Shown: in pieces, positions 1 through 64,000 of the stretch
Layout of the letters: each line of letters opens with the position of its first letter
Numbering within the stretch: position 1 is the first letter of the stretch
IMG/VR virus record: IMGVR_UViG_3300009503_000018
Coordinates: 75,528-139,527 of that record
Origin: a virus
Reading direction: 5' to 3' (one strand)
DNA length: 64,000 bases
Notes under the pieces: generated by a model
What the model was told of the DNA's origin: nothing
The model's database searches: none
Seen by the model: only the letters and a program-made list of their open reading frames with translations
Made by a program: the position numbers and the translations under genes

Positions 1-381
1 TGTTGACATTTTATATTTTCTTTTCTGAATAGACTCTTCTCGAAGTTCGATTTCATTCATTTTGAAGTCCGCCGAGACAAAAACGACCCGCTTCGGACCG
101 AAAAAGCCGATAATATACACTTTGTCTGTTAAGTCAAGACCATCATTTTGCGCGACGAGCATATGCGCATGGAGCATCCAAAAGACTTGTTTATGAGTAA
201 CATCAAAGCTAAAATGATACGCGAATAACACCCCATCACCACAAGGGAGTTCAGCAACTAACGGCGTTTGATTCATATCTTCCGGGGAGACGTTCGCAAA
301 AGGGTCTTTGTTTTGTGCTGACACAACGGCACACAGAAACGACAACGAAAAAATAATTATAACTAAAATTTTTAATTTCAT
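1..381 (-). CDS. Secreted or membrane-anchored hypothetical protein, 3'-truncated by the window edge
   Basis: Manual translation from the ATG at 381 gives MKLKILVIIIFSLSFLCAVVSAQNKDPF..., a signal-peptide-like N-terminus. The frame stays open to position 1. Not in the ORF track. Confidence 0.7.
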   Translation of the reverse strand, partial: MKLKILVIIIFSLSFLCAVVSAQNKDPFANVSPEDMNQTPLVAELPCGDGVLFAYHFSFDVTHKQVFWMLHAHMLVAQNDGLDLTDKVYIIGFFGPKRVVFVSADFKMNEIELREESIQKRKYKMST

Positions 382-393
382 ACTACACCTATT

Positions 394-867
394 TTACTTC
401 CACGGATGGTATACATCAACTACACTTCGGTGGGGAGGGACCGTTCCGGGAAGCGGCGGAGGCGCATACATATAATCGCGGTCGAGTAAAGGACGAGGAA
501 ATTGCTGAGCGGTAAATAATGCATCAATAGCGTCTTTGGTGAATACATCGGTTTTTTCTCCAGTTCGAAAAATCGCCGGATCAAGAATAACCCCCTCACG
601 AATCACCAATGGAACGACCAATTCAAATCGTGTATCGCGTCCTGTTGCTTGGATTTTGCCTGTAAAGTATGCAACAGCATTTCGCAAAGACCCATCGGCC
701 CATAAAGACTCAATATCGGTCTTGAAATGTGACCACGTCCCAGAAACTGGAAGTCCAAAACTCGATAAGAATTCAGACAATTTTTGAGAACCGACTCTAG
801 CAATGGTAAGCGCGTTGGCTTCTCCGTATAGCTTAGTGTGTTGTGGCCGTTTATAATTCCTAGGCAT
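394..867 (-). CDS. Hypothetical protein
   Basis: 157-aa ORF packed tightly between neighbours on the coding strand; no recognisable motif. Confidence 0.75.
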   Translation of the reverse strand: MPRNYKRPQHTKLYGEANALTIARVGSQKLSEFLSSFGLPVSGTWSHFKTDIESLWADGSLRNAVAYFTGKIQATGRDTRFELVVPLVIREGVILDPAIFRTGEKTDVFTKDAIDALFTAQQFPRPLLDRDYMYAPPPLPGTVPPHRSVVDVYHPWK

Positions 868-870
868 ATA

Positions 871-1443
871 TTATGATGCGGTCCCACAATTTGTGCAAGT
901 CGAATCGCACAAGTCTTCTCCGCATACTCGACAAGTCCCTAGTCGCACCAATGGTTCGTCCATGTTCACATAATGACGAACTTCGGATGGAGAAAATTCG
1001 TGGGCGACAAAGTCATCATCCACGCCAATACAAGTGTCGTCGTGAATTTCGATAACATGTAAGCTCGTACCGTCGTGGAGTGTGGCGTGCGCATACAGTT
1101 TCATTGGTCCAAGAGAATTAGCTGGTTTAGTGGTGGGCGCGTGCTTTGTGGCTACGGCGTTTTGTACTTTTTGACCCATGTCGAGATCGACTTTCGATAT
1201 TGGTCTTCGGGTCTGAGCCGGATTCTCCATTGGACCAGCGACAATTTTGATGTGACCTTTGGTAATTCCTTCTACCAAATAAGCGACCTTTTTCAAGTCC
1301 GGCTGTTCTTGTTCTGTTAGCTCAACAATACCTTCTCGATGGCAAAAATCGCTTAATTCTTTGAATGTAAAACGATCTTTAAAAGGCAAAGTCGAACCCA
1401 AAGAGTCAAGAAAAATGAGCGCGGTCGGAACACTGCTATCCAT
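871..1443 (-). CDS. Hypothetical protein with C-terminal Zn-ribbon
   Basis: C-terminus CRVC...CTNC; tight operon spacing. Confidence 0.75.
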   Translation of the reverse strand: MDSSVPTALIFLDSLGSTLPFKDRFTFKELSDFCHREGIVELTEQEQPDLKKVAYLVEGITKGHIKIVAGPMENPAQTRRPISKVDLDMGQKVQNAVATKHAPTTKPANSLGPMKLYAHATLHDGTSLHVIEIHDDTCIGVDDDFVAHEFSPSEVRHYVNMDEPLVRLGTCRVCGEDLCDSTCTNCGTAS

Positions 1444-1444
1444 T

Positions 1445-1702
1445 TTATCCTAAGTCCTTTACGCCATGATCCCTTGACAAATGATCGCGTAGATCTCCGC
1501 CATTTGTAAATACACGATTACAACCCGGATACCGACACTTCCACGGTCGTCCTTCAGATGGCGCCGCGATAGAAGGTCCGGCAGTGTGTGTAGGATTTGC
1601 GCCAGCACCCGACATACTTGCTCCGCCACCCATCGGAGATATGCCGGGACCGAGGACATCGGGTCCAGCCTTTTTCAGAAAGGCTCTTTTGCTCAAAAAC
1701 AT
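1445..1702 (-). CDS. Small C2H2 zinc-finger protein
   Basis: WKCRYPGCNRVFTNGGDLRDHLSRDH fits C-x4-C-x3-F-x5-L-x2-H-x4-H; Gly/Pro-rich linker upstream. Confidence 0.75.
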   Translation of the reverse strand: MFLSKRAFLKKAGPDVLGPGISPMGGGASMSGAGANPTHTAGPSIAAPSEGRPWKCRYPGCNRVFTNGGDLRDHLSRDHGVKDLG

Positions 1703-1743
1703 GGTAACGTGACACCCCCAGTCAACAACTGGAACTTTTCATG

Positions 1744-2130
1744 TTAATTTCCAAATATGATACGTACAAGAATCGGCGCAGCGACTGGAACATTCGCGTC
1801 AACGGAATTAGACCAAGCAGAGACCGTCGCCGCATCGGCAGTGTCAGCACGGAGCCAAAACCGAGTCGATCCTACGCCCGTTACATTGACAAGAGTTGTG
1901 AATTCCTGACCACACGCAAATCCAGTTGGAAGAGCCACGGTAACAACCGTAGCTTTTGCATCTGGTTGAGTTCCAGCATTGGCCACAGGTTCATAAGCTA
2001 ACTCATATTGCGTAATTGCGCCACAATCACTGTCTTGACGAAAGACAACTTGAGCAGGACCGCTTGCTAGACACGAACAACTCAGAGCAAAAACAATGGG
2101 CAAAACATTACGAATCAGTTTAATAATCAC
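1744..2130 (-). CDS. Secreted beta-sandwich (Fn3-like) protein
   Basis: Hydrophobic N-terminal signal; ITQYELAY and WSNSV segments resemble fibronectin type III strands. Confidence 0.6.
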   Translation of the reverse strand: MIIKLIRNVLPIVFALSCSCLASGPAQVVFRQDSDCGAITQYELAYEPVANAGTQPDAKATVVTVALPTGFACGQEFTTLVNVTGVGSTRFWLRADTADAATVSAWSNSVDANVPVAAPILVRIIFGN

Positions 2131-2131
2131 C

Positions 2132-2668
2132 TTAATTCTCCTCTTCCCATGCCTTGATGAGGCTTATATGAATTTTGCTGACACCTTCACGCTTCATACG
2201 TTCTACTACCCAATCGCCGAATTGGGCGGCTGCTGTTTCTCGGTCATATACTTTGGACTGATCCCGGGGATGAGAAAGAACGTCGGAATACTTCTTATGA
2301 CAATTATCGCATTCGTAGGGATTTCCTTCTTTCGTTATATTTGGGGCTGAACAAGACTCGCACTCCCACAAAATATGAACTTTATTTCCAACTAACGTGC
2401 GATAGGCAGCTTTCGCATAATCCTCTGTTGAATCTTCCTCGGCGATAAGACACCTTTCCTCGGTTCCCTCTTCTCCGACTCGAACAATGTAGGATCGGCC
2501 ATCTTCCCCCGCTTCCATTTTCCATACTGGCTCATAATTGTCTCGAATACGATAGAGTCCCCCAACTTTAATTAAATCAGACCGTTTTACAATAGGCATA
2601 GGCGGCGGTTGGTTCCGCCCACGAACCCAATTTCGTAGATTTTCCCAATTAAAGCGCAATGTTGCCAT
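2132..2668 (-). CDS. Hypothetical protein with Zn-ribbon
   Basis: CESC...CDNC. Start placed at MATLRF (2668) after a GGGGAGGGG SD; the ORF track starts at 2692. Confidence 0.75.
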   Translation of the reverse strand: MATLRFNWENLRNWVRGRNQPPPMPIVKRSDLIKVGGLYRIRDNYEPVWKMEAGEDGRSYIVRVGEEGTEERCLIAEEDSTEDYAKAAYRTLVGNKVHILWECESCSAPNITKEGNPYECDNCHKKYSDVLSHPRDQSKVYDRETAAAQFGDWVVERMKREGVSKIHISLIKAWEEEN

Positions 2669-2748
2669 TTCCCCTCCCCAAGGATTACTCACGAGAATTC
2701 AACTATTTTTTTATTCAAGAGAATACGTTTTCCCATAAAATAACCTAA

Positions 2749-3777
2749 CTATTGTTCAATTTGAAAGCGTCGAATAAGCTTGTCAAAAGTCGTTGTTGAA
2801 ATCTCTAAGATCTCCGCCGCCCGTTTCTTCGAACGAAACAGCTTTAAGCTAATAATCAGTATTATCTCTATTGGAGTATTGTATGATGACTGTAACCGAT
2901 TGATGATCGGAGGCCATAGTTTCTTACATCGTTTTGAACAATAGCCAAAGCCTCTTTCAATAATAGTTTTTGTCGGTTTTAACTCATTTTGACAAAGCCT
3001 GTTTGCGCATTTCTTAGGCGTTCTGCGTCCTGGGATTGGCGTCCGTAATATAATGTTGGTGTTGCAATCATCATCCGTACTTTGCTGAATATACTCCAGC
3101 GGCAAAGACGGAGATATTGGAGCTTCAAAAGGGACTTTTACTTGTTCAGTTGTTTTATATTCATTGATTATTTCAAATAACAAATTTCTCGATTGTTCGA
3201 GATTCAAATCTTGTCGGTTTCGCGCTTGGCTTAAAAGGTCTAAACGGCGCTGTTTAATAGCGTAATCAATAAAGTCCTCTTCGGGGGGTTGTGAAGAGTA
3301 CACATACTCTTCTCCGACGGAGTTCATAAAATCCCCCAAGCGCTTTTCTATTTTGTCCTTACTGTCGTTGTCGTTGTTAAGGATCTCTCCTTTTAGTTCC
3401 TTTCGGAGTTTAAAAAGAGAAATTCCGAAACGCGAACGAAATTTTAAAATATAGTCGCGAATCGCGTTCCGAACAACCGCTCTTACGTACAAATAGAATT
3501 CTTCTTCTGAAACAAACCGGGGCGGATGCTTATTAATTTTTTGTAAAAAATTAAGTAAGCTGAGATACCCCTCTTGTTCCAAATCTGCCCGATCATCCGG
3601 ATTTGTGTGCGTCCCATATTCTTTGTGAATGAAGCCTTTAAGCCAAGGTTTGAGGACTTCGATTATTTCTTCGGGCGCGGGGGGACGATACTTGCGTACA
3701 TATTTCCTTTTTCTATGCGCTGTTTTATTTTTATGTTGTTTGATAGTTGTGATATATTTATATTCTCTTCTTCGCAC
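2749..3777 (-). CDS. Phage sigma-70-family-like factor with C-terminal Cys motif and Fis-like HTH
   Basis: Region-2-like DRADLEQEGYLSLLNFLQK...YLYVRAVVRNAIRDYILK; then CANRLC...YCSKRC; C-terminal RSKKRAAEILEISTTTFDKLIRRFQI resembles a Fis/NtrC HTH. Confidence 0.6.
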   Translation of the reverse strand: MRRREYKYITTIKQHKNKTAHRKRKYVRKYRPPAPEEIIEVLKPWLKGFIHKEYGTHTNPDDRADLEQEGYLSLLNFLQKINKHPPRFVSEEEFYLYVRAVVRNAIRDYILKFRSRFGISLFKLRKELKGEILNNDNDSKDKIEKRLGDFMNSVGEEYVYSSQPPEEDFIDYAIKQRRLDLLSQARNRQDLNLEQSRNLLFEIINEYKTTEQVKVPFEAPISPSLPLEYIQQSTDDDCNTNIILRTPIPGRRTPKKCANRLCQNELKPTKTIIERGFGYCSKRCKKLWPPIINRLQSSYNTPIEIILIISLKLFRSKKRAAEILEISTTTFDKLIRRFQIEQ

Positions 3778-3940
3778 GCTGTTTTTCAGTCTTGGAAAAT
3801 TGAGATCGTGCGTTTTTTGCGAAAACTGCCTCCTTTTGTTGTTGTAATGTTTTGATAGTTTCCTTTCTTAGAGCTACCAACCCCTTTTCATAACGCTTGA
3901 ATGCTGCGTCAATCATACGAAAAACATCTTGGGGTATCAT
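3758..3940 (-). CDS. Small hypothetical protein
   Basis: 60 aa; ATGA overlap with the upstream gene. Confidence 0.6.
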   Translation of the reverse strand: MIPQDVFRMIDAAFKRYEKGLVALRKETIKTLQQQKEAVFAKNARSQFSKTEKQRAKKRI

Positions 3941-4452
3941 GATTCACCAAAACGCGCTTGATAGTGCCAATTCCAGTATGTCACAATATTTTCTAGAGCT
4001 TCTTCTAATGTGGAAAATTTATGAGTTATTGTTTCGGTAATAAACGGATGATTTTGATACAAATAATTGTCTTCCTCGACGACGGCAATTATCGGCTTTT
4101 GATATTGCCACGCCCAAGCCATTTCGAAAAATGATCCAATCAGCGGCTTTTTGATTGGAATACCGCTATAGCCTTTTACTTTAAGATTGACGAGAAGAAT
4201 GTGCGCCGATTTTACCATTGCATGATCGCGCATGAATACGGCGCTGTTCGGTATACTCGATGTAATCCCTCCATCATTCGATGTGTTCAATTCTTTTTTC
4301 GCCATTGGCGACAATGGAATAATCCCATTAGCTCGCAAATACTCGCTTGCTTTTGCTCTCCATTCCGTGAAATACGGATCTTCCGTTGTAATAGTCCCCG
4401 CAAGATATACCCGTAAGGAGTCCTTTTTCAATTCAAAATTATTTTTTTTCAT
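3937..4452 (-). CDS. Nucleoside 2-deoxyribosyltransferase-like (NDT/DNPH1/MilB superfamily) protein
   Basis: RVYLAG start, RDHAMVKSAHILLVNL, GSFFEMAWAWQYQKPIIAV with the catalytic Glu motif (GxxxE). Confidence 0.8.
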   Translation of the reverse strand: MKKNNFELKKDSLRVYLAGTITTEDPYFTEWRAKASEYLRANGIIPLSPMAKKELNTSNDGGITSSIPNSAVFMRDHAMVKSAHILLVNLKVKGYSGIPIKKPLIGSFFEMAWAWQYQKPIIAVVEEDNYLYQNHPFITETITHKFSTLEEALENIVTYWNWHYQARFGES

Positions 4453-4739
4453 AGATTCTCCTGATACTCAGGAATATCACCGTTTTTCTTTACGGCCCCG
4501 TCTTCATATAAAGAAATGTATCTGCGATAAAATTCGAGGACTGCGCATATCAAAGTCCCTACTCCCAACGCAAGTGCCCAATACCTTTTCTCCGGTAGGA
4601 CTTTGAGCAAAAGACGGGTCACTACATAATTGAGTTCGCCGGCGAACGCTGTATGTGATTTGTTCATACAAATATTCGCAGCAAGTTTCTCGATCCACGG
4701 ATCTATTTCTTTTCTTCGCGTGTCTTCGATGTACGGCAT
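4449..4739 (-). CDS. Conserved phage hypothetical protein
   Basis: MPYI...GELNYVVTRL...EFYRRYISLYED...NGD, a pattern I recall from phage nucleotide-metabolism clusters; unverified. Confidence 0.7.
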   Translation of the reverse strand: MPYIEDTRRKEIDPWIEKLAANICMNKSHTAFAGELNYVVTRLLLKVLPEKRYWALALGVGTLICAVLEFYRRYISLYEDGAVKKNGDIPEYQENL

Positions 4740-5224
4740 GTTAGCACTTGTTGTGCTGGCGTCGTTTCCAAATATTCCGCTGCCCGCCTGAGATATTCGG
4801 TATTGTCGCCGAATTTCGCGATTGCATTATTACAGCGCCAGCACAATATTCCTCGAATTTGGTCTCTAATTAATTTCGGATCTTTCCGTTTTTCCCCTTT
4901 TTCGTGTCGATGATCCACGCTTAGGCTGACCGTTTTTGGTGATCTTCCACAAATCCAACATACCCCGTTTTGTGCGTAAAGTAAATTTTTGTACTCGGTT
5001 AGGGTTATACCATACGTCCTCAAGAGAGCACAATCCCGTTTTCGTTCTTTGACAGTATATTGCGCAATTTCATTAACACATAATTTACATAAATATCGTT
5101 TGTCTGGTTCGGTCAATACCGTATCACACCGCGAACAGTGTCCTCGGCAGCGGGGACATATAGCCCACTTCTCTTTTTTATGTTTCGTAAATATGGACCG
5201 GCACCGTTTGCATTTTTTCCGCAT
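4703..5224 (-). CDS. Endonuclease VII-family (His-Me finger) nuclease; resolvase or free-standing homing endonuclease
   Basis: YGITLTEY...QNGVCWIC...LSVDHRH...RGILCWRCNNAIAKFGDN; extra N-terminal CxxC repeats. Start MRKKC at 5224 directly follows the upstream stop. Confidence 0.85.
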   Translation of the reverse strand: MRKKCKRCRSIFTKHKKEKWAICPRCRGHCSRCDTVLTEPDKRYLCKLCVNEIAQYTVKERKRDCALLRTYGITLTEYKNLLYAQNGVCWICGRSPKTVSLSVDHRHEKGEKRKDPKLIRDQIRGILCWRCNNAIAKFGDNTEYLRRAAEYLETTPAQQVLTCRTSKTREEKK

Positions 5225-5225
5225 G

Positions 5226-5714
5226 CTACGCTGTCCATTCTTTACCGTCAAGGAGAATTGTTATTCCAAAATTTCCATCAATTAATTTATATTGAACACC
5301 AGATTCTCGCAGCAAGTTCAATCCTATATGGACCGCCTCTTCCCACCGTTCCGGAGCGTGGTCGTAAATTTTTTTATGTCCAATAACTTCGGTTATGCCA
5401 CATTGAATAATCGCCCGCGCACAATCAGGACATGCAAACCACGGAACATACATTTTAGCACTACGCGTTGAAATACCTCTTTTTGCCGCTGAAAAGAGGA
5501 CATTCCTTTCCGCGTGTTCGACGTACTTGTATTTCAGCGGGCGCTCCCAGCGGTCACGAGTTTCCTTAACGCCTGTAGGAAAACAATTTGCCGCGTCCGC
5601 TAAAATATTTCCACACGCATCAACGAGAACGGCGCCGTTTTGTGTACTAGGATCGGTGCTATATTTCGCAGCAACCTGATACGCCAATTTCAAATAAAAA
5701 TAGTCGTCTCTCAT
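5226..5714 (-). CDS. dCMP deaminase
   Basis: STDPSTQNGAVLV, HAERN and ACPDCARAII Zn-binding deaminase motifs. Confidence 0.9.
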   Translation of the reverse strand: MRDDYFYLKLAYQVAAKYSTDPSTQNGAVLVDACGNILADAANCFPTGVKETRDRWERPLKYKYVEHAERNVLFSAAKRGISTRSAKMYVPWFACPDCARAIIQCGITEVIGHKKIYDHAPERWEEAVHIGLNLLRESGVQYKLIDGNFGITILLDGKEWTA

Positions 5715-5923
5715 TATTCTGATTCTTCTCTTTCGTCTTCCTCTTCTTCTGTGACGACTTCAAAAAATGTTTCGGTCTTTTTTTCGAAAGTTGTGACAAT
5801 GAAACCCTTTTTATCGTATTCCGGTCCAACAAATGCTAGTGCTTCGTCCTTGGAGTTAAACATTTTAACAAAAGTGGGGTCGTTTTGATTAGTAACAACT
5901 GTAAATAGACTCTTTCGTGCCAT
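5714..5923 (-). CDS. Small hypothetical protein with acidic tail
   Basis: 69 aa; GGAGG SD; 1-nt overlap with the next gene. Confidence 0.7.
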   Translation of the reverse strand: MARKSLFTVVTNQNDPTFVKMFNSKDEALAFVGPEYDKKGFIVTTFEKKTETFFEVVTEEEEDEREESE

Positions 5924-5935
5924 TTATTCCTCCGT

Positions 5936-7969
5936 TTAATGTTCTCCTGAAAGGTCATATTCTTCGATATGGGTAACATGATTTTGTTTCACGGCTCGAA
6001 TTTCTTTATCGAATCTCCCGCTATCGCGAACACTTCGATGGTTCGTAATAACAAGAACGGTCCTACCATCGCCGGTAAGATGTTCGAGAAGTTTGCACAT
6101 TTGTTCTTCGCCCCAAGTATCCAAATTCGCAAATGGCTCATCCAGTAGCAACAAATTTACATTCGCATCTGCTTGTTCCATTGACAGATCTCCGAAAGCT
6201 CCAGTAATGGCCAAACTCAATGCGGCTTTTTCACCTCCTGAATAAAACCGTATCGGGACGTGTTTTTTATTTCCGTCTTTGACCAAAATGTCAAGTTCGG
6301 TTTTTACTCCTTTGCCATCTGCTTTTGGAACTTCTGTAACCAATTCTGCGTGAACTTCTCCATCCGTCAGGATAGACAAATATTTAGCTAGTGAATTATT
6401 AAACGCGTCGCGACTCGAATGAATTTTGAACGATTTAAAACCTTTATCTCCAATAAGTTCTTCGCATCGCTCAATATACTTAATGCTTTTTTCATTTTTC
6501 TCATTAATAGTAATTTGGTGCTGTAATTGCTTGTTAAGTTTTTCATATTGAGACCGGGAATTTTCGGCGGTTTCAATCTGTGTTTTCAACTGTGTATACG
6601 CTTGTGTAAGATGGAGTTGCTCAGCCAAGAGATCTTTCTTTTCCTCCTCAATTTTTTCCGGAATATGAACACCGGTCCCGATACACTCTTTTAGAGTTTT
6701 GAGTTGTTCTACTACCTTTTGTAGGTCGTTGCTTGCTGTTTGTAGAAGGGCGTGATTTGCCGTCATGTCAGCTTCATACGCCCGCATATCTCGTAATACT
6801 CCCTGTGTACTTTTCTGTGTAGAAAGCATTTGTTGGAGCGCGTCTTTTAGAGCGTCTCTCTTTTTCGTCAACTCTTTAATGGTCCGTGTATATTTCGTAT
6901 GCAAACTTTGGCGCAACTCATCAGAAACCGCTTGTTCACACTCCGCACATTCCCCTTTCAAAGATTCCACATGTTGTAGCCGCATCTCCGCCTGCCGTAC
7001 TTCCGCGTTTGCCATTGCATGTTTATTTTGGAGATCGCAGACTTGTGCATTAATCGCCTCAACTTCTGCTTCAAGCTGTGCCGACGTTTTAAATGTCGAA
7101 AACCGAAAACTAAAATCTTCTGCCTTTTGGCTGCACGTTTTCGCTAATTGCTGAACGCGATCTTTTAATAGACGCTCTTTAGTTTGTAGTTCTGCAATAA
7201 GTCGAAGTTTCTTTGCCTCTTCTTCCAACGAGGCAAGTTCGTCTGCAATAACACGCAGTCGTGCTTGTTGTTCTTGGAGTTCCCGCGACCATTGAGCAAT
7301 TTCTTCGGGTGCGACCAGTGTTTTTGCCATCGCGGCAACTTGCGCTTGAAGTGTTGTTACAACCCCTTGCCCTTTCAGCAATTCTTGACGCAGGGATTTT
7401 CTCCACTCGCTCGCCACTTTGATATATTTGTCGCACTCGTCGAGATTCAAGATATTTCCAAAAATAGCTTTCCGCTCTTTGTCAGTACGTGTAATAAAAT
7501 CAGCTATTTTCGATTGTGGAATATACGCTTGATTGACGAATTGGTCATATGTCATTCGAATATGATCCCGAATGATTTTTTTGGTATCCGTATTTCGAGC
7601 GCCTTTTTCTGGTTGCCAGTTTTGGCCGTCCCACCGATACAACGTCCAATGCGTGCCTTCCTTCGGATGCTGCCGTGCATAAACAACATAATACGGCACA
7701 CCAGCATCGTCAATAAACGAAACTGCTATGCGACATCCCTGGTCACGTCGAACCGTATTAATGACGGTATCGTGAGTTGAACCGTCGTCGTTTTCTTCAA
7801 ATAAAGCAGTCGTAATGGCTTTAAAAATAGAACTTTTTCCCGCCCCAGACGAAATACCACGATCACGATTTTCGCCGGTGACGAGATATAACTTCCCGGG
7901 CTCAAAATCGAGGACTTGTTTGTCCCCATAAGACCGAAACCCCTCAATTTCGACCGAACGAATGATCAT
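5936..7969 (-). CDS. sbcC: SbcC/Rad50/gp46-like SMC-family ATPase subunit of a recombination nuclease
   Basis: Walker A GAGKSS, Q-loop, long coiled coil with CAEC zinc hook, signature YSGGEK, Walker B LLLLDEPF, H-loop ITNH. Confidence 0.92.
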   Translation of the reverse strand: MIIRSVEIEGFRSYGDKQVLDFEPGKLYLVTGENRDRGISSGAGKSSIFKAITTALFEENDDGSTHDTVINTVRRDQGCRIAVSFIDDAGVPYYVVYARQHPKEGTHWTLYRWDGQNWQPEKGARNTDTKKIIRDHIRMTYDQFVNQAYIPQSKIADFITRTDKERKAIFGNILNLDECDKYIKVASEWRKSLRQELLKGQGVVTTLQAQVAAMAKTLVAPEEIAQWSRELQEQQARLRVIADELASLEEEAKKLRLIAELQTKERLLKDRVQQLAKTCSQKAEDFSFRFSTFKTSAQLEAEVEAINAQVCDLQNKHAMANAEVRQAEMRLQHVESLKGECAECEQAVSDELRQSLHTKYTRTIKELTKKRDALKDALQQMLSTQKSTQGVLRDMRAYEADMTANHALLQTASNDLQKVVEQLKTLKECIGTGVHIPEKIEEEKKDLLAEQLHLTQAYTQLKTQIETAENSRSQYEKLNKQLQHQITINEKNEKSIKYIERCEELIGDKGFKSFKIHSSRDAFNNSLAKYLSILTDGEVHAELVTEVPKADGKGVKTELDILVKDGNKKHVPIRFYSGGEKAALSLAITGAFGDLSMEQADANVNLLLLDEPFANLDTWGEEQMCKLLEHLTGDGRTVLVITNHRSVRDSGRFDKEIRAVKQNHVTHIEEYDLSGEH

Positions 7970-7977
7970 TGCTTGGT
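7966..7977. repeat. 12-nt direct repeat TCATTGCTTGGT, downstream junction of the tnpB cassette
   Basis: Identical to 9166-9177, exactly 1200 bp away; contains the sbcC ATG on the minus strand. Confidence 0.9.
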
Positions 7978-8100
7978 GACGACATCCTCAGTCAATGACA
8001 AGGACTTCTCAGGTTAACCTGAAGGCTCCGTCCAAGCCGAAGGATATTTATCGCTGCATTCACATCTCTGTCAAGTAGTAAACTACACGAACACGAGTGT
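7976..8100 (-). ncRNA. Predicted omegaRNA (reRNA) scaffold copy 1, overlapping the tnpB 3' end; guide predicted as CAAGCAATGATCATTCGTTC (7975-7956)
   Basis: Known TnpB omegaRNAs overlap the CDS 3' end and run to the right end. Hairpins TCAGG-TTAA-CCTGA and TCCT...AGGA are present. The 5' boundary is unknown and is set here by homology to copy 2. Confidence 0.75.
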
Positions 8101-9113
8101 ATTCGTTCTGACAATGTTTTTTGTCGAACCAATCCACATTGTGAACAGGTACTTGACGTGCCACGAGGTGGGACCTTGACGAATCGGCGTCCAGCCTCTT
8201 CCGCTTTGACACCAAGAATGTCGAGGAATCGTGACCATGCAGCATCTGTTATAGATTTAGATTTATTGAGCCCGCTCGTTGACTTGTGTGTCATTTCACG
8301 CACATCTAAATCCTCAACGACGATCATTGCATTCTCAGAAACAATTCGATGGGCAAGTTTATGCTGAAAATCATTTCGTTGATTTGTTATTTTCGCATAT
8401 AACCTGGCGAGGTATGCTTTCGCCTTTTCTCGACGCTTCGAGCCTCGATTCTTTCGACTAAGCGCTCGCTGAGCTGCGCTCAGCCGCTCTTCAGTTTTTC
8501 GATACCATCGTGGATTCTCGATTTTTTCACCGGTAGACAACGTGGCAAAACTCTCTAAACCCATATCAATACCAATTTCTGCGGTTGCTTCAGGGTATGG
8601 TTTGGCAGGAACATCAGCGCAGGAAAATATCGCATACCATTTTCCTGCTCGACGCTTGAGGGTGAGCATCTTTGGTTTTCCAGTAATTGGTCGGTGAAAC
8701 CGAATCCGAACACACCCAATACCACCAAGACGGATTTTCTTCGGGCTAATCAAACGAAAGCCAATATCCTGAGGCCATGTCAGGCTATTATAACGATCTC
8801 GTCCTTTGAACCTTGGATAACCAGGCTTTTCGCCATTTTTTACACGCCCGAAGAATTGTTGAAATGCAAAATCGACACGGTAAATTACCTGTTGAAGAAC
8901 CTGCGCATAAATATTCGCGAATTCAGGTCGTTCTTGTTTGACAACGGGAAGTTCTTTTGATTGTTCAAAAAAGCCAATACGCACACCATGTTTCCAGGCT
9001 TCGCGCTCTTTGATCGCCGCATTGTACAATTCACGGCAATATCCAAGCCACAGGTCTAATTGTTGTGCTTGTACCTTGGTTGGATATATGCGATATTTAA
9101 ATGCTCTATGCAT
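7992..9113 (-). CDS. tnpB: TnpB RNA-guided endonuclease (373 aa from MHRAFKY), RuvC triad intact
   Basis: AFKYRIYPT N-terminus, RFKG, RuvC-I IGIDMG, RuvC-II IVVEDL, Zn finger CSQCG...HSCSC, RuvC-III DRDVNAAINI. Confidence 0.95.
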   Translation of the reverse strand: MHRAFKYRIYPTKVQAQQLDLWLGYCRELYNAAIKEREAWKHGVRIGFFEQSKELPVVKQERPEFANIYAQVLQQVIYRVDFAFQQFFGRVKNGEKPGYPRFKGRDRYNSLTWPQDIGFRLISPKKIRLGGIGCVRIRFHRPITGKPKMLTLKRRAGKWYAIFSCADVPAKPYPEATAEIGIDMGLESFATLSTGEKIENPRWYRKTEERLSAAQRALSRKNRGSKRREKAKAYLARLYAKITNQRNDFQHKLAHRIVSENAMIVVEDLDVREMTHKSTSGLNKSKSITDAAWSRFLDILGVKAEEAGRRFVKVPPRGTSSTCSQCGLVRQKTLSERIHSCSCSLLLDRDVNAAINILRLGRSLQVNLRSPCH

Positions 9114-9165
9114 TAATAGACATATTAGGCTACGTACTTTATAGTAGCGGCGGAGGGACTCGAAC

Positions 9166-9177
9166 TCATTGCTTGGT
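9166..9177. repeat. 12-nt direct repeat TCATTGCTTGGT, upstream junction of the tnpB cassette
   Basis: Identical to 7966-7977; contains the TGA stop of the 82-aa gene. Confidence 0.9.
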
Positions 9178-9414
9178 ATGCATTTCAAAAGCGAATGCTA
9201 CTGTATACCCTTCAACTCGTTGTTCGTCAAGTACTGAATTTAACAGTTCTTTCGTCGGACATACAACGACTCGTCTTTTCTCTATACCTTCTTTCTGAAG
9301 GACCGCGACATATGAAACAGCGTTATGCTGTATAGATTTATGCACCGATAAAAGAAGATCTGCAAACTCATCAACGGAAACTGGTTTTTCTATTTCTATA
9401 TGTTTTCTATTCAT
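9166..9414 (-). CDS. Small hypothetical protein between sbcD and sbcC
   Basis: 82 aa; ATGA overlap with sbcD. Confidence 0.75.
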   Translation of the reverse strand: MNRKHIEIEKPVSVDEFADLLLSVHKSIQHNAVSYVAVLQKEGIEKRRVVVCPTKELLNSVLDEQRVEGYTVAFAFEMHTKQ

Positions 9415-10487
9415 ATTGTATCAATCCGTCGTTCAATTTCTTTTAAATACTCCAGCAATTCCGGGTCATTATCGACTTGCTGCACGTAAGAAAGTAATTG
9501 CTTTCCAATTGGAATTCTTTTGTTGATTTTTGCATTGACATTTAAGGGAGTTGTCGCTTTCGCCTGCATACGGACCTTTGCCGAAGCCGCCCCCATCGCC
9601 CGCAGGCGTTTCTCTAGTTCTCGTCGAACAGACACAGGAGCTTGACCATTATGTTCTACAACCATAAATACAACATTGCCCACAACGTTTTTCTCAATTT
9701 GGAGCATTTCTTCTATATCACCAGCCCAAGTTTTCACAACATTAATGATTTTAGGAAAAGGCGATTCAACAAATTCAACTGCAATCGACGATTCAACGTC
9801 GACAATAAGAGCCCCTTTCGCACCTTGATCGCCGTCTTGGACGCGCTCTAATGGCGTTCCAATATGCCAGGCAGGGACATTTTCAAATTTGAGTTCTTGA
9901 CGTAAGTGAATATGCCCTCCCAGCACGTAGGATAATTCAGAACGGTCAATGGTTTCTCGGACAATTCCTGTTGTGGCGGCATATTTTCCATCTCGTGAAT
10001 GTCCGATGACGGAATCATGGAAAAACAGAACATTAATATCGTGCGGACTTAAGTCATACTCGAACTGTGTGTAACCATAGGGCAAAAAGTGCAATAACAG
10101 CCCATTAAAGTCTAGGACACCGGGCTTGTCAAACACAACAATTTTATCGTCGTCATTCCATATTTGTACGCCGTTATAACTGTGCCATTGTCCTGTCTTG
10201 TCATACAAATCGTGGTTGCCAAGAAGACACGCAATACGAACATTGTCGCGGCGAAATCGGTTGAGCCGCTCGTCCGCTAAGTCCCGCATCCATGCTGGTG
10301 GTCTGTGAGGTTTAAAGCGGTCTCCACCAAAAATTACTGCGTCGGCCTTTTTTTGTAAAGCAAGTTCTCGAACCCAGTCCCACACATTCAGCGTATCAAG
10401 CAACCGGCTGTTAAAACCGGTTTTCTGGTCAATATGACCTTCGCTATATTCGCCGATGTGACCATCGCTAAACACGACGAGTTTCAT
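9411..10487 (-). CDS. sbcD: SbcD/Mre11/gp47-like metallophosphoesterase nuclease subunit
   Basis: Motifs SDGHIG, GGDRF, LGNHD and GGHIH. Confidence 0.92.
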   Translation of the reverse strand: MKLVVFSDGHIGEYSEGHIDQKTGFNSRLLDTLNVWDWVRELALQKKADAVIFGGDRFKPHRPPAWMRDLADERLNRFRRDNVRIACLLGNHDLYDKTGQWHSYNGVQIWNDDDKIVVFDKPGVLDFNGLLLHFLPYGYTQFEYDLSPHDINVLFFHDSVIGHSRDGKYAATTGIVRETIDRSELSYVLGGHIHLRQELKFENVPAWHIGTPLERVQDGDQGAKGALIVDVESSIAVEFVESPFPKIINVVKTWAGDIEEMLQIEKNVVGNVVFMVVEHNGQAPVSVRRELEKRLRAMGAASAKVRMQAKATTPLNVNAKINKRIPIGKQLLSYVQQVDNDPELLEYLKEIERRIDTI

Positions 10488-11509
10488 AAGGTTTCTCGAA
10501 TATGAGGCAACCCTTCATTATATGCCGCTGGTGTAATTTCAATAAATTCTGCTTTTTGTTGTAATTCTTGAATGTTTTTTGCTCCACAATACGTCAAACC
10601 AGACCGCAAACCGCCAATCAGATCTCGTACAACATTCTCTACTGGACCTTTACACGGGACTTTGATAGAAATCCCCTCCGCTGTTTTCCACTCTGGTACA
10701 TCACCATAGTAGTCACGATGCGCCTCAACAGAGGCCATGCCACGAAATATTTTATAGTTATTCGGGCCGTCCCAAATCTCTTCGCCGGGAGTTTCGTCTG
10801 TACCAGCCAACAAACCGCCAACCATAACCATAGTCGCTCCGGCAGCGAGCGCTTTTACTACATCTCCCGGGAAACGAATTCCTCCGTCCGCTATTACTGG
10901 ACGACCGGTCCTACTGCAATCCATAATCGCTGTAATTTGTGGAACACCAAACCCGGTTTTTAGGCGTGTTGTACATACTGACCCTGGACCGATACCAACC
11001 TTGATTGCATCGGCACCACAACTAGCCAAATAATCAGCGCCGGCGGCCGTGGCGACATTTCCAGCGATAATATAAATATTCTTTTTAAACTTTTCCCGTA
11101 ACGCTTTAATCATTTTGCCGGTCAATCGTGAATGACCGTGGGCTACATCAACGCAAAATAGCGTTGCACCAGCATTATACAATGCTTCAGCGCGATCCAA
11201 TCCTTCATTAACACCTACCGAGACTCCTACGATGGGATATTTATTGTCTTGTGATTGTGTTGCCTTTTTATATTCATTGACATTTTCTTCAATTGAAATA
11301 AAACGATGCAATATCCCTAGACACCCCAATTCCCACATCTTTCTTGCCATTACTGCTCCACAAATTGTATCCATATTTGCTGCAATAATAGGCACTTTAA
11401 ATAAATACGGACCTAATGACGCTTCGGTAGAGACCGCCGACCGAGAAGAGAAATGATTATAATTGGGCTGTAACAACAGATCATCAAAAGTTAATCCACG
11501 ACGGATCAT
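10484..11509 (-). CDS. IMPDH/GMP reductase family oxidoreductase without CBS domains
   Basis: [41 protein letters not shown] (catalytic Cys), IADGGI, FRGMAS, AEG. Start MIRRG at 11509 forms an ATGA overlap. Confidence 0.9.
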
Positions 11510-11853
11510 TTCTCTCTCTCCCAAGGATAAACAACATATTGATCTATTTCTCGCACCCAATATGTCGGCACAAACGGACAATGTTTGTGCTTGTGGAGTG
11601 TAGCGATATCGTATTTATCTATAAAAGGAGATAGAGTTTTTCCACTATCTGCAATATCGTCCACGACGAGACTGTGTTCTTCGGGCTCATCAAACTTGAG
11701 AGGGAGGTCAAGCAAATGCGATAACGTAACACCAAGGGGCAGACCGCCCCGTGGGAGACTGAAAATGGATGAATACTTTTTTCCTTTTTTACGGATTTGC
11801 GCTACGAGTTGAGACACGTCCGTGTCGAAATCTGCCCACGAATACACAATCAT
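11506..11853 (-). CDS. Type I phosphoribosyltransferase (Gpt/xanthine-guanine-like)
   Basis: SLPRGGLPLG, PRPP-binding LVVDDIADSGKT, C-terminal YVVYPWE. Confidence 0.85.
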   Translation of the reverse strand: MIVYSWADFDTDVSQLVAQIRKKGKKYSSIFSLPRGGLPLGVTLSHLLDLPLKFDEPEEHSLVVDDIADSGKTLSPFIDKYDIATLHKHKHCPFVPTYWVREIDQYVVYPWEREK

Positions 11854-12869
11854 GAATTGTTTTTTTGGATAGCAATGTTTTCTTGAATTTTCTTTAACAT
11901 TTCAGGATGTTCCACGAGAAAAGCTCGGGCATTGTCAGCGCCCTGTCCAATACGCTCTCCCTCAAAGGAATACCACGCCCCTGTTTTTTCGATGACACCT
12001 GTATCGACGCCGTAATTGAGCCAGCATTTGACAACATCAAACCCCTCCCCATAGATCAAATCGAATTCCGCTTCGCGAAATGGGGGAGCGACTTTATTCT
12101 TTACGACTTTGACTTTCATTGTATGACCAATAACTTCTTCACCATTTTTCAGTGTTGTGCTCTTTCGCACGTCGAGGCGCACCGAAGCATAAAACTTTAG
12201 GGCATTTCCTCCAGTTGTTGTTTCAGGATTTCCAAACATTACTCCGATTTTCTGGCGCAATTGATTAATAAAAATAATCGAGGATCGGTGCTTATTCAAG
12301 TTACTGGTGATCTTGCGCATCGCTTGCGACATGAGGCGAGCTTGCAAGCCCATATGCGCACTCCCCATTTCTCCCTCGATTTCTGCTTTCGGGACGAGAG
12401 CTGCTACCGAATCTACCACGATCAAGTCCACGCCGGCTTCAATAGCAAAATCAGCCATTTCTAGCGCTTGTTCCCCACTATCTGGCTGAGATACTAGTCC
12501 TTTCGACAAATCGAGTCCCAACCGCTGAGCATACTGCAAATCCAAAGCATGTTCTGCATCAATGTAATGAACTATTCCGCCTAATGATTGGGCTCGGGCA
12601 GCAACCTGAATTGCTAATGTCGATTTCCCCGTTGCCTCGGGACCGTAAATTTCGACCATTCGTCCGCGCGGGATACCGCCTACGCCCAATGCGTTATCAA
12701 GAGGTGGAATGCCGGTCGGAATAACTTCAACACTAGGAAGTTCTTGCTGCCCGCCCAACACAAAAGCGGACTCAGCGCCGAATTTCTTCGTAAAACCCGA
12801 AAGATAATTCTCGATGTCTTTTGATGGACTTGGTGAAGCAAACATTTTCTTTTCCTTTGGCGGAACCAC
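11850..12869 (-). CDS. recA: RecA recombinase, bacterial type
   Basis: GGIPRGRMVEIYGPEATGKST, IDAEHALD, VDSVAALVPKAEIEGEMG, FINQLRQKIGVMFGNPETTTGGNALKFYASVRLDVR. Confidence 0.97.
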   Translation of the reverse strand: MVPPKEKKMFASPSPSKDIENYLSGFTKKFGAESAFVLGGQQELPSVEVIPTGIPPLDNALGVGGIPRGRMVEIYGPEATGKSTLAIQVAARAQSLGGIVHYIDAEHALDLQYAQRLGLDLSKGLVSQPDSGEQALEMADFAIEAGVDLIVVDSVAALVPKAEIEGEMGSAHMGLQARLMSQAMRKITSNLNKHRSSIIFINQLRQKIGVMFGNPETTTGGNALKFYASVRLDVRKSTTLKNGEEVIGHTMKVKVVKNKVAPPFREAEFDLIYGEGFDVVKCWLNYGVDTGVIEKTGAWYSFEGERIGQGADNARAFLVEHPEMLKKIQENIAIQKNNS

Positions 12870-12870
12870 G

Positions 12871-14040
12871 TTACCTCCACGTCACTTTAGGGCGTCTTGG
12901 TGCCGAAACCGGCATCGGCGACGGTTCAGAAGACGGCTCAGGAGTTGAAGTCACTGATTCAGGGACTCGCGGCGAAGGAACAACCGGTTTTGGACTAAGC
13001 TCGACTGGGCTTACAGGACGAGGAACGGAGTTATTAGGAGCCACTTCCGCGCTGGGCTCGACGGGCTTTGAAAAAGCTACCGATGCCGGAGCCACGGGAC
13101 GCGGCGGCGTCATAAACTTTTTTGTCCGTACTGGTGTACCCGAACCAAAACTTTGAACATACGCTTGTTTTTGCTCAGGAGTCCAAACCTGAACCCACTG
13201 CGCCGGATCGGGAATATCTTCCGCCGCTTGAAGATACGCCACTACCTCTCCGGGAAGATTCGGGATTTCATCTTCAATTTCAATAAAGTATTCGCAAAAC
13301 TGGGAACCCCGCGTATTATCGCGCGTTACATTCACGACACGATACCCACCAGACTCAAAGTCCCAGAATTTCTTTAGTTTCTGTTTGCGGTACAACTGAC
13401 CGATGATTGAGTCCGGACCAAAATACCCCTGAATTCGGACATGACCGCCGTCCTCTTCTTCGAGGGGCTTTTGACCTAAAGCCTTCGCGACATCGAAAAC
13501 GGCAAAGTAATATCTGTCGACGGGTCCCCAAGCCTTGGCAAGGTCACGAACAGCGCTTACCTCGGGATGCTGCGCGATAACGGTAAAAAATTCGTCCTTT
13601 GCAATATTTTCGAGACCTGCCGCTTTCCGCTTTTCAGTGTACTCATCCCAAAACAACTGAGCGTGCCGGCAAAATACACATTCGTCAGTGTCGAACACCG
13701 GCGGGACCGGCTGACCAGCGCGCGATAAAGATTTCGCTTGCTTGTTCATCTGCGTTTCACAAGCAACCATAACCCGACGGAAATTACTATCATCGGCGGG
13801 AGCTAGTTCAACCCAGTGAACAGCCAACTTGGCGTAATAATTGACCATATCAGGCCAATGCCGGAAAAATGTGAAGCGGTTCAAATTAAAAGCGAGAAAA
13901 AACAGTCTATTCTCCGCAGCTTTCCGTTCTTCGCTTGGGAGCATACGGAACAAGTTCGGATCACGCTTAAAATTCTTTCGTGAACCCTCTTCTCCCGGAC
14001 TCTCCACGTCTACCTCTTGCGGATAATTCAACTCAACCAT
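12871..14040 (-). CDS. Probable ssDNA-binding protein (gp32-like) with Pro-rich C-tail
   Basis: Directly upstream of recA; CVFC, RYYFAVFD and VVNVTRDNTRG...Y segments resemble gp32-like SSBs. Confidence 0.55.
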   Translation of the reverse strand: MVELNYPQEVDVESPGEEGSRKNFKRDPNLFRMLPSEERKAAENRLFFLAFNLNRFTFFRHWPDMVNYYAKLAVHWVELAPADDSNFRRVMVACETQMNKQAKSLSRAGQPVPPVFDTDECVFCRHAQLFWDEYTEKRKAAGLENIAKDEFFTVIAQHPEVSAVRDLAKAWGPVDRYYFAVFDVAKALGQKPLEEEDGGHVRIQGYFGPDSIIGQLYRKQKLKKFWDFESGGYRVVNVTRDNTRGSQFCEYFIEIEDEIPNLPGEVVAYLQAAEDIPDPAQWVQVWTPEQKQAYVQSFGSGTPVRTKKFMTPPRPVAPASVAFSKPVEPSAEVAPNNSVPRPVSPVELSPKPVVPSPRVPESVTSTPEPSSEPSPMPVSAPRRPKVTWR

Positions 14041-14068
14041 GTTACCTCCGTTAAAAATAACGACTCAA

Positions 14069-14077
14069 AGTATACCA
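14069..14077 (-). promoter_or_regulatory. Extended -10 promoter (TG-G-TATACT) upstream of the SSB-recA operon
   Basis: Intergenic TGGTATACT followed by a GGAGG SD. A TTGACA at 14106-14101 is 26 nt away, too far to be the -35. Confidence 0.45.
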
Positions 14078-14114
14078 TCCATACACCACACGGGAATACT
14101 TGTCAAGAGCATAA

Positions 14115-14348
14115 TTAATCCATTGGAACTAAAGGTGCTGTTAGTACTTTTGGTTCGTCCCACCACTGGATATGTCCCAATGTTTCCCAACATTTAATAA
14201 AATTTACAGCCGCATTCCAATTTGGAAAATTATAGCGCTGAATAACTGGGCTGGCGAATACGGCCCGTGAATGTTCGACATACGTCAGTTCAACAGAACC
14301 GTCGTCTTGTTCTATCAGTTGAATGCCTTTTCCAAAGCCACGTGACAT
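14115..14348 (-). CDS. Small hypothetical protein
   Basis: 77-aa ORF on the coding strand. Confidence 0.65.
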   Translation of the reverse strand: MSRGFGKGIQLIEQDDGSVELTYVEHSRAVFASPVIQRYNFPNWNAAVNFIKCWETLGHIQWWDEPKVLTAPLVPMD

Positions 14349-14361
14349 GTAAATGCCCTTC

Positions 14362-14970
14362 TCAATTGATATTCGACTGCAACGTCGCTCTTCGATCAGC
14401 GGCGAGAGTCCTGATACTCCAAATTTTATTGTTAAATGCGGCGGAAATCGCTTTTAATTGTCGTGTTTTATGCTGTAAGGATAACAGGTGTGTCTGGGCA
14501 TCCTCGTATGAAGGAGCATAAATATACATCTCTTCTTTGAATTCCTCTGCGCTTTTCGGGGTTAATCCAATACCGGACACTTCTGCAACATACCCTTTAT
14601 ACGCAATCTCAGCATATTCATCTTGATTCGCGTTTTTAGAGAAAATTAACACCGCCGCATTTTCTTTTGCAGCTACTGTCGGATTTTTTTCTCCACTCCC
14701 TTTGAGATAATACTTAGCGTACTTCTCTATATGGGCCATGTACTGCGCATAATCAATTTTTTCGAACCGATCTTTTGCCAATTCCGCGTCGATTGCCAAT
14801 TGGGACCAGAAATGTTCCTGAGCTGAACACTCCCTGACTTCACGTTCTAAATCGCTTTCGTCTACCACGAGCATCTCAGAAATGATGAATTCTTCATTTC
14901 CGTGCTCATCAGACACGACGACACGGAAATCTTGAGTCGTTTGGCCGTGGATAATAACGTTAATCGACAT
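14362..14970 (-). CDS. Helical protein, possibly a UvsY-like recombination mediator
   Basis: C-terminal LKAISAAFNNKIWSIRTLAADRRA resembles UvsY-like proteins; near SSB and recA. Start MSINV is assumed; the ORF track starts at 15039. Confidence 0.45.
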   Translation of the reverse strand: MSINVIIHGQTTQDFRVVVSDEHGNEEFIISEMLVVDESDLEREVRECSAQEHFWSQLAIDAELAKDRFEKIDYAQYMAHIEKYAKYYLKGSGEKNPTVAAKENAAVLIFSKNANQDEYAEIAYKGYVAEVSGIGLTPKSAEEFKEEMYIYAPSYEDAQTHLLSLQHKTRQLKAISAAFNNKIWSIRTLAADRRATLQSNIN

Positions 14971-15076
14971 TGTTCGACGACGTTGGACACCCCCAGTCGA
15001 TGGTGGGAGCTTCTCCGCAATCTGGAGAGCCCCCACCATTTAACCACAACACCGGATGATGCGCCATTAGTCAGGT

Positions 15077-15289
15077 TTAACCAACGGCTACCCGATCAGC
15101 CACTTCGGTCTTGACCATCGAGAAAATATAAGTGGCCAAAAGACGAAGCCGATCGCTCTGACTCTTGGTCTGAGTCAGACCCCGAACGCCCAGCTCTTCG
15201 AGATCGCGAAGGAGAGCACGGGTTCTCTGTCGCGCACGGGGATGTAGTGCGACACCTTCGACTGTGCTTGGGACTAGCTTATTAGCCAT
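15077..15289 (-). CDS. Small hypothetical protein (MANKLVPST...)
   Basis: AGGAGG SD 6 nt before the ATG at 15289. Confidence 0.7.
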   Translation of the reverse strand: MANKLVPSTVEGVALHPRARQRTRALLRDLEELGVRGLTQTKSQSDRLRLLATYIFSMVKTEVADRVAVG

Positions 15290-15313
15290 TTCGGACCTCC
15301 TTTTTGAAATTTC

Positions 15314-15373
15314 GTGACGGCACCCCAACAGGGCTTCTCGGGATAACCCCGACGGCTCCGTCCGAGCCTAAGC
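15314..15373 (-). ncRNA. Diverged omegaRNA/right-end scaffold copy 3
   Basis: CTTAGGCTCGGACGGAGCCGTCGGGGTTATCCCGAGAAGCCCTGTTGGGGTGCCGTCAC aligns with copy 1 (GGCTTGGACGGAGCC...GAGAAGTCC...GTCGTCAC). The stem TCAGG/CCTGA becomes TCGGG/CCCGA. Confidence 0.7.
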
Positions 15374-15381
15374 TTAATACC

Positions 15382-15506
15382 GTGACGACATCCTCAGTCA
15401 ATGACAAGGACTTCTCAGGTTAACCTGAAGGCTCCGTCCAAGCCTGAGTATATTTATCGCTGCATTCACATCTCTGTCAAGTAGTAGACCACACAAACAC
15501 GAGTGT
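15382..15506 (-). ncRNA. Orphan omegaRNA scaffold copy 2 (tnpB 3' remnant)
   Basis: 119/125 nt identical to 7976-8100 by hand count. It encodes only the last ~36 TnpB codons and has no upstream tnpB body. Confidence 0.8.
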
Positions 15507-15541
15507 AATCCACCGCCGCTTTTGATCAATCATTCTGCCAC

Positions 15542-15724
15542 TTAACCCAATTCATTATTTACGGGAACAATCCGCCAATTCAAACTAGGCATTCTCTCTC
15601 GTACATCGTCTAAGCACACTAAGATCTCCTCTAAGCTATGAGGCTCACCAAAGGGTCTCCATTCACTATACTGCTCATCTTTTAGACTCCATTCAAGAAT
15701 CCACTTATCTAGTATACTGCTCAT
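15542..15724 (-). CDS. Small hypothetical protein whose 5' end is triplicated
   Basis: 60 aa; DKWILEWSLKDEQ is encoded by the repeat at 15667-15709. Confidence 0.55.
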   Translation of the reverse strand: MSSILDKWILEWSLKDEQYSEWRPFGEPHSLEEILVCLDDVRERMPSLNWRIVPVNNELG

Positions 15725-15755
15725 CTTTTAGACTCCGTTCAAGAATTCATTTATC
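15667..15755. repeat. Tandem 43-nt direct repeat (period 46), with a third copy at 16077-16118
   Basis: TATACTGCTCATCTTTTAGACTCCATTCAAGAATCCACTTATC at 15667-15709; variant at 15713-15755; diverged copy at 16077-16118. Confidence 0.85.
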
Positions 15756-15788
15756 CATCTGTGCGACCGACGAACGCGCTTTCCGTTA

Positions 15789-16058
15789 TCAACGATGTAG
15801 ACCATACAAACGCTTCTCTGAGTAGTGAATGTGACACAGCCACAGATAGCCGCCCGGTGTTGGCATGCCACACGTCCCGTCGCTGCGACAACCCGCCATG
15901 TCGCATACCGGCACGAACTGCGTCACCGCCTTACACTTTGGACACCCTTCGACGATATCGTTCAAATTAAACGGGTTTGGCGCCTTGAGAATTTTGGCCG
16001 TAGGCAATAGCGTGTCACACGCCCGACAACGACTATGGCGCGGTGTCTGCATTTTCAC
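15789..16058 (-). CDS. Cys-rich small protein (multiple Zn sites)
   Basis: CRAC, CPKC, CDMAGC, C...CHIH; GAGGTG SD. Confidence 0.7.
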   Translation of the reverse strand: MKMQTPRHSRCRACDTLLPTAKILKAPNPFNLNDIVEGCPKCKAVTQFVPVCDMAGCRSDGTCGMPTPGGYLWLCHIHYSEKRLYGLHR

Positions 16059-16076
16059 ACCTCGCGCGGATCAATG

Positions 16077-16118
16077 CTGCTCATTTTTTAGACCCCATTC
16101 AAAAATCCACTTATCCAT
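16077..16118. repeat. Third, diverged copy of the 43-nt repeat
   Basis: CTGCTCATTTTTTAGACCCCATTCAAAAATCCACTTATCCAT; the minus strand reads MDKWIFEWGLKNEQH-stop. Confidence 0.75.
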
Positions 16119-16152
16119 TTTTGCGACGACCTCTTAGTCAATTAAGGACTTC

Positions 16153-17409
16153 TTACGCTTGAACTGTAACGCTTTCGCCCCACGGCGCTGGGGAATGCTC
16201 TTTTGTGAATGCCCACAGCACTGGATAGTCCGGAGCTGTCTTAGGAAACGTCCCGTATCCATCTGTGAAATAAACGAGCAGATTAGGACACAGACCGAGT
16301 TCGGCGATCTTATCGAACGCCGGACGAAAATCAGTCCCACCGCCCCCCTTGAACTTCACAGCATTGAAAACTTCATCGAATTTGTCGATTTCGGCGATTT
16401 CGTGAACCTTGGCATCGGCTGTCATGACGATAGTGCGGTCTGCAAGCATAACGACATCTCGAATTTCTGAAGCAAACTCGTTTAGAATATCCGCAGAAAT
16501 AGACCCTGATGTATCAACTACGAGAACAAGAAGCGCCGCCTCTTTTTTGGCCAAACCAGGGAGGAATGTCCGACCCCCCGCAACGCAACCAGTTAGGATT
16601 GAGCGGACTCCGCCGTGGTAATCGACCTTCTCAAAGATGTTCAATGCCTGTCCACGAATGAACTTTCGCCAGTCTACTTTTGGATCGCGTAGATGCTGGA
16701 CCAAGCGCTCTACGCCGAGAGGCATTTGCCCACGCTTTTTTGCCTGGTCGGCTGCACGGATAATACGATCCGCGAGAGCGGCTTCGTCGAGATTGGGATT
16801 GGAAAAATGTGCATCCCACGAACCCATATCGCCTGCTTCTTGTTGGCAATAAGGGCAATCGGGATCGGCATCGCCCTGACCCTGGTCCGAACCTGCTTTA
16901 TCCGCACCTGAACCTGAACCCGACTTTCCTTTGTTCTCATCGAGGAGTTTTTTGTAGATTTCCTCAGCCGCGAGCCCACTAAACTCTCTTCGATACAGCG
17001 TCCACTCCGGCAACTGCATGGACAGATCCTCAATGAGGATTGCATTGACAGCATAGTCACATGCGCAGTTCCACAGCTTATGGCTCTGGTGATTTTGCCG
17101 CCTCTGGATATGCCGGAGTGCGAGATGCATTACTTCATGACATAGCACAGCTCGACGAACAGGCTTCTCCAAGGCCAAAACAAAAGCAGGATTGTAAAAG
17201 AGGTGTACTCCATCAACACCCATCGTGGGAAAGTCCCACGTCGGGATTCGACGCAGACCACACAGAAGCTGCCCAAAGAACGGCTGATTGGTTAGAAGCT
17301 GAATCGTGGCGATAGAAAGAGCGTCTTCCGCCTTTTCAATCATCTTCGGCTTTTCCGCGTCGGGCGGGATGTGTGGATGCAAAGCCTTGTGTCGAGTATT
17401 TTTATCCAT
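16153..17409 (-). CDS. VWA-domain protein with N-terminal HExxH metallopeptidase-like domain (DUF2201 type)
   Basis: TMGVDG, HEVMHLALRHIQRR, WNCACDYAVN; C-terminal VVDTSGSI and GGGGTDF MIDAS motifs. Confidence 0.9.
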   Translation of the reverse strand: MDKNTRHKALHPHIPPDAEKPKMIEKAEDALSIATIQLLTNQPFFGQLLCGLRRIPTWDFPTMGVDGVHLFYNPAFVLALEKPVRRAVLCHEVMHLALRHIQRRQNHQSHKLWNCACDYAVNAILIEDLSMQLPEWTLYRREFSGLAAEEIYKKLLDENKGKSGSGSGADKAGSDQGQGDADPDCPYCQQEAGDMGSWDAHFSNPNLDEAALADRIIRAADQAKKRGQMPLGVERLVQHLRDPKVDWRKFIRGQALNIFEKVDYHGGVRSILTGCVAGGRTFLPGLAKKEAALLVLVVDTSGSISADILNEFASEIRDVVMLADRTIVMTADAKVHEIAEIDKFDEVFNAVKFKGGGGTDFRPAFDKIAELGLCPNLLVYFTDGYGTFPKTAPDYPVLWAFTKEHSPAPWGESVTVQA

Positions 17410-18677
17410 TACTTCTCCACAACCGCAGTAGCCAACCGAGACATCAACTCCGTAAATTCTACTTTAGCATGCTTTCGGAAAAAGTCAACTAGGCGAATTT
17501 CCGAAGCCAAATTCATATCTTGCAACGTCTTGACCTTAAGTTCGATCTGACCGAGTGTGCCCAAGAACTTAAAGATGTTCTGTGCTTGATGCGGATGCAC
17601 AATCTTCGCAGCATGCACTTTTACCCAATGCGCGACTGCGCACGAATACGCATACTTCTGGCTTACATCCTCGGTGTCGTATTGAGGCATCTTCCCTTCA
17701 TTAACGATTTCCTCCGGACACACCTTTTGGAACTGCGCAAGAAATGCCATAAACTCCGTAGTTGCTCCAGGTCCAATCAAGGGGAGAGCCAGCCGCCGGA
17801 AGTCCACATCGGACTGTGCATTAGTTTGGTCGAGAACTCGGGAATAAAATTCCCAACTTCGCGGATTCGGCTGCGCCTGTTCATCCTTCTTGAACTTTGT
17901 TGGCATGAGCGTATCGGGATACGTAGAAATCGCGCCAATAATCTCGGGACGAATCGCGTTCTCTCGCGCCCAAGCCAAAAAATCTTCGGCGTCAGTAACA
18001 ATTTCAATATGCGCAACCCGATTGTTTAGGGCGGATGAAATCCGATGGACGAATGTCCCATCACCCGCCTGATTTCCGGCGAGAACAATCATGCACCGCT
18101 TCGATAGTGCGTGAGAATGCACACGCCGGTCATACACAAGCTGCAATGCCGCGTTCTGCACCGCTTCGCATGCATTGCTAAATTCGTCGAGGAACAAGAT
18201 GGAATACACGTCATCATCCGTATTCAAATACTCCGGCTTAAACCACTGAGTAGTCTTAGACTTAGGATCAGCAAAGGGCAACCCTTTGACCTCAACTGGA
18301 TCAAACAAGGCAAGGCGCACATCGTCTACACGGATATGCGCGGGAGCTGGTCCGCGCGTCACAACCGGCTTTCCATTCTCATGTGTCACTCTCGTAACGC
18401 CACGCACACACAAGGCACATCCGGTCGGAAGATGATGCTTGGGGCATCCCCGCACATGTTCTGTAGGATTAGACGACTGGGTCTTACATCCCCCGCACTT
18501 ATCGCCTGTAGCGAACTCTTCAGCTTTCTCGATCGCCATTTGATACACAATAGCGGACTTACCCACACCGGGCGGTCCATGCATAAATGGGGGGCAGGGC
18601 TGCGGAATGTTCAGAAACAACCGCAACAGAGCCTTTGCTTCGGAAATGCTGACCTTATCCACATCTCGGACACTCAT
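17409..18677 (-). CDS. MoxR-type AAA+ ATPase with a Cys/His-rich insertion
   Basis: GPPGVGKS, Walker B ILFLDEF, AGN, SALNNR and NPRSWE; paired with the VWA gene. Confidence 0.9.
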   Translation of the reverse strand: MSVRDVDKVSISEAKALLRLFLNIPQPCPPFMHGPPGVGKSAIVYQMAIEKAEEFATGDKCGGCKTQSSNPTEHVRGCPKHHLPTGCALCVRGVTRVTHENGKPVVTRGPAPAHIRVDDVRLALFDPVEVKGLPFADPKSKTTQWFKPEYLNTDDDVYSILFLDEFSNACEAVQNAALQLVYDRRVHSHALSKRCMIVLAGNQAGDGTFVHRISSALNNRVAHIEIVTDAEDFLAWARENAIRPEIIGAISTYPDTLMPTKFKKDEQAQPNPRSWEFYSRVLDQTNAQSDVDFRRLALPLIGPGATTEFMAFLAQFQKVCPEEIVNEGKMPQYDTEDVSQKYAYSCAVAHWVKVHAAKIVHPHQAQNIFKFLGTLGQIELKVKTLQDMNLASEIRLVDFFRKHAKVEFTELMSRLATAVVEK

Positions 18678-18697
18678 AATAATTCCTCCTACATCCC

Positions 18698-18726
18698 CTT
18701 ATACTAGGGAAAATGCCAAAAGTCAA
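18698..18726 (-). promoter_or_regulatory. Sigma70-type promoter for the AAA/VWA operon
   Basis: TTGACT-N17-TATAAG, followed by an AGGAGG SD and the ATG at 18677. Confidence 0.7.
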
Positions 18727-18735
18727 GAGCGAGAT

Positions 18736-18764
18736 TTGACAGAACAACATGTTCCAGGTATACT
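18736..18764 (+). promoter_or_regulatory. Sigma70-type promoter giving a probably leaderless ligase mRNA
   Basis: TTGACA-N17-TATACT; predicted +1 coincides with the A of the ATG at 18771; no SD. Confidence 0.75.
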
Positions 18765-18770
18765 ATAAGT

Positions 18771-19679
18771 ATGAACCCTCTGCCGAGGATACCCCCAGCT
18801 CGTTGTACTGGGGAATTGTCATCATCCATTCACATAGATGACTACATGGCAGAACCCAAGCTCGATGGCGGACGGTACATGCTCTATTTGGAGCATGATG
18901 GAACTGTCCATTTTTATAGCCGTCGGGACTTTCCTCGTATTGATAAATGCGATGTCGTTCCGCATATTGCCCGTCCATATCCTCAGTTCCGAGGAACTAT
19001 CCTTGACGGAGAAGTTGTGTTGCCCAATCAAACCCAATTGAGCGAGACGACTCGAATCCTGAATATGACTCCAAAAAAGGCCGTTGCTGAACAAGAGAAG
19101 CGGGGGAAGCTTACGTACCACGTCTTTGATATTCTCTTTGTTCGTGGAGACGATGTGCGTTGGCAACCGTATCACATAAGACGGACACTGCTAGAGTCCG
19201 TGATTTCCGGAATTGCGAACCCCCATATTCAAATAATTCCACAGAGCAAAGACTATGCTCAACTATTCACGAGCATAATCGCGCAGGGAGGCGAGGGAAT
19301 CGTCCTGAAGCATATTCGTTCTTCATATGGTATGAATTGGATTAAGATGAAGCGTCGACACGACGTGAGCTGTGTCGTATCTGGTTTCCAAGAAGGACAA
19401 GGAAAATATCGTAATAATCTCGGGTCTCTCCGCGTGTCCGTATGGGACGGCGGCAAGCTCGTCGAAGTAGCAACATGTTCTGGAATGACAGATGCGGAAA
19501 GAAGTCAAATCTGGAGACACAAGGAGCGCTTTATTGGACGCGTTGTGGATGTCTTTGCGCAATCTATTACGCAGGACAAAAGGCTTCGCCACCCTATTTT
19601 TCACCGCTTCCGTGACGATTATGCTCCAAGTGATTGTACCATGAAAAAGCTCCTATCCGATCTTCAAGCCAGGACTTGA
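18771..19679 (+). CDS. Minimal ATP-dependent DNA ligase
   Basis: Motif I EPKLDG, ILDGEV, YHVFDIL, GGEGIVLK, WIKMK, OB domain ending LRHPIFHRFRDD. Confidence 0.92.
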   Translation: MNPLPRIPPARCTGELSSSIHIDDYMAEPKLDGGRYMLYLEHDGTVHFYSRRDFPRIDKCDVVPHIARPYPQFRGTILDGEVVLPNQTQLSETTRILNMTPKKAVAEQEKRGKLTYHVFDILFVRGDDVRWQPYHIRRTLLESVISGIANPHIQIIPQSKDYAQLFTSIIAQGGEGIVLKHIRSSYGMNWIKMKRRHDVSCVVSGFQEGQGKYRNNLGSLRVSVWDGGKLVEVATCSGMTDAERSQIWRHKERFIGRVVDVFAQSITQDKRLRHPIFHRFRDDYAPSDCTMKKLLSDLQART

Positions 19680-19704
19680 CATTATTCGACAATCCGTATA
19701 TTGT
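19676..19704 (+). promoter_or_regulatory. Sigma70-type promoter overlapping the ligase stop
   Basis: TTGACA-N17-TATTGT, followed by an AAGGAGG SD and the ATG at 19724. Confidence 0.65.
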
Positions 19705-19723
19705 TGCTTGTAAGGAGGCGACA

Positions 19724-20317
19724 ATGCCAATCGTTAAGAAGGAAGAAAAGGCTACAAAGTCCTATCCCGAGCCATTCCTTCGGCTCGCGGACAAGGCGGC
19801 GACGCTCCAGGTCGCGCAAAGCTACTTCCGCGACCTATACGATGAGGCGCGCAGCGAAATCGAGCAGTATCTCGCCGATGATAACTGCCCTATTACCGTC
19901 CATATCGGCGAGAAGGGATCAAATCCCAAGATCGACGGCGTTTGCACCATTATCCTTACTCAGCCCGAGCGACTCGATAATAGAGCGGCCGCGCAAACCG
20001 TTGCCGACCTTGTATCCACAGGCAAGATTAATCCAGCCGATCTCGTCGAGCTTATTTCACAAGTCAACAAGGAAGCTTTGGCGAAGGTTGTTGACTCAGA
20101 CACGCTCAAGTCTTTGATTAAGCGCAACGACGACGGCGATGTGCCTGTGCAGATTGCAGTCCGTGTTGACAACGAATATAAGCTCGCGGTTCATCCGTAT
20201 TTCGAAGCCATGTACGCTACCGTGAGCGAAAAGATCGACAAACAGCGCGAGCCGACAGCTCAGCTAAAGATCAAATCCGACAAAGACGACAAGAAGCGTA
20301 ATCGAAAGGCAGCATAA
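19724..20317 (+). CDS. Hypothetical protein with basic C-terminus
   Basis: Start MPIVKK follows a strong SD; the ORF track starts at 19634. Confidence 0.75.
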   Translation: MPIVKKEEKATKSYPEPFLRLADKAATLQVAQSYFRDLYDEARSEIEQYLADDNCPITVHIGEKGSNPKIDGVCTIILTQPERLDNRAAAQTVADLVSTGKINPADLVELISQVNKEALAKVVDSDTLKSLIKRNDDGDVPVQIAVRVDNEYKLAVHPYFEAMYATVSEKIDKQREPTAQLKIKSDKDDKKRNRKAA

Positions 20318-20514
20318 TGAACACTAATAAGCAGGACACGGAACTAATATGGCAGCCGATTCCGGCGAAATGCTCAGGCGGCGTAATCTACGGATGGAGG
20401 CTCCGGCGCAGCGACGGCGTAGTCAGCGATGAATTGTATGTTACTTATGCGCAGGCTGTACGTTCTGCCGCATATGTGAATTATCGAAATCAAATGTCAA
20501 AATTCACACGATGA
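20317..20514 (+). CDS. Small hypothetical protein
   Basis: 65 aa; TAATG and ATGA coupling at both ends. Confidence 0.65.
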   Translation: MNTNKQDTELIWQPIPAKCSGGVIYGWRLRRSDGVVSDELYVTYAQAVRSAAYVNYRNQMSKFTR

Positions 20515-20858
20515 TCACAGTTTTGGCTATTTGCGATATTCCCGGCGAGGGAAAAAGAGAAATGTGGTCTGCTCAGTACAACGAGCGCACAAAAACAGCT
20601 TTTATCCAATATGGGAAGGTTCCTCCCGGCAGATTTAAGTCTGTAGGCACCCTCCTGCTTCTAAAAACCAACCAGTGTAAAAAACAACAATTTTCCGATC
20701 ATAATTCAGCCTTAGATTTTCTTCAAAAGAGTATTCAACAAAAAAATTCTGAAGGATATCGAGTAGTTTTGTATCAACATGACGAACTCCCTATGACATA
20801 TTTGTCAAATTGTCCCTTCAATGAAAATGGATTCATCCGGATGAAAACATGGGGATAA
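20511..20858 (+). CDS. WGR-domain-like protein
   Basis: W...IQYGKVPPG...QQFSDHNSALDFLQKSIQQKNSEGY matches the WGR pattern (xGRxG...F...A...K..KGY). Confidence 0.55.
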   Translation: MITVLAICDIPGEGKREMWSAQYNERTKTAFIQYGKVPPGRFKSVGTLLLLKTNQCKKQQFSDHNSALDFLQKSIQQKNSEGYRVVLYQHDELPMTYLSNCPFNENGFIRMKTWG

Positions 20859-20927
20859 CTAAGTCTGAGACACAAAAATAGTTTCTCTCCTTGGAGAGCG
20901 AGCGAGCCCCTTTCCAGGAACCGATAA

Positions 20928-21299
20928 ATGTCGATAATTCTGTGGCGTGATATTGTTGATATTGCCCAAAAAGTTTGTCGAAAGTACAACTTAAAATACG
21001 GGCAGATCCTTCCCTGCACAAGCAAAACATATCGAAGTTTTGGGGAAACTGCTCCGTGCCCCCGTTGTTGCAATTCTCTCGTATTCGACGGAGCAAATTG
21101 CAAAGAGAAAATCATCAAAATTCGTATTCATCAGCTCAATCGGGTTAACCGTCCTCTAAAAACGAGCACAATTCTGAACACATTAGCCCACGAATTGGCT
21201 CATCTCAAATACTGGGATCATGGACGAGAACATTTAAACTTTACAAAAGAGATTGTACAATACATAGCGGATTTAGGCTACGAAGTAGCGAAATCATGA
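20928..21299 (+). CDS. WLM/SprT-like zincin metalloprotease
   Basis: IKIRIH...TLAHELAHLKYWDHGREHLNF (HExxH...H). Confidence 0.75.
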   Translation: MSIILWRDIVDIAQKVCRKYNLKYGQILPCTSKTYRSFGETAPCPRCCNSLVFDGANCKEKIIKIRIHQLNRVNRPLKTSTILNTLAHELAHLKYWDHGREHLNFTKEIVQYIADLGYEVAKS

Positions 21300-21574
21300 T
21301 CCGAATACGACTTGAGCATCCTTTGAAAGGAGAATTACGCCTCGAAGGAGGAAAAACGAGTTTTCCGAATCTCCCGTGGAGAGTTCGACTGTTCTCTGGA
21401 CGAGGAGACGAAAAACATCTTGTCGAGGAAACACGACATGCTGAAGAAGAATCCGTAATCACTTACATAGACCGGTTCGTAAAACATAACATTCAAAATG
21501 GGTATAAAGTTACTTTATTTAAGCATGATGGACTTGACATTGACTGGCTGTGTGGTCTAGGAGTTAAAACATGA
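21296..21574 (+). CDS. Second, diverged WGR-like protein
   Basis: NIQNGYKVTLFKHDGL parallels KNSEGYRVVLYQHDEL in 20511-20858. Confidence 0.45.
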   Translation: MIRIRLEHPLKGELRLEGGKTSFPNLPWRVRLFSGRGDEKHLVEETRHAEEESVITYIDRFVKHNIQNGYKVTLFKHDGLDIDWLCGLGVKT

Positions 21575-21954
21575 AAAATAAAGTCGCTTTTATAGGAAGT
21601 TCAAAACTTGTCGACGATTGCGACGCGTGCAGTCGTATTGAAGAAGAATTTCTGAAAGCTGCCCCTGATCTTGTTGTGTTGGTCCCCAACGCACGATTCA
21701 ATGCATTTATAAGATCTCTGGCTGACAAATATAGCATTCCTGTTGATGAGATGGATCCGCCCAAACCTACATGGCTCAGACGGACGACCATCAGCGAAGG
21801 CAAAATGCGATGTCGATCACTGTATGGCTATTATGTAGTAACACGGGCAAATAAACTTATATGTTTCGGAGCAAAATCGGCTCCTGGAACAGCATATCGT
21901 CCAATTGTCGAATACGCGCGGGGGCAGATCCCTGTTATCGAATTTTACTTTTAA
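21571..21954 (+). CDS. SLOG-superfamily (YspA/DUF2493-like) protein
   Basis: KVAFIGSS..., ADKYSIPV, ANKLICFGAKSAPGT layout. Confidence 0.5.
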   Translation: MKNKVAFIGSSKLVDDCDACSRIEEEFLKAAPDLVVLVPNARFNAFIRSLADKYSIPVDEMDPPKPTWLRRTTISEGKMRCRSLYGYYVVTRANKLICFGAKSAPGTAYRPIVEYARGQIPVIEFYF

Positions 21955-22409
21955 TACGCTCTCGCGTATTGGAAATGCATCGGATCTTTGCGTTTTTTGA
22001 ATTTGCCGCCCCAAAAAAATCCGTGGTGTTTAAAAATTTTAACAATCCGCATATCCATCGTCGATGTTTCTGAGCCAAGGGGATTGGATTCTGCATTGAT
22101 ATCAATCGCAATACCCCAACTATGCGTGCTAGGATAGGATTTAAAACCTCGAATTGGACGGGGTTGATAAATACCACTATATTCGCTCGCCAAATCCGCT
22201 AATCCTCTATTTTTTATTTCTGTAAAAACAGACAGAAACACCGGAACAAGCAAACGGTGACATCGCATAGATTTGACGACTTGCCCCTCATATCGTATCG
22301 GATATGGGGGAACAAATGAAGCAATATACTTTGTTTCAAAATCCGGATCGTCAATATTGCCAAATGTGGCAATAATTTCGTCCAATCCCCACGGAACTCT
22401 AGGCCACAT
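21951..22409 (-). CDS. Peptidase M15 family cell-wall peptidase (endolysin candidate)
   Basis: YQPRPIRG, STHSWGIAIDIN (SxHxxGxAxD), WGGKF, DPMHFQ; catalytic domain only. Confidence 0.85.
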   Translation of the reverse strand: MWPRVPWGLDEIIATFGNIDDPDFETKYIASFVPPYPIRYEGQVVKSMRCHRLLVPVFLSVFTEIKNRGLADLASEYSGIYQPRPIRGFKSYPSTHSWGIAIDINAESNPLGSETSTMDMRIVKIFKHHGFFWGGKFKKRKDPMHFQYARAY

Positions 22410-24477
22410 AGTGATATTCCGCCGTTACTGTCAAATTTCTTCCATCATAACCTGAATTTGATGGTTCACGCTGCATACCAATTGTGACTGGCACAGACGG
22501 CGTAGCTAAAAAGGGAAAGGGCCCAGGCGCATACAAAATCTGATTAGGAGGACCGTTCTTAGGGAATGTAAACAATGTAAATTCTTGATCTCGAATAATC
22601 AAACGAACAGTCAGTGTCCCTACACTTGAAGGATGAGCTAATCGGGCAAAAATATTTTGAATATTGCCTGATCGTCCAAATGTATATGACAAAAGATAAT
22701 TACCCGTAGCCGCCGCTGCATCAGCTATGCCTGCTTTGAGAGTCGGAGATGCCGGAGTTGTTAAATTAGTAAGATCCGCCCATTTTAATATCGTCATGGT
22801 CAAATTGTCTTGTTTCCATTTGTCCTGATTCGTCTGGAACCCGTAATTCTCCGGACGATCTGGAGGAACAACATTGGGCGGATCGACGTTGATTACGGCC
22901 CCATGTTGAATTGCGCCGCGACCTCCACGATGACCAAATAGGTTATTGGCATCAAAGTCGGTCAAATGTTTAAGAATCGTTTGATCGCCACCATACAAAT
23001 TCCCCGCCTGGACTCCCGCAGCCGCCGTAGCTCGTTGACCGGCTGTTCCAGTTAGATTTTGCGCAGCCGACCCCGCGTGTGCAACGAACATCGACAATGG
23101 AGTCACAGGAACAACCAGTCGATCCAGTTGTAGGGTCCGCTTCTGCACATTCGCATTCGTAATCGTGCCGTATCGGCGAAGATCCAGCGTCGGTTTGCCG
23201 GGCGGAACGAAAAACGGACTTGATGGATCAAATGGGGTATAGGTAATGCTGCCATTCGGTGCTGGGATTGTAAAATTCCCGAAATCTGAGATAGATCGGA
23301 ACGTTGTCGATCCATCCCAGAATACCAGACCGATTGCAAAAAACTTTTTCTCATTCTTACCAGAAACATTGGAAAATTCGAGAGCATTATTGAGCCATTC
23401 TGGTATGCTATTGTTCAATGGAACAAGTGCGTCTAAGTCGCCTTTTTTCATGGCGAGAACTTGCAATCCACTACTGTCGCTCCCGGCTTTGGCGACGATG
23501 TAGTACAGGCCCGCCTGTTGGCCAGTAAAGAGAATTGAAGTTGTACCAATTGCACTGGTATCGAAGCGCACTCCGTTGATTAACAGCGTTTCCGAAGAAG
23601 AAATCCCGTTGACGGTGACGGTATTCGTTGGGGCATTTGCAACAGAAAAAGCAAACGATCCCGAAATCGGAGTAAAATCGTCGTCTGCGGGCTCAAACCC
23701 AATCAAGCCATTGGAATGTTCGTTTGCTAAATGCTCTTGGAATTTCACATCGCCGCCAATATCGGATAACGTAAGTCCATGCGGATTATTGGTTGTAGGA
23801 ATTCCTGTCCCGATTAAGCTACGATGGAATTCGTCTTTCGCGGAATGTATAGGGAATTCGTTGTTTGCAGGGCTTTCATACAAATTCTGCAAACTCGCAA
23901 TTTGCTGACGAGTTTTCGGATTTACTCCTTGATTTGGCTGATCGCCACCTTTTGTCCGGACGAGCGGTGTATTCTGTTTTAAAGCGATTCCTGTCCCTGT
24001 TCCAACAAATTCGCCCAACAGAATAAAATTCCCATCAATAACTTGCGCATTCAAGGCGTTTGTTTTGGCCGCAGTTCGACCGGCATCGGTAGTGTCGGCA
24101 GCGACAAAAAATTCGCCGACGACTTGGGGCGTTGCCCGTGTATCAAACGTGACGGGATCGACTTCATGAGGTTTCGGATTAGAAGTCACCTCGGTAAGTC
24201 GGAGACCAAAAAAGGAACTCTTCCCGGCATCAAACGCCGCTCCGACGATGTTTGTTAGTGGGGTTGTTAAATTAATAATCTCGCCATTGAATAATGACGC
24301 TTTGCCAATCCCAACCGTAACCGAATTATTGACAATTGATAGCGTCAGACCTTCGATAACACCAAATCGACTCAATTGAGTCCGTGTTAGCAAAATTTCA
24401 GAAATTTTCGTATTTTCAGTATTATCTAAATCTGACTCGTCAACTTCTACACCGTCAGTGTACAGTGTCCTTTGCAT
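22399..24477 (-). CDS. Baseplate-attached fibre or receptor-binding protein
   Basis: N-terminal baseplate-anchor-like region, NPHGLTLSDIG repeat-type motif, beta-rich C-terminal domain; sits at the end of the baseplate operon. Confidence 0.6.
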   Translation of the reverse strand: MQRTLYTDGVEVDESDLDNTENTKISEILLTRTQLSRFGVIEGLTLSIVNNSVTVGIGKASLFNGEIINLTTPLTNIVGAAFDAGKSSFFGLRLTEVTSNPKPHEVDPVTFDTRATPQVVGEFFVAADTTDAGRTAAKTNALNAQVIDGNFILLGEFVGTGTGIALKQNTPLVRTKGGDQPNQGVNPKTRQQIASLQNLYESPANNEFPIHSAKDEFHRSLIGTGIPTTNNPHGLTLSDIGGDVKFQEHLANEHSNGLIGFEPADDDFTPISGSFAFSVANAPTNTVTVNGISSSETLLINGVRFDTSAIGTTSILFTGQQAGLYYIVAKAGSDSSGLQVLAMKKGDLDALVPLNNSIPEWLNNALEFSNVSGKNEKKFFAIGLVFWDGSTTFRSISDFGNFTIPAPNGSITYTPFDPSSPFFVPPGKPTLDLRRYGTITNANVQKRTLQLDRLVVPVTPLSMFVAHAGSAAQNLTGTAGQRATAAAGVQAGNLYGGDQTILKHLTDFDANNLFGHRGGRGAIQHGAVINVDPPNVVPPDRPENYGFQTNQDKWKQDNLTMTILKWADLTNLTTPASPTLKAGIADAAAATGNYLLSYTFGRSGNIQNIFARLAHPSSVGTLTVRLIIRDQEFTLFTFPKNGPPNQILYAPGPFPFLATPSVPVTIGMQREPSNSGYDGRNLTVTAEYHYVA

Positions 24478-24552
24478 AATTCCCTCATATTAAACGAATT
24501 GTAGTAAATACGTTGGAGAGTCCATTAATATAGAACTTTTCCTTTTAAACAA

Positions 24553-25356
24553 TTATACCGTGGAAAACCCATATGAAATAAAAATTTCCAGAGACGTAGC
24601 CGTACCGCTTGTCCTAACAACTTTCCAACTACACAAATCTCCAATGGACACTGGAATCTGTGTGGTAGAATCGGTTGTACCCTGCGGTGTAGACCCCGCC
24701 CCCGTAAGATTAAAAGCCAAGGCTGTGTCCGCACCGTTTTTTCTTAAAACGAGAGATGCCGTGCTTCCGCTTGCAAACTGACTCCATCGTACAAAAAAAT
24801 TCTTGAATTTCCCAGTAACTGGCCACGGTGTTTGAGCCTGTGTTTCATTAAAAGCCGGAAAACCTCCCATATCAAAAAAAATAGGAGTAGCAGATAACGG
24901 ACTAATTAGTAGAGCTGTTTGTGGTGAATCTGTATTACCAATTGCATAGTAACTTATGAATTTATTCTGTGTATCTTCAAAAGCCGTTATTACATGCATA
25001 AAACCTGAGGGGGAGGGGGACCCACTTATCCAATTAGTTATATAATTTGTCTGTGAAGCCGGTATAACAGCATTAACTGGTGTAAAACTCGCTGTAGTAT
25101 TTAATCCGGATATCGCAATTGGGGGAGTCAAAGACGCGTTGTTATTATATTTAAGTCTATAAGAAACAGCATTACCTGCACCTGGCGGTGTAGGCGCAAT
25201 CGCAACAGTGGTTATGACGTTAATTCCGTCTAGGAGTATATTAGTTGAGTTAGGAACCGTCTGTTCGCCCGAACTTCCCCCCACTATTGAACTCTGACTA
25301 AACATCGAGTCCCATCCAGTAGAAAAGCCTATTCTTCTCCATTTAATAAACGCCAT
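24553..25356 (-). CDS. Virion beta-sandwich protein (putative adhesin)
   Basis: Ser/Thr/Gly-rich; two similar modules, the last ending GDLCSWKVV...ISYGF. Confidence 0.55.
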   Translation of the reverse strand: MAFIKWRRIGFSTGWDSMFSQSSIVGGSSGEQTVPNSTNILLDGINVITTVAIAPTPPGAGNAVSYRLKYNNNASLTPPIAISGLNTTASFTPVNAVIPASQTNYITNWISGSPSPSGFMHVITAFEDTQNKFISYYAIGNTDSPQTALLISPLSATPIFFDMGGFPAFNETQAQTPWPVTGKFKNFFVRWSQFASGSTASLVLRKNGADTALAFNLTGAGSTPQGTTDSTTQIPVSIGDLCSWKVVRTSGTATSLEIFISYGFSTV

Positions 25357-25370
25357 AATTTATAACCCTC

Positions 25371-28300
25371 TTATGAAGATAAATTCACTTTATACCCTGC
25401 CGATATCATACTCAAAGTCGTCGTCGATGATGGCACCGTAATTTGAACACACAAAGTATCTCCCGCATGAATTGGTAATGACCCAGTAGCACTTCCGATC
25501 CTACTTCCGCTTGTCATCGTCACAACAATTTCATTTCGCGCTACTCCATTCACACAGAACTTCGCCGTTAAAGAAGCCGCAGTTAAATTTCCCTGCAATA
25601 CTATGAATAACGATGTTAACGTAAGATCAATAGGGATAATGGCAGTTGCAATACCAGGAGTCGAACTCAAACCACCCAAGCTTTCTTGCGCGATTGCCCA
25701 ATACGAAGTACCAGCTAGAGAAAATCCTCCACTGGTATTAGGAGTAAACAATGCGGCACTGCCCAACGTAGATACTGCGGTTGTCAATGTCCCTCCCAAA
25801 GAGATTGTTCCCGTCAAAGCTTTTTGTTGCTGGGTCGGTTCTTCGAAGACTTGGAGACCACATCCCCCGAAGGGAAGTTTTCCAAAGGGCTCAAATCCGA
25901 ACCCACAATTGGATACAAACGGGCTGTCGACAATTCCGGCAACGGAGCGGACCCGATAATCATCGACATCAAAGTCTCCATATGCCGTAACACGGAATTG
26001 GACCAAATCACCCAATAGGAATTTATCACCAATATTAAACGGCACAAACGGTCCAAAATTCATATTAGCGTCTGTCGTTGCAAATTCCCATTGCTCATTA
26101 ACGGGAGACACAAACTCGACCCGTAACGATTTGTATGTCAATGTATACGTTGCACTATCGTCAAATGCACCAAGGAATACCTCGACGGTTGTTTCATCAA
26201 CAAACTGCCAAAATTCATCGCCGACCTCTTGGGTTTGACCAGCTACGGTCTTTTCAAGAGTAGCCAATGCTTGATCCATAATCGCTGGGACAGTCAGCTT
26301 TGCGATACGGTTTTCATCCAGCGTCAAAACTTTTTGTACATCTTCCTTGATTTCTTCGACATTGCGGACTTTATAACTATATGGCAACAATACATACGCC
26401 GTTTCTGGCTCAGGAACGGAAATCGGCGGCGTAGTATACTGATATTTGAGGAAATACTCAAACTCATATGTCGCTGTTGGATCAACTTCTGCGGGATTTA
26501 ACACAATCGTATTTTCATTCTGGAATTGCCATCCGGATGCGCTTTGAGGAATCGGCATGCCGTTCTTGACAAGGAGGCTGTCTTGATCTGTTTTTGCAGT
26601 AAAATCCAGAGGCGCTGAGAATCCAACACCGCTAAATACGACGACTTGAGCATACCGTCCCCGTTCTATAGGCTTCAGATACGAGAAGCGGTCTGGAACA
26701 CGGGGGACGACAACGAAATTTGTCGAGATTCCACTACTATTCGCGAAATCTCCGCTTGTCCCAAAAAAGAAGAATCGAGCAGAACGATCGGGTTCAATTT
26801 TTTGTCCAACGGGTTTAATCGTCTGTGGATAACTACTATCCCGATCTACTCCGCCCGGGAAAAATGAATAATCAATAACCAAATCACTTGGAGATGGATC
26901 AGGGATAGTACTCGTCCCCGTTCGGGCTAATTGTCCCGTATCGTATCGAATAATATAATCGACATTCCGTGTAAATGGTTGCGGATCAACTCCGCCGGTT
27001 AACTGGCTGGTAATCGGTGATAACGTGACGACGGAAGAATTCGCCGTAAAGATCAACTTGTTACCAGCAACGCCGGGAGTGATCGCTCGGACTGTGACAA
27101 TCCCCAGCTCCGTGTTAATTTCCGCTTCATGGGTCAATGAATTGGATAAGACTTGATCAACAAAATTCTGGAAAGTGTCGTCGGCGGTCAATCCAATTAC
27201 GACTTGAATATTATTTGCCCCGATTACAAAATTGTTGTCAAACTCGTATACATCATCCCCAAGTCGGATAATATCTCCATCAGCAGGATTTCCGGTATAC
27301 GTAATAGTCCCAAACGCTTGGATGCCACGCCGAGAGACCGATTCTGAATTTTCAAAAATATTCTTGTTTTGTAAATCTGTAAATTGCGTACCAATAAGAA
27401 CCACCGGTTCGTCATTAACTTCCTCGACAATTCCTACAAGTCCCGCCTCAATAACCGTAAATGAATCGGGATTTGCAATGGTCAACCGGTGCAATCCATA
27501 TTCTCGCTGTTTATTACGCGGAATGGTATGACTGGATAGATGCAGCGATTTATCCGTTTCGTTAATTAAATAGGGTTCACTGGCCACGACGTGAATACCA
27601 CTCGTTACTCCAGAGAACGTCATGCGTGCCTCAATCTCTTGAAACTTCTGACCCGGATCGGAGGCAATAACTTCTACGACTGCGGGACTTTCTGTAATCT
27701 GGAGCGGAGTCCCCGTATTAAGAATTCCCGAATCAAATCGTAAAGACGCATACCCCAAAATTCCGCTAACCATGAGTCCACTGACCGCAATACCTGAAGG
27801 ATGAAAAGCGCGAGTCCAAAACCGTAAATGCCAATCCGTGCCAAAAAACTTGTTCGCTTGAGGAACCGCCCGGGCAATTAACGAAACGACCCCGCTTCCG
27901 CCCGCAGCGACTTCCCATGCTGGACGCCGAGTACTAATGTCATTACAAACGCCCTCACCATCAGCAAATCCTAAAATGGGATTCGCACTTCCAAAACCAA
28001 TAACCAGACAACTATTGACTCCAGAGTACAATGTCTTGAGACCCAATCGACCATGAGGAAACACATCAGGTACTACTTCACAAAATGCAGTAATACCGCT
28101 TAAGCGGGCATTCAAATACGCGGCAACTTCATCACACGTCGGATTGTCCGGATCAACAAATCCGCCAGCGATAGCTCCATCTAAATGCCCAGAAGCTAAT
28201 ACTTTTACTTCCGGAACAACAGTGACTTGATTTGGGTCTGCTCCAGTTCCAACACGGCCGATTACGGAATACCCCGTCCCCGGAGTAAAAACATCACTTG

Positions 28301-31300
28301 ACGGTCCAAGAATACTAAAGACCGCCAAGACCAACTCTCCGCTCGTAGACAGTGTAGAGGTCGGCCCAACAGTCAGACTCGTCCCTACGCCCGTATTTGT
28401 TGCCGTCTGATCGGCCATACAAACTGAAGCATTAAGGACACTAATCGCTACTCCATTAAATTGTTGCCCATTATTGACGGAAACGATAATCGTGTCCGTC
28501 CCAGCCGTTAAATTACTTCCGAGAACACGTGAAAAGACATATACCCGACCGTTGCCTCCTGAAGTCACTGACGCATCGAGATTGTACGTCCCTCCTTGAG
28601 TATCAACGCAGGTCGGGGGTGTCGGATCTTGAGTCGTCGAGGCAGTACCAACACAGACGATAACTTTATTCCCAGTAAAAACTGTTGATGTAATCCCAAC
28701 CGTCGCTGTCTGAATTCCCGAAATTGTTTGGAATGTTCCAGCAACTGCAACTGTCGGCGGTGTAGCCGCCGTTTCGTATGTCACTAATGCGGCCGCATAA
28801 TTTCGACTGATATTATTGGTTCCTGTCGCTGTCTGCGCTGAGGTGTCTCCATTGTTCGGAAGAATCGTCAATACAGAAGATTCTTTTCGAAAAGGTGTCG
28901 TATTTCCTGCGACGCCTGGAGTATTCGCCGTGACGGTAATCGTGTTAGACGTGACATCTAAAGTCGTTGTTGCCTCGCCGACGGCATTCACCAATGCCGT
29001 TAGCCCCGAATACGTAAACCCAACACCAGAAGGATTTATGGGAACAAGCATCGTCCCACCACAAATCCCTGAAGCATTACTATCAAATTCATATCCGACT
29101 GAACCAATAACCAACACGTCCCCATCAGCAGGTTGACCACTATACGTAATCAATCCACCAGCGTTCAGTGCAGTTCCGCCGGACAAAAATCCGGGATTCC
29201 CCGTAATCAACGTAAAAGCAGGAGGAGAAGCTGCATTTCCTAAAAAGATAATCTGGTTTCCAGAAAGACCTTCCTGTGCTTGAATAAGGATTTGGTTGGT
29301 GTCCGTATTAATCGTTGCACTCACCAATGAGGATTCAATGTTGATTTCTTGAGTTAATTGAATATAGGGCTGATCAATCGTGTCTTGCGGAGGCGGATTA
29401 TTCGGATCCAGATCTTGAATATGAATCGGGATTGCACCTGGCTGAACAGCCGGCAAACTCCCACCAAACAAAAATCCCCCAGAAGGATTTAGCGTAATCG
29501 CAGTCGAATTTGCTTGGAATGATATGGTATCGCCTATTGGACCAATAATTTTTGCTCTAAACGTAATTGTTTTAGCAGTTGTATCGAGTACCGCAGTAAC
29601 CATCGAGCCCAAAAATGCAACGACGTTTGACTGTAAGATCGAGAAAGTCTCATCGTCTGTAGCACCGATAACAGACTGAATATGTCCAGGAGCGACCACA
29701 CAATCCGAATCAAATTCAAAAACAACTCCACCGAGAGTAAAAGTGTCCCCATCGGCAGGTTGTCCGCTGTACGTTAGTACGCCGGAAGAACGAGAACCGA
29801 TGTCAAATTCAAAAACTTGATTACCAATATGGACAAAGTCGCCATCTTGAGGATATCCGGTATAAGAGATAATTCCAGAAGCGCTCTGCGTTTCGTTCTT
29901 AAAAACGACTTTTTGCATGCGACTATCATTGGCGACGTGGAATTCAAGAAGCGTTTTATTGGTGCATTCCCACACCAAATCATCTATGGTAGCTAAAGCG
30001 CCTGGACCGGCCGGATCAGGAGAAACCGTGATCAATAATTGTGCGAATTTTGTAGTCGGCGGAGGTGTTGCTTCTAAACTAAAAGACGAATAATCTTGCG
30101 ATGGAGCAGGCAACAGAATACCAGTATCGTCTGATCCCAACAAAGTTTGATTTTGGTCAAAATATTGAAATGTATACTTAAATTGCGCCGAAACAGCCGG
30201 AGAAATAGCGGCGCCCACTGTCGTCGGCGCCTCAGACAACGAATGAAAAATCGTATACGCCGCACCATTCAACGGTCTTCGATAAACAAAATACCGACTA
30301 TTATTGACTGGTGTAGGAGATCCACCCCAATCCCCAACACCGATTACGGTGTGATCTATAAACAAAATATCACGAACAATCTGCCGATGAACCCCATTAA
30401 TAATCGTGTCAACTCGGATTTTATCTCGTACATAGAACAGCCCAGGATTGAAAGAAGGGGCGGTTTGAACACCGGCGGCGATAAAATCTTGTGTTGGATC
30501 TATCAGCCCTTTTGACGTGTACGTTACTGGAACAAGAGATGCACCACCAGAAACATAAACATCCTTCGGAGTTCCATTCGGTCCTTTCCGCCAAAGATCA
30601 ATAGCTAGTACGCTGACGAAGACGCCTTTAATTACGCCGTCAAATAAATGAACCCCATCGTCAATATGCACCACCATTCCGACTTTAACACCCAGATCAA
30701 CGAAATTAACACTCAAATCTGTGAGGGTTACTGTGACTTGATCTGGGGTCGAAATTATCGGATCCTCTCCTACTTGTTTATCAACATAACCAAAAACGGC
30801 GTTCGATGTCTGCCAAGTAAAAAGTGTTGGAGGATTTGGCGGACTAATATAAACCGGTCCTTCATTCGTCGCCTGATGAAACCCGGTCAATTGTAATACA
30901 CATCCGCTGCTTGGTATTGATTTCTTTTCTGTTTTTATAGTATTGACTACGTCAACAAGGGTCGTGCCGACCAAGGTTCGTCTCGTGCGGACAGCCAACG
31001 AGGTATGTCCACTGTGAGATTTACTCGTCGTAATAAAGAAATCGGGTCCGTCGGTCGTGTCCCATTCCGTAAACCCATTATTAAAACTTCCATTCCCTAA
31101 CAGCTTCGTCCCTATCAAGCCAGGATACGGAGAGTCTTTTGTGGCTTTTACAACAGCGCTGCCTGTTCCAAAAATAGCCGCATCAATGCTCTTCGGTAGC
31201 GACAGAGACCCTGTTGGAGCCTCAATACGCCAATCAAACGGTTGTGATCCCTGTAATCCAGGAGGTGGCGGAGCGTTTTGTCGAGTAAAATTATCCAATC

Positions 31301-31958
31301 CAAACAACGTATCCGCAGTCGATGCGATTTCGATACGAACCGATCCACCAGCATCTGATCGTAACGTTTCAATACAAAACCGCTTTCCAAATAAACTCGC
31401 CACAGCACCAATTAATTGCGAGTTAATAGCGTCAATGACTTCCTGTTCAGTAACCGCATCACCACTTGGTAATGTAATCGTTTGCGGCGTACCACCATCG
31501 ACCGTGACAATTAAGGTATTCGTATCTTGAGTAATAGTATACGGTCCATCGACAGTAGCACAAACAAAACCGTCTCCGTGCTTAAAAAAGCGATTCGGAA
31601 GATACTGAAAGCCCAACAACCACCGAGAGAGTGATCTTACATCTCGAATAACGGGAGGGATCATGGTCGTCGCGGCGACGACTTGCGAAATACCCTCGCC
31701 AGTTCCCCCGAGCATCAAAAATGCTTGAATCGTTTCTTGCAAATGTTCGCGGAAAACTTCCAACTGCCAAGCCGGATCAATTTTTCCCCCAGTCAGCACC
31801 GCATACCGATCACTCAGATCGCTGATCGCGGCTGTGCTCAAATATATCGCAGCTAATGCGGCCTGGCGTTGATCTTCGATTTGTTCAAAGATTTCGCCGA
31901 TCGCTTCTTCCCAAACTGCGATATTGGAGCCAAAAAAGAAATCTGTAAAATCCGCCAT
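25371..31958 (-). CDS. 2195-aa modular baseplate wedge or adhesin protein
   Basis: N-terminus resembles P2 gpI-like wedge proteins; four G-x-I/L-T/S-Y-x-G-x-P-x-D-G-D...F/YEFD repeats; CBM-like LLGNGSFNNGFTEW segment; downstream of baseplate J. Confidence 0.65.
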   Translation of the reverse strand: MADFTDFFFGSNIAVWEEAIGEIFEQIEDQRQAALAAIYLSTAAISDLSDRYAVLTGGKIDPAWQLEVFREHLQETIQAFLMLGGTGEGISQVVAATTMIPPVIRDVRSLSRWLLGFQYLPNRFFKHGDGFVCATVDGPYTITQDTNTLIVTVDGGTPQTITLPSGDAVTEQEVIDAINSQLIGAVASLFGKRFCIETLRSDAGGSVRIEIASTADTLFGLDNFTRQNAPPPPGLQGSQPFDWRIEAPTGSLSLPKSIDAAIFGTGSAVVKATKDSPYPGLIGTKLLGNGSFNNGFTEWDTTDGPDFFITTSKSHSGHTSLAVRTRRTLVGTTLVDVVNTIKTEKKSIPSSGCVLQLTGFHQATNEGPVYISPPNPPTLFTWQTSNAVFGYVDKQVGEDPIISTPDQVTVTLTDLSVNFVDLGVKVGMVVHIDDGVHLFDGVIKGVFVSVLAIDLWRKGPNGTPKDVYVSGGASLVPVTYTSKGLIDPTQDFIAAGVQTAPSFNPGLFYVRDKIRVDTIINGVHRQIVRDILFIDHTVIGVGDWGGSPTPVNNSRYFVYRRPLNGAAYTIFHSLSEAPTTVGAAISPAVSAQFKYTFQYFDQNQTLLGSDDTGILLPAPSQDYSSFSLEATPPPTTKFAQLLITVSPDPAGPGALATIDDLVWECTNKTLLEFHVANDSRMQKVVFKNETQSASGIISYTGYPQDGDFVHIGNQVFEFDIGSRSSGVLTYSGQPADGDTFTLGGVVFEFDSDCVVAPGHIQSVIGATDDETFSILQSNVVAFLGSMVTAVLDTTAKTITFRAKIIGPIGDTISFQANSTAITLNPSGGFLFGGSLPAVQPGAIPIHIQDLDPNNPPPQDTIDQPYIQLTQEINIESSLVSATINTDTNQILIQAQEGLSGNQIIFLGNAASPPAFTLITGNPGFLSGGTALNAGGLITYSGQPADGDVLVIGSVGYEFDSNASGICGGTMLVPINPSGVGFTYSGLTALVNAVGEATTTLDVTSNTITVTANTPGVAGNTTPFRKESSVLTILPNNGDTSAQTATGTNNISRNYAAALVTYETAATPPTVAVAGTFQTISGIQTATVGITSTVFTGNKVIVCVGTASTTQDPTPPTCVDTQGGTYNLDASVTSGGNGRVYVFSRVLGSNLTAGTDTIIVSVNNGQQFNGVAISVLNASVCMADQTATNTGVGTSLTVGPTSTLSTSGELVLAVFSILGPSSDVFTPGTGYSVIGRVGTGADPNQVTVVPEVKVLASGHLDGAIAGGFVDPDNPTCDEVAAYLNARLSGITAFCEVVPDVFPHGRLGLKTLYSGVNSCLVIGFGSANPILGFADGEGVCNDISTRRPAWEVAAGGSGVVSLIARAVPQANKFFGTDWHLRFWTRAFHPSGIAVSGLMVSGILGYASLRFDSGILNTGTPLQITESPAVVEVIASDPGQKFQEIEARMTFSGVTSGIHVVASEPYLINETDKSLHLSSHTIPRNKQREYGLHRLTIANPDSFTVIEAGLVGIVEEVNDEPVVLIGTQFTDLQNKNIFENSESVSRRGIQAFGTITYTGNPADGDIIRLGDDVYEFDNNFVIGANNIQVVIGLTADDTFQNFVDQVLSNSLTHEAEINTELGIVTVRAITPGVAGNKLIFTANSSVVTLSPITSQLTGGVDPQPFTRNVDYIIRYDTGQLARTGTSTIPDPSPSDLVIDYSFFPGGVDRDSSYPQTIKPVGQKIEPDRSARFFFFGTSGDFANSSGISTNFVVVPRVPDRFSYLKPIERGRYAQVVVFSGVGFSAPLDFTAKTDQDSLLVKNGMPIPQSASGWQFQNENTIVLNPAEVDPTATYEFEYFLKYQYTTPPISVPEPETAYVLLPYSYKVRNVEEIKEDVQKVLTLDENRIAKLTVPAIMDQALATLEKTVAGQTQEVGDEFWQFVDETTVEVFLGAFDDSATYTLTYKSLRVEFVSPVNEQWEFATTDANMNFGPFVPFNIGDKFLLGDLVQFRVTAYGDFDVDDYRVRSVAGIVDSPFVSNCGFGFEPFGKLPFGGCGLQVFEEPTQQQKALTGTISLGGTLTTAVSTLGSAALFTPNTSGGFSLAGTSYWAIAQESLGGLSSTPGIATAIIPIDLTLTSLFIVLQGNLTAASLTAKFCVNGVARNEIVVTMTSGSRIGSATGSLPIHAGDTLCVQITVPSSTTTLSMISAGYKVNLSS

Positions 31959-31982
31959 GTCTATTTTGTGCTTAATTCAATT

Positions 31983-32495
31983 TTATGACCCAATAATTTG
32001 TAGATCGTAAGTAAATTGGATTTGTGTGCCCTGGGAGACAAGAATAGGAGCGAATTTGCTCCGATCAAATAATACTCCGCCCGTCGCAGCGGAAAATAAT
32101 CCGTGCTCGGTAATTGCGAATGTCCCATTGTATGTGTGCGCTGCAACAGACCGGTAATTTCCGGGTCCGGTACTGGTTTGAGTCCCAACTTCCCGAGTTT
32201 CTACTTCGGATCCAAGAGAGATATCCGTTCCGGCTTCTGCCGCCGTACCGGTTCCGCTAGCATGATATTTGAAATTTTGCAATGTCGTCGCAGACCCGCC
32301 TTGCAATACTGCAACAATTTGCGCAATTGCCCCTTGAGTTACAACGGCCTTTGATACAACCCCAAGATCTGTCCACTCATTCTCTCCAGGATAACGAACA
32401 CGAATTGACAATTGTCCCACAACTTTAAGCGGAATTTCCTGAATTCTGTTGCGGCGGCGGTAGTCAAGAATTCGTTTTTTTATAAATTTTTCCAT
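31983..32495 (-). CDS. Virion structural protein (tail or baseplate associated)
   Basis: FKYHASGTGTAAEAGTD..L..E, ITEHGLF.AATGG.LFDR is a common phage tail module pattern. Confidence 0.6.
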   Translation of the reverse strand: MEKFIKKRILDYRRRNRIQEIPLKVVGQLSIRVRYPGENEWTDLGVVSKAVVTQGAIAQIVAVLQGGSATTLQNFKYHASGTGTAAEAGTDISLGSEVETREVGTQTSTGPGNYRSVAAHTYNGTFAITEHGLFSAATGGVLFDRSKFAPILVSQGTQIQFTYDLQIIGS

Positions 32496-33097
32496 TAGAA
32501 AGTTTCCTCTGTCTGAATTTCAATATTATTATCCCCCGAACGCGATACGACAGGAAATTCAATAGTATCACCGGGGTTCAATCGGGGAAAAGAAGAAGTA
32601 TTCAATGCGTCGATTCCGTTTTGGAGGAGACGAACGATTACGGGAAATCCTTCAATATTTTTGAAAAGATAAGTATATGGTGTATTTGAGGTTGGAACTA
32701 CCCACTTACCGCCCCCCACATAAAAATTATGGTCCACAATTGCCCCATCCAGCTTTTTAAAAAAATGTTTGTTGTCACGAAAAATCTCTGCCGGATTATT
32801 ACGAGTTACAGTATATACTAATGTTTGTGTTTTTGTTTGATTAAAATCTTGATTTAGACGATTGTCAATAGCTTTAAATTTCAAAACTGTTGTTGTGGAA
32901 ATTTTTATCGTAACAGGAGCATCCTGTTTGAATGTCCCCAATGCTCCATCTTGTGGAATACTTCCATCGAGCGTATATAAAATAAACGCGGGGACATTCG
33001 TATCAAGTACGACCTCATCGCCCGCTTCAAACGACGGCGATGGAAGTGGAGATGCCACAACTTTTACTGGAACAAATAGACTTTGAACTTTCATCAT
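32495..33097 (-). CDS. Virion protein with chitobiase/Fn3-associated domain
   Basis: ILYTLDGSIP...TTVLKFKAID. Confidence 0.6.
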   Translation of the reverse strand: MMKVQSLFVPVKVVASPLPSPSFEAGDEVVLDTNVPAFILYTLDGSIPQDGALGTFKQDAPVTIKISTTTVLKFKAIDNRLNQDFNQTKTQTLVYTVTRNNPAEIFRDNKHFFKKLDGAIVDHNFYVGGGKWVVPTSNTPYTYLFKNIEGFPVIVRLLQNGIDALNTSSFPRLNPGDTIEFPVVSRSGDNNIEIQTEETF

Positions 33098-34524
33098 GTC
33101 GACAAGTGAAGTGTAATATTGGTGTCACTAACGTGTGCAAATTCATTTTTCGCGATTACGATAATGTCTGAACCTTGTTCCGTTGCCCGCGACAAACGAT
33201 CGAAAGGAAGAATAACGAAATCCACGCCCGGAACACTGCGGATAACAAGATCGAGATCGGACGGAATAATATTTTCTCCAAGACCACGTGTATTAACAAA
33301 TGACGTAATAGCTGATAGAATTTTATCCGAAATGGTATCAATTGAAGCGTCGGGCAATATTTTAATTGTAGCCTCAATAGAGATTTCAACTTGCGTTGCT
33401 CGACGGAACAACACATCGGCCAAGACCGTGTTCTCTAAAGTATCCATACTTGTTTGAAGATCAGAAATGACTTTATCCGCCACATATTCGATTGTAATTT
33501 GTTCTCCAATTGCCGGAAGGCCGGATGCCGAACGGTTCCATCGAATCAAATCTCTCGCTCTCGCCGATCCCCCTAAGACCGTGTCGGGAACGACGAAGAA
33601 ATGCACATTTTCCGTGAGCGGACCAACCACGGTCCCAGTAATACTCGCTACGGGACCAGGAAAAATAATCGGTTCAACATCAAAAGAAATATCTAACCCA
33701 TCGAATACTTCACTTTGTTGAATTACGGCAGGTTCTTCACCCAAAATATACACATCGACCGCGCCAGAGAGATTTTCAGCCCTTTTCATCAGTGGATCGC
33801 CAGCCATCACTACAAGAGCATCGACCACCCGATCATCATTGAGCGCAAACCGTCGTACACCATTCGCTGTTCCACGTTCTGTGCCCAATAAGGCGAGACG
33901 AATTCGCCTCGCATACTCCAAATTCGTTTCGGCATCTTTTCCCCCTACGGTAGCCGACTTATTAACAACTGAGGAAATACCCGGGATTTGGCGCTGTATT
34001 TGCGTAATCGTCCCTGCGGCCACACGACCGGCATCCCCAGGAGTAATCGCCCGAATTGGTGCTTCAATTTCAAATACGCCGGCTGTCGGATTAAAAAAGG
34101 CATTCGCCGATGCGGCGAACAACGTCACTGTCCGTGTCGTAACAAATGTTTGCACAGACTTAATCCCAACAACAGATGATGTAGAAACAGGAATTCCTTG
34201 AGGGATAACGATGTCCGATGTTGGTTGACTCGACGTGAAGAAGAATACCGAACCTGTCGCTCGCACGGGACCTTTCCGCTTAATCCCTAGTGATTCACCC
34301 AAAAGGTCTAATTCTTCAGTCGTCATAAGTTCAGCGTTTTTCAAAAACTGAATATCAAAAACACGCTGAATTTGAGTGTAAATATCCCGAGCCACAAGCG
34401 ACACGGGATCAATAACGATATCTTTTACCGGACCAAACCCTGTTTCAATGGAGCGATCACGATTCTTAATCGCATTCGCTAAATCCTGAATAAGGTCCGC
34501 TCTACTTTTAACCGTAATCGCCAT
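33094..34524 (-). CDS. Baseplate J-like wedge protein
   Basis: ELDLLGESLGIKRKGPVRATGSVFF, AITPGDAGRVAAGTI, GGKDAETNLEYARRI. Confidence 0.85.
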   Translation of the reverse strand: MAITVKSRADLIQDLANAIKNRDRSIETGFGPVKDIVIDPVSLVARDIYTQIQRVFDIQFLKNAELMTTEELDLLGESLGIKRKGPVRATGSVFFFTSSQPTSDIVIPQGIPVSTSSVVGIKSVQTFVTTRTVTLFAASANAFFNPTAGVFEIEAPIRAITPGDAGRVAAGTITQIQRQIPGISSVVNKSATVGGKDAETNLEYARRIRLALLGTERGTANGVRRFALNDDRVVDALVVMAGDPLMKRAENLSGAVDVYILGEEPAVIQQSEVFDGLDISFDVEPIIFPGPVASITGTVVGPLTENVHFFVVPDTVLGGSARARDLIRWNRSASGLPAIGEQITIEYVADKVISDLQTSMDTLENTVLADVLFRRATQVEISIEATIKILPDASIDTISDKILSAITSFVNTRGLGENIIPSDLDLVIRSVPGVDFVILPFDRLSRATEQGSDIIVIAKNEFAHVSDTNITLHLST

Positions 34525-34532
34525 GTTTACTC

Positions 34533-35297
34533 CTATACTAGGATCGTACCCGAATCGGACACTTTTTGTCCGCTGACCGTCTCGACCATGAAGAAATAGC
34601 GGAATGATGTCGGATCAAGCGGAACGACCGTCACCGTAATAATTCTTCGAATTTGTTCATCCGACGGTACCCGCTCGTCTTGTTGCAAGTTCATAAGCGT
34701 AGTCAGTGCATCAAAAATTGATGCTTGTATTTCGTTGGCTGCAAAATCAACAGGAAGACTTTGCCCTAAGATACGATTCAACGCCGACCCAAATTTTGGG
34801 AGCGTGCGATCCCCAATAGGGGCATTTTGTGGCACATTCTCGACCAATATAGACTCACGAATATCTTGTTTTGTTTTGTCAATTCCGAACACAACATCAT
34901 ATTGACCTGGTGATGTCCGAACCAAATCTCCTATATCATTAATTGTCAATGTATAATTCCGAATCGAAGGACCAACAGTTGGGACCTCGTTTCTTGCTGT
35001 CAATTCTAACACGTCATAAAATTCAATGGCAATACTGGTGGTAAACGTCGTCGGAGGACTCAGATTTCGAGCAAAAAACTTTAGCGTGGTTGGTCCATTA
35101 ATTGGTAATTGTGTAATTGGAGATCGACGGATTTTGGTGGAGGGATTTGTATCCGACGGGACTGATCCATCTGTCGTATACAAAATTTCGAAAGGTGGAC
35201 CAACAACAGGGGAAACCCCATCATCAAATGCAGTAATATCAATCCGCAGAAATTCAATAAATTGGCCACCTCGTGGCGATGCTTTCACTTGCAACAT
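34533..35297 (-). CDS. gp25-like sheath-initiator wedge protein with N-terminal Fn3-associated domain
   Basis: ILYTTDGSVP N-domain; C-terminal GDLV...PKFGSAL..ILG...DEQIRRI gp25/gpW-like pattern. Confidence 0.65.
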   Translation of the reverse strand: MLQVKASPRGGQFIEFLRIDITAFDDGVSPVVGPPFEILYTTDGSVPSDTNPSTKIRRSPITQLPINGPTTLKFFARNLSPPTTFTTSIAIEFYDVLELTARNEVPTVGPSIRNYTLTINDIGDLVRTSPGQYDVVFGIDKTKQDIRESILVENVPQNAPIGDRTLPKFGSALNRILGQSLPVDFAANEIQASIFDALTTLMNLQQDERVPSDEQIRRIITVTVVPLDPTSFRYFFMVETVSGQKVSDSGTILV

Positions 35298-35299
35298 AA

Positions 35300-35839
35300 T
35301 TATTTGATAAAATCCGTTGTCTTTTTTACGGCGTTTCCTATAAAATCACTTAACTTATTGGCAGCACCGGGCTGATTGGACTTTTCTAATATTGTTAATT
35401 GTATAATGGTACACAAATCGCTTAAAGCGGATATAGCATCTTCGGCTTCGTTCTTTGCTGTTTGAATTAAACCATCTCGTGTCGAAATCTGTCTCGCTAT
35501 ATATGTAGCATCCGCAAGCGCAGTTGCCGTAATATTCCCAGCATCGACCGCCCCTTGAAAGACATCGGCGATAGGACCGCAGTTTGGGCTTAAAGACCGC
35601 GCAATACTCAATAGAGGACTTGACGCGATTTGATCATCTAAAAACGTACTTGCTGTTTTTACGATTTTTTCCATATTTGATAATTGGGCATTTAAAGATC
35701 CGGTAACAGCCAAAGCTTTACTCAGCTCTTTATCCAATATATCTATTTTTGAATTTATAAAATCGCAAACCGCTGATAATTCAGCGACCGCGAATTTTCC
35801 CAAAACTTCAAATAAACACTGGTCGAATTTAAATGCCAT
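35300..35839 (-). CDS. Baseplate-region helical protein
   Basis: Start MAFKFDQ just after the PAAR stop; lies between PAAR and the gp25-like gene. Confidence 0.65.
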   Translation of the reverse strand: MAFKFDQCLFEVLGKFAVAELSAVCDFINSKIDILDKELSKALAVTGSLNAQLSNMEKIVKTASTFLDDQIASSPLLSIARSLSPNCGPIADVFQGAVDAGNITATALADATYIARQISTRDGLIQTAKNEAEDAISALSDLCTIIQLTILEKSNQPGAANKLSDFIGNAVKKTTDFIK

Positions 35840-35841
35840 AA

Positions 35842-36135
35842 TTATGGACCTAAAATTACTGTTTGAGCGTTCCCAGATCCCGGAGAAATGACATCCCCAC
35901 AACTTGCCGGGTCCACATTCACACGAACCGCCTTTTTCCCTTCAACAATAATTGTTTGATTAGGATTCGCTTGTGCTGTCGGCGCAACATGTGGTCCGGT
36001 GTTTGGAGGATGAGACGGAAGAGGATCACCATCCAAGATCCAAGCCTGCCCGTATGATTTTGTTTTTACAGCAGACGCACTTGAAATCGGAACTCCTACA
36101 ATTGTATCCCCGTTAACTGCCACTGGCGCTCCCAT
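35842..36135 (-). CDS. PAAR-like spike tip protein
   Basis: VAVNGD, H.P...H, VEGKKAVRVNVDPASCG; follows the spike gene. Confidence 0.8.
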   Translation of the reverse strand: MGAPVAVNGDTIVGVPISSASAVKTKSYGQAWILDGDPLPSHPPNTGPHVAPTAQANPNQTIIVEGKKAVRVNVDPASCGDVISPGSGNAQTVILGP

Positions 36136-36143
36136 ATATCCTC

Positions 36144-37685
36144 CTAATTAATCAGAACCTGTGTTCCCACTATTGTTACAACTCCTCCACCCGTTATTGT
36201 TACTGCTCCCCCACCCGATATTGTCACATTCCCGCTGGCCGAAACAGAGATCGTCGTCGCATTCTCTGATAATGATGTCGCTGCTTGAATCGTAATTGTT
36301 CCGTCCGATTGCTGCGTAATACTCACGCCGGCGCGATCTCGAATCATGGTTTCTGCCGTTCGAGTAATGTTCAATCCATTATCTTTCACGTCCGTCCCAG
36401 CAATGCGCCGAATTTTTCCTCCCGCGACGTGTTTAATATCTTTTTTTGCGGTCTGCGTAATATTGTCAGCTACCATTGATACGCCTTTTCCGAGTACTTG
36501 AATTGCTTTCTTTGCGTATATCGTCCATCCACCCCCATTCGCATTGAGGCGACCACCATCTTCACTCTCCGAAGATATCGTTACACCCCCCTCCTCATCA
36601 ATATCATGAGCATAGACTTGTTTCCCATCTTTATTAATAAGTAGCCGATGCCGTAAGGATTTGCCGACTGGACCAATCCCGCTTAATTTTCCTCCATCTC
36701 CCCCAATAGGCCCAATACCAGTTATTATGCCCGCTAAATCGCTTGCTGTAGATATAATATCGTCTAAACTGCCACCAATTCCATTAATTACCGTGTTAAT
36801 AGCCGTCGAAATTGCATCAATCTGGTTATTTACAAAACTAACAACTTGATCGGCGATTTGTCCTAGGCTTTGTACAAACTGATCTTTGAGAGCACCAATA
36901 TCACCTTTAAAAAAACTTGTCGCCACATCGCCGACGTTTGGAAGTTGAAGTTGCGTCGTCGTTCCATTTCCACTAGTCCCGCTCAGCTCAACTACGCCGT
37001 TCGTATTCACAACTTCTCCGAGCGACTCTTGCACAAGCAAGTTTCCCTGCTCGTCAAATAACCGTACATCAAATTCCCGTATTGGCGTAGGACCATTGTT
37101 TGGTTGTCCAGAACCTGCGGTCGGAAGTTCGCGTGCTGAGACCCCAGGAAACAGCCGGTACGCATGTCCAAACCGTAACCAACTTTGACCATCAGTGACT
37201 TTAAACGCAGTTTGACTATGTTCAATTAAGCTTTCTATTCCAAAGATATGAATACGACCAGACAGACCCATTAACAGGACATCGCCCATATTGTTAAATC
37301 GGAGATATCCCCCTCCGGAAGAACGAATGTCTATCTCCCCGGGTCGCAACGCTTGTCCCATTTCCGGACCTTCCCCACCAGCCCGATTCTTTTCGTTTTT
37401 TTCAAAACCTTCGGTTCTAGCGGAATATGCCCACGGATGCCAACCTAAAATGGCCGCAGAATCATCAGGACGAATTCCGACTAAAACCACATCATTAACT
37501 TGGGGGATAAAACGAATCCACGCATCGCGGCTCATTGCGACAACCGGCATCGGAACACCGTCACGAAATCCAAAGTGATCGCAAAACTGAATAGACACCT
37601 TACCCGCTTTTTCATCCACAGCGGTAATTAAGGCAAACATTATTCGGTCGTAATTTCCTTTGGCCAAATACGGATCTGAAATCAT
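36144..37685 (-). CDS. Central spike protein (gp5/gpV/VgrG-like OB fold plus beta-helix)
   Basis: N-terminal OB fold (FIPQVNDVVLVG), C-terminal I-T-I-x-G beta-strand repeats ending GTQVLIN. Confidence 0.75.
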   Translation of the reverse strand: MISDPYLAKGNYDRIMFALITAVDEKAGKVSIQFCDHFGFRDGVPMPVVAMSRDAWIRFIPQVNDVVLVGIRPDDSAAILGWHPWAYSARTEGFEKNEKNRAGGEGPEMGQALRPGEIDIRSSGGGYLRFNNMGDVLLMGLSGRIHIFGIESLIEHSQTAFKVTDGQSWLRFGHAYRLFPGVSARELPTAGSGQPNNGPTPIREFDVRLFDEQGNLLVQESLGEVVNTNGVVELSGTSGNGTTTQLQLPNVGDVATSFFKGDIGALKDQFVQSLGQIADQVVSFVNNQIDAISTAINTVINGIGGSLDDIISTASDLAGIITGIGPIGGDGGKLSGIGPVGKSLRHRLLINKDGKQVYAHDIDEEGGVTISSESEDGGRLNANGGGWTIYAKKAIQVLGKGVSMVADNITQTAKKDIKHVAGGKIRRIAGTDVKDNGLNITRTAETMIRDRAGVSITQQSDGTITIQAATSLSENATTISVSASGNVTISGGGAVTITGGGVVTIVGTQVLIN

Positions 37686-39907
37686 TATGCTTTCATCCTC
37701 GATATAATTTGGTTCAATTGTTCAACCAGTTTTTGTCGCTCTGTTTCATTCAATGTAAGCGGTTGTCCTAATTGATCAGCAATCTTTTCTAGTTGCTGTT
37801 TATCGGTCGTCGATAGAACTTCTTTTCCTGTTGCTGCTTCTTCGCGTAATATTTCTGACAATAAATCACGAGCCATATTACTCGAAGGATCTCGGACGCT
37901 GTTCTCCGCCGGGCCGCCCAAAGAATGAATTACTGGACGCGCACCGAATTGGGAGTCCCCAGACGTGTTTGTATTTCGTACCCAGGACCATCCAAAATCG
38001 CCGGAAATTTTCGTCCATGTCGCATTTTTGACATCAAAATGCCGAATATAGCGTAATTCATATACTGTTTGGGCAAGAGCCCCCCACACAATTTGGTGAT
38101 GGATCGCAACACAATACCCAATAATATTTCGATATTTAAAGAAATACGGTCGTCCAATCGGCGCTCTAAAATTTGGTAGAGTCTCAAGACCCTCAAGGCG
38201 AAAAGCATCGGAATTCGAGAGTTCCTGAGCCATAGCAGCCAATGCTTTTAACGACGAATTTAAATAATCTCGTGAATATTTAAATGGACGCCTTTCGATT
38301 TTTTGACGTACACCGAATCGTGCTGCTAATTCGGGATTAAATTCTACACCAATAGCTACGGGCGGAAGACCCTCGGGGTTGATATCGGCAATTGGCGACC
38401 CTTCAATAATCGTCAACGTAGTAATATTCCGATCATCCTCCGTCATAGAAAACTTCGAAAACTCATTCTGGATCTGGAGAATGTTTCTCCACGGTTTTGC
38501 GTGTAATTGAGGAATCATGTCATATTGAGGAAATTCAAGGACAATATCGCCCTTCGGCGTCGCGTACCACACACTATCTTGTTTTGTTACGAACTCGTTA
38601 ATTACGTCTAGACGCGAGCGAAAATCGGAATAGTACGTAATTTGCATAGCCCAGTCATATGGCCACCGGAAACTCGCGCTGGGATCCGTTGACTCACTCG
38701 TGAATGCGGTTTTCGCCGGGAGAATAACCCAAAACGTATTAGGCTCTGGTGCGATACTGGGCTCTGCACCTAGAGACCAATCCGCACCATATCTATCTAC
38801 TTGCTCTTCTGTAAGAATCGGATATATTCTATCCAGGGCCTCGCTGACTTTTCGTTCGATCGCTCCCCCACCAGCCGATCCGTCGATAATCACGAGTTCT
38901 TTATTGTTTGGATTAAATCCAAGCAATCCTGTGACTAATTGCATGCCGGGTTCAGTCTGGTTATTCAAGAAATTTGATGGCCGATGACCGGTGTCGCCAA
39001 AGAGCAAAAAGTCCATAATACCTTGCGGACCAGAACCGTCTGGATTCGTATTGACTAACCGCATTCCAGCCTGAATCGCCGCGTTGCCGGTCGCAAGGGT
39101 TGCATCACCCGAAATTCGCTTGAAGAATGCGGCAGCGTCTTGCCCAACGAACAACTCATTCGTCACGTTAATGTTAAAAACGTTCGGACTTGTCGTTGTC
39201 CGCATATACCGCAACAAACGACGAATATCTTCACAGAATAAATGTAATTTGGATTGATTCGTCTCTGAATCAAAATCTTCAGTAACAGCCGAAACATATC
39301 CCGTAAAGGCAAAGTACCACTCCTCTTGGCTTCCCGCCGTTTGCGATTTATTCGCAATACTCCACGGATTTTTAAAGAACACACGAACAGGATCGCCCAT
39401 CTGGATCATCGGCGACCCCGGCAGAAACGGGAAATTTCGATCATTTTTGAAACGATTCAACACGGCTTGACCAGCTTGACCTAATGATTGATTCTTACCA
39501 AGAGAAGCTCGGAAATTTGCGATCTTTTTTTTCGCGAATTTTACGGGAGTAATTTTTCGGCGAGTTTGGGTGCTCGTCCCTATGGCGCCTTTCTTAAATA
39601 ACGGTCCATCATTGTCTCCTAATGACAATTCATCGGGAATAAAATCATACCGCATTAAGCTTAATGCGGTAGGCACAATCCATTTCAAATTATCATTCAC
39701 AATATGAATTTCCGCTGTCCCAACATTATCATTCATTTGCTGACTGACTTGGACCGCATACACATCATCAGTAATTTCGATGCCCCAGATAAATACACGA
39801 TAGTCGGGTGCGCCAATAAAAACCTGACTCTCTTTTTGTGGCGTATCAACTGAATACGATACGCGATCAGTCAGGCTATCTCCGATGGTCCCTGTCTTAT
39901 CTGCCAT
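37685..39907 (-). CDS. Baseplate hub protein (gp27/gpD-like)
   Basis: Located between the tube initiator and the spike; IQMGDPVRVFFK, FTGYVSAV, WYATPKGDIVLEFPQYD. Confidence 0.65.
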   Translation of the reverse strand: MADKTGTIGDSLTDRVSYSVDTPQKESQVFIGAPDYRVFIWGIEITDDVYAVQVSQQMNDNVGTAEIHIVNDNLKWIVPTALSLMRYDFIPDELSLGDNDGPLFKKGAIGTSTQTRRKITPVKFAKKKIANFRASLGKNQSLGQAGQAVLNRFKNDRNFPFLPGSPMIQMGDPVRVFFKNPWSIANKSQTAGSQEEWYFAFTGYVSAVTEDFDSETNQSKLHLFCEDIRRLLRYMRTTTSPNVFNINVTNELFVGQDAAAFFKRISGDATLATGNAAIQAGMRLVNTNPDGSGPQGIMDFLLFGDTGHRPSNFLNNQTEPGMQLVTGLLGFNPNNKELVIIDGSAGGGAIERKVSEALDRIYPILTEEQVDRYGADWSLGAEPSIAPEPNTFWVILPAKTAFTSESTDPSASFRWPYDWAMQITYYSDFRSRLDVINEFVTKQDSVWYATPKGDIVLEFPQYDMIPQLHAKPWRNILQIQNEFSKFSMTEDDRNITTLTIIEGSPIADINPEGLPPVAIGVEFNPELAARFGVRQKIERRPFKYSRDYLNSSLKALAAMAQELSNSDAFRLEGLETLPNFRAPIGRPYFFKYRNIIGYCVAIHHQIVWGALAQTVYELRYIRHFDVKNATWTKISGDFGWSWVRNTNTSGDSQFGARPVIHSLGGPAENSVRDPSSNMARDLLSEILREEAATGKEVLSTTDKQQLEKIADQLGQPLTLNETERQKLVEQLNQIISRMKA

Positions 39908-40620
39908 TAGCTAGCATTTGTCACGATTTGTTCGGCTTGAGCAAATAGTGTTTCTAGATCCGGAATAGTGTTATGAACAATAAGACCCAAACTCCATTCA
40001 ACGAGGAACGGGTTTCTTGCCGAATGACGCCACTCAATCGGAGCCGTGAAATGCCCCACGAATGTAACAGGAGTGGGCAATGCTGGTGTTTGTAATCGAA
40101 TATAATGATTGTTAATCCCGTTCTCAGTGACAAACGGCTCTCGGGTGATCCGCCACAACCGTAGCCAGTCCCGTTGCTTCGGCGTAATCGGGTTTTGTCC
40201 GGCGGCAGTAGTTGTGTTAGCAGTCGGAATAAACAACGATTCAATATTTGCAACTTCCGTACTCAGTACTTCGCGAACAGTGCGTGGCGTCTGGCGTTCG
40301 AACGCCAATGACCGCGTAATTCCCCGCATACGAATTTCGAGCAGGTCGAGATGATTGGACGAACGATCTTTCCGCCAAAAGAAAAACGCGCGACCATCTT
40401 TAATAATCTGTTCGGAAATGCGGGATCGCTGAACAAATTCGATGTCTTGAGGAGCGACTTTCAGACGTATTCCAACTACTTTCGGATCGACAGATTCAGT
40501 ATTAACTCCACCAATCGTTCGTAACGCCTCATCTGTAAAAATCTCTACACCTTGACCTTTATCTTTTGGAATATTATTGAATAATGCATCAGCAAGCGCC
40601 GGAATTGGAAATGTCGGCAT
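39907..40620 (-). CDS. Tail tube initiator-like baseplate protein
   Basis: Position after the tape-measure genes; LKVAPQDIEF and FVGHF...WRHSARNPFLVEW pattern. Confidence 0.5.
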   Translation of the reverse strand: MPTFPIPALADALFNNIPKDKGQGVEIFTDEALRTIGGVNTESVDPKVVGIRLKVAPQDIEFVQRSRISEQIIKDGRAFFFWRKDRSSNHLDLLEIRMRGITRSLAFERQTPRTVREVLSTEVANIESLFIPTANTTTAAGQNPITPKQRDWLRLWRITREPFVTENGINNHYIRLQTPALPTPVTFVGHFTAPIEWRHSARNPFLVEWSLGLIVHNTIPDLETLFAQAEQIVTNAS

Positions 40621-40641
40621 AATCCCCCTCCATCGAATAAA

Positions 40642-41103
40642 CTACGCAGCGCGTGTCCATCCGCACATAGTACACATAAATCCACCGTTCACACGGTTCT
40701 TTTCGTCCAAATTACGACACCGTGGACATTCAAGGTCCATTGTGCCTGTTCCTTGTGCAAGATGCTTGTTAAGCGGAAGTCGATAACGACGCCATCCAAT
40801 AATAGACAAAACCCCAAACACAACCAATTGGACTGTATGATTTGCCACAATAAACCATACCAATCGCGGTGCTACTTCAGGATTATCAAGTAGAAAGTCC
40901 AAGAGAAAAAAGCCGGTTCCAACCACAAACGTGAACAGACCCATGCTTACAACAATCACCACCAACGTCCCAAGAAACTTTCCGACACGCACCACGTCCG
41001 CGCGCAATTGGGTTATCTCCCCCCGAGCGACCTTCTCGTTTAGGCTAAGATCTGCATAAGCTATGCCGGAAGTCCGCAAAGAGTTCTCAATGCTGTTCAT
41101 CAA
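40642..41103 (-). CDS. Two-TM membrane protein with C-terminal Zn-ribbon
   Basis: Two long hydrophobic segments, then CPRC...CTMC. Confidence 0.7.
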   Translation of the reverse strand: MMNSIENSLRTSGIAYADLSLNEKVARGEITQLRADVVRVGKFLGTLVVIVVSMGLFTFVVGTGFFLLDFLLDNPEVAPRLVWFIVANHTVQLVVFGVLSIIGWRRYRLPLNKHLAQGTGTMDLECPRCRNLDEKNRVNGGFMCTMCGWTRAA

Positions 41104-41131
41104 AGACCCCTTTCATCTTTTTTATACAAAA

Positions 41132-41160
41132 TAAATAGCACAATCGCGCTGTTTTGTCAA
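41132..41160 (-). promoter_or_regulatory. Possible sigma70 promoter for the membrane-protein gene
   Basis: TTGACA-N17-TATTTA with a TG extension; the -10 lacks the final T. Confidence 0.4.
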
Positions 41161-41161
41161 A

Positions 41162-43135
41162 TTACTCTGTCGGTTCAACACCATAAATACCACTCCTCGC
41201 CACGTCCATTTTCTTCAATGTCCCCGTACTAAAAACGTGGTTTGTTGTTTGAACACTCGCGGCAGGGCGATAAGGGCGAGCCCCCGGTTCTACCCCGACT
41301 GTCTGGTTAATGTTTGCAGCCATTGTAGAAACGGCGTTTGGTAATTCGTTCGCAACACGGGCTGCCCCAAAAACCGGAGTAGAAAAGAGTCCCGCAGCCA
41401 TTGTCCCCGCCGAGACGAGATCACCAGGTCCTGGCGGCGTTGGTCCGGGCAAGCCCTTGAGCGCCGAGAAAACACTCATGGTTGTACGTCCCCAATTCTG
41501 CCAATACCCATGCGCCCACAACCGTACATCCATCAAAGTGTTTGCGATTCTGTCCATAGTAGATAGCATAGCACGACCTTGCTTGTCCGCCGCTTCCAAC
41601 ATATCTTTTTGTAGCCCAGCCTCTTCTAACCGCTTTTTAACGTGAGGATCTCTTTGAGCTTCGCGCATATAATCTTTCAAAATTCTTGTCATCGCGCCCG
41701 GGTCCGTTGGGCTGACCCCACGAAGTTTAGCACGCTCGGTCAATTCGTGCATTAAACGTTCGATCGCGGCTGCCTGCGTAGGGAGAATCCCCATTGTTTT
41801 TTCCACCGCAGCAAAAGCTGCTATTTGTTGTTCGGGTCCATAACTTTCAAAAAATTGATGAAGACCCATGAATTTTGTCAGCGCCATTCGCGCGGCAAAG
41901 CCACGACGACCTCGTGTCAAAGCCTGTTGCTCTTGCAGCATCAGCAATCGAGGATCTTTGAACTGCGGCAACGCTCGTTCTTGCAATTGCTTTAGGAGGT
42001 TACGCCCGGCGGCTGTTTGTGACAACAGCAAACGTTCGATTTGACTCCGCCGGAAAACTTCGGCCGTTCCCATACGTGTTACATCTGGAAGAACGCCTTG
42101 AAATATACCCGCGCCAATAGGTCCCATTTGTCCCGGGCGGAACATGGGCCCGCCCGGACCTGTGGCCATCGTTTTTACTAATGCTTCAGCAATAGTATTC
42201 ATATCACGTAGCGACGCACCACTATTTTTTCCTCCCGCAGTAATTTGTCCTAACACATCAATCAATGTTTGACCGGCAGACAGCGTCCTCGCAATACTCG
42301 AATTCGTCTGCCAACTCACCGCCAAGAATTCGAGTTGAGCCGACCGCATATCCAAAACCATTCGGCGTGCGTTTTTAAGGCTTTCACCGTAATGCGTGAC
42401 CGTCTCTATTTGCAAAGCCGCGACGGTTTGCGGCTTTAAATTCATGATCCGCTCTGTCGCTAATGCAAATTGCACTTCACGTTCACTTCCCTCAGCAAAA
42501 CCAACACCGACTTTAGACAATTGATCAAGTAGCGCGGCAACTTGTTCCTGTGTGGCACCTGTCGATCGTGAAATATCGCGCACGGCGAGCATATATCGAG
42601 CACCAATATCATCAAAATCGACATCCAAGCGGTGTCCGGCAGTCACAATCGGTGCAACCCGGGCACCAATCATGCGGAACCCTTCGTACTGGAACATCAG
42701 TTCCTTCATGACGAGGCCGCCGATCATGCCGGCAATAGGTGCCCAAACGCCGCCGACCCCAAGCAACCGCATCAAACCTCTGCCCGCGAAAGACCCCAAG
42801 TCTTCGCCGACTTTCCCAAGACCAGGAGAGATTTGTCCAAGCGTCGTCGGAATTCCACGTTGGAACGATTGCTGAACAGTTTTTGCCAGACTCTGTGCGA
42901 ATTCTAAAGATTTACCCCGAGACGTTTCGAAAAACTGAGTCATCATGCGTTCCATCTTGGAACTCATCTTGGACAAATGTTTCTCAAATTCGTCGGCCGC
43001 TTTCCGCGTCCCTTCGATCATCGCACGGGTGTTTTCTTCGACTTGGCGTCGGCTTTCTTCAAACATTCGCTCGATGTCTTGTGGTGACGACTCTGGAGTT
43101 AGCGGTCGTCCATATGGGTCATATAGTACCGGCAT
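41162..43135 (-). CDS. Tape-measure-like protein 2 (paralog of the upstream gene)
   Basis: Helical, Ala/Gly-rich; ungapped homology with 43136-45418. Confidence 0.7.
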   Translation of the reverse strand: MPVLYDPYGRPLTPESSPQDIERMFEESRRQVEENTRAMIEGTRKAADEFEKHLSKMSSKMERMMTQFFETSRGKSLEFAQSLAKTVQQSFQRGIPTTLGQISPGLGKVGEDLGSFAGRGLMRLLGVGGVWAPIAGMIGGLVMKELMFQYEGFRMIGARVAPIVTAGHRLDVDFDDIGARYMLAVRDISRSTGATQEQVAALLDQLSKVGVGFAEGSEREVQFALATERIMNLKPQTVAALQIETVTHYGESLKNARRMVLDMRSAQLEFLAVSWQTNSSIARTLSAGQTLIDVLGQITAGGKNSGASLRDMNTIAEALVKTMATGPGGPMFRPGQMGPIGAGIFQGVLPDVTRMGTAEVFRRSQIERLLLSQTAAGRNLLKQLQERALPQFKDPRLLMLQEQQALTRGRRGFAARMALTKFMGLHQFFESYGPEQQIAAFAAVEKTMGILPTQAAAIERLMHELTERAKLRGVSPTDPGAMTRILKDYMREAQRDPHVKKRLEEAGLQKDMLEAADKQGRAMLSTMDRIANTLMDVRLWAHGYWQNWGRTTMSVFSALKGLPGPTPPGPGDLVSAGTMAAGLFSTPVFGAARVANELPNAVSTMAANINQTVGVEPGARPYRPAASVQTTNHVFSTGTLKKMDVARSGIYGVEPTE

Positions 43136-45418
43136 TTACCCAATTCTCCCCGGGAGATTTGCAATGACTCTCCGCACATAATCAACAGTACTTAATCCAG
43201 TCGCCAAATCTCTTGATCGCAAAGCCCGTGCAAGAGGTTTTCCACTATGCCAGACAGAAGCAACATCTTCTACGGTCTTATATTGTCTCATGAGTTTTGC
43301 CAATTGATAATTAACAATCTGTTCCTGCAAAGCAGGATTATCATAAAACTCTCTCGGAGTAATTGCATATCCCAGAGCTTCTTTAGACCATTCTGGGATA
43401 TTGGCTGGCATCACTTGATATCGTCCAAGAGCGCGTTGTCCAAAATATCGTGACGAAGGATCAGTAATTACCGGTCCAATCGCATGATATCCCCCACGAC
43501 TTTTGCTTTCTACGGCTGCTAACGCTTCTTTAACACCAAACAGCGCACTCTCATCCACAAACGTCGTTGTTTGTTCGATGCCGCGTGAAGTAGATTTGGA
43601 ATATGAAAAAACAGGAGTAGAACGCGATGGGAAAATACCGGGTTTGACCGGTACTTCGGCAGGAGGAGCCTCTCGAATCGCCGGTACATCAAGACGAGTG
43701 GGCGGAAGTGGAGCTGCTTCCGGCCGCGTTGCGGCGGCAGCTTCCCGTGGAGCAAGCAATTGAATCGCTTGATCAAACAATATTGATCCCTTTGTCGCTA
43801 GATCATCAAAGAATTTTCCATTCGTCAGTTCAGCTAACCCTTCAGCGACAGAAGCCAATTTCTCTTGCACAGCAAGCATCGCTTTATCTTTTGTCGATAA
43901 AGCCCCGGCTGTTAACTGGGCGGCCTGCCGCATAATTTCTTCAGGATTTTTTCCAGCATATTCCGTGCCTCGCGTCGCTTCTTTGTATGCGGCACTCTGT
44001 CCAATTGCCATAAATGCTTCTTGTGGCTTCATCCCTCTTTCGAGGTTTTTTCGAAATTCATCAGCCATTGTCATTACGACATATCCGGCCATTCCTCCAA
44101 GCCCAAACGCTGCTTCCAACCTCAAGAGCGTCGCCGTTGATTGCTGTTCGACTGTGCCCGGAAAAGAAGCACGCATCGCTGAGATCCCTTCCAAAATTGA
44201 CATGAAATACTGCGATGTCAGCGCCTGGTTCGTGGCCATTAACTGCGTCAATGGAATCGTAATTAAAGCAGGATCAAGCCTGTTGATCTCCGCTAACCCT
44301 TGTGCCGCTGCGAGGATTTGTTGGCCTCGCGGACTTCGGCTCAAGATATCGGAAATCCAAATCCCTTGCGTAATATTTTGTCTCATACTCCCTGTTGTAC
44401 TTGGGGCCATGCGCTGCATGAATTCTCTTACTACACCCCCCATCATTCCTGGTCGAAGCCCCATTTGCCCCATCGTATTTACCATGCCGAGGAGCATAGT
44501 ATTCATTGCTGTTGCTTCGAGCGCCGTCCCTTTTACAGCGCCGGCAACATCCTGATACAATTGTGCGAGCATATTCGTGCTCGAAAGGGCAACAGCAAGA
44601 GAGCTGTGAGTACGGCGTGCTACGTTGTGCCAATATTCAGTCGCTGAAGAAACACCTTGCAATATTTTCGCCACATCTTGCCATGACTCTCCATATTGAG
44701 TAATGATCGTTGCATCTAATGCCTCAACAAGCCCAGATTCCAAGTTTAAAACCTTTTCTGCGGCTAAAGCGTATCGTGTTGCCTTTTCTCCTGCTTGATC
44801 AAACCGAATACCCAAACGTGACAATTCCGCGGCTAATCCGAAGATTTCTTCTTGTGAAGCCCTTGTTGCTCGTTGAATATCTGTCGAAATTCGTAGTGCT
44901 TGTGCTCCAGAACGTGTAAAATCAGTCCGCAACTCATGTCCGGCCGTGAGTACTGGCATCAACCGGGCCCCTAACATACGAATCCCTTCCCGCGCCTGAA
45001 TTCCAGCCACAAATCCCCCACCTAAGAGTGCGCCAAGTTGGCGACCCAGTTCCGGAGATTTTCCGAATTGCTGTGCTAACCCTTTCCCTAATGCTGCCCC
45101 AATCGCTTTTCCCGCTTCAACGCCGAGTCTTCCAAAGCCGCCCTCGCCGACTATTTTGGTCATATCGCGCAAGACATTTTCAAACCCACCAACCACACTC
45201 CCCATCAATCGAAGGCTTAAAGATTGGAATCGCGTTAGGTTTTTTTCACTTGTTTCTTGATATTTTTTTGTTCCGGATTCAACGGTTTGAACATAGAGTT
45301 TTTGCATTGCGCTCAGAGACCGCAACGCGGATTCTGTATAGATCTGAAAAAGCTCTTGCTGCTTTTTCAGTGTCTCGGTAAAAATTCGTTGCTGTTGCTC
45401 AAGTTCTTCGGCTGTCAT
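43136..45418 (-). CDS. Tape-measure-like protein 1 with C-terminal lytic transglycosylase/lysozyme-like domain
   Basis: Follows the tail chaperones; C-terminal LAAVES...GYHAIG...ALGRYQVMP...VASVWHSG. Confidence 0.8.
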   Translation of the reverse strand: MTAEELEQQQRIFTETLKKQQELFQIYTESALRSLSAMQKLYVQTVESGTKKYQETSEKNLTRFQSLSLRLMGSVVGGFENVLRDMTKIVGEGGFGRLGVEAGKAIGAALGKGLAQQFGKSPELGRQLGALLGGGFVAGIQAREGIRMLGARLMPVLTAGHELRTDFTRSGAQALRISTDIQRATRASQEEIFGLAAELSRLGIRFDQAGEKATRYALAAEKVLNLESGLVEALDATIITQYGESWQDVAKILQGVSSATEYWHNVARRTHSSLAVALSSTNMLAQLYQDVAGAVKGTALEATAMNTMLLGMVNTMGQMGLRPGMMGGVVREFMQRMAPSTTGSMRQNITQGIWISDILSRSPRGQQILAAAQGLAEINRLDPALITIPLTQLMATNQALTSQYFMSILEGISAMRASFPGTVEQQSTATLLRLEAAFGLGGMAGYVVMTMADEFRKNLERGMKPQEAFMAIGQSAAYKEATRGTEYAGKNPEEIMRQAAQLTAGALSTKDKAMLAVQEKLASVAEGLAELTNGKFFDDLATKGSILFDQAIQLLAPREAAAATRPEAAPLPPTRLDVPAIREAPPAEVPVKPGIFPSRSTPVFSYSKSTSRGIEQTTTFVDESALFGVKEALAAVESKSRGGYHAIGPVITDPSSRYFGQRALGRYQVMPANIPEWSKEALGYAITPREFYDNPALQEQIVNYQLAKLMRQYKTVEDVASVWHSGKPLARALRSRDLATGLSTVDYVRRVIANLPGRIG

Positions 45419-45924
45419 CGAACAATCTTAATTCGGCGCTTTTTTTGTGCTTCAGCTTTTTCTGCTATGGCATCAACTTTTTTCAAAATTTGAGGCTCAT
45501 TTTGAGGTTGCTGGTCTGGATTTCTTTCTAAGCGCATTTTCTTCGCCTTTACCTTTTCTTCCGCCTGTGCAACAACACTATCAATTTCGGTCAGCAACCC
45601 CTCTTTTTCGAGCATTTCTGCTTGGCGTTCATAAATACTTTCATCAACGCTTGATTCTTCTACACGAACATGTGTGTTCGCCAATTTTGAATATGCTTCG
45701 GGATTTAAGACTGCCGAAAGCGGGATCGCGTGAACAGGATCATCCGCATTAATTGGCGATTCAGGCGATTCAGAGAACATAGATAAATCCGTCCCAACAA
45801 ATCGAGCCCAACGGCGCATTTCCCTCCGTTCCCGGCTAATTTGCATTTGGTGTGCCATGATCCACCGCGCTGTATTCATCTTTCCGAGCCGAGGATCGGT
45901 AGGAGGAATATTCCAATCCGCCAA
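45415..45924 (-). CDS. Tail assembly chaperone, C-terminal (GT-like) frame reached by -1 frameshift
   Basis: The frame is open upstream into the -1 frame of the slippery site and has no good SD or ATG of its own. Confidence 0.7.
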   Translation of the reverse strand: MADWNIPPTDPRLGKMNTARWIMAHQMQISRERREMRRWARFVGTDLSMFSESPESPINADDPVHAIPLSAVLNPEAYSKLANTHVRVEESSVDESIYERQAEMLEKEGLLTEIDSVVAQAEEKVKAKKMRLERNPDQQPQNEPQILKKVDAIAEKAEAQKKRRIKIVR

Positions 45925-45972
45925 TACCCTTTGCTTCAGCGCGAGAAAAGGGTATTGGCTTAGGAGTTTTTT
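45920..45972 (-). other. Programmed -1 ribosomal frameshift signal
   Basis: In-frame A_AAA_AAC (45972-45966), 6-nt spacer, perfect 13-bp stem GCCAATACCCTTT/AAAGGGTATTGGC (45959-45920). Confidence 0.85.
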
Positions 45973-46418
45973 ATGTCTTCCTCCGAAACGATCCGGGTCG
46001 GCAATTCAACTTCCTTTTGAAACAGATCGTACAATTCTTCCAAATATTCCCGAGGCAGCTTCGAGTACACTTTAGTGTGCAAATTATATGCAATTAGGTA
46101 TTTTGAATTTGATGCAATAAATTCTCGTGCTGACAATGGAATCCCTTCGCCCACTTCGTCCAAACCCGGAATCTGTTCGACCGGAACTCCATCAATGGCG
46201 ACTGTCGCAACCGCCAACGTGGGCGATCGTTGAGAAGACAACATGACCATTGGACCATTCATATTAATGAACTGGTCTCTCCAGGTATAATCTTCATCGA
46301 ACAACGACCGAAACGTATATGTCTTTCCACGACACGTAACCGTTTTTGTGACTTTCCCCTTTTCGATCAAATCATACAGATCATCAAGGGGGTTAATTGC
46401 CGACTTCGGTATGCTCAT
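45960..46418 (-). CDS. Tail assembly chaperone (G-like)
   Basis: Between tube and tape-measure genes; TYTFRSL and TLAVATVAIDGVP; ends at the slippery site. Confidence 0.8.
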   Translation of the reverse strand: MSIPKSAINPLDDLYDLIEKGKVTKTVTCRGKTYTFRSLFDEDYTWRDQFINMNGPMVMLSSQRSPTLAVATVAIDGVPVEQIPGLDEVGEGIPLSAREFIASNSKYLIAYNLHTKVYSKLPREYLEELYDLFQKEVELPTRIVSEEDIKNS

Positions 46419-46443
46419 AACACCTCCAAAAAATTAAAAATAC

Positions 46444-46465
46444 ACAAAACCCCAAAGGGTTTTGT
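46444..46465 (-). terminator. Intrinsic terminator or attenuator after the tail tube gene
   Basis: 9-bp stem ACAAAACCC/GGGTTTTGT followed by a T-rich run on the minus strand. Confidence 0.6.
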
Positions 46466-46540
46466 CTTATTATATTCTTGAAAAAGGAAAAGATATAGAT
46501 AAAGGAAGGAAAGGAAACGACTTTTAACTACACATATCAA

Positions 46541-46987
46541 TTACAGATTGAGAATATCGGTAACTTCGAGGGTTGCGTCTGCTCGGATCACACGCTCTCC
46601 AGTCGCGCTGTACTCTCGACCAATAGAACTAAACCAACACCCTTGATAGATTGTTCCAATAATCAAACCGCTTGGAAGTTGCCAAATCTCCTGCACATCA
46701 AATGGGTTAGTATGATCGGCAAGATGAATCGCACTTGCTGGGAATCCAAATGCTTCGTGCATACGCTTGGTAAATAGATCATACCGAGCAACATCAATTT
46801 GAAGCTGAGTCACGTTCCCGGGAACAATATCAATACGCCGACCTGAAGTCAACGAATTCAATTCGTAAATCGGCGTCATATCCCGCTGTTGACGCGGTGC
46901 CCATCGTTGGATGATACCGATCGTTACACCTCGAAAACGGATCGAGATGATGTGCTGACTAGCAACTCGTGTATTGGGAATAGCCAT
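46541..46987 (-). CDS. Tail tube protein
   Basis: About 148 aa directly after the sheath; IGIIQ.W...R...IYEL...VPG pattern of contractile tail tubes. Confidence 0.8.
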   Translation of the reverse strand: MAIPNTRVASQHIISIRFRGVTIGIIQRWAPRQQRDMTPIYELNSLTSGRRIDIVPGNVTQLQIDVARYDLFTKRMHEAFGFPASAIHLADHTNPFDVQEIWQLPSGLIIGTIYQGCWFSSIGREYSATGERVIRADATLEVTDILNL

Positions 46988-47016
46988 ATTAAGCAATCCT
47001 CTTCATTAACTTATAT

Positions 47017-49026
47017 TTAGGCACCTGACGGCACAGCCACACTATATGTTCCAAATAGTCTCTTCGCAATAAACTTCACAAAGAAGAAAAATCGGAAGTC
47101 ATACGTTGTCGGATCACTCTTGCGCTGTTGGACGATAATATCCGTAGCCAAGTCAATATTACGGATTGATCCATCGTTGTTTTGAAATGGCGCAATCGCC
47201 CCATCGGCAATTGCTGCATTCAACTGTGTCGCGATTTGCGACTTAACTTCAAAGACGAACTGCGCCAAATCATCGGGTACAAGTCCTACGATTGTCGCAT
47301 CGAGCTGGTTCCGAACACGCTTGACAATATTGTCTTTTTGTGCCATGACGTTAATTTCACGGAATTCCGCGCTCGACTGATCCGTAGTTACCGGATCAAA
47401 TAGCAAGAAACGCCCGCCCTTCGTATCCACCAAGTTCACCCCATTCGAAGCCATAAAATCGCGATCGCCTTTATTCATAATCTCGACGGCGTCGAAGCCC
47501 ACCAGCTCTTTGCGCAATAGCCCTTCAGCCGGGCTCAAGAAACTAGCCTGCAATGCAGCGACCGCCGTAGCAAGATAGGTGCTATCCAACTTGAGTTGCT
47601 TTGCTGATCCGTCTGGGAACCGGAACGTCTTCTGCACAAACGACGGTCCCGTGAGCACAAACCGACCCCGACCCGGACTGTCGGCAGCAACCTGCAATTC
47701 CTGCGTGGCGACAAAGACGAACGTCCCAGCCGTCTCTCCATCTCCAGCAACAGTTCCAACGGGCATGCCAAACCAGCCCATACGTTCCGCCTTATTAATC
47801 AAGCTCGACTGTTGGATTACATGGTCCCGCAATGCAGCACGAACCAATGGTTTCACTCCGCCCGCATTAAGCGTAGGATGCCCGAGTACAACAATATCTG
47901 TCAGATCAGGATTTAATTCGGCGCCTTTAATCGCGGTAATATAGTCAATATCTTGAGCTGCCTGTCCCGTTCCGGTATTCTGAACCTGAATATGATAGAG
48001 AAACGGTGGCTGCTGCTCAAAGGCGATTTGTCCCGCCAATGCAAGCGCATTCGTTGACGAAATCGGTCCGACTTTTGCAATAAACTGATCAAAACTGGTA
48101 CTCAAAATGGGCGTATTGAAATCCGTCGCAGGACGGTTTGCATGATACGTAACAAAATACGTCGCTCCCTGTGCTGGATTCTTGCCAGCGCCTTGAGCAA
48201 ATTGTCCACTCAAGAAACCAAGAATGGAATTCGAAGTCCCGGCGCCGACTTGAATTGTGGCACTATTTCCAACCGCCGTTGTTTTCAACACCACATGTCC
48301 ACCTGAAGCGAATGCCGCCATGCCGGTAATATTGGTATTCAAAACCGTAACAACTTCTGCCGCCGTCGCAGCATTGGGATTTGCAAAGTTCCCATTTGAG
48401 AACGTAACGGACTGTTCAATGCCACCATTCAACGTTACGTTGAATGTCTGTCCTACTAATCCACTAAACGTTTCGGTCGTGGATCCCGTAATGGTCGGCG
48501 CAGTCGGGCTCAGCCACGCAACCCCAGAACTCACCAAAACATAATCTGTCCCAGACACGAAATCACTCGTACCCGGAAAGGATCCAACACGGACAATCGC
48601 TCCACATGGCACATTCACATCAAACGCCAACTCGTCGACCGTTTGTGTCGCCGTCGTAGCTTGATAGGAGAACGTGTATGTCGCGGTCGGATCAAAAAAC
48701 GCTGCCGCAATCTGAATGGTCGTTGCGTTTACAACAGAAAAAGCGTCGGCAACTTGCTGATCTCCATTTTTGAACAAAAACATGGAGCTTTTCTTGCCGT
48801 CGCTGGTTTTGGACAAAGTAAATTGCAGTGTGCTCGGATTGACGGTAACGGCTTCCTGATTAATATAGGCTCGAACAACACTTTCATCGGTCACGAGTTT
48901 GCACGGATCACCTTCGCCGATCAGCACGAGCTGCCGGGGGAGACCAATAAATGCCGGAATAGGCTGAACGACCTCTTCCTGAATATATACCCCAGGCGGA
49001 ACATACCGTGATACGCGAATTGCCAT
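47017..49026 (-). CDS. Tail sheath protein
   Basis: YVPPGVYIQEE start, LASNGVNLVD-like C-domain, EINVMAQKD, YDFRFFFFVK. Confidence 0.9.
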   Translation of the reverse strand: MAIRVSRYVPPGVYIQEEVVQPIPAFIGLPRQLVLIGEGDPCKLVTDESVVRAYINQEAVTVNPSTLQFTLSKTSDGKKSSMFLFKNGDQQVADAFSVVNATTIQIAAAFFDPTATYTFSYQATTATQTVDELAFDVNVPCGAIVRVGSFPGTSDFVSGTDYVLVSSGVAWLSPTAPTITGSTTETFSGLVGQTFNVTLNGGIEQSVTFSNGNFANPNAATAAEVVTVLNTNITGMAAFASGGHVVLKTTAVGNSATIQVGAGTSNSILGFLSGQFAQGAGKNPAQGATYFVTYHANRPATDFNTPILSTSFDQFIAKVGPISSTNALALAGQIAFEQQPPFLYHIQVQNTGTGQAAQDIDYITAIKGAELNPDLTDIVVLGHPTLNAGGVKPLVRAALRDHVIQQSSLINKAERMGWFGMPVGTVAGDGETAGTFVFVATQELQVAADSPGRGRFVLTGPSFVQKTFRFPDGSAKQLKLDSTYLATAVAALQASFLSPAEGLLRKELVGFDAVEIMNKGDRDFMASNGVNLVDTKGGRFLLFDPVTTDQSSAEFREINVMAQKDNIVKRVRNQLDATIVGLVPDDLAQFVFEVKSQIATQLNAAIADGAIAPFQNNDGSIRNIDLATDIIVQQRKSDPTTYDFRFFFFVKFIAKRLFGTYSVAVPSGA

Positions 49027-49140
49027 TCAGAAATCCTCCTAAGTTACCGTCCTACCCCACCTCGTTAAAAAAGGGTTCCCTTCCTCAAATACAACTGTTT
49101 CTCATTGTCTTTTCGTGCGTTTTTTCATTAAAGCGTTAAA

Positions 49141-50613
49141 CTACCCAACTTTCGCGGGGTTAGTCAATAAATTACCAATTTCTTGAATAACGTCGGGATC
49201 ATCAATAAATACAGCGCCCGGGTCCCCAGCCGTATCGGGATTTTCACGGAATCCGACACTTTCGCCGACCGAAGTTAAAAAGGCGTTTGTATTATCAAAA
49301 ATCTCTAAGCGTTTTTGTAGAGCCCCATAATCACTCGATTCACAATGCGAAATATAGCCCCGCAAGCGAATTCTTGACCTTTGCGGGTCCACTTTCCATT
49401 CAAATTGTGCGGACAAATTCACCCCAATGGGAATATTGACGCGCGACCCTTCTCCTAAAACCGTTACTGGACCAGTAGACACATTCCCCTTAATAATGGC
49501 CAATCTCGCTGGAGATCCGGGTCGGACGAGCAGTTGATAACAATCACTTTCAAGCGGGTTTCTTCCCTGTTGCATAGCACAGATTACTAAAGCCGAATTT
49601 CCATTCGAAAATCGGAACTTCGTTCGCAATCTTCCAGAGACAATACCGGGACTGTTTTTATTGACTAAAACTCCAGCCTCACTACCATCAGAAAGACTCT
49701 TAAAGGCGACAAGACCATTCCCGCTAATTCCACTTATTGATGTCATCAGTGTTGTGTCGATTTGTCGTACTATAGCGCTCGGATTTACTACGATATCCCA
49801 TTTTTGAGTATTAATTCCATTCACAAACCCGATACCACTATTAATTTCAAAATTATCGGAATTGGCAAATTGCCATTGACGAGGCTCATCAAGAGGCACA
49901 ATATCAAATCGTGCAAGGAAATTTGCATCATCTTCAAGGTGGAAAGTGGGGTTAAAGCACACGGAAACATCAAATGCTTCGCGGTCGGCATAATCCAGGA
50001 ACAAAATCGGGACGGTGATCCTATTAAAATAAATCATTTCGAATGCTTCGCCGTCAGGACGCGCCTGTTGCGTCTCGCCTTGAATCACCGCTTCAGATTT
50101 TAAAATTAATTGGTAATTATTCGGGACTCCAGAAAATGGGTCAATATTCGTGTCGCCGAGAAAAGCGTACTCTGTTTCCTCTGCATATGTGGTAAAAAAT
50201 GTATGCACAATATCGGTCAACTCGGAACGAATATTCGTATCCGTCGTGGAAATTTCAATAACCACCGTCATGTCGCCGCCGACAATTTCGCGAATCATCG
50301 GCTTTCCTGTAACGGGATCATGATATGTGTGAATCACTTGACGCCCAATCCCCATCTTTTTTTCCGTTCCAGGAGCGGACATAACGGCGACCGTCGGAAT
50401 GCGCTGGTTCGCGTGCGGCATGGCTTGAATCACTTGCACAAACGATTCCGCCGACGTTTGCCCAGCCAAACCGAACTTTTCAATCAACGGTTGCTCTTTG
50501 AGAGCGTTCGTCGAAGCGCTCGCCAACAACAGCGAAAAATGCGCCCGTAACTGCTGAACAATGATATCCTTCGCTCGACCAGTCCACGCCGCGAATCCAG
50601 ATATTGTCGCCAT
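49141..50613 (-). CDS. Tail terminator or neck protein with C-terminal beta-sandwich
   Basis: Upstream of the sheath; RIPTVAV and TDTNIRSELTDIV pattern. Confidence 0.55.
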   Translation of the reverse strand: MATISGFAAWTGRAKDIIVQQLRAHFSLLLASASTNALKEQPLIEKFGLAGQTSAESFVQVIQAMPHANQRIPTVAVMSAPGTEKKMGIGRQVIHTYHDPVTGKPMIREIVGGDMTVVIEISTTDTNIRSELTDIVHTFFTTYAEETEYAFLGDTNIDPFSGVPNNYQLILKSEAVIQGETQQARPDGEAFEMIYFNRITVPILFLDYADREAFDVSVCFNPTFHLEDDANFLARFDIVPLDEPRQWQFANSDNFEINSGIGFVNGINTQKWDIVVNPSAIVRQIDTTLMTSISGISGNGLVAFKSLSDGSEAGVLVNKNSPGIVSGRLRTKFRFSNGNSALVICAMQQGRNPLESDCYQLLVRPGSPARLAIIKGNVSTGPVTVLGEGSRVNIPIGVNLSAQFEWKVDPQRSRIRLRGYISHCESSDYGALQKRLEIFDNTNAFLTSVGESVGFRENPDTAGDPGAVFIDDPDVIQEIGNLLTNPAKVG

Positions 50614-51695
50614 TAGAAAATCGCATTCCCCGGTTCGTCGATTTGTAGAAGACGGATATTAAAACGTTGAGACAAGAATTTCCCTTGCGGCTCAACATAC
50701 GTCACATTCGTCGGCTTAAACCGTCCTGAGACCGGAAATTCCTCACTGGCCGGGTCTTCTTTTTGATACTGCCCCTGAATCAATTCAAAAACATCGTTTT
50801 CCTGCACGAAAATTTTGTCCCCTCCTGGAATTCCAAGTGATGGTGTGGTCCACCACGTAATCCCAGGAGCCCCAATACGAACACCAAAACTTTCAAGAAC
50901 ACGCTGTTCGGGAAATGTTTTCTTGCTAATAAGAACGATGGGGTTTTTTTGCATTTGAAATCGAACACGTAGAATTTGAAAAAATGGGCTTGGATCAGTG
51001 GCTTTTGCCCGCGTCAGTGTCACACGGAATTGTACATTAAATGCCGGATTGTTAAAACACGAATTATCAGAAATATTTCTCCACGTAGTCCCACCATCCG
51101 TTGTAAATTCGACCAAAATATTGTTCTGTGTCAACTGCCGTAATCCATCGAATCCATCCAAACGGAAACCAGAAAAAGCAAAATTATTAGTAATTTGAAA
51201 TACAGGAGACATAATAATGCCGGTAGTTGCCCCCTCAGCGATCACGGCATGATCAGGAAATTTTTTTAGAAGCGTAATATTCGTCAAAGTTGGCGGATCA
51301 ACGACAAGAGCGCCCATTCGTCCTTCTCGTCGGACTCCTCCAATTGACGCCGAATCTCCCGTGAAATAAATCGTCTGAAAACCAAAGCGCTCATATCCTC
51401 CAGTAAACAATGCTCCGTAGCAACTAGGACACCGTTGGTTGACTTGACCGGTTTCTTCTTTAATACATGTACATCGAGCACCAAAATTTAGTTGCTGAAA
51501 CAGATGGGCCTGAATAGCCCCTGTTTTGAGCAATTCATCTTGGCGAAGGATCAACCGTTCCCACAAATCAGCTTCGCCGAGTCCCCAGTCATTAATTACC
51601 TCGCTCATGGTCGTCCACACATCATTCGTTGGAGACACGCGAGGAGACTGAACCGACTCGTTCGGGCTTAGTTGACCCGTCAAACGCGTACCCAT
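50613..51695 (-). CDS. Neck or head-closure protein
   Basis: RCTC...RCPSCYGALFTGGY; ends SQRFNIRLL...AIF. Confidence 0.55.
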   Translation of the reverse strand: MGTRLTGQLSPNESVQSPRVSPTNDVWTTMSEVINDWGLGEADLWERLILRQDELLKTGAIQAHLFQQLNFGARCTCIKEETGQVNQRCPSCYGALFTGGYERFGFQTIYFTGDSASIGGVRREGRMGALVVDPPTLTNITLLKKFPDHAVIAEGATTGIIMSPVFQITNNFAFSGFRLDGFDGLRQLTQNNILVEFTTDGGTTWRNISDNSCFNNPAFNVQFRVTLTRAKATDPSPFFQILRVRFQMQKNPIVLISKKTFPEQRVLESFGVRIGAPGITWWTTPSLGIPGGDKIFVQENDVFELIQGQYQKEDPASEEFPVSGRFKPTNVTYVEPQGKFLSQRFNIRLLQIDEPGNAIF

Positions 51696-51701
51696 AATGA
51701 A

Positions 51702-51733
51702 AAATCCCCTAGAATAGCAGCTCTAGAGGATTT
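51702..51733 (-). promoter_or_regulatory. Hairpin whose 3' arm carries the SD of the neck gene
   Basis: 12-bp stem (one G:U) AAATCCTCTAGA/TCTAGGGGATTT, 8-nt loop, ending 6 nt before the ATG at 51695. Confidence 0.5.
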
Positions 51734-51783
51734 AACTATTTTGGGGAATTGTAAAGAGAGAAATATGTTTTTGCAAATCGGAC

Positions 51784-52524
51784 CTAACGTAATCGTGTCG
51801 AGGCAAGGCTCTGCCCATCATTTGACCATGCGCCACACTTCTGGCATTGGAATCGGTGATATTTCCGGACTCGGGTCACGTGATATCCGCGCCGTTGGAC
51901 CTTGTCGCTTCCACAAACGGGACATGCGATGAGTTTTCCTTCGAGAATACCCATTCCTGGATGACTCGTCATTAACGGTTTGATTCGATTATACACCTGT
52001 TCCAGCACCCGCACATCTTGCAGACAATGGTCAACGACGTACTTCACACTGGGTTTATGTCCGGCGGCAGCGCGAATCCAAATAGGACCGGTTAATGGCG
52101 TTTTCTCTTCGAGTTCTAAAAATCCGGTCACAGACGCCAAACGATTACTATTCAAGCGCATCTTATATTTCGCAATACGCCACCCATCCACGTGCGGAAC
52201 GGGGGGTAAAATAGGAAGTTTGTGATACACCAAACGCGATTGAATATACGGAACATCAAATCGCGAACCATACCACGTTATCCACATATCTGCCGCACTC
52301 AAGACTTCGCCGGCCGCTTTGACGATATAATAATCGTTGGTCGGATCTTTACGGAATGCGGGAAAATCCGTAATGCTAATGACATGGGTCTTGGGATCTC
52401 CTAGGTACTTGTACCCAAGACAAAGCATATACCCAAAATTCGCATTCAGGTTGGTACACTCAATATCCCACAAAATGATTCGTGGTTTCTTTTCAATTTG
52501 GATACGAGACTGTTCTGGTTTCAC
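51784..52524 (-). CDS. RNase H-like DEDD 3'-5' exonuclease with C-terminal Zn-ribbon
   Basis: WDIEC, WYGSRFDVPYI, VDHCLQDV; CPVC...CQKC. Confidence 0.85.
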   Translation of the reverse strand: MKPEQSRIQIEKKPRIILWDIECTNLNANFGYMLCLGYKYLGDPKTHVISITDFPAFRKDPTNDYYIVKAAGEVLSAADMWITWYGSRFDVPYIQSRLVYHKLPILPPVPHVDGWRIAKYKMRLNSNRLASVTGFLELEEKTPLTGPIWIRAAAGHKPSVKYVVDHCLQDVRVLEQVYNRIKPLMTSHPGMGILEGKLIACPVCGSDKVQRRGYHVTRVRKYHRFQCQKCGAWSNDGQSLASTRLR

Positions 52525-53081
52525 AAATACTCCTTTTGTCGAAGAATTAACCGTTCTTTTAAAAGTTGAGCAATATGATCGGCCGCATTTTCCAAAGCAG
52601 CAAAATCTCCTGATTCTGCTACAACTTCGAAATCGAACGGCACAGACTCTAATTCTGTCTCGGATGGATGATCCGATGGACGACTCGGATCAATATACAA
52701 ACTCCCGTCCGGATTTAGCCGCTTTATTTTCACCGTAATACCATTATTGGCTTTAACCCACGCATACTCATTAGCGTATCGCATGTCCGGAATAATCGCA
52801 ACATGTGGACGTTGGATACTCTCTTCATGTTCTTCAATTTTTAATTGGACAAGACGAATCCAAAAATCTAAGTCTTTTTCTCGACGAAATCGTTGACCTT
52901 CTCGTTGCAGTAAGACCGAATCTTTCGTGGTCATACCATAACAGACACGGCAATACGCTTTTAAATCGTCAGCGAAGGAGTAAATTCGGCTATCCCGAGG
53001 AAGACGGGCATGGACCATCATCGCGAACGTGTCTTTACCGTGACGAGCGCGATGTCCCAATCCGAGCAGGAGCGCTTGCAT
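52521..53081 (-). CDS. Deoxynucleoside monophosphate kinase
   Basis: GLGHRARHGKDT P-loop, SFADDLK, IPDMRYANE, HPSETEL. Confidence 0.85.
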   Translation of the reverse strand: MQALLLGLGHRARHGKDTFAMMVHARLPRDSRIYSFADDLKAYCRVCYGMTTKDSVLLQREGQRFRREKDLDFWIRLVQLKIEEHEESIQRPHVAIIPDMRYANEYAWVKANNGITVKIKRLNPDGSLYIDPSRPSDHPSETELESVPFDFEVVAESGDFAALENAADHIAQLLKERLILRQKEYL

Positions 53082-53117
53082 CTACGAACGTATAACTCCT
53101 TTAAGGAACAAAAGCAA

Positions 53118-53690
53118 CTAGGTCTCAAGTTCTCTCTGAATAATATTCAATGACGATGACAAATACGGAATCAAAAGATGTGAGGTCGGAACAAATGTTT
53201 CCTGAACATCTACAACATAATTTTTTGCTCCTAGAACTACACATTTTTCAACCGGAGCCATTACATCATGCGGACACGAAATCGTGATAAGACGAGAAGC
53301 GAATTGGGGAATAATTTCATACCGAAATTTATCATACACTTCAGGAGTAACATCCAACAATGTTCGAATTCCGTCCTCATATATAGGCCACGGCGAGCCA
53401 TATAACGGTGCGCCAATGGCGAAAATTTTTTTCACCAACTGAGGAAACATCGCCGCTGCCCACACGGCTTGAATACCGCCGAGACTATGCCCAATAAGAA
53501 AAATCGGGGCATCAATATGTGCAAACGCTTTTTTGACTTCTGCTTCGTATACAGACAATGGCCAAATATTCAATCCTAATGGACCGGGATTTAGTAATTC
53601 TACGGTCAATCCTCGCTTTTTAAGGAGATACATAAAAGGCGCATAATACCACTTCAGGCTCGCAAATCCACCAATTATGTATCCCACCAT
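53118..53690 (-). CDS. Alpha/beta hydrolase (esterase or lipase)
   Basis: Nucleophile elbow LIGHSLGG, IGAPLYGS, HDVMAP, TSH. Confidence 0.85.
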   Translation of the reverse strand: MVGYIIGGFASLKWYYAPFMYLLKKRGLTVELLNPGPLGLNIWPLSVYEAEVKKAFAHIDAPIFLIGHSLGGIQAVWAAAMFPQLVKKIFAIGAPLYGSPWPIYEDGIRTLLDVTPEVYDKFRYEIIPQFASRLITISCPHDVMAPVEKCVVLGAKNYVVDVQETFVPTSHLLIPYLSSSLNIIQRELET

Positions 53691-53968
53691 TACCCACCTC
53701 GTTCACGCAACGCCATGTGGAACGCATTGACTTCCCGGTCTGTTGTAAAAGTCCGCATAATCTTTTCGGAGCAACTGTGAACGCAATACACATGATGACT
53801 CGCATCAATCTCATCCAGTCCTTGAGAGCGCAGCGACATACCACGCGGAAATGTCCGCCACGCCCCATCAGACAAAAGTTGCATGATAAACCAATCATCA
53901 TCTTCTTTGCCACATAACACACACTTGCCTTTTTCAAAGACAATAGGTCGGTCTACGTCGAACATCAT
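53690..53968 (-). CDS. Small Cys-containing hypothetical protein
   Basis: CVLC...CVHSC; TAATG/TAGATG-type coupling. Confidence 0.6.
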   Translation of the reverse strand: MMFDVDRPIVFEKGKCVLCGKEDDDWFIMQLLSDGAWRTFPRGMSLRSQGLDEIDASHHVYCVHSCSEKIMRTFTTDREVNAFHMALRERGG

Positions 53969-53974
53969 AGCGCA

Positions 53975-55111
53975 TCATATCCATCCACGGAATCGGCTGG
54001 CAACTCCAGCCGGAAGTTTCGAAAATCCCAATGCAAACGTCGATCCCACAATTGTTCGTGCGTATAGATGCGGCTGAAAGTAATTCCATTTGTAGAGCTT
54101 CTTTTTTGAAACGTACCCTTGTAATAACGCTTGATACCATCCCATCAATTTCGAATTGTGATCAACGGTGAGAGCGATCCCATTGTCATTATATTGGAAA
54201 TCTTGATCGACCGCAAGTAGTCCCTGGGCGATAAGCGCTTGCACAATCGCCCCTTGAATCAAGACTTCTTTATATACATCGTGAATTTCTTCCAACGCAA
54301 TCGTCGTCGTGGGCGGAGTCGCATTAAAATCGCGCAACGCATTCGCGATGTACTCCGCGACATCAACCGCATTGAACGCAATCGGCTTGTTCGTTGCTTT
54401 CCGCGACTTGTCGATATACAACAAGACTTCGGGGATCATGCGGAACATCGCAGGAGTAACAAATCGAATGTTTTTGATCGTTTTGATAGGTTCTTCATCC
54501 GGAAATCGCGTTGTCCAAATTACCAAAAAGTCCCCAGCGCGGTCAGAAGTAAAATCATACAAAAAGATTCCCGCCTGCGGATTCATGATCGCGGGATCAG
54601 GAAAAGTCACACTCGTAATAACACTATCTTGAAAATCGAGAATTTGTAATGACAATTCAGAAGGATTTGCTAATACACCGTCCTTATCGTGAATTTCGAG
54701 ACTCACGCGCTCAGTGGAATTTGTGATTCCCAATGACAAAATTGGCTCAATTTTTCCAATAAGAGATTGATTAATAGGTTGTAGAATAAACTGACCCGTA
54801 ACGTGCGTTATTACATTCGTGTTCGCAACACTGGACGTAATGGAGAAAAAGTAAAATCCCGCTGGAATATTCACCGTATCGGTCGCAACAAAATCAAACT
54901 GGACATTCCCGGATGAGACCGGGGAGAGAACAGTTCCGGTTTTCACCAATAAAGTATCGACAGATGTCGAGCTTCTTTTGACCGTAAGCTGAACCGTTCT
55001 GCCAGTAAGATCAATCCCGAGAGAAACCTGGATACTCTTCGTATCCCCTTTTGTAATTTGAATCCCGCTATCAATTCCCGGGCATGTAACGGGGATTTGG
55101 GTAATTGCCAT
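53975..55111 (-). CDS. Head-tail adaptor with N-terminal BppU-like Ig domains
   Basis: ITKGDT...IDLTG.TVQLTVK Ig start; C-terminal adaptor-like helix region (DQDFQYNDNGIALT). Confidence 0.55.
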   Translation of the reverse strand: MAITQIPVTCPGIDSGIQITKGDTKSIQVSLGIDLTGRTVQLTVKRSSTSVDTLLVKTGTVLSPVSSGNVQFDFVATDTVNIPAGFYFFSITSSVANTNVITHVTGQFILQPINQSLIGKIEPILSLGITNSTERVSLEIHDKDGVLANPSELSLQILDFQDSVITSVTFPDPAIMNPQAGIFLYDFTSDRAGDFLVIWTTRFPDEEPIKTIKNIRFVTPAMFRMIPEVLLYIDKSRKATNKPIAFNAVDVAEYIANALRDFNATPPTTTIALEEIHDVYKEVLIQGAIVQALIAQGLLAVDQDFQYNDNGIALTVDHNSKLMGWYQALLQGYVSKKKLYKWNYFQPHLYARTIVGSTFALGFSKLPAGVASRFRGWI

Positions 55112-55197
55112 CCGTCCCTCCTATTTACCACAACTTTTTTCGAGCGGGTCTGATTCGGATATTGACAGAACGGCCAACAGTTGAAATAAAGACAGAG

Positions 55198-55512
55198 ATG
55201 ATAATTTCAGATGCAGCAGCGGCAAAAATTCAAGAATTAGCCTCTTCCAAAGGAGAAGGGTTCGGATTGCGTATAGCCGTCCGAGGAGGGGGATGCGCCG
55301 GTTTGACCTTAAAAATGGAAATTGGTCAACAACGCCCCGATGATAAAGTCTTTGAGAAAAATGGTGCGCAGGTCTTTATTGATCGAAAAAGTTTTCTATT
55401 TTTAAACGGCTCGTTAATAGATTTTAAAGACACTCTCCAATCAGCGGGGTTTGTGGTGTCAAACCCCAGATCCTCCCGCACGTGCGGATGTGGACAATCT
55501 TTCGCGATCTAG
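55198..55512 (+). CDS. iscA: IscA/HesB A-type Fe-S carrier
   Basis: LRIAVRGGGCAG, VFID.KS..FL.G..IDF, NP...TCGCGQSF. Start MIISDAAA; the ORF track starts at 55105. Confidence 0.92.
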   Translation: MIISDAAAAKIQELASSKGEGFGLRIAVRGGGCAGLTLKMEIGQQRPDDKVFEKNGAQVFIDRKSFLFLNGSLIDFKDTLQSAGFVVSNPRSSRTCGCGQSFAI

Positions 55513-55516
55513 TTTA

Positions 55517-55544
55517 TTATAAATTATAAATTATAAATTATAAA
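55517..55544. repeat. (TTATAAA)x4 tandem repeat between convergent genes
   Basis: Direct reading; overlaps the stop of the 55538 gene. Confidence 0.85.
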
Positions 55545-55897
55545 TGAAGGCACACAAGAACAGTCGTGCCAGGATCGGGACCTGTTATCATTACGACCTG
55601 AAAGCGATCTGAATCAGGTGTAAACGGCGTAATACCCTCAACGATCACTGGAGATCCTACATTGAAAAACTTGTTCCCATCTGCCTTTTGCAACTGATAT
55701 GAACCGACTGCCCCACTTCCCGAGACAATTTCAACTGAAAACGACGCATTCAAATACGACGATCCCCCCCAACGTGACATTAGCGGTCCTACAACTTGTC
55801 CAGCATCATCAGGATACGTGCGACATATCGTGTCGGCGAAGACTGGGCTACCCATCAATAGTAGAGCCAAAACCATTGTCTTTATAGATTTCCACAT
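55538..55897 (-). CDS. Secreted hypothetical protein
   Basis: MWKSIKTMVLALLLMGSPVFA signal peptide with AxA-type cleavage. Confidence 0.7.
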   Translation of the reverse strand: MWKSIKTMVLALLLMGSPVFADTICRTYPDDAGQVVGPLMSRWGGSSYLNASFSVEIVSGSGAVGSYQLQKADGNKFFNVGSPVIVEGITPFTPDSDRFQVVMITGPDPGTTVLVCLHL

Positions 55898-55928
55898 ATT
55901 TTCACCTCAGTTTATTTATAAATTCAAA

Positions 55929-56330
55929 TTATCCTGATGTTCTGCTTGTGCTTGTCTTTTTACGCCAATCAGCGATTGCTGATTTTATTGCATCTTCAGC
56001 CAAAACAGAACAATGATATTTCACCGGAGGTAAGGATAATTCGCGGGCGATATCACGATTTTTAATTTCTGTTGCCGCAGAAATATGTTTTCCGAGAATC
56101 AATACAGTCGTGAGCGACGAACTCGCTATAGCTGAACCACATCCGAACGCTTTAAATTTCGCATCTTCAATAATCCCCGTTTCTGGATTCACGCGAATCT
56201 GAAGCTTCAACACATCTCCACATTCTGGAGCGCCAACAATTCCCGTCCCAACATTCGGATCATCCTTTGGCAATGACCCAACATTGCGCGGATTGGTATA
56301 ATGATCAAGTACTGCCTCGGAATACGTCAT
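55929..56330 (-). CDS. iscU: IscU Fe-S cluster scaffold
   Basis: YSEAVLDHYTNPRNVG, GAPECGD, FGCGSAIASSS, LPPVKYHCS; all three Cys present. Confidence 0.95.
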   Translation of the reverse strand: MTYSEAVLDHYTNPRNVGSLPKDDPNVGTGIVGAPECGDVLKLQIRVNPETGIIEDAKFKAFGCGSAIASSSLTTVLILGKHISAATEIKNRDIARELSLPPVKYHCSVLAEDAIKSAIADWRKKTSTSRTSG

Positions 56331-56340
56331 CGTGGGAATA

Positions 56341-56541
56341 TCAACTCTTTTTTGTGTTGCCGAACAACGCCTCTTTTACGCTTTGGAGTGCTTCGTGGTA
56401 CGTATGAGCAACCAAAGCGTCCTCCAATGTTTGTGCGCGCCGTTCTTGGACTCGCCACGCCTTCATACACCGGTCTAAATACCCTCGGACTGCATCTTTT
56501 TTAAACGGAATTGCCGAAACTTTTGAACTCCGACTACGCAT
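56341..56541 (-). CDS. Small hypothetical protein
   Basis: Start MRSRS is assumed near the upstream stop; the ORF track extends to 56652. Confidence 0.5.
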   Translation of the reverse strand: MRSRSSKVSAIPFKKDAVRGYLDRCMKAWRVQERRAQTLEDALVAHTYHEALQSVKEALFGNTKKS

Positions 56542-56788
56542 ATTCAACCCGCGTTTTTCCGTCATGCCCATGAATTTTTTTGAGTTCATCCATATCATCG
56601 TAAATGCCAAGAGAATGCGCGTCAGTCTTTTTTGAGACCCATTCCATAACACATCGACCCGAGGGGAATTCGACGCCTACCGCAACAATCCCCGTCCCAC
56701 TCACGCCCGATTCATCTTCAAGGCGGTGCAGATAAAACGTTTTCACGGTCGGGCGCGAATGGCACAGAACATCACGAAAACTCGGCAT
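56534..56788 (-). CDS. Conserved phage hypothetical protein
   Basis: FYLHRLEDESGVSGTGIVA.GVEF...IHGHDGKT, a recurring phage small-protein pattern (from memory). Confidence 0.75.
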   Translation of the reverse strand: MPSFRDVLCHSRPTVKTFYLHRLEDESGVSGTGIVAVGVEFPSGRCVMEWVSKKTDAHSLGIYDDMDELKKIHGHDGKTRVEYA

Positions 56789-57522
56789 TAGCTTGGATTC
56801 CTCCGTGCCGTGAGAATGCTCGTTGCAAAACTCTTTACACTTTCGTATTCCGCATGCTTAGAAATATACAGCAAATCATCGTCTGTATACAAGTCCGCGT
56901 CACTATCAAGTTCCTTTAGCGCATCGAGTGAGGTAATCTGTCCACGCCGGGTTTTCTCAACAAGGGCTTCGGCACGCACGGAACGCCCGTCCTTGAGGAC
57001 CGGCGGCGGAGGTGGTTCATTTAGTCGACGCTCGTATTCCGCAACCTGCGCCGCGATAGTTGGATCGTTGGTCGCAGGTTCGAGTTGTGCCGTTCGCTCA
57101 TTAATTACTTGCTCCTGAAGAGGATTGATCGCGACATCGTGTGCCTTTTGACGCGGCTGCTCGTTCTTTGCTAGAGCTGCCAACCGTGCCTCGTGCGCAC
57201 GCTCGGCTTCGAGGGCGCGTTCGTACTCTTCCTTACTCACAATCTGGAGCCAGCCCTTTGCTAGCGCTTGACGAAAATCCGGAGAATCACGCCAATACTC
57301 GATGGGGTACTTTTCAGTCAAATTGATCGGAAGACGAGACCGCTCGATCAAATACCCCACATGACCCGATTCACTGCCGACACGCCCAAACCCAATTGAC
57401 ACACAGCCTTTCGTCGTATTTTTTACAATCAAAACCTTCTCGTCGCCGTAAAAATCACGAAGCGCCTCCTTCAGGCGTTCCTCAACTCGACGACGATTTT
57501 CTTCTTCATTAACGATTGCCAT
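56788..57522 (-). CDS. Hypothetical head-region protein
   Basis: 244 aa, GGAGG SD, coiled-coil middle. Confidence 0.7.
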   Translation of the reverse strand: MAIVNEEENRRRVEERLKEALRDFYGDEKVLIVKNTTKGCVSIGFGRVGSESGHVGYLIERSRLPINLTEKYPIEYWRDSPDFRQALAKGWLQIVSKEEYERALEAERAHEARLAALAKNEQPRQKAHDVAINPLQEQVINERTAQLEPATNDPTIAAQVAEYERRLNEPPPPPVLKDGRSVRAEALVEKTRRGQITSLDALKELDSDADLYTDDDLLYISKHAEYESVKSFATSILTARRNPS

Positions 57523-57530
57523 ATTCCCTC

Positions 57531-57773
57531 CTATGTATTTAATTTTACTCTTTTATTATGTCCTTGAACATACTTGTTATAATATTTTGGATTTCTTTTA
57601 TTCAATTCAACCTTATTGCCACACCCACAGGCACATAACGGGGCAAATTCGTGAGCCAGAACTCTCGAAGCTATCGGACACCCCCAACGATCTAAATGCC
57701 GAAACTTGTCTCTTTTGTTTACAAATTCTTTTTCACACAGAGGACAAACGGACGCTTCGGCCATTGATTTCAT
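57531..57773 (-). CDS. Zn-finger protein with CACGCG...GHN motif (resembles N-termini of HNH/NUMOD homing endonucleases)
   Basis: CPLC...RHL...GC and CACGCG...YVQGHN; no nuclease domain follows. Confidence 0.5.
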   Translation of the reverse strand: MKSMAEASVCPLCEKEFVNKRDKFRHLDRWGCPIASRVLAHEFAPLCACGCGNKVELNKRNPKYYNKYVQGHNKRVKLNT

Positions 57774-57981
57774 CTCTATACCACCGCCAGGCATTTCGTG
57801 CGTATAAATAAAACAAAGCAAGTTCCAATGGAATAAGACCCCACAGCCGTCTCTGAACAATAAGTCCTGCCCAAAATATTTGCGAAATGAATTGAATTGC
57901 TTGCCCAAACCACCGTTTTTTACCTGTGAAGTATACCCCGACTAACGTAATAAAACCCGTAATCCAATCCAGGTATACCAT
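57733..57981 (-). CDS. Small PnuC-like membrane protein
   Basis: LDWITGFITLVGVYFTGKKRWFG...WAG...WRW; three TM segments. Confidence 0.65.
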   Translation of the reverse strand: MVYLDWITGFITLVGVYFTGKKRWFGQAIQFISQIFWAGLIVQRRLWGLIPLELALFYLYARNAWRWYRDEINGRSVRLSSV

Positions 57982-58073
57982 GTGATTGACCTCAATATCA
58001 TACAACTGTTTCGCATGAAGAGAATGAGGTCTTTTTCGAGAGAAAAAAATAATTATATTTAATTCAGAAAATA

Positions 58074-58105
58074 AAAAAGGGATGGTCAAATGACCATCCC
58101 TTTTT
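58074..58105 (-). terminator. Intrinsic terminator after the major capsid gene
   Basis: AAAAAGGGATGGTCA-AA-TGACCATCCCTTTTT perfect inverted repeat with T runs. Confidence 0.85.
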
Positions 58106-58129
58106 CGTAAGGACTCACGACTTTAAGGA

Positions 58130-59293
58130 TTACTTTGATCCCGTCGCAACGCCACGCGGGTTAATTACTGCCTGGCTAATAAGCTCGTAGAAGAGCCATG
58201 CATACCGTGGCTCGCCGAGTACGAACTTGTTTGCTGGCTCAGCAAACAGCTCAACACGGATTGGGAATACGCCGAGATACTCCGGATCAGCAACCGCGAA
58301 TACCCGACCTGGCGGAACGATTTCCCAGTTCACCGACAACCGACCAAGACCGCCCTGGCCAACCTGAGTACCAGCCGTTGCGATAATATCCGCATTCAAA
58401 ATCCGACCCACATATCCCATCATAATCCACTCCCGCTCCGTAACTGGATCAACTTGCTGGGAGAGGAACACGACCAAGTCCGACACCTCACGACGATTGA
58501 TGAGGAACTTGCTCGTAACCAAACGATGCCGCTCAACCTGGAATCGGATAGATTCAAGAGCCTGCAAATTCAAGCTCGGGAACGACACCGTATCATTGAA
58601 TGACGGGGCTGCGGCCAAAAGCACAGAAATCAACCCCTGGTCTTCCGCACGCATAATAGCCTGCTTGGCACGATCCTGCGCACGATCGAGCACATCGAAC
58701 TGCTTCTGGAAGACTTCACTCACGCGAATACTGGGGAATGCCGTTACCTCGAATTCTTCGGGGAAGACGTAATTATCGGACACGCGCGTCTCAATTGCCC
58801 GGCCATCCTTCGATACTACGAAGGAAGCCACGTCCACATCTTTGTCGATACGGTTGACCTGCCCTTGTGCAAGGGTATAGGTCTTCAGAATACGCCGTGC
58901 GAAACCTTCATAGTCGATGATTTCCTTAATTGGGAGAAGTAGCTCCTGCCCAATTTTCGCAAATCCCTGACCCGTTGGATCAGAGAATGCCGAAAGGAAA
59001 ATATCCGCACGCTCGGAAGGCGAGATGTGCTCCGCAGTAACCGATCGAGCCGGAAGCAACCGCTCTTCGCCAGAAGCAACGCGATCAAGTAGAGCGCGAA
59101 TCTGACGGAGTGCGTCGGCCTTATCGTATGCATTGAGCGTGTTCCGACTGTCAAACATGCGGTCAGCGCTCTTCTGTTCCTTTCCGGTAGCCGTCTGTCC
59201 ACCAAATGCTCTCGGGGTTTCCGGATTTAGGCGGGCAGCAATCTTCTGCCGGGTTTCCTCGCTCCTTACATAGGGATTTGTGTTTGCGGCCAT
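58130..59293 (-). CDS. Major capsid protein (HK97 fold, probable N-terminal propeptide)
   Basis: Follows the protease and decoration genes; YEGFARRIL, EFEVTAFPSI, VPPGRVFAVADPEYLG, INPRGVA; strong terminator downstream. Confidence 0.85.
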   Translation of the reverse strand: MAANTNPYVRSEETRQKIAARLNPETPRAFGGQTATGKEQKSADRMFDSRNTLNAYDKADALRQIRALLDRVASGEERLLPARSVTAEHISPSERADIFLSAFSDPTGQGFAKIGQELLLPIKEIIDYEGFARRILKTYTLAQGQVNRIDKDVDVASFVVSKDGRAIETRVSDNYVFPEEFEVTAFPSIRVSEVFQKQFDVLDRAQDRAKQAIMRAEDQGLISVLLAAAPSFNDTVSFPSLNLQALESIRFQVERHRLVTSKFLINRREVSDLVVFLSQQVDPVTEREWIMMGYVGRILNADIIATAGTQVGQGGLGRLSVNWEIVPPGRVFAVADPEYLGVFPIRVELFAEPANKFVLGEPRYAWLFYELISQAVINPRGVATGSK

Positions 59294-59333
59294 CTCTTAA
59301 TTACCTCCCGTACTCGTCCTAATAATTTCTTAA

Positions 59334-60083
59334 TTACGGTGTAGCATCCGCCTTCGGACCAAGCCACTCCACACCAAGGAATGGATCGGCAGCCGTCGGG
59401 ACCTTCCGACACCGACCAACGGCAATCGCCACAACCGTGTTTCCCGCCGCCTCATTCGTGAACAACCCAGCCCCCATCGGATGCGAGCTATGGGTATAGC
59501 GGAGGATATCACCTACCGCATACGACTGCGAAGTCACGAACTGATCCGTATCAAACTCGCCGTAGCCTTTCCAAATCGTTGCCTTGTGGCTCCCGGCGGT
59601 TTCATCAACGGATCCCTTGAAATTCACGCCACGGAAATCCTTCTCACTCTGATCATTGAGCTGGAAGGTATACGTGACCTGGACTACAGTTCCGCTCGGG
59701 ATATTCACGCTCGTCAACGTCCCATTGACGAAGTCCATCGTGTAATTGACGTTAACAACCTGCGGCTGATTCGTGTCCTTGCGCACCACGAGCTGAGAAC
59801 CTGACACAATCGCATTGTGGGCCAAGGCAACCGCAACACCAGAAGTAACCGTAACTTCCTCAAACGCTTGCGTGGTCTGTTGCAAGGTCTGCGTAATCCG
59901 GTCCTCGCCAAAGATTCCAACAGCCTTATTCATCGGACCATTTGTCGTTGCTGTTGCTTCGGTTCCTGCAAGTACCGCAAGCCCGTTGGCATCAAGAGCT
60001 GCGACCATGCCGGAACGGTAATCGTTCGCACCGACCCCCGTCCCACCCGTGTTAAAGCTCGGTGTAATCACCTTTAGTGCCAT
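59334..60083 (-). CDS. Capsid decoration or cement protein
   Basis: Directly upstream of MCP; FDTDQF, VGRCRKVPTAADPFLGV. Confidence 0.7.
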   Translation of the reverse strand: MALKVITPSFNTGGTGVGANDYRSGMVAALDANGLAVLAGTEATATTNGPMNKAVGIFGEDRITQTLQQTTQAFEEVTVTSGVAVALAHNAIVSGSQLVVRKDTNQPQVVNVNYTMDFVNGTLTSVNIPSGTVVQVTYTFQLNDQSEKDFRGVNFKGSVDETAGSHKATIWKGYGEFDTDQFVTSQSYAVGDILRYTHSSHPMGAGLFTNEAAGNTVVAIAVGRCRKVPTAADPFLGVEWLGPKADATP

Positions 60084-60152
60084 TTCTCAAATCCTCCTGA
60101 TGTTGCTCTATTCTATAAACTATTTTCTTTTAAAAATTTACTTACTATTTCA

Positions 60153-62330
60153 TTACATCCTGGCCACTACGCCGCCACGAACTCGCCGGAGTGTAGACAC
60201 CGGAGGCCGAATCGGACTCATATTTGCCGTTTTCGAAATTCCGGAACGGACAGCGGCACGAAGCCGGTCATCACGAGATTTTACAATATCGTCGCTTGTC
60301 GAAGGACGGAGACCCCCGACATTTACTGCCGCACGCTTGCTCATCGCTTCACGCGTAACATCAGCAACAATATTTGCTAATTCCTCGTCCTTTACTCCTT
60401 TCTCCTGAGCCTCGACTACCCGCGTCGAAGGAAGAGACTTTACGTGGGCCTTCACTTCCTCGAATGCCTCCGGCGTCATTTCTGAATACCGAAGGGCTTC
60501 CTTCATCGCCTCATCAAAATGCGTCTGGACAATTTCCGCGTCTGCGATCTTCTCAGCAAGCGACCCATCATGCCCAGCCGCCGTCAACACCTCATACGCC
60601 GCCGCCTTAATGGGATTGTCAATCACGTTTTTATTCTGCAATTCAAAAGCGACTTTCAAGCCTTCAAGGAACCGCGTCTTGAACTCGGCGACCTTCTCAT
60701 TTGCCAAATCCTCAGCCTTCGCCTCAGCCGCCTTAATCAATTTCTCATCGAGTTCCGCTCTCGCGGTCGTTGGCGCTGATGCAGAAATAGGCTCGGCATT
60801 AACCTCTTCCATCGTCTTTTCAAGACCGTCCTCGAAGATCGCGCGGACGAGATTTTCACCATACTCCCGACTGGAAAACTCCGCCCACTTCTCATCGAGC
60901 ATGTCTTCCCAGGCCCCTGCGCCGGTTACTTTGAAGAGTGGCGTATCCCCATCAGACACAACCCATGCCGCTTCCCGCTTGTCGGCATGTGGCTTAAACT
61001 CCGCACTAATATTCCACATTTTTGCATATTCTTTGGCATCACTATCGAAATCACTCGCGGGACGGCTCTTGTGTGTCTTGTACTTAGACACACTCGACTC
61101 ACTCTGCGGTGGGTCGTCCTGAACATTATAATGAGGATACTGCCCCTTCTCGACCTTTGGGCTCTTACTATCCGCGTTCTTTGTTACCATTGCTGCTTCT
61201 CTCCTCTGCATTTTGTTCGCATATTCTTGTGCCAACTTATCTACGAGCGCACTAAAAGATTCTCGGCGAGCAGATGCCTGTGGAGCCATGTCCGTTGCTG
61301 GCGGCTGCGGCTCGCCTGCTTGAGCCCCAGGCGGAAGCTCTCCTGGAGCTTTCTCTGGACCGAGTCCTGATGCTTCCAAAGTCTCAACCAAATCAGCGGC
61401 CGGCATCTTGCCCTCAGCAAATTCCTTAATGGCATCAAGGACTTGGATGAGTTGCTCCGTCCCTTCCGGCATTGGCTCTTCGATTTCGACAGCCGCATCG
61501 GGAGTTTCCTCACCGAGAGGCTTTTCAGGCTCAAGCGGTTGAGCGATCTTCTTCTGAGCAGCTTTCTGCATTACGGCAGCCTCCACGCTCTTTAGGCGAG
61601 CATTAATCTCGTTCAATAATACAACTGTTCCATGCGACAAATTTACGCTATTTTCTTTCTCGATAGCGCTTTTTCCCTGCTTCGTAGAAGCAATTTTCGC
61701 CAAAATCTGTGCCGTTTCATCAGCGGGATCTGATACTGCGGAAATTTCATTATATGTCACCCCGTAACATTTCTCAAAAGCGAGTTTTTTCGTCCCATCC
61801 GGCGCGACACATTCCCGCATCTTAAATTTTGCAATATGATCACAGAAATCTTCCTTCCGACGAGCTTCATTTCCACACACGGAACATTTCGTAAATTGCA
61901 CGGACGCCCCCATGCTAAATTTATTAATAATTCCCCGCTCAACATTCGAAGCAAAAACTGGGTCACGCTTCTTATCAATTGCTAACAAGAGTTCGACATA
62001 TTTGTCATTTTCGTTGGCAGTGACATACCGCGCGTCAAGGACAATTCCTTTCGCCTGTGTTGGATCATCCGTGTGACGATGATTAATGTACACACCTTTC
62101 CCAATAAATGATGCATAGACCGGACGATGCAAAATCGGATCAATCCGAATCAATTCGTCGTGCGGAAAACAATCACCGTTACTATTCGGTTTGTCTGCCG
62201 TTAATGCGCGCACGGCGACATACACGAATTCTGGATCGTATTCCACAATTTTCTTGGCAGCGTGCCTTTTCTCAAATGTATTTTTATCCAAAACAGCCTC
62301 TACAGATATTTGTGCCGTTTTAATAAACAT
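60153..62330 (-). CDS. Prohead protease-scaffold fusion
   Basis: N-domain NSNGD.F...SFIGKGVYINH, FSMGA, CSVC...FCDH, EISAVSDPADETA; acidic Pro-rich linker and helical C-half. Confidence 0.8.
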   Translation of the reverse strand: MFIKTAQISVEAVLDKNTFEKRHAAKKIVEYDPEFVYVAVRALTADKPNSNGDCFPHDELIRIDPILHRPVYASFIGKGVYINHRHTDDPTQAKGIVLDARYVTANENDKYVELLLAIDKKRDPVFASNVERGIINKFSMGASVQFTKCSVCGNEARRKEDFCDHIAKFKMRECVAPDGTKKLAFEKCYGVTYNEISAVSDPADETAQILAKIASTKQGKSAIEKENSVNLSHGTVVLLNEINARLKSVEAAVMQKAAQKKIAQPLEPEKPLGEETPDAAVEIEEPMPEGTEQLIQVLDAIKEFAEGKMPAADLVETLEASGLGPEKAPGELPPGAQAGEPQPPATDMAPQASARRESFSALVDKLAQEYANKMQRREAAMVTKNADSKSPKVEKGQYPHYNVQDDPPQSESSVSKYKTHKSRPASDFDSDAKEYAKMWNISAEFKPHADKREAAWVVSDGDTPLFKVTGAGAWEDMLDEKWAEFSSREYGENLVRAIFEDGLEKTMEEVNAEPISASAPTTARAELDEKLIKAAEAKAEDLANEKVAEFKTRFLEGLKVAFELQNKNVIDNPIKAAAYEVLTAAGHDGSLAEKIADAEIVQTHFDEAMKEALRYSEMTPEAFEEVKAHVKSLPSTRVVEAQEKGVKDEELANIVADVTREAMSKRAAVNVGGLRPSTSDDIVKSRDDRLRAAVRSGISKTANMSPIRPPVSTLRRVRGGVVARM

Positions 62331-62545
62331 TATTCACTCCACTGCTTCGGACGCAAAAGACCGTTCGCATCTATTTCACAATACGTGCGAAGACCGGTTA
62401 ATTGTAGACCCATGTCTTTGGCCGCACGCAAAAGTTCAAGCTCCGTAGCTTCCGATTTTCCTAGTTTTTTAAATATTTGAGCAATTTTTCCCTTCTCGGG
62501 ATCTACGATGTGCGCGTGTTCTGCGGCGATTCTTTTGGTAAACAT
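62330..62545 (-). CDS. Small head-operon protein
   Basis: 71 aa; TAATG-like 1-nt overlap with the protease gene. Confidence 0.65.
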   Translation of the reverse strand: MFTKRIAAEHAHIVDPEKGKIAQIFKKLGKSEATELELLRAAKDMGLQLTGLRTYCEIDANGLLRPKQWSE

Positions 62546-62547
62546 AT

Positions 62548-62588
62548 TATTATCAACTCTTTTTCCGTTTTATTATCATCTCTTTTTC
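62548..62588. repeat. Two 18-nt direct repeats (17/18 identical, period 23) upstream of the head operon
   Basis: TATTATCAACTCTTTTTC (62548-62565) and TATTATCATCTCTTTTTC (62571-62588). Confidence 0.75.
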
Positions 62589-62625
62589 GTAATGAAGTAC
62601 TTTGCAAAGTAACCGACCAGCCCAA

Positions 62626-62955
62626 TCACGTAATCTCAACTCCGAAAGCCTGAAATACCGTAGTGCCGTTCGTGGAAAAAACACGAATCACATCGGTTGC
62701 CGAGATCGTAAGACCATACGACAACCCAATTGTATCATTCCCGTTTACTGTGGCATTAAACACAATGTATTGGCTGGTAGCATCAGCCGCTCCGCCAGGA
62801 GCAACACTAATACGGAACGTATCTGCTGTTGCCGATTGGTTCGAAATCGTTATCGTACTAACTATAGTGCTTGTTGACGCAGGAACAGTATACAAGTTTG
62901 TCAGCGTTGCCGCAGCCGGCGCGGCTTGAGCAAGAATTTTATATGTCTCTGCCAT
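62626..62955 (-). CDS. Small virion beta-sandwich protein
   Basis: LYTVPASTSTIVSTITISN...GDVI-like pattern typical of phage head or neck appendage proteins. Confidence 0.65.
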   Translation of the reverse strand: MAETYKILAQAAPAAATLTNLYTVPASTSTIVSTITISNQSATADTFRISVAPGGAADATSQYIVFNATVNGNDTIGLSYGLTISATDVIRVFSTNGTTVFQAFGVEIT

Positions 62956-62971
62956 TTTTATTATACCTCCC

Positions 62972-63313
62972 TTAATTCACTATCCATTTTTCCTTAAACC
63001 ATGCTAGTGTTAAATCCACCTGGAAAGGCCAGGATTTCGGTCTGATCGTAAATAGTGGTTGAAAATCCCAAAATGCCTCACGAGTCTGCCCGGAATCCCA
63101 CGTATGCAACACAGTTCCGTTTATACTGTAAAAGCCGTCAAGGCTTAATTCAGGGATTTGTTCTATATGACCATCTGCGAAAGTACCTGTTTTCCCGGTG
63201 TGAAACTCACAATGCCACGCACCTGTTGTCGCCGTATCTGGCGTCCACCAAATATGGAGTAATCCAGGCTCTGTATGATGCCACATAATTGGAATTTCTG
63301 TTTTATACCGCAT
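62972..63313 (-). CDS. Hypothetical protein
   Basis: 113 aa, Trp-rich, on the coding strand. Confidence 0.6.
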   Translation of the reverse strand: MRYKTEIPIMWHHTEPGLLHIWWTPDTATTGAWHCEFHTGKTGTFADGHIEQIPELSLDGFYSINGTVLHTWDSGQTREAFWDFQPLFTIRPKSWPFQVDLTLAWFKEKWIVN

Positions 63314-63316
63314 AAT

Positions 63317-64000
63317 TTACACCACCTGAACCCAAACCGAATTTCCATCTGATGTCAGCATGAATTTGGCATTTTGCGACGTAGTAGAAACAGATGTCCC
63401 GCCGGCATAGCCAATGTTATTGCCGGACGGGGCCTGAATAATCATAGTATTCGCCGCCGCTTTTTTCACAAACACAAACGTACACCCTGCACCAGCCGTA
63501 GAGGCTGATGGAAGTGTCAATGTCACACTCGCTGTTGACGTGTCTACAGCATACAAATACCTGAACAGTGCAACAGCCTGACTCGTGGATACTGTTGTTG
63601 CTGATCCAAACCGCGATCCGCCAAAACTTATAACTTGTAAGTTGGGGGTAATTTGAAATAGAATACCATAACTTTGCGTTCCTGCCGTTGCCGGAGCGCG
63701 AAAAACCGCGAAGTCATCAAACGCTGGACCGAACCGAATTGCCCACGCGGGCAAGGTCGAATCGTCGGCTACGTTCGCAGCATTTGAATTAGACCGGATT
63801 TGTATATCATTTGCTCCGACAGGACCAATACGTGCTAACGTTGTCCCAGCGCCAGGACCAAAGGCCCCCATCCTATTAACATGTAACGTCTCTTTTGCTG
63901 CTCCACCGGCAACACCAATGCTCAAACGAGTTAAAGAAGAACGCCCGAGACTAACGGCACGTGCTGTCGGATGAAACAGATGTTTCCGAAATCCACGCGG
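63317..64000 (-). CDS. Fibre-like virion protein, 5'-truncated by the window edge
   Basis: The frame is open from 64000 to the stop at 63317; VDTSTASVTLTLP...FVFVKK...SDGNSVW fibre module. Confidence 0.7.
   Translation of the reverse strand, partial: PRGFRKHLFHPTARAVSLGRSSLTRLSIGVAGGAAKETLHVNRMGAFGPGAGTTLARIGPVGANDIQIRSNSNAANVADDSTLPAWAIRFGPAFDDFAVFRAPATAGTQSYGILFQITPNLQVISFGGSRFGSATTVSTSQAVALFRYLYAVDTSTASVTLTLPSASTAGAGCTFVFVKKAAANTMIIQAPSGNNIGYAGGTSVSTTSQNAKFMLTSDGNSVWVQVV

Follow-up and report, generated by a model that had tools for sequence, protein, structure and literature searches.

How does a tnpB gene without a transposase come to lie inside a phage recombination operon, and what might it do there? 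In an uncultured phage of ~140 kb, a 1200-bp insert holding an intact tnpB separates orf82 from sbcC, in the same orientation as the recA-sbcD-orf82-sbcC operon around it. We analyzed this locus within a stretch of 64,000 nt of the viral record (the window), together with relatives of the phage and of the element.

Anatomy of the insert

The ATGA stop/start overlaps of the operon were confirmed at 9411-9414, 10484-10487 and 11850-11853. The first-pass annotation had described a catalytically intact tnpB between identical 12-mers 1200 bp apart, and sequence inspection, Pfam search and RuvC alignment bore this out. The 12-mer ACCAAGCAATGA (minus strand; TCATTGCTTGGT on the plus strand) lies at 7966-7977 and 9166-9177, brackets the insert and is spaced by exactly 1200 bp. 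A 12-mer common to two 150-nt flanks is not very rare, with a chance of ~1-2% in the cross-locus null; the repeat is linked to the insertion because it is single-copy in natural empty alleles. That part of the earlier reading stood, but its length did not: the true target duplication is 10 nt (CAAGCAATGA) rather than 12, since the right copy's AC is part of the element, whose GTCGTCAC end is conserved in five copies. The left copy of the duplicated 10 nt rebuilds the last codons and stop of orf82, so that the orf82 stop and the sbcC start are both left intact. The orf82 product had no Pfam match.

Table 1. Features of the insert, its flanks and related remnants (positions in the window)
Feature	Position	Strand	Basis or remark
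sbcC (Rad50-like ATPase, 677 aa)	5936..7969	-	ATG inside guide region
Guide/target CAAGCAATGATCATTCGTTC	7956..7975	-	right copy of duplicated 10 nt plus first sbcC codons
omegaRNA scaffold (predicted)	7976..8104	-	5' limit approximate; overlaps tnpB 3' end
tnpB, 373 aa, intact RuvC triad and zinc-finger region	7992..9113	-	ORF, Pfam, structure-chain matches
Leader, 28 nt, from tRNA piece to tnpB ATG	9114..9141	-	no left-end hairpin
tRNA-Leu(CAA) 3'-end fragment, 24 nt	9142..9165	-	24/24 match to G000 55118-55141
Left copy of duplicated target CAAGCAATGA (target positions 1-10)	9166..9175	-	ends exactly at orf82 stop
orf82, 82 aa	9166..9414	-	ORF list; adjoins insert on upstream side
CATAC, candidate TAM	9176..9180	-	sequence; immediately 5' of guide-matching sequence
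Older remnant, different but related right end, ends GCCGTCAC	15314..15373	-	sequence comparison
Decayed second copy, last 129 nt of element	15382..15510	-	94.6% identical

The TnpB protein gave three Pfam domains above cut-off (PF12323, PF01385 and PF07282; HTH_OrfB_IS605, OrfB_IS605 and Cas12f1-like_TNB) and matched the ISDra2 TnpB chains 8bf8 and 8h1j with E = 4e-45. Residues D183/E267/D350 align to D191/E278/D361 of PDB chain 9yyg, a TnpB-like nuclease of 408 aa designed by AI; its matched range is the same as for the ISDra2 TnpB chains. On this basis we linked the residues to ISDra2 numbering, in which we take D191/E278/D361 to be catalytic. The alignment indicates that the RuvC D-E-D triad of the window TnpB is intact. 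The closest matches in reference genomes, from Chloroflexota MAGs, were only 48% identical, too distant to derive a TAM.

Folding of the 3' region predicted a scaffold with three hairpins at about 7984-8035, in which 100% of the cells pair and three compensatory pairs are found relative to a diverged second scaffold. Across 7700-15800, Rfam returned no family match and no intron ribozyme. The right end stops at 7976 (...GTCGTCAC). The first-pass annotation had assumed this boundary, and five independent copies, with four different flanks among them, establish it. In TnpB systems, the DNA 3' of the right end is the guide (Karvelis 2021, PMC8612924). With the right end directly against the target, the guide reads CAAGCAATGATCATTCGTTC. 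These comparisons identify the window element as a TnpB with a predicted, structured 3' scaffold, a fixed right end and a variable guide.

Empty and occupied alleles and further copies

Nine metagenomic contigs, found via a protein-cluster route, carry the empty allele with the ATGA overlap, and their flanks are 98-99% identical to the window. In these relatives a 98%-identical orf82 protein is followed directly by sbcC, and CAAGCAATGA is single-copy. Thus the cassette-free allele foreseen by the first-pass annotation exists, and one contig (L090) has exactly the predicted junction, GAAATGCATAC followed directly by CAAGCAATGATCATTCGTTC, with CATAC and 20/20 guide bases. The guide perfectly matches the uninterrupted site of near-identical wild phages, L090 being the only empty-allele contig to match CATAC plus all 20 guide bases. 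GenBank phages had no DNA-level match to the 6-kb region, and IMG/VR scans with orf82 and SbcD found no relatives.

The candidate TAM in the empty alleles reads CATAC or CACAC, and the TAM or the target is changed in three of the four empty haplotypes, the variants being CACAC together with G17A, C16T, and C1T. Over the TAM and the 20 target positions there are four variable columns among empty alleles compared with a mean of 0.85, a level reached by only 3.6% of 25-nt windows; the signal is a modest one, with two CpG transitions among the changes. Three contigs, all 100% identical to the window, carry the occupied allele. Spread across backgrounds was not seen, because these contigs represent a single clonal haplotype. 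The cassette is dispensable, as it is missing from most close relatives.

Further copies of the element lie at other sites. In L092, a 97% copy with a frameshift directly abuts an intact tRNA-Leu, and the contig stops at the right end of this copy. It shares with the window copy the 51 nt upstream of the ATG, including the 28-nt leader, and 24 of these 51 nt are tRNA-Leu. The 24-nt piece in the window runs from the T-loop of the tRNA-Leu(CAA) that the phage itself encodes (G000 55120-55205) to 3 nt beyond its discriminator. This comparison identifies the piece as left flank brought along from a previous insertion site, so the insert records its former address. A third copy (L094) lies downstream of tRNA-Ile; it lacks the leader, and its homology begins 1 nt before the ATG. 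Its target duplication is 17 nt (15/17 identical). The window phage itself has the empty site of L094, with 20/20 identity to the L094 guide, preceded by GTAC (AAGTAC). Both the 10-nt and the 17-nt duplicated sequences are single-copy in the natural empty alleles. Among phages that are 96-99% identical, the cassette is present in some and absent from others at three sites, which shows recent movement.

The decayed second copy in the window ends in GTCGTCAC followed by GGTATTAAGC..., a flank that differs from the resident guide. The older remnant beside it lies directly upstream of the RBS of the gene at 15289..15077. At this 15.4-kb site, relatives carry a 242-nt version (L093, L098) or have the hairpins deleted (L097, L100). 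A right-end pattern search had no match in IMG/VR and one among metagenome contigs, L093. The first-pass annotation had missed the decayed copy, the tRNA piece and the additional insertion sites.

These remnants bear on the view that the cassette has been domesticated for a phage function, either regulating itself through a partial match of CATAC plus 10 nt or serving as a multi-guide weapon that uses orphan scaffolds in trans. A TAM and 10-nt seed match does lie 52 nt upstream of tnpB, and over 129 nt the orphan scaffold shares 94.6% identity with the resident one and has a different flank. The RuvC triad here is intact, in contrast to the nuclease-dead regulators that are known. We rejected a maintained trans-guide array at 15.3-15.5 kb, since relatives carry different deletions there, including loss of the hairpins. 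A cassette missing from most close relatives also fits poorly with an adopted function, and we consider domestication very unlikely.

Candidate TAM and mode of relocation

In each of the two verified empty sites, xTAC precedes the sequence matched by the guide. Relatives of the element with 68-70% identity share its terminal AGTCGTCAC, and in them a left-end hairpin is preceded by TTAC or CTAC. Two of them (L186, L191) have CCCC...GGGG hairpins at both ends, and the 70% relatives retain a 39-aa TnpA remnant. A TAM ending in TAC is plausible because the second empty site has GTAC and these canonical relatives have TTAC or CTAC; the candidate at the window site would be ATAC, a departure from these relatives that counts against the homing reading given below.

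To our knowledge, peel-and-paste transposition of IS200/IS605 elements never makes a target duplication. At the two sites compared here, 10 nt (window) and 17 nt (L094) are duplicated. The window element has no subterminal left-end hairpin, the 52 nt upstream of tnpB consisting of the tRNA fragment and the leader, and the left boundary differs between copies while the right junction is exact. No Y1 TnpA (PF01797) was found in the 139.5-kb record (77% complete), with control genomes positive, in line with the first-pass annotation, which had noted a tnpB without tnpA and a duplication of a kind that IS200/IS605 transposition does not make. The missing left-end hairpin, the 24-nt tRNA-Leu piece carried along and the duplicated target exclude canonical IS200/IS605 transposition, and we conclude from this anatomy that the relocation was not canonical TnpA transposition.

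Could a Y1 TnpA of the host or of a co-infecting phage have moved the cassette in trans, as a non-autonomous IS200/IS605 element of the IS1341 type in which TnpB has only a restorative role? The insertions follow xTAC, and the target of IS608-type TnpA is TTAC. A sibling phage contig carries an IS605 with Y1 TnpA inserted after TTTAC, and the TnpA remnant and left-end hairpin of the 70% relatives also count in favor of this view. But the TnpB adjoining the TnpA of the sibling contig belongs to a different subfamily, and the absence of TnpA from the record, the free left boundary, the carried tRNA flank and the two duplications all speak against mobilization in trans, which we regard as improbable.

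Microhomology at the junctions amounts to just 2 nt (AC) at the right and none at the left; the ACCAA shared with the old tRNA-Leu flank lies in a different register. We rejected a staggered cut of fixed offset as the origin of the duplications, because their lengths differ (10 and 17 nt) and they share no motif at the distal boundary. Within the subfamily, three of six elements have a flank duplication (window, L094, L186) and three do not (L191, L212, L213). The L186 duplication could be a pre-existing tandem repeat. Searches for the empty site predicted for the L186 phage gave 16-mer matches that lay in unrelated contexts and were due to chance. Flank duplication as a general property of phage TnpB was also rejected: in 79 distant IMG/VR TnpB loci, the longest word shared upstream and downstream equaled the cross-locus null.

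A candidate RNA-guided homing gene

The reading we favor, at a probability of roughly 0.55, is that the TnpB cassette is an RNA-guided homing gene that cuts the empty alleles of co-infecting relatives. The cassette would descend from an IS605-family element that lost its TnpA and left-end hairpin. A copy just downstream of the phage tRNA-Leu would have moved to the orf82/sbcC overlap by recombination without TnpA, taking along 24 nt of the tRNA and duplicating the first 10 nt of the target. In cassette-free relatives the guide target directly follows CATAC, and the TnpB-omegaRNA complex could cut it there during co-infection. Repair of the break from the occupied genome would insert a copy of the cassette, amounting to non-restorative homing or gene drive; alternatively, the cut competitor would at least be disadvantaged. 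Revertants arising by precise deletion through the 10-12-nt repeat would presumably be cut as well. The occupied junction, CATAC+CAAGCAATGA+GTTCGAGTCC, retains only a 10-nt match beside CATAC, probably too short for cleavage. Presence and absence at one site and the 20/20 guide match of L090 were seen; from these we infer the cleavage specificity. Of such a gene one would expect TAM licensing, cutting of the empty site, a bias in inheritance and recourse to the neighboring RecA/SbcCD genes.

Alternatively, the cassette could be a passive passenger, placed by one illegitimate recombination, neutral or slightly harmful, decaying, and with TnpB inactive at the site. The match between guide and empty allele would then be automatic, as whatever sequence follows the right end serves as guide. 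The single clonal haplotype of the occupied allele, the frameshift in L092 and the progressive deletions at 15.3-15.5 kb, with scaffold hairpins lost in L097 and L100, agree with this, as do a weak and unclear RBS for tnpB with no promoter found, and a pN/pS of 0.47 between the two intact copies (just 18 changes), which indicates weak constraint. On the other side, those two copies retain an intact ORF and triad despite in-frame indels, the TAM and target positions are unusually polymorphic in empty alleles, and the right end stands exactly against the target, after xTAC, at two independent sites, which would rarely occur at random. We consider the passenger explanation possible but doubtful.

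Homing by the cassette would have precedents on both the RNA-guided and the protein side. The domain set, the RuvC triad, a scaffold overlapping the gene 3' end, a guide just 3' of the right end and a short motif 5' of the target are as in ISDra2 TnpB and IS1341-type elements. Unlike in IS200/IS605 elements, TnpA and the left-end hairpin are missing from the window element, the left boundary is variable, a tRNA-Leu 3' end is carried and the target is duplicated by 10 or 17 nt. TnpB cuts vacant sites (Karvelis 2021, PMC8612924; Meers 2023, doi 10.1101/2023.03.14.532601) and drives the spread of IS605 in multicopy plasmids as a gene drive (Mears et al. 2025, PMC11870625). As in that plasmid drive, a guide recording its site would cut element-free copies and favor element-bearing ones independently of TnpA. 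The plasmid case concerned laboratory plasmids and complete IS ends, whereas here a lytic-type phage population has natural empty and occupied alleles and an element unable to transpose. A 2026 review of 'transposon non-restorative homing' (PMC13565253) treats the phage case as no more than a theoretical possibility.

The cassette also resembles a protein-guided class in its position between conserved genes and its presence or absence among close relatives. T4-like phages carry the free-standing homing endonuclease genes SegF, SegB and Mob, which act in intronless homing and localized marker exclusion. The presumed target in both cases is the uninterrupted co-infecting allele, and repair would use phage recombination genes. 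Unlike in SegF, SegB and Mob, the cassette would owe its specificity to a guide RNA that copies the flank and not to protein-DNA contacts, and self would be distinguished from non-self by the insertion itself, which splits the TAM from the target. As in IStrons, which combine a group I intron with an IS605 TnpB, the insertion is harmless to the interrupted genes; unlike there, no ribozyme was found with Rfam, and the stop and start codons are restored by DNA duplication.

TnpB genes are among the most abundant in prokaryotes, and the majority of copies lack a transposase. Near-identical phages with an occupied or a guide-matched empty site are a natural system that bears on how such orphan genes persist and move, with defined sequences for the guide, the candidate TAM, three natural escape-like variants and the self site. 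If cleavage occurs, these phages would provide a first natural case of RNA-guided homing from virus to virus, and they would suggest a route for the spread of TnpB without TnpA. More tentatively, cassettes lacking both TnpA and the left end may keep hopping, by recombination, among loci in a lytic-type phage lineage and then spread at every new locus as RNA-guided homing genes. The junction asymmetry would be the footprint of selection for drive. A working guide would need the right end fused directly to a TAM-adjacent target, giving an exact right junction after xTAC, while the left junction would be free, with old flank and the TAM-proximal 10-17 nt duplicated; this duplication may be protospacer retained from the cut end. 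Candidate sites for such hopping are tRNA-Leu, tRNA-Ile and the sbcC junction.

The cassette at the orf82/sbcC junction and its empty alleles

The cassette interrupts a same-strand series of genes in the order recA, PRT-like gene, IMPDH/GMP-reductase gene, sbcD, orf82, [tnpB], and sbcC, and its minus strand reads ...GAAATGCAT ACCAAGCAATGA / GTTCGAG...(tnpB)...GATGTCGTC ACCAAGCAATGA TCATTCG.... The ATGA overlaps described for this operon in the first-pass annotation are present in the sequence and the ORF list. The encoded TnpB matched ISDra2 TnpB structures at E = 4e-45, and its D183, E267, and D350 align with D191, E278, and D361 of PDB chain 9yyg, a 408-aa TnpB-like chain with the same matched range as the ISDra2 TnpB chains. 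No Y1 TnpA was found in the parent IMG/VR virus record (G000; 139.5 kb, estimated to be 77% complete), and control genomes were positive in the same search. The IMPDH/GMP-reductase-family gene and the short phosphoribosyltransferase-like gene lie within the recA-sbcCD recombination operon, each joined to its neighbour by an ATGA overlap.

The orf82 product fell into a single protein cluster among 5.8 billion sequences, with members in nine contigs (L083-L091) drawn from several samples. In 9/9 of these contigs, orf82 and sbcC are joined by an ATGA overlap without intervening tnpB, and over 3.3 kb their flanks share 98-99% identity with the window. The empty allele predicted by deleting 1200 bp was found as an exact match in L090, which reads GAAATGCATACCAAGCAATGATCATTCGTTCGG. 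The other targets carry C to T at position 16 (L086-L089), CACAC with G17A (L083-L085), or C1T (L091). Among the empty alleles, 4 columns vary within the CATAC+20 window versus a mean of 0.85, and just 3.6% of 25-nt windows have at least 4. This polymorphism would fit selection for cut-resistant sites, with a modest signal in which two changes are CpG transitions.

Features of the cassette and related loci (window coordinates unless marked G000, the whole phage record)
Feature	Position	Strand	Remark
12-mer ACCAAGCAATGA, two copies	9177..9166 and 7977..7966	minus	1200 bp apart
tnpB ORF	9113..7992	minus	373 aa, three Pfam domains of TnpB
Guide CAAGCAATGATCATTCGTTC	7975..7956		
First 24 nt of insert	9165..9142		
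TATAAAGT	9125-9141; G000 about 29445-29460		
IMPDH/GMP-reductase-family and phosphoribosyltransferase-like genes	10484-11853	minus	
Partial second copy	15510..15382		
Diverged second scaffold	15373..15314		
Tandem right-end scaffolds	15314-15510	minus	upstream of gene 15289..15077
Tandem duplication, ~45 nt	15660-15770	minus	
tRNA-Leu(CAA)	G000 55120-55205		own genome of phage
tRNA-Leu site without element	G000 55118-55205		
tRNA-Ile-side empty site	G000 29440-29470		
tRNA-Lys region	G000 57235-57519		

Right end, guide and remnant copies

The phage's own genome holds a partial second copy consisting of the element's last 129 nt (94.6% identity). Metagenomes yielded a copy in L092 (97% identity over 1190 nt), copies in L094 and L095 that encode an intact 372-aa TnpB (97% identity), and a 242-nt remnant in L093 and L098 at the locus where the window has its partial copy. 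Every copy terminates ...GATGTCGTCAC and then continues into differing flanks (CAAGCAATGA, GGTATTAAGC, GCTTAGGCTC, AGAGTTGTAT), which places the right end at 7976. With this end and the TnpB rule that the guide is read from the DNA 3' of it (PMC8612924), the guide is the one first proposed. Both copies of the 12-mer repeat noted earlier are real, but the target duplication is 10 nt, because the AC of the right-hand copy belongs to the element. The 10-nt repeat stops exactly at the orf82 stop codon, so that both reading frames are preserved; it would also permit precise deletion, restoring exactly the guide-matching site.

The last 65 nt of the element form three hairpins, and no Rfam family matched this scaffold. 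Next to the partial copy, a diverged second scaffold lies in tandem, with the hairpins kept and three compensatory pair changes. The pair comprises the resident element's 129-nt remnant and an older, diverged scaffold; the sequence flanking the former is the tail end of tnpB from the second element. We considered this 15.4-kb copy as a maintained trans-guide array and rejected it, because the locus decays differently across relatives, in at least three distinct deletion states that include hairpin loss. The tandem duplication upstream of the remnant locus reads GAA(C/T)GGAGTCTAAAAGATGAGCAGTATA....

Two other sites and the movement of the cassette

The insert opens with 24 nt that match the 3' end of tRNA-Leu(CAA) from the phage's own genome without a mismatch. 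L092 is syntenic with the tRNA-Leu part of G000 at 96% identity and carries an intact tRNA-Leu with the element directly after it; the element-free site in G000 is the empty allele for that copy. The sbcC copy thus stems from a tRNA-Leu-site copy, with 24 nt of left flank carried along and the right junction exact. L092, a sibling phage contig, also contains a complete unrelated IS605 (1-1140; Y1 TnpA and a distant TnpB) after TTTAC relative to G000. In both phages, a direct repeat of roughly 119 nt flanks tRNA-Lys and takes in the first 26 nt of the tRNA plus a promoter-like stretch upstream.

The flanks of L094 map to G000 at about 29.3-29.8 kb, downstream of tRNA-Ile, where G000 itself is the empty allele (...CTGAAGTAC|AGAGTTGTATAAAGTGACTG). 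This site matches the L094 guide at 20/20 positions with GTAC directly before, so the L094 cassette would in turn target this phage. In L094, element homology starts 1 nt before the ATG. Ahead of it stands AAAGTTGTATAGAGTGA, which repeats the first 17 nt of the target with two mismatches and follows TGC in place of TAC. Duplications of 10 and 17 nt therefore occurred at two independent insertions, each proven by a single-copy empty allele. The left boundaries differ (-75 from the ATG at sbcC versus -1 in L094), and the right junction is exact in both. TATAAAGT occurs both just upstream of tnpB, where a simple promoter scan called no promoter, and within the duplicated target on the tRNA-Ile side.

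Because the left-end hairpin is missing, the left boundary varies, an old flank was carried, and the target was duplicated, TnpA peel-and-paste is excluded for the observed moves. A working guide needs an exact right junction that follows xTAC, and a transmission advantage limited to such junctions would produce the observed left/right asymmetry. Another possible source of the asymmetry is a process that sets the right end, for instance cutting by TnpA supplied in trans. ISDra2 TnpB cleaves 15-21 bp from the TAM (PMC8612924), so the 17-nt duplication fits a retained TAM-side cut end; the 10-nt duplication would need trimming. Duplication length varied between insertions, and the duplication may instead stem from a replication template switch.

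The first-pass annotation had proposed homing into cassette-free co-infecting phages. Several observations call for caution: the occupied allele was found in three samples, always as one 100%-identical strain; the L092 copy is frameshifted, and pN/pS between intact tnpB copies is 0.47, from 18 changes. It is established that TnpB homes to vacated sites and that it drives spread in plasmid populations (doi 10.1101/2023.03.14.532601; PMC11870625), and homing into co-infecting phages appears in a 2026 review as a theoretical mode (PMC13565253), so the concept itself is already known. Our literature searches turned up no study demonstrating this mode in phages. New here are the evidence from natural populations, the end-less cassette, the tRNA fragment that it carried, and the target duplication of varying length.

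Canonical relatives

Many sequenced phages have TnpB genes: 597 GenBank records matched, with Thermus phages best (46-49% identity). The present phage is distant from every isolate (SbcC at 25% identity). TnpBs of 68-70% identity occur in contigs from other phages or the environment (L186-L190, L191); in L186-L190 the gene separates the capsid gene from the next structural gene. The right ends of these elements share AGTCGTCAC with the cassette, both ends carry CCCC...GGGG hairpins, and a 39-aa TnpA remnant persists in L187 and L188. Unlike these relatives, the window cassette wholly lacks the left hairpin. Their conserved left-end block has TTAC or CTAC 7-14 nt upstream, and TTAC lies 13-15 nt upstream in five hairpin-only elements of the same type; the motifs at the cassette sites, ATAC, GTAC, and CTAC (tRNA-Leu), have TAC in common with these.

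A groundwater phage (L186/L194; IMG/VR 2626541855_000006) carries a 70%-identical TnpB with a 39-aa TnpA remnant, with the major capsid gene on one side and the next structural gene on the other. Between TTTAC and the left end is a 24-32-nt stretch that repeats the right flank in diverged form, and this left copy completes the terminator hairpin of the capsid gene. Hairpin-only mini elements (L192, L193, L195-L197) are about 55-70 nt long, carry the same CCCCTGCCTTTAGGCATGGGG hairpin, and follow directly on TTAC in the sequence context described; several terminate in GTGTCAA. Scattered through viral contigs, they resemble non-coding relatives of this IS subfamily.

Follow-up and report, generated by a model that had tools for sequence, protein, structure and literature searches.

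Two Abutting omegaRNA Right Ends in a Phage Genome Are Best Read as Transposon Debris Rather Than an Early CRISPR-Like Array

Introduction

In ISDra2-type IS200/IS605 elements, the functional omegaRNA scaffold comprises 116 nt, dispensability being limited to what lies 5' of position -117, and bases -5 to -3 pair with bases -105 to -103 to form a pseudoknot (PMC10097598). Standalone omegaRNAs that act in trans have also been documented, and the serial duplication of omegaRNA segments has been discussed as an origin of CRISPR arrays (PMC10691335).

The phage locus described here carries two right ends of this kind (c2 and c3) head to tail, an arrangement that an earlier note on the same DNA had read as a proto-array whose first guide is the tail of another tnpB. 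The best reading of the present analysis is one of ordinary transposon debris; an early CRISPR-like array is not supported. The two right ends are quite likely what is left of two related tnpB elements, one of them probably nested in the other, since there is no Y1 transposase, no left end and only one intact TnpB, the remains are seen to decay among sibling phages, and the same layout recurs in a metagenome contig (L287).

Data and Searches

The window, i.e., the whole stretch of DNA that was analysed (64,000 nucleotides), makes up the final 64 kb of a 139.5-kb IMG/VR virus record, and all features of the locus, from the tnpB elements to the flank, the small gene and the weak tails, lie on its minus strand. 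The same DNA is present in hot-spring, sediment and rhizosphere metagenomes. Contigs from four sequencing runs were compared with positions 7000-17500, and sibling contigs with variant neighbour proteins were aligned; six sibling assemblies were available. Relatives of the right ends were sought in bacterial genomes and metagenomes with a degenerate pattern, 21 nt long, that describes the conserved hairpin; it matched 240 loci (Thermus/Meiothermus, Ktedonobacteria and other Chloroflexota, Bacillota, and others). A covariance model, R1, was built from 109 non-redundant bacterial and metagenomic right ends with the window sequence excluded.

Searching phage GenBank by blastn with the c1 locus (the intact tnpB cassette) and the c2/c3 locus returned no match, the Rfam gathering scan of the window returned no family, and no relatives were found in IMG/VR by way of the DUF2201 protein. 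ARAGORN predicted no tRNA in the window and three in the whole genome. Exact protein look-up gave no record of the 71-aa protein encoded next to c3 and, for the 82-aa neighbour of c1, records from the same lineage only. The summed contig depth rises 5- to 10-fold at window positions 11914-12615 in three runs, where many short, diverged contigs have their joints within a RecA-like gene; this rise is most likely cross-mapping of conserved recA from other organisms.

Results

The Intact tnpB Cassette

7976..9165, minus strand: c1, a 1.2-kb cassette with tnpB and a right end
7992-9113, minus strand: intact tnpB of c1 (Pfam OrfB_IS605, Cas12f1-like TNB and HTH)

The protein encoded by c1 is the sole intact TnpB in the record; it has the RuvC motifs and aligns end to end with the ISDra2 TnpB of the PDB (E 4e-45). 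The right end of the cassette stops in GTCAC at 7976 and, because the tnpB stop codon lies 16 nt from the element end, the scaffold is almost all coding sequence. No match to a Y1 transposase (PF01797) was found in the 139.5-kb record. There is also no left-end hairpin in c1, the left end being a tRNA-Leu fragment: the first 24 nt of the cassette (9142-9165) are identical to the 3' end of the phage tRNA-Leu(CAA) gene (C1:55120-55143). Identical 12-mers bracket the cassette as direct repeats (9166-9177 and 7966-7977), and in the phage contigs of X2 and X4, from which c1 is missing, exactly 1200 nt are skipped between these repeats.

The empty side of this 1200-nt presence/absence polymorphism joins the flanks exactly and restores an ATGA stop/start overlap; ATAC precedes the guide-matching sequence at the empty site and resembles the TTAC inferred beside the left end of the relative L083. 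In X4, a 3-kb contig covers the 5' two-thirds of tnpB as far as 9165, where it passes into DNA from outside 7000-17500. Because this contig leaves 9165 into other DNA, the cassette probably sits elsewhere in the X4 sibling, possibly beside the tRNA-Leu gene. With a left end made of 24 nt of tRNA-Leu, c1 itself moved by a non-canonical route, and c2 may have come by a similar one.

Two Abutting Right Ends

15382..15510, minus strand: c2, a 5'-truncated tnpB tail with a complete right end (129 nt)
15314..15381, minus strand: c3, a 68-nt right-end relic (omegaRNA 3' module) left by an IS200/IS605-family tnpB element
15369..15381, minus strand: c2/c3 junction, 13 nt from the end of c2 to P1 of c3, in four forms among sibling phages
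15354-15368, minus strand: P1 of c3
15338-15352, minus strand: P2 of c3
15334-15337, minus strand: GAAG of c3
15324-15333, minus strand: P3 of c3
15314-15322, minus strand: tail of c3, with GTCAC at its end

Over its length, c2 is 95% identical to the last 129 nt of c1, the last 63 nt being fully identical, and it is a sister of the intact element. Its tnpB remnant amounts to 43 codons and corresponds to a fragment of Pfam TNB (model positions 41-60 only). When positions 15511-15545 upstream of c2 are compared alone, they show no significant similarity to c1; in the sibling L332, part of this stretch continues the tnpB remnant.

The first base of c3 is the next base after the GTCAC end of c2 (15382-15386), and c3 itself ends in CCGTCAC. 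The earlier note was right that a shorter homolog follows c2 directly and again ends in GTCAC (15381 to 15314), that it keeps a conserved core and GAGAAG (the core being the 10 nt of P1), and that its terminal hairpin is shortened (P3 has 3 bp). Against c1, the Smith-Waterman score of c3 is 54, with 49 of 68 columns identical, compared with 15.2 +/- 2.7 and a maximum of 31 in 2000 dinucleotide shuffles (z 14.6), so that the similarity also withstood the shuffled controls that the note had proposed. Within the 139.5-kb genome, c3 is found by blastn with an E of 2.5e-5; under R1 it reaches 50.7 bits (E 3e-11), as compared with 56 bits for c1 and c2, and the next match in the window has an E of 1.1. 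The search of the rest of the genome with R1 added none, leaving c1, c2 and c3 as the only matches. In sequence and structure alike, c3 agrees with the right end, or omegaRNA 3' module, of IS200/IS605 tnpB elements, and it has the conserved TCAC cleavage site at the element end; it is regarded here as a true, short copy of an IS200/IS605-family tnpB right end.

In RNA folding, P1, P2 and P3 are all present in the predicted fold of c3, the stability of which is at the level of shuffled sequences (z -0.87). The reading IKLRLGRS can be recovered, as the frame translates as GIKLRLGRS, but its "IKL" part is unreliable and lies in the junction. Because positions 15369-15381 are polymorphic among sibling genomes, a tnpB origin of c3 can be taken as safe only for the part inside P1.

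In c1 and c2, a matching stretch approximately 100 nt upstream of the end closes the three-hairpin module in the minimum-free-energy fold. This partner is absent from c3, which has only 13 nt upstream of P1 and, by the ISDra2 standard, is not a full scaffold of about 116 nt with a pseudoknot partner. Because it is only 68 nt long and lacks that partner, c3 alone is probably unable to form a full, working omegaRNA scaffold. The scaffold of c2 is probably complete in the lineage of the window, and the TnpB of c1 might in principle load it.

The Right-End Family and the Place of c3

In the family as a whole, 97% of the cells in the helices are paired, a value that none of 500 shuffles attained; double changes occur in 204 cells as compared with 63 in shuffles, and slid controls collapse. 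The covariation check suggested earlier thus came out in favour of the structure. The sequence TCGTCAC forms the element end in 182 of 203 relatives, and homology between paired copies ends exactly there. Comparison of such copies in bacterial genomes reveals clean limits at the right end and fuzzy limits at the left, and no TAM could be assigned from them to the c1/c2 lineage.

The P2 pair reads TCAGG/CCTGA in c1 and c2 and TCGGG/CCCGA in c3. The A:U to G:C change that had been pointed out is therefore real as a difference, but it is not a local event because both states are common in the family (AU in 62 and GC in 43 of the 109 right ends). In addition to having the GC state of P2, c3 shares the GGCTC form of P1 with L083 and L024, and its short P2 and P3 are paralleled in the natural members L224, L241 and L206. 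Because of these features, c3 is assigned to a sub-lineage other than that of c1 and c2 and is not seen as a worn copy of c2, with which it shares 81% identity over 43 nt only and from which it differs in the P2 state, the P2 loop length, and the length and sequence of P3.

Decay among Sibling Phages

The extent of c2 varies among the sibling phages. L329/L331 have 236 contiguous nt of it, L332 has about 232 nt interrupted by internal deletions and a frameshift, and the window and L324-L327 have 129 nt; in L328/L330, its 5' part is longer, but a 77-nt deletion removes P1, P2 and P3. From the end of c2 to P1 of c3 there are 13 nt in the window; L328 has these 13 nt but for one substitution, L329/L331 have 5 nt, and L332 has 13 nt of another sequence. 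All four junction forms derive from a 24-nt perfect palindrome, CAC-GGTATTAA-GCTTA-ATACCGTG, which takes in the last three bases of c2, each form having lost one or both of the 8-nt blocks. The L332 form has one mismatch in 8 with the tnpB coding sequence of L287, whereas the next best of 236 has three; this match is only suggestive of the L332 junction being real tnpB coding sequence of another member. Canonical single-strand peel-and-paste insertion predicts no palindrome that includes the end of c2, and because of this the junction hints at a double-strand-break or fold-back repair step.

All five sibling types have kept c3, in which three different indels occur, all of them at the apex of P3. 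Its P3 stem stays at 3-4 bp despite these indels, and per base c3 has acquired indels at least as often as c2. The flanking phage genes differ among siblings by a few percent only. Both elements are without their 5' parts, and the remains are still eroding by small deletions that differ from sibling to sibling. Because c3 occurs in all five types with a P3 stem of 3-4 bp, weak selection on its structure is conceivable.

Guide Positions and Neighbouring Sequences

15293..15313, minus strand: 3' flank of c3 (nominal guide position), containing the AGGAGG ribosome-binding site of the next gene
15077..15292, minus strand: small gene downstream of c3; product of 70-71 aa without a Pfam family; found in all sibling contigs
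14982..15065, minus strand: c4, a weak, possible right-end tail relic (covariance model E 1.1; 21/30 against the c1 tail)
1709..1752, minus strand: c5, a weak, possible tail relic (22/30 matches, reached by 1 of 100 shuffles)

The guide position after c3 does cover a Shine-Dalgarno sequence, as had been noticed, its 20 nt containing the AGGAGG of the gene at 15292. The ribosome-binding site lies in the flank because the element sat in the 20-nt gap before this gene, and the position of c3 simply reflects insertion into a short intergenic gap. For the 20 nt after c2 and after c3, no target-like second site with up to 3 mismatches was found in the genome, no exact 20-mer match in IMG/VR, and no match with up to 3 mismatches inside a tnpB among 320 loci. 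No terminator-like T run is present on the gene strand, and no left end is recognisable upstream of c2 or c3.

Both c4, which lies in the next intergenic gap after the c3 locus, and c5, whose GTCAC end is 6 nt before a start codon, resemble a terminal hairpin plus tail; they share an exact 13-mer, and both are directly upstream of start codons. Elsewhere in the small-gene region, a 43-nt repeat occurs three times (15667-15755 and 16073-16115), and each copy ends in the start of a small ORF (ATGAGCAG). The outer copies are joined in L332, with the 89-aa gene between them missing, and run X4 is without one 47-nt unit; therefore, the 43-nt repeats drive deletions in this region.

Discussion

Origin of the Locus

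The history of the locus, in which both the order of events and the mechanism of nesting are inferred, might be as follows. An old IS200/IS605-family tnpB-type element would once have lain just upstream of the gene that starts at 15292, and c3 would be its last 55-68 nt. By the simplest route, a second element of the c1 lineage would have landed in the 3' end of the older tnpB, and its right end would thereby have come to abut the tail of the older element. The common ancestor of the sampled phages would then have lost everything 5' of approximately 236 nt, and the erosion of the remains would have continued differently in each lineage. No TAM is demonstrable for the presumed insertion, since the upstream side has been deleted.

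The same layout, two truncated tnpB tails with their right ends, is found in the metagenome contig L287; no further case occurs among 204 examined right ends that are followed by at least 150 nt of sequence. In this 1.2-kb contig (L287:339-700, minus strand), two 5'-truncated tnpB tails with complete right ends lie 136 nt apart, and the first right end lies directly against the part of the second tnpB that encodes the zinc finger. Of the two inferences drawn in the earlier note, insertion of one element within an older one fits best, given that c3 belongs to another sub-lineage and that L287 has the same layout. The other, a guide directed against a competing tnpB lineage, found no backing: the "guide" exists in four forms among sibling phages and has no match in the genome, in IMG/VR or among the 320 loci, and its likeness to a tnpB is the automatic result of insertion into one. 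The idea of a proto-array fared no better, with c3 too short, the hairpins of c2 lost in one sibling lineage, and units of 129 and 68 nt, and the recommended search for guide targets in the genome, IMG/VR and the 320 loci yielded no plausible other site.

Other Explanations

It is distinctly unlikely that the relics persist because the phage reuses stable hairpins as cis-acting RNA before the 70-aa gene. Such a use would agree with the retention of c3 by every one of the five sibling types, its P3 remaining a stem of 3-4 bp in spite of three indels, and with the location of the possible tails c4 and c5 directly upstream of start codons and on the same strand. However, the fold of c3 is no more stable than those of shuffles, the gene strand has no terminator-like T run, and c3 does not acquire fewer indels per base than c2. 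The orientation of this transposon family is known to be biased, and placement on the same strand is expected from this bias.

A restricted function is very unlikely as well, namely that in the lineage of the window only, the TnpB of c1 loads c2 from an operon transcript, with the RNA reading through the junction into c3. If this were true, a single nuclease would act both at its own sbcC-junction site and at the c2/c3 junction, and it would cut and convert co-infecting siblings whose junction has another form or whose c3-type element is uninterrupted. The locus would then be a natural homing system with one nuclease and several guides, caught before array formation.

Highly improbable is a two-guide mini-array, in which an operon transcript would be cut into two omegaRNAs (c2 and c3, each with its 3' flank) that the TnpB of c1 loads in trans and directs at phage competitors or at a rival lineage of tnpB. 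On the same strand and 6 kb away, an intact TnpB with RuvC motifs is encoded, c2 equals c1 over the last 63 nt and, at 129 nt, exceeds the 116-nt scaffold of ISDra2, and there is precedent for standalone omegaRNAs acting in trans (PMC10691335). However, c3 has only 68 nt and no upstream pairing partner, the three hairpins of c2 are deleted in the sibling L328, the X2 and X4 siblings are without the c1 cassette, the c2 "guide" exists in four sequences, and neither guide has a target in the genome, IMG/VR or the 320 loci. Moreover, instead of equal units and spacer-sized intervals, the locus has units of 129 and 68 nt, and the arrangement is not conserved, as the c2 hairpins missing from L328 and the four junction forms indicate. 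Finally, that c3 arose by duplication of the c2 right end in place and then diverged, along the lines of serial duplication of omegaRNA segments, is hardly credible: although c2 and c3 follow each other head to tail and nothing unrelated lies between them, they are 81% identical over 43 nt only and differ in the P2 state, the P2 loop and P3, whereas the flanking phage genes of siblings differ by a few percent, and the features of c3 match other natural sub-lineages.

Implications

If c2 and c3 are read as debris of two tnpB elements, the locus illustrates how easily transposon decay yields head-to-tail omegaRNA scaffolds that resemble early CRISPR arrays. With six sibling assemblies, this decay can be read step by step, which makes for an unusually clear population record. 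It also provides a practical test for array candidates, i.e., whether the units, the junction and the nuclease are conserved together; here, they are not. In addition, the instability of the palindromic junction and the origin of the c1 left end from a tRNA gene suggest that tnpB cassettes move in this phage through recombination or the repair of breaks rather than through TnpA, which is of modest interest with respect to how TnpB spreads in viruses.

Comparison with Known Systems

The locus belongs to a known scaffold family; nonetheless, c3 is not a full scaffold, and the locus is neither a mobilised standalone element nor an array. As in ISDra2-type IS200/IS605 elements, whose TnpB can be aligned with that of c1 from end to end, the parts of the right end follow each other in the order of conserved hairpin, variable hairpin, terminal hairpin and TCAC tail, and the guide position starts at the first base outside the element. 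The phage locus differs in that it has neither TnpA nor a left end with a hairpin by a TAM, and thus is not an autonomous element of this family, in the length of c3 (68 nt vs. the 116-nt scaffold of ISDra2), and in the nearly all-coding scaffold of c1, with the tnpB stop 16 nt from the end.

Standalone or PATE-like omegaRNAs likewise have a scaffold with no adjacent nuclease gene and a compatible TnpB elsewhere in the genome. However, they possess both ends and occur as several mobilised copies, whereas the phage relics, including the c3 type, are single-copy and without a left end, and c3 lacks about half of the scaffold. Type V CRISPR arrays, like the locus, repeat scaffold-like units head to tail, with a different sequence after each. 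In contrast to such arrays, the phage units are unequal, stem from different lineages and are not separated by a spacer-sized interval; adaptation genes are absent, and the layout is not conserved among siblings. The nested or tandem relics of L287 also have a truncated tnpB tail with its right end directly upstream of another, whereas in the phage the right-end modules are only 5-13 nt apart and the junction between them is a decaying palindrome.
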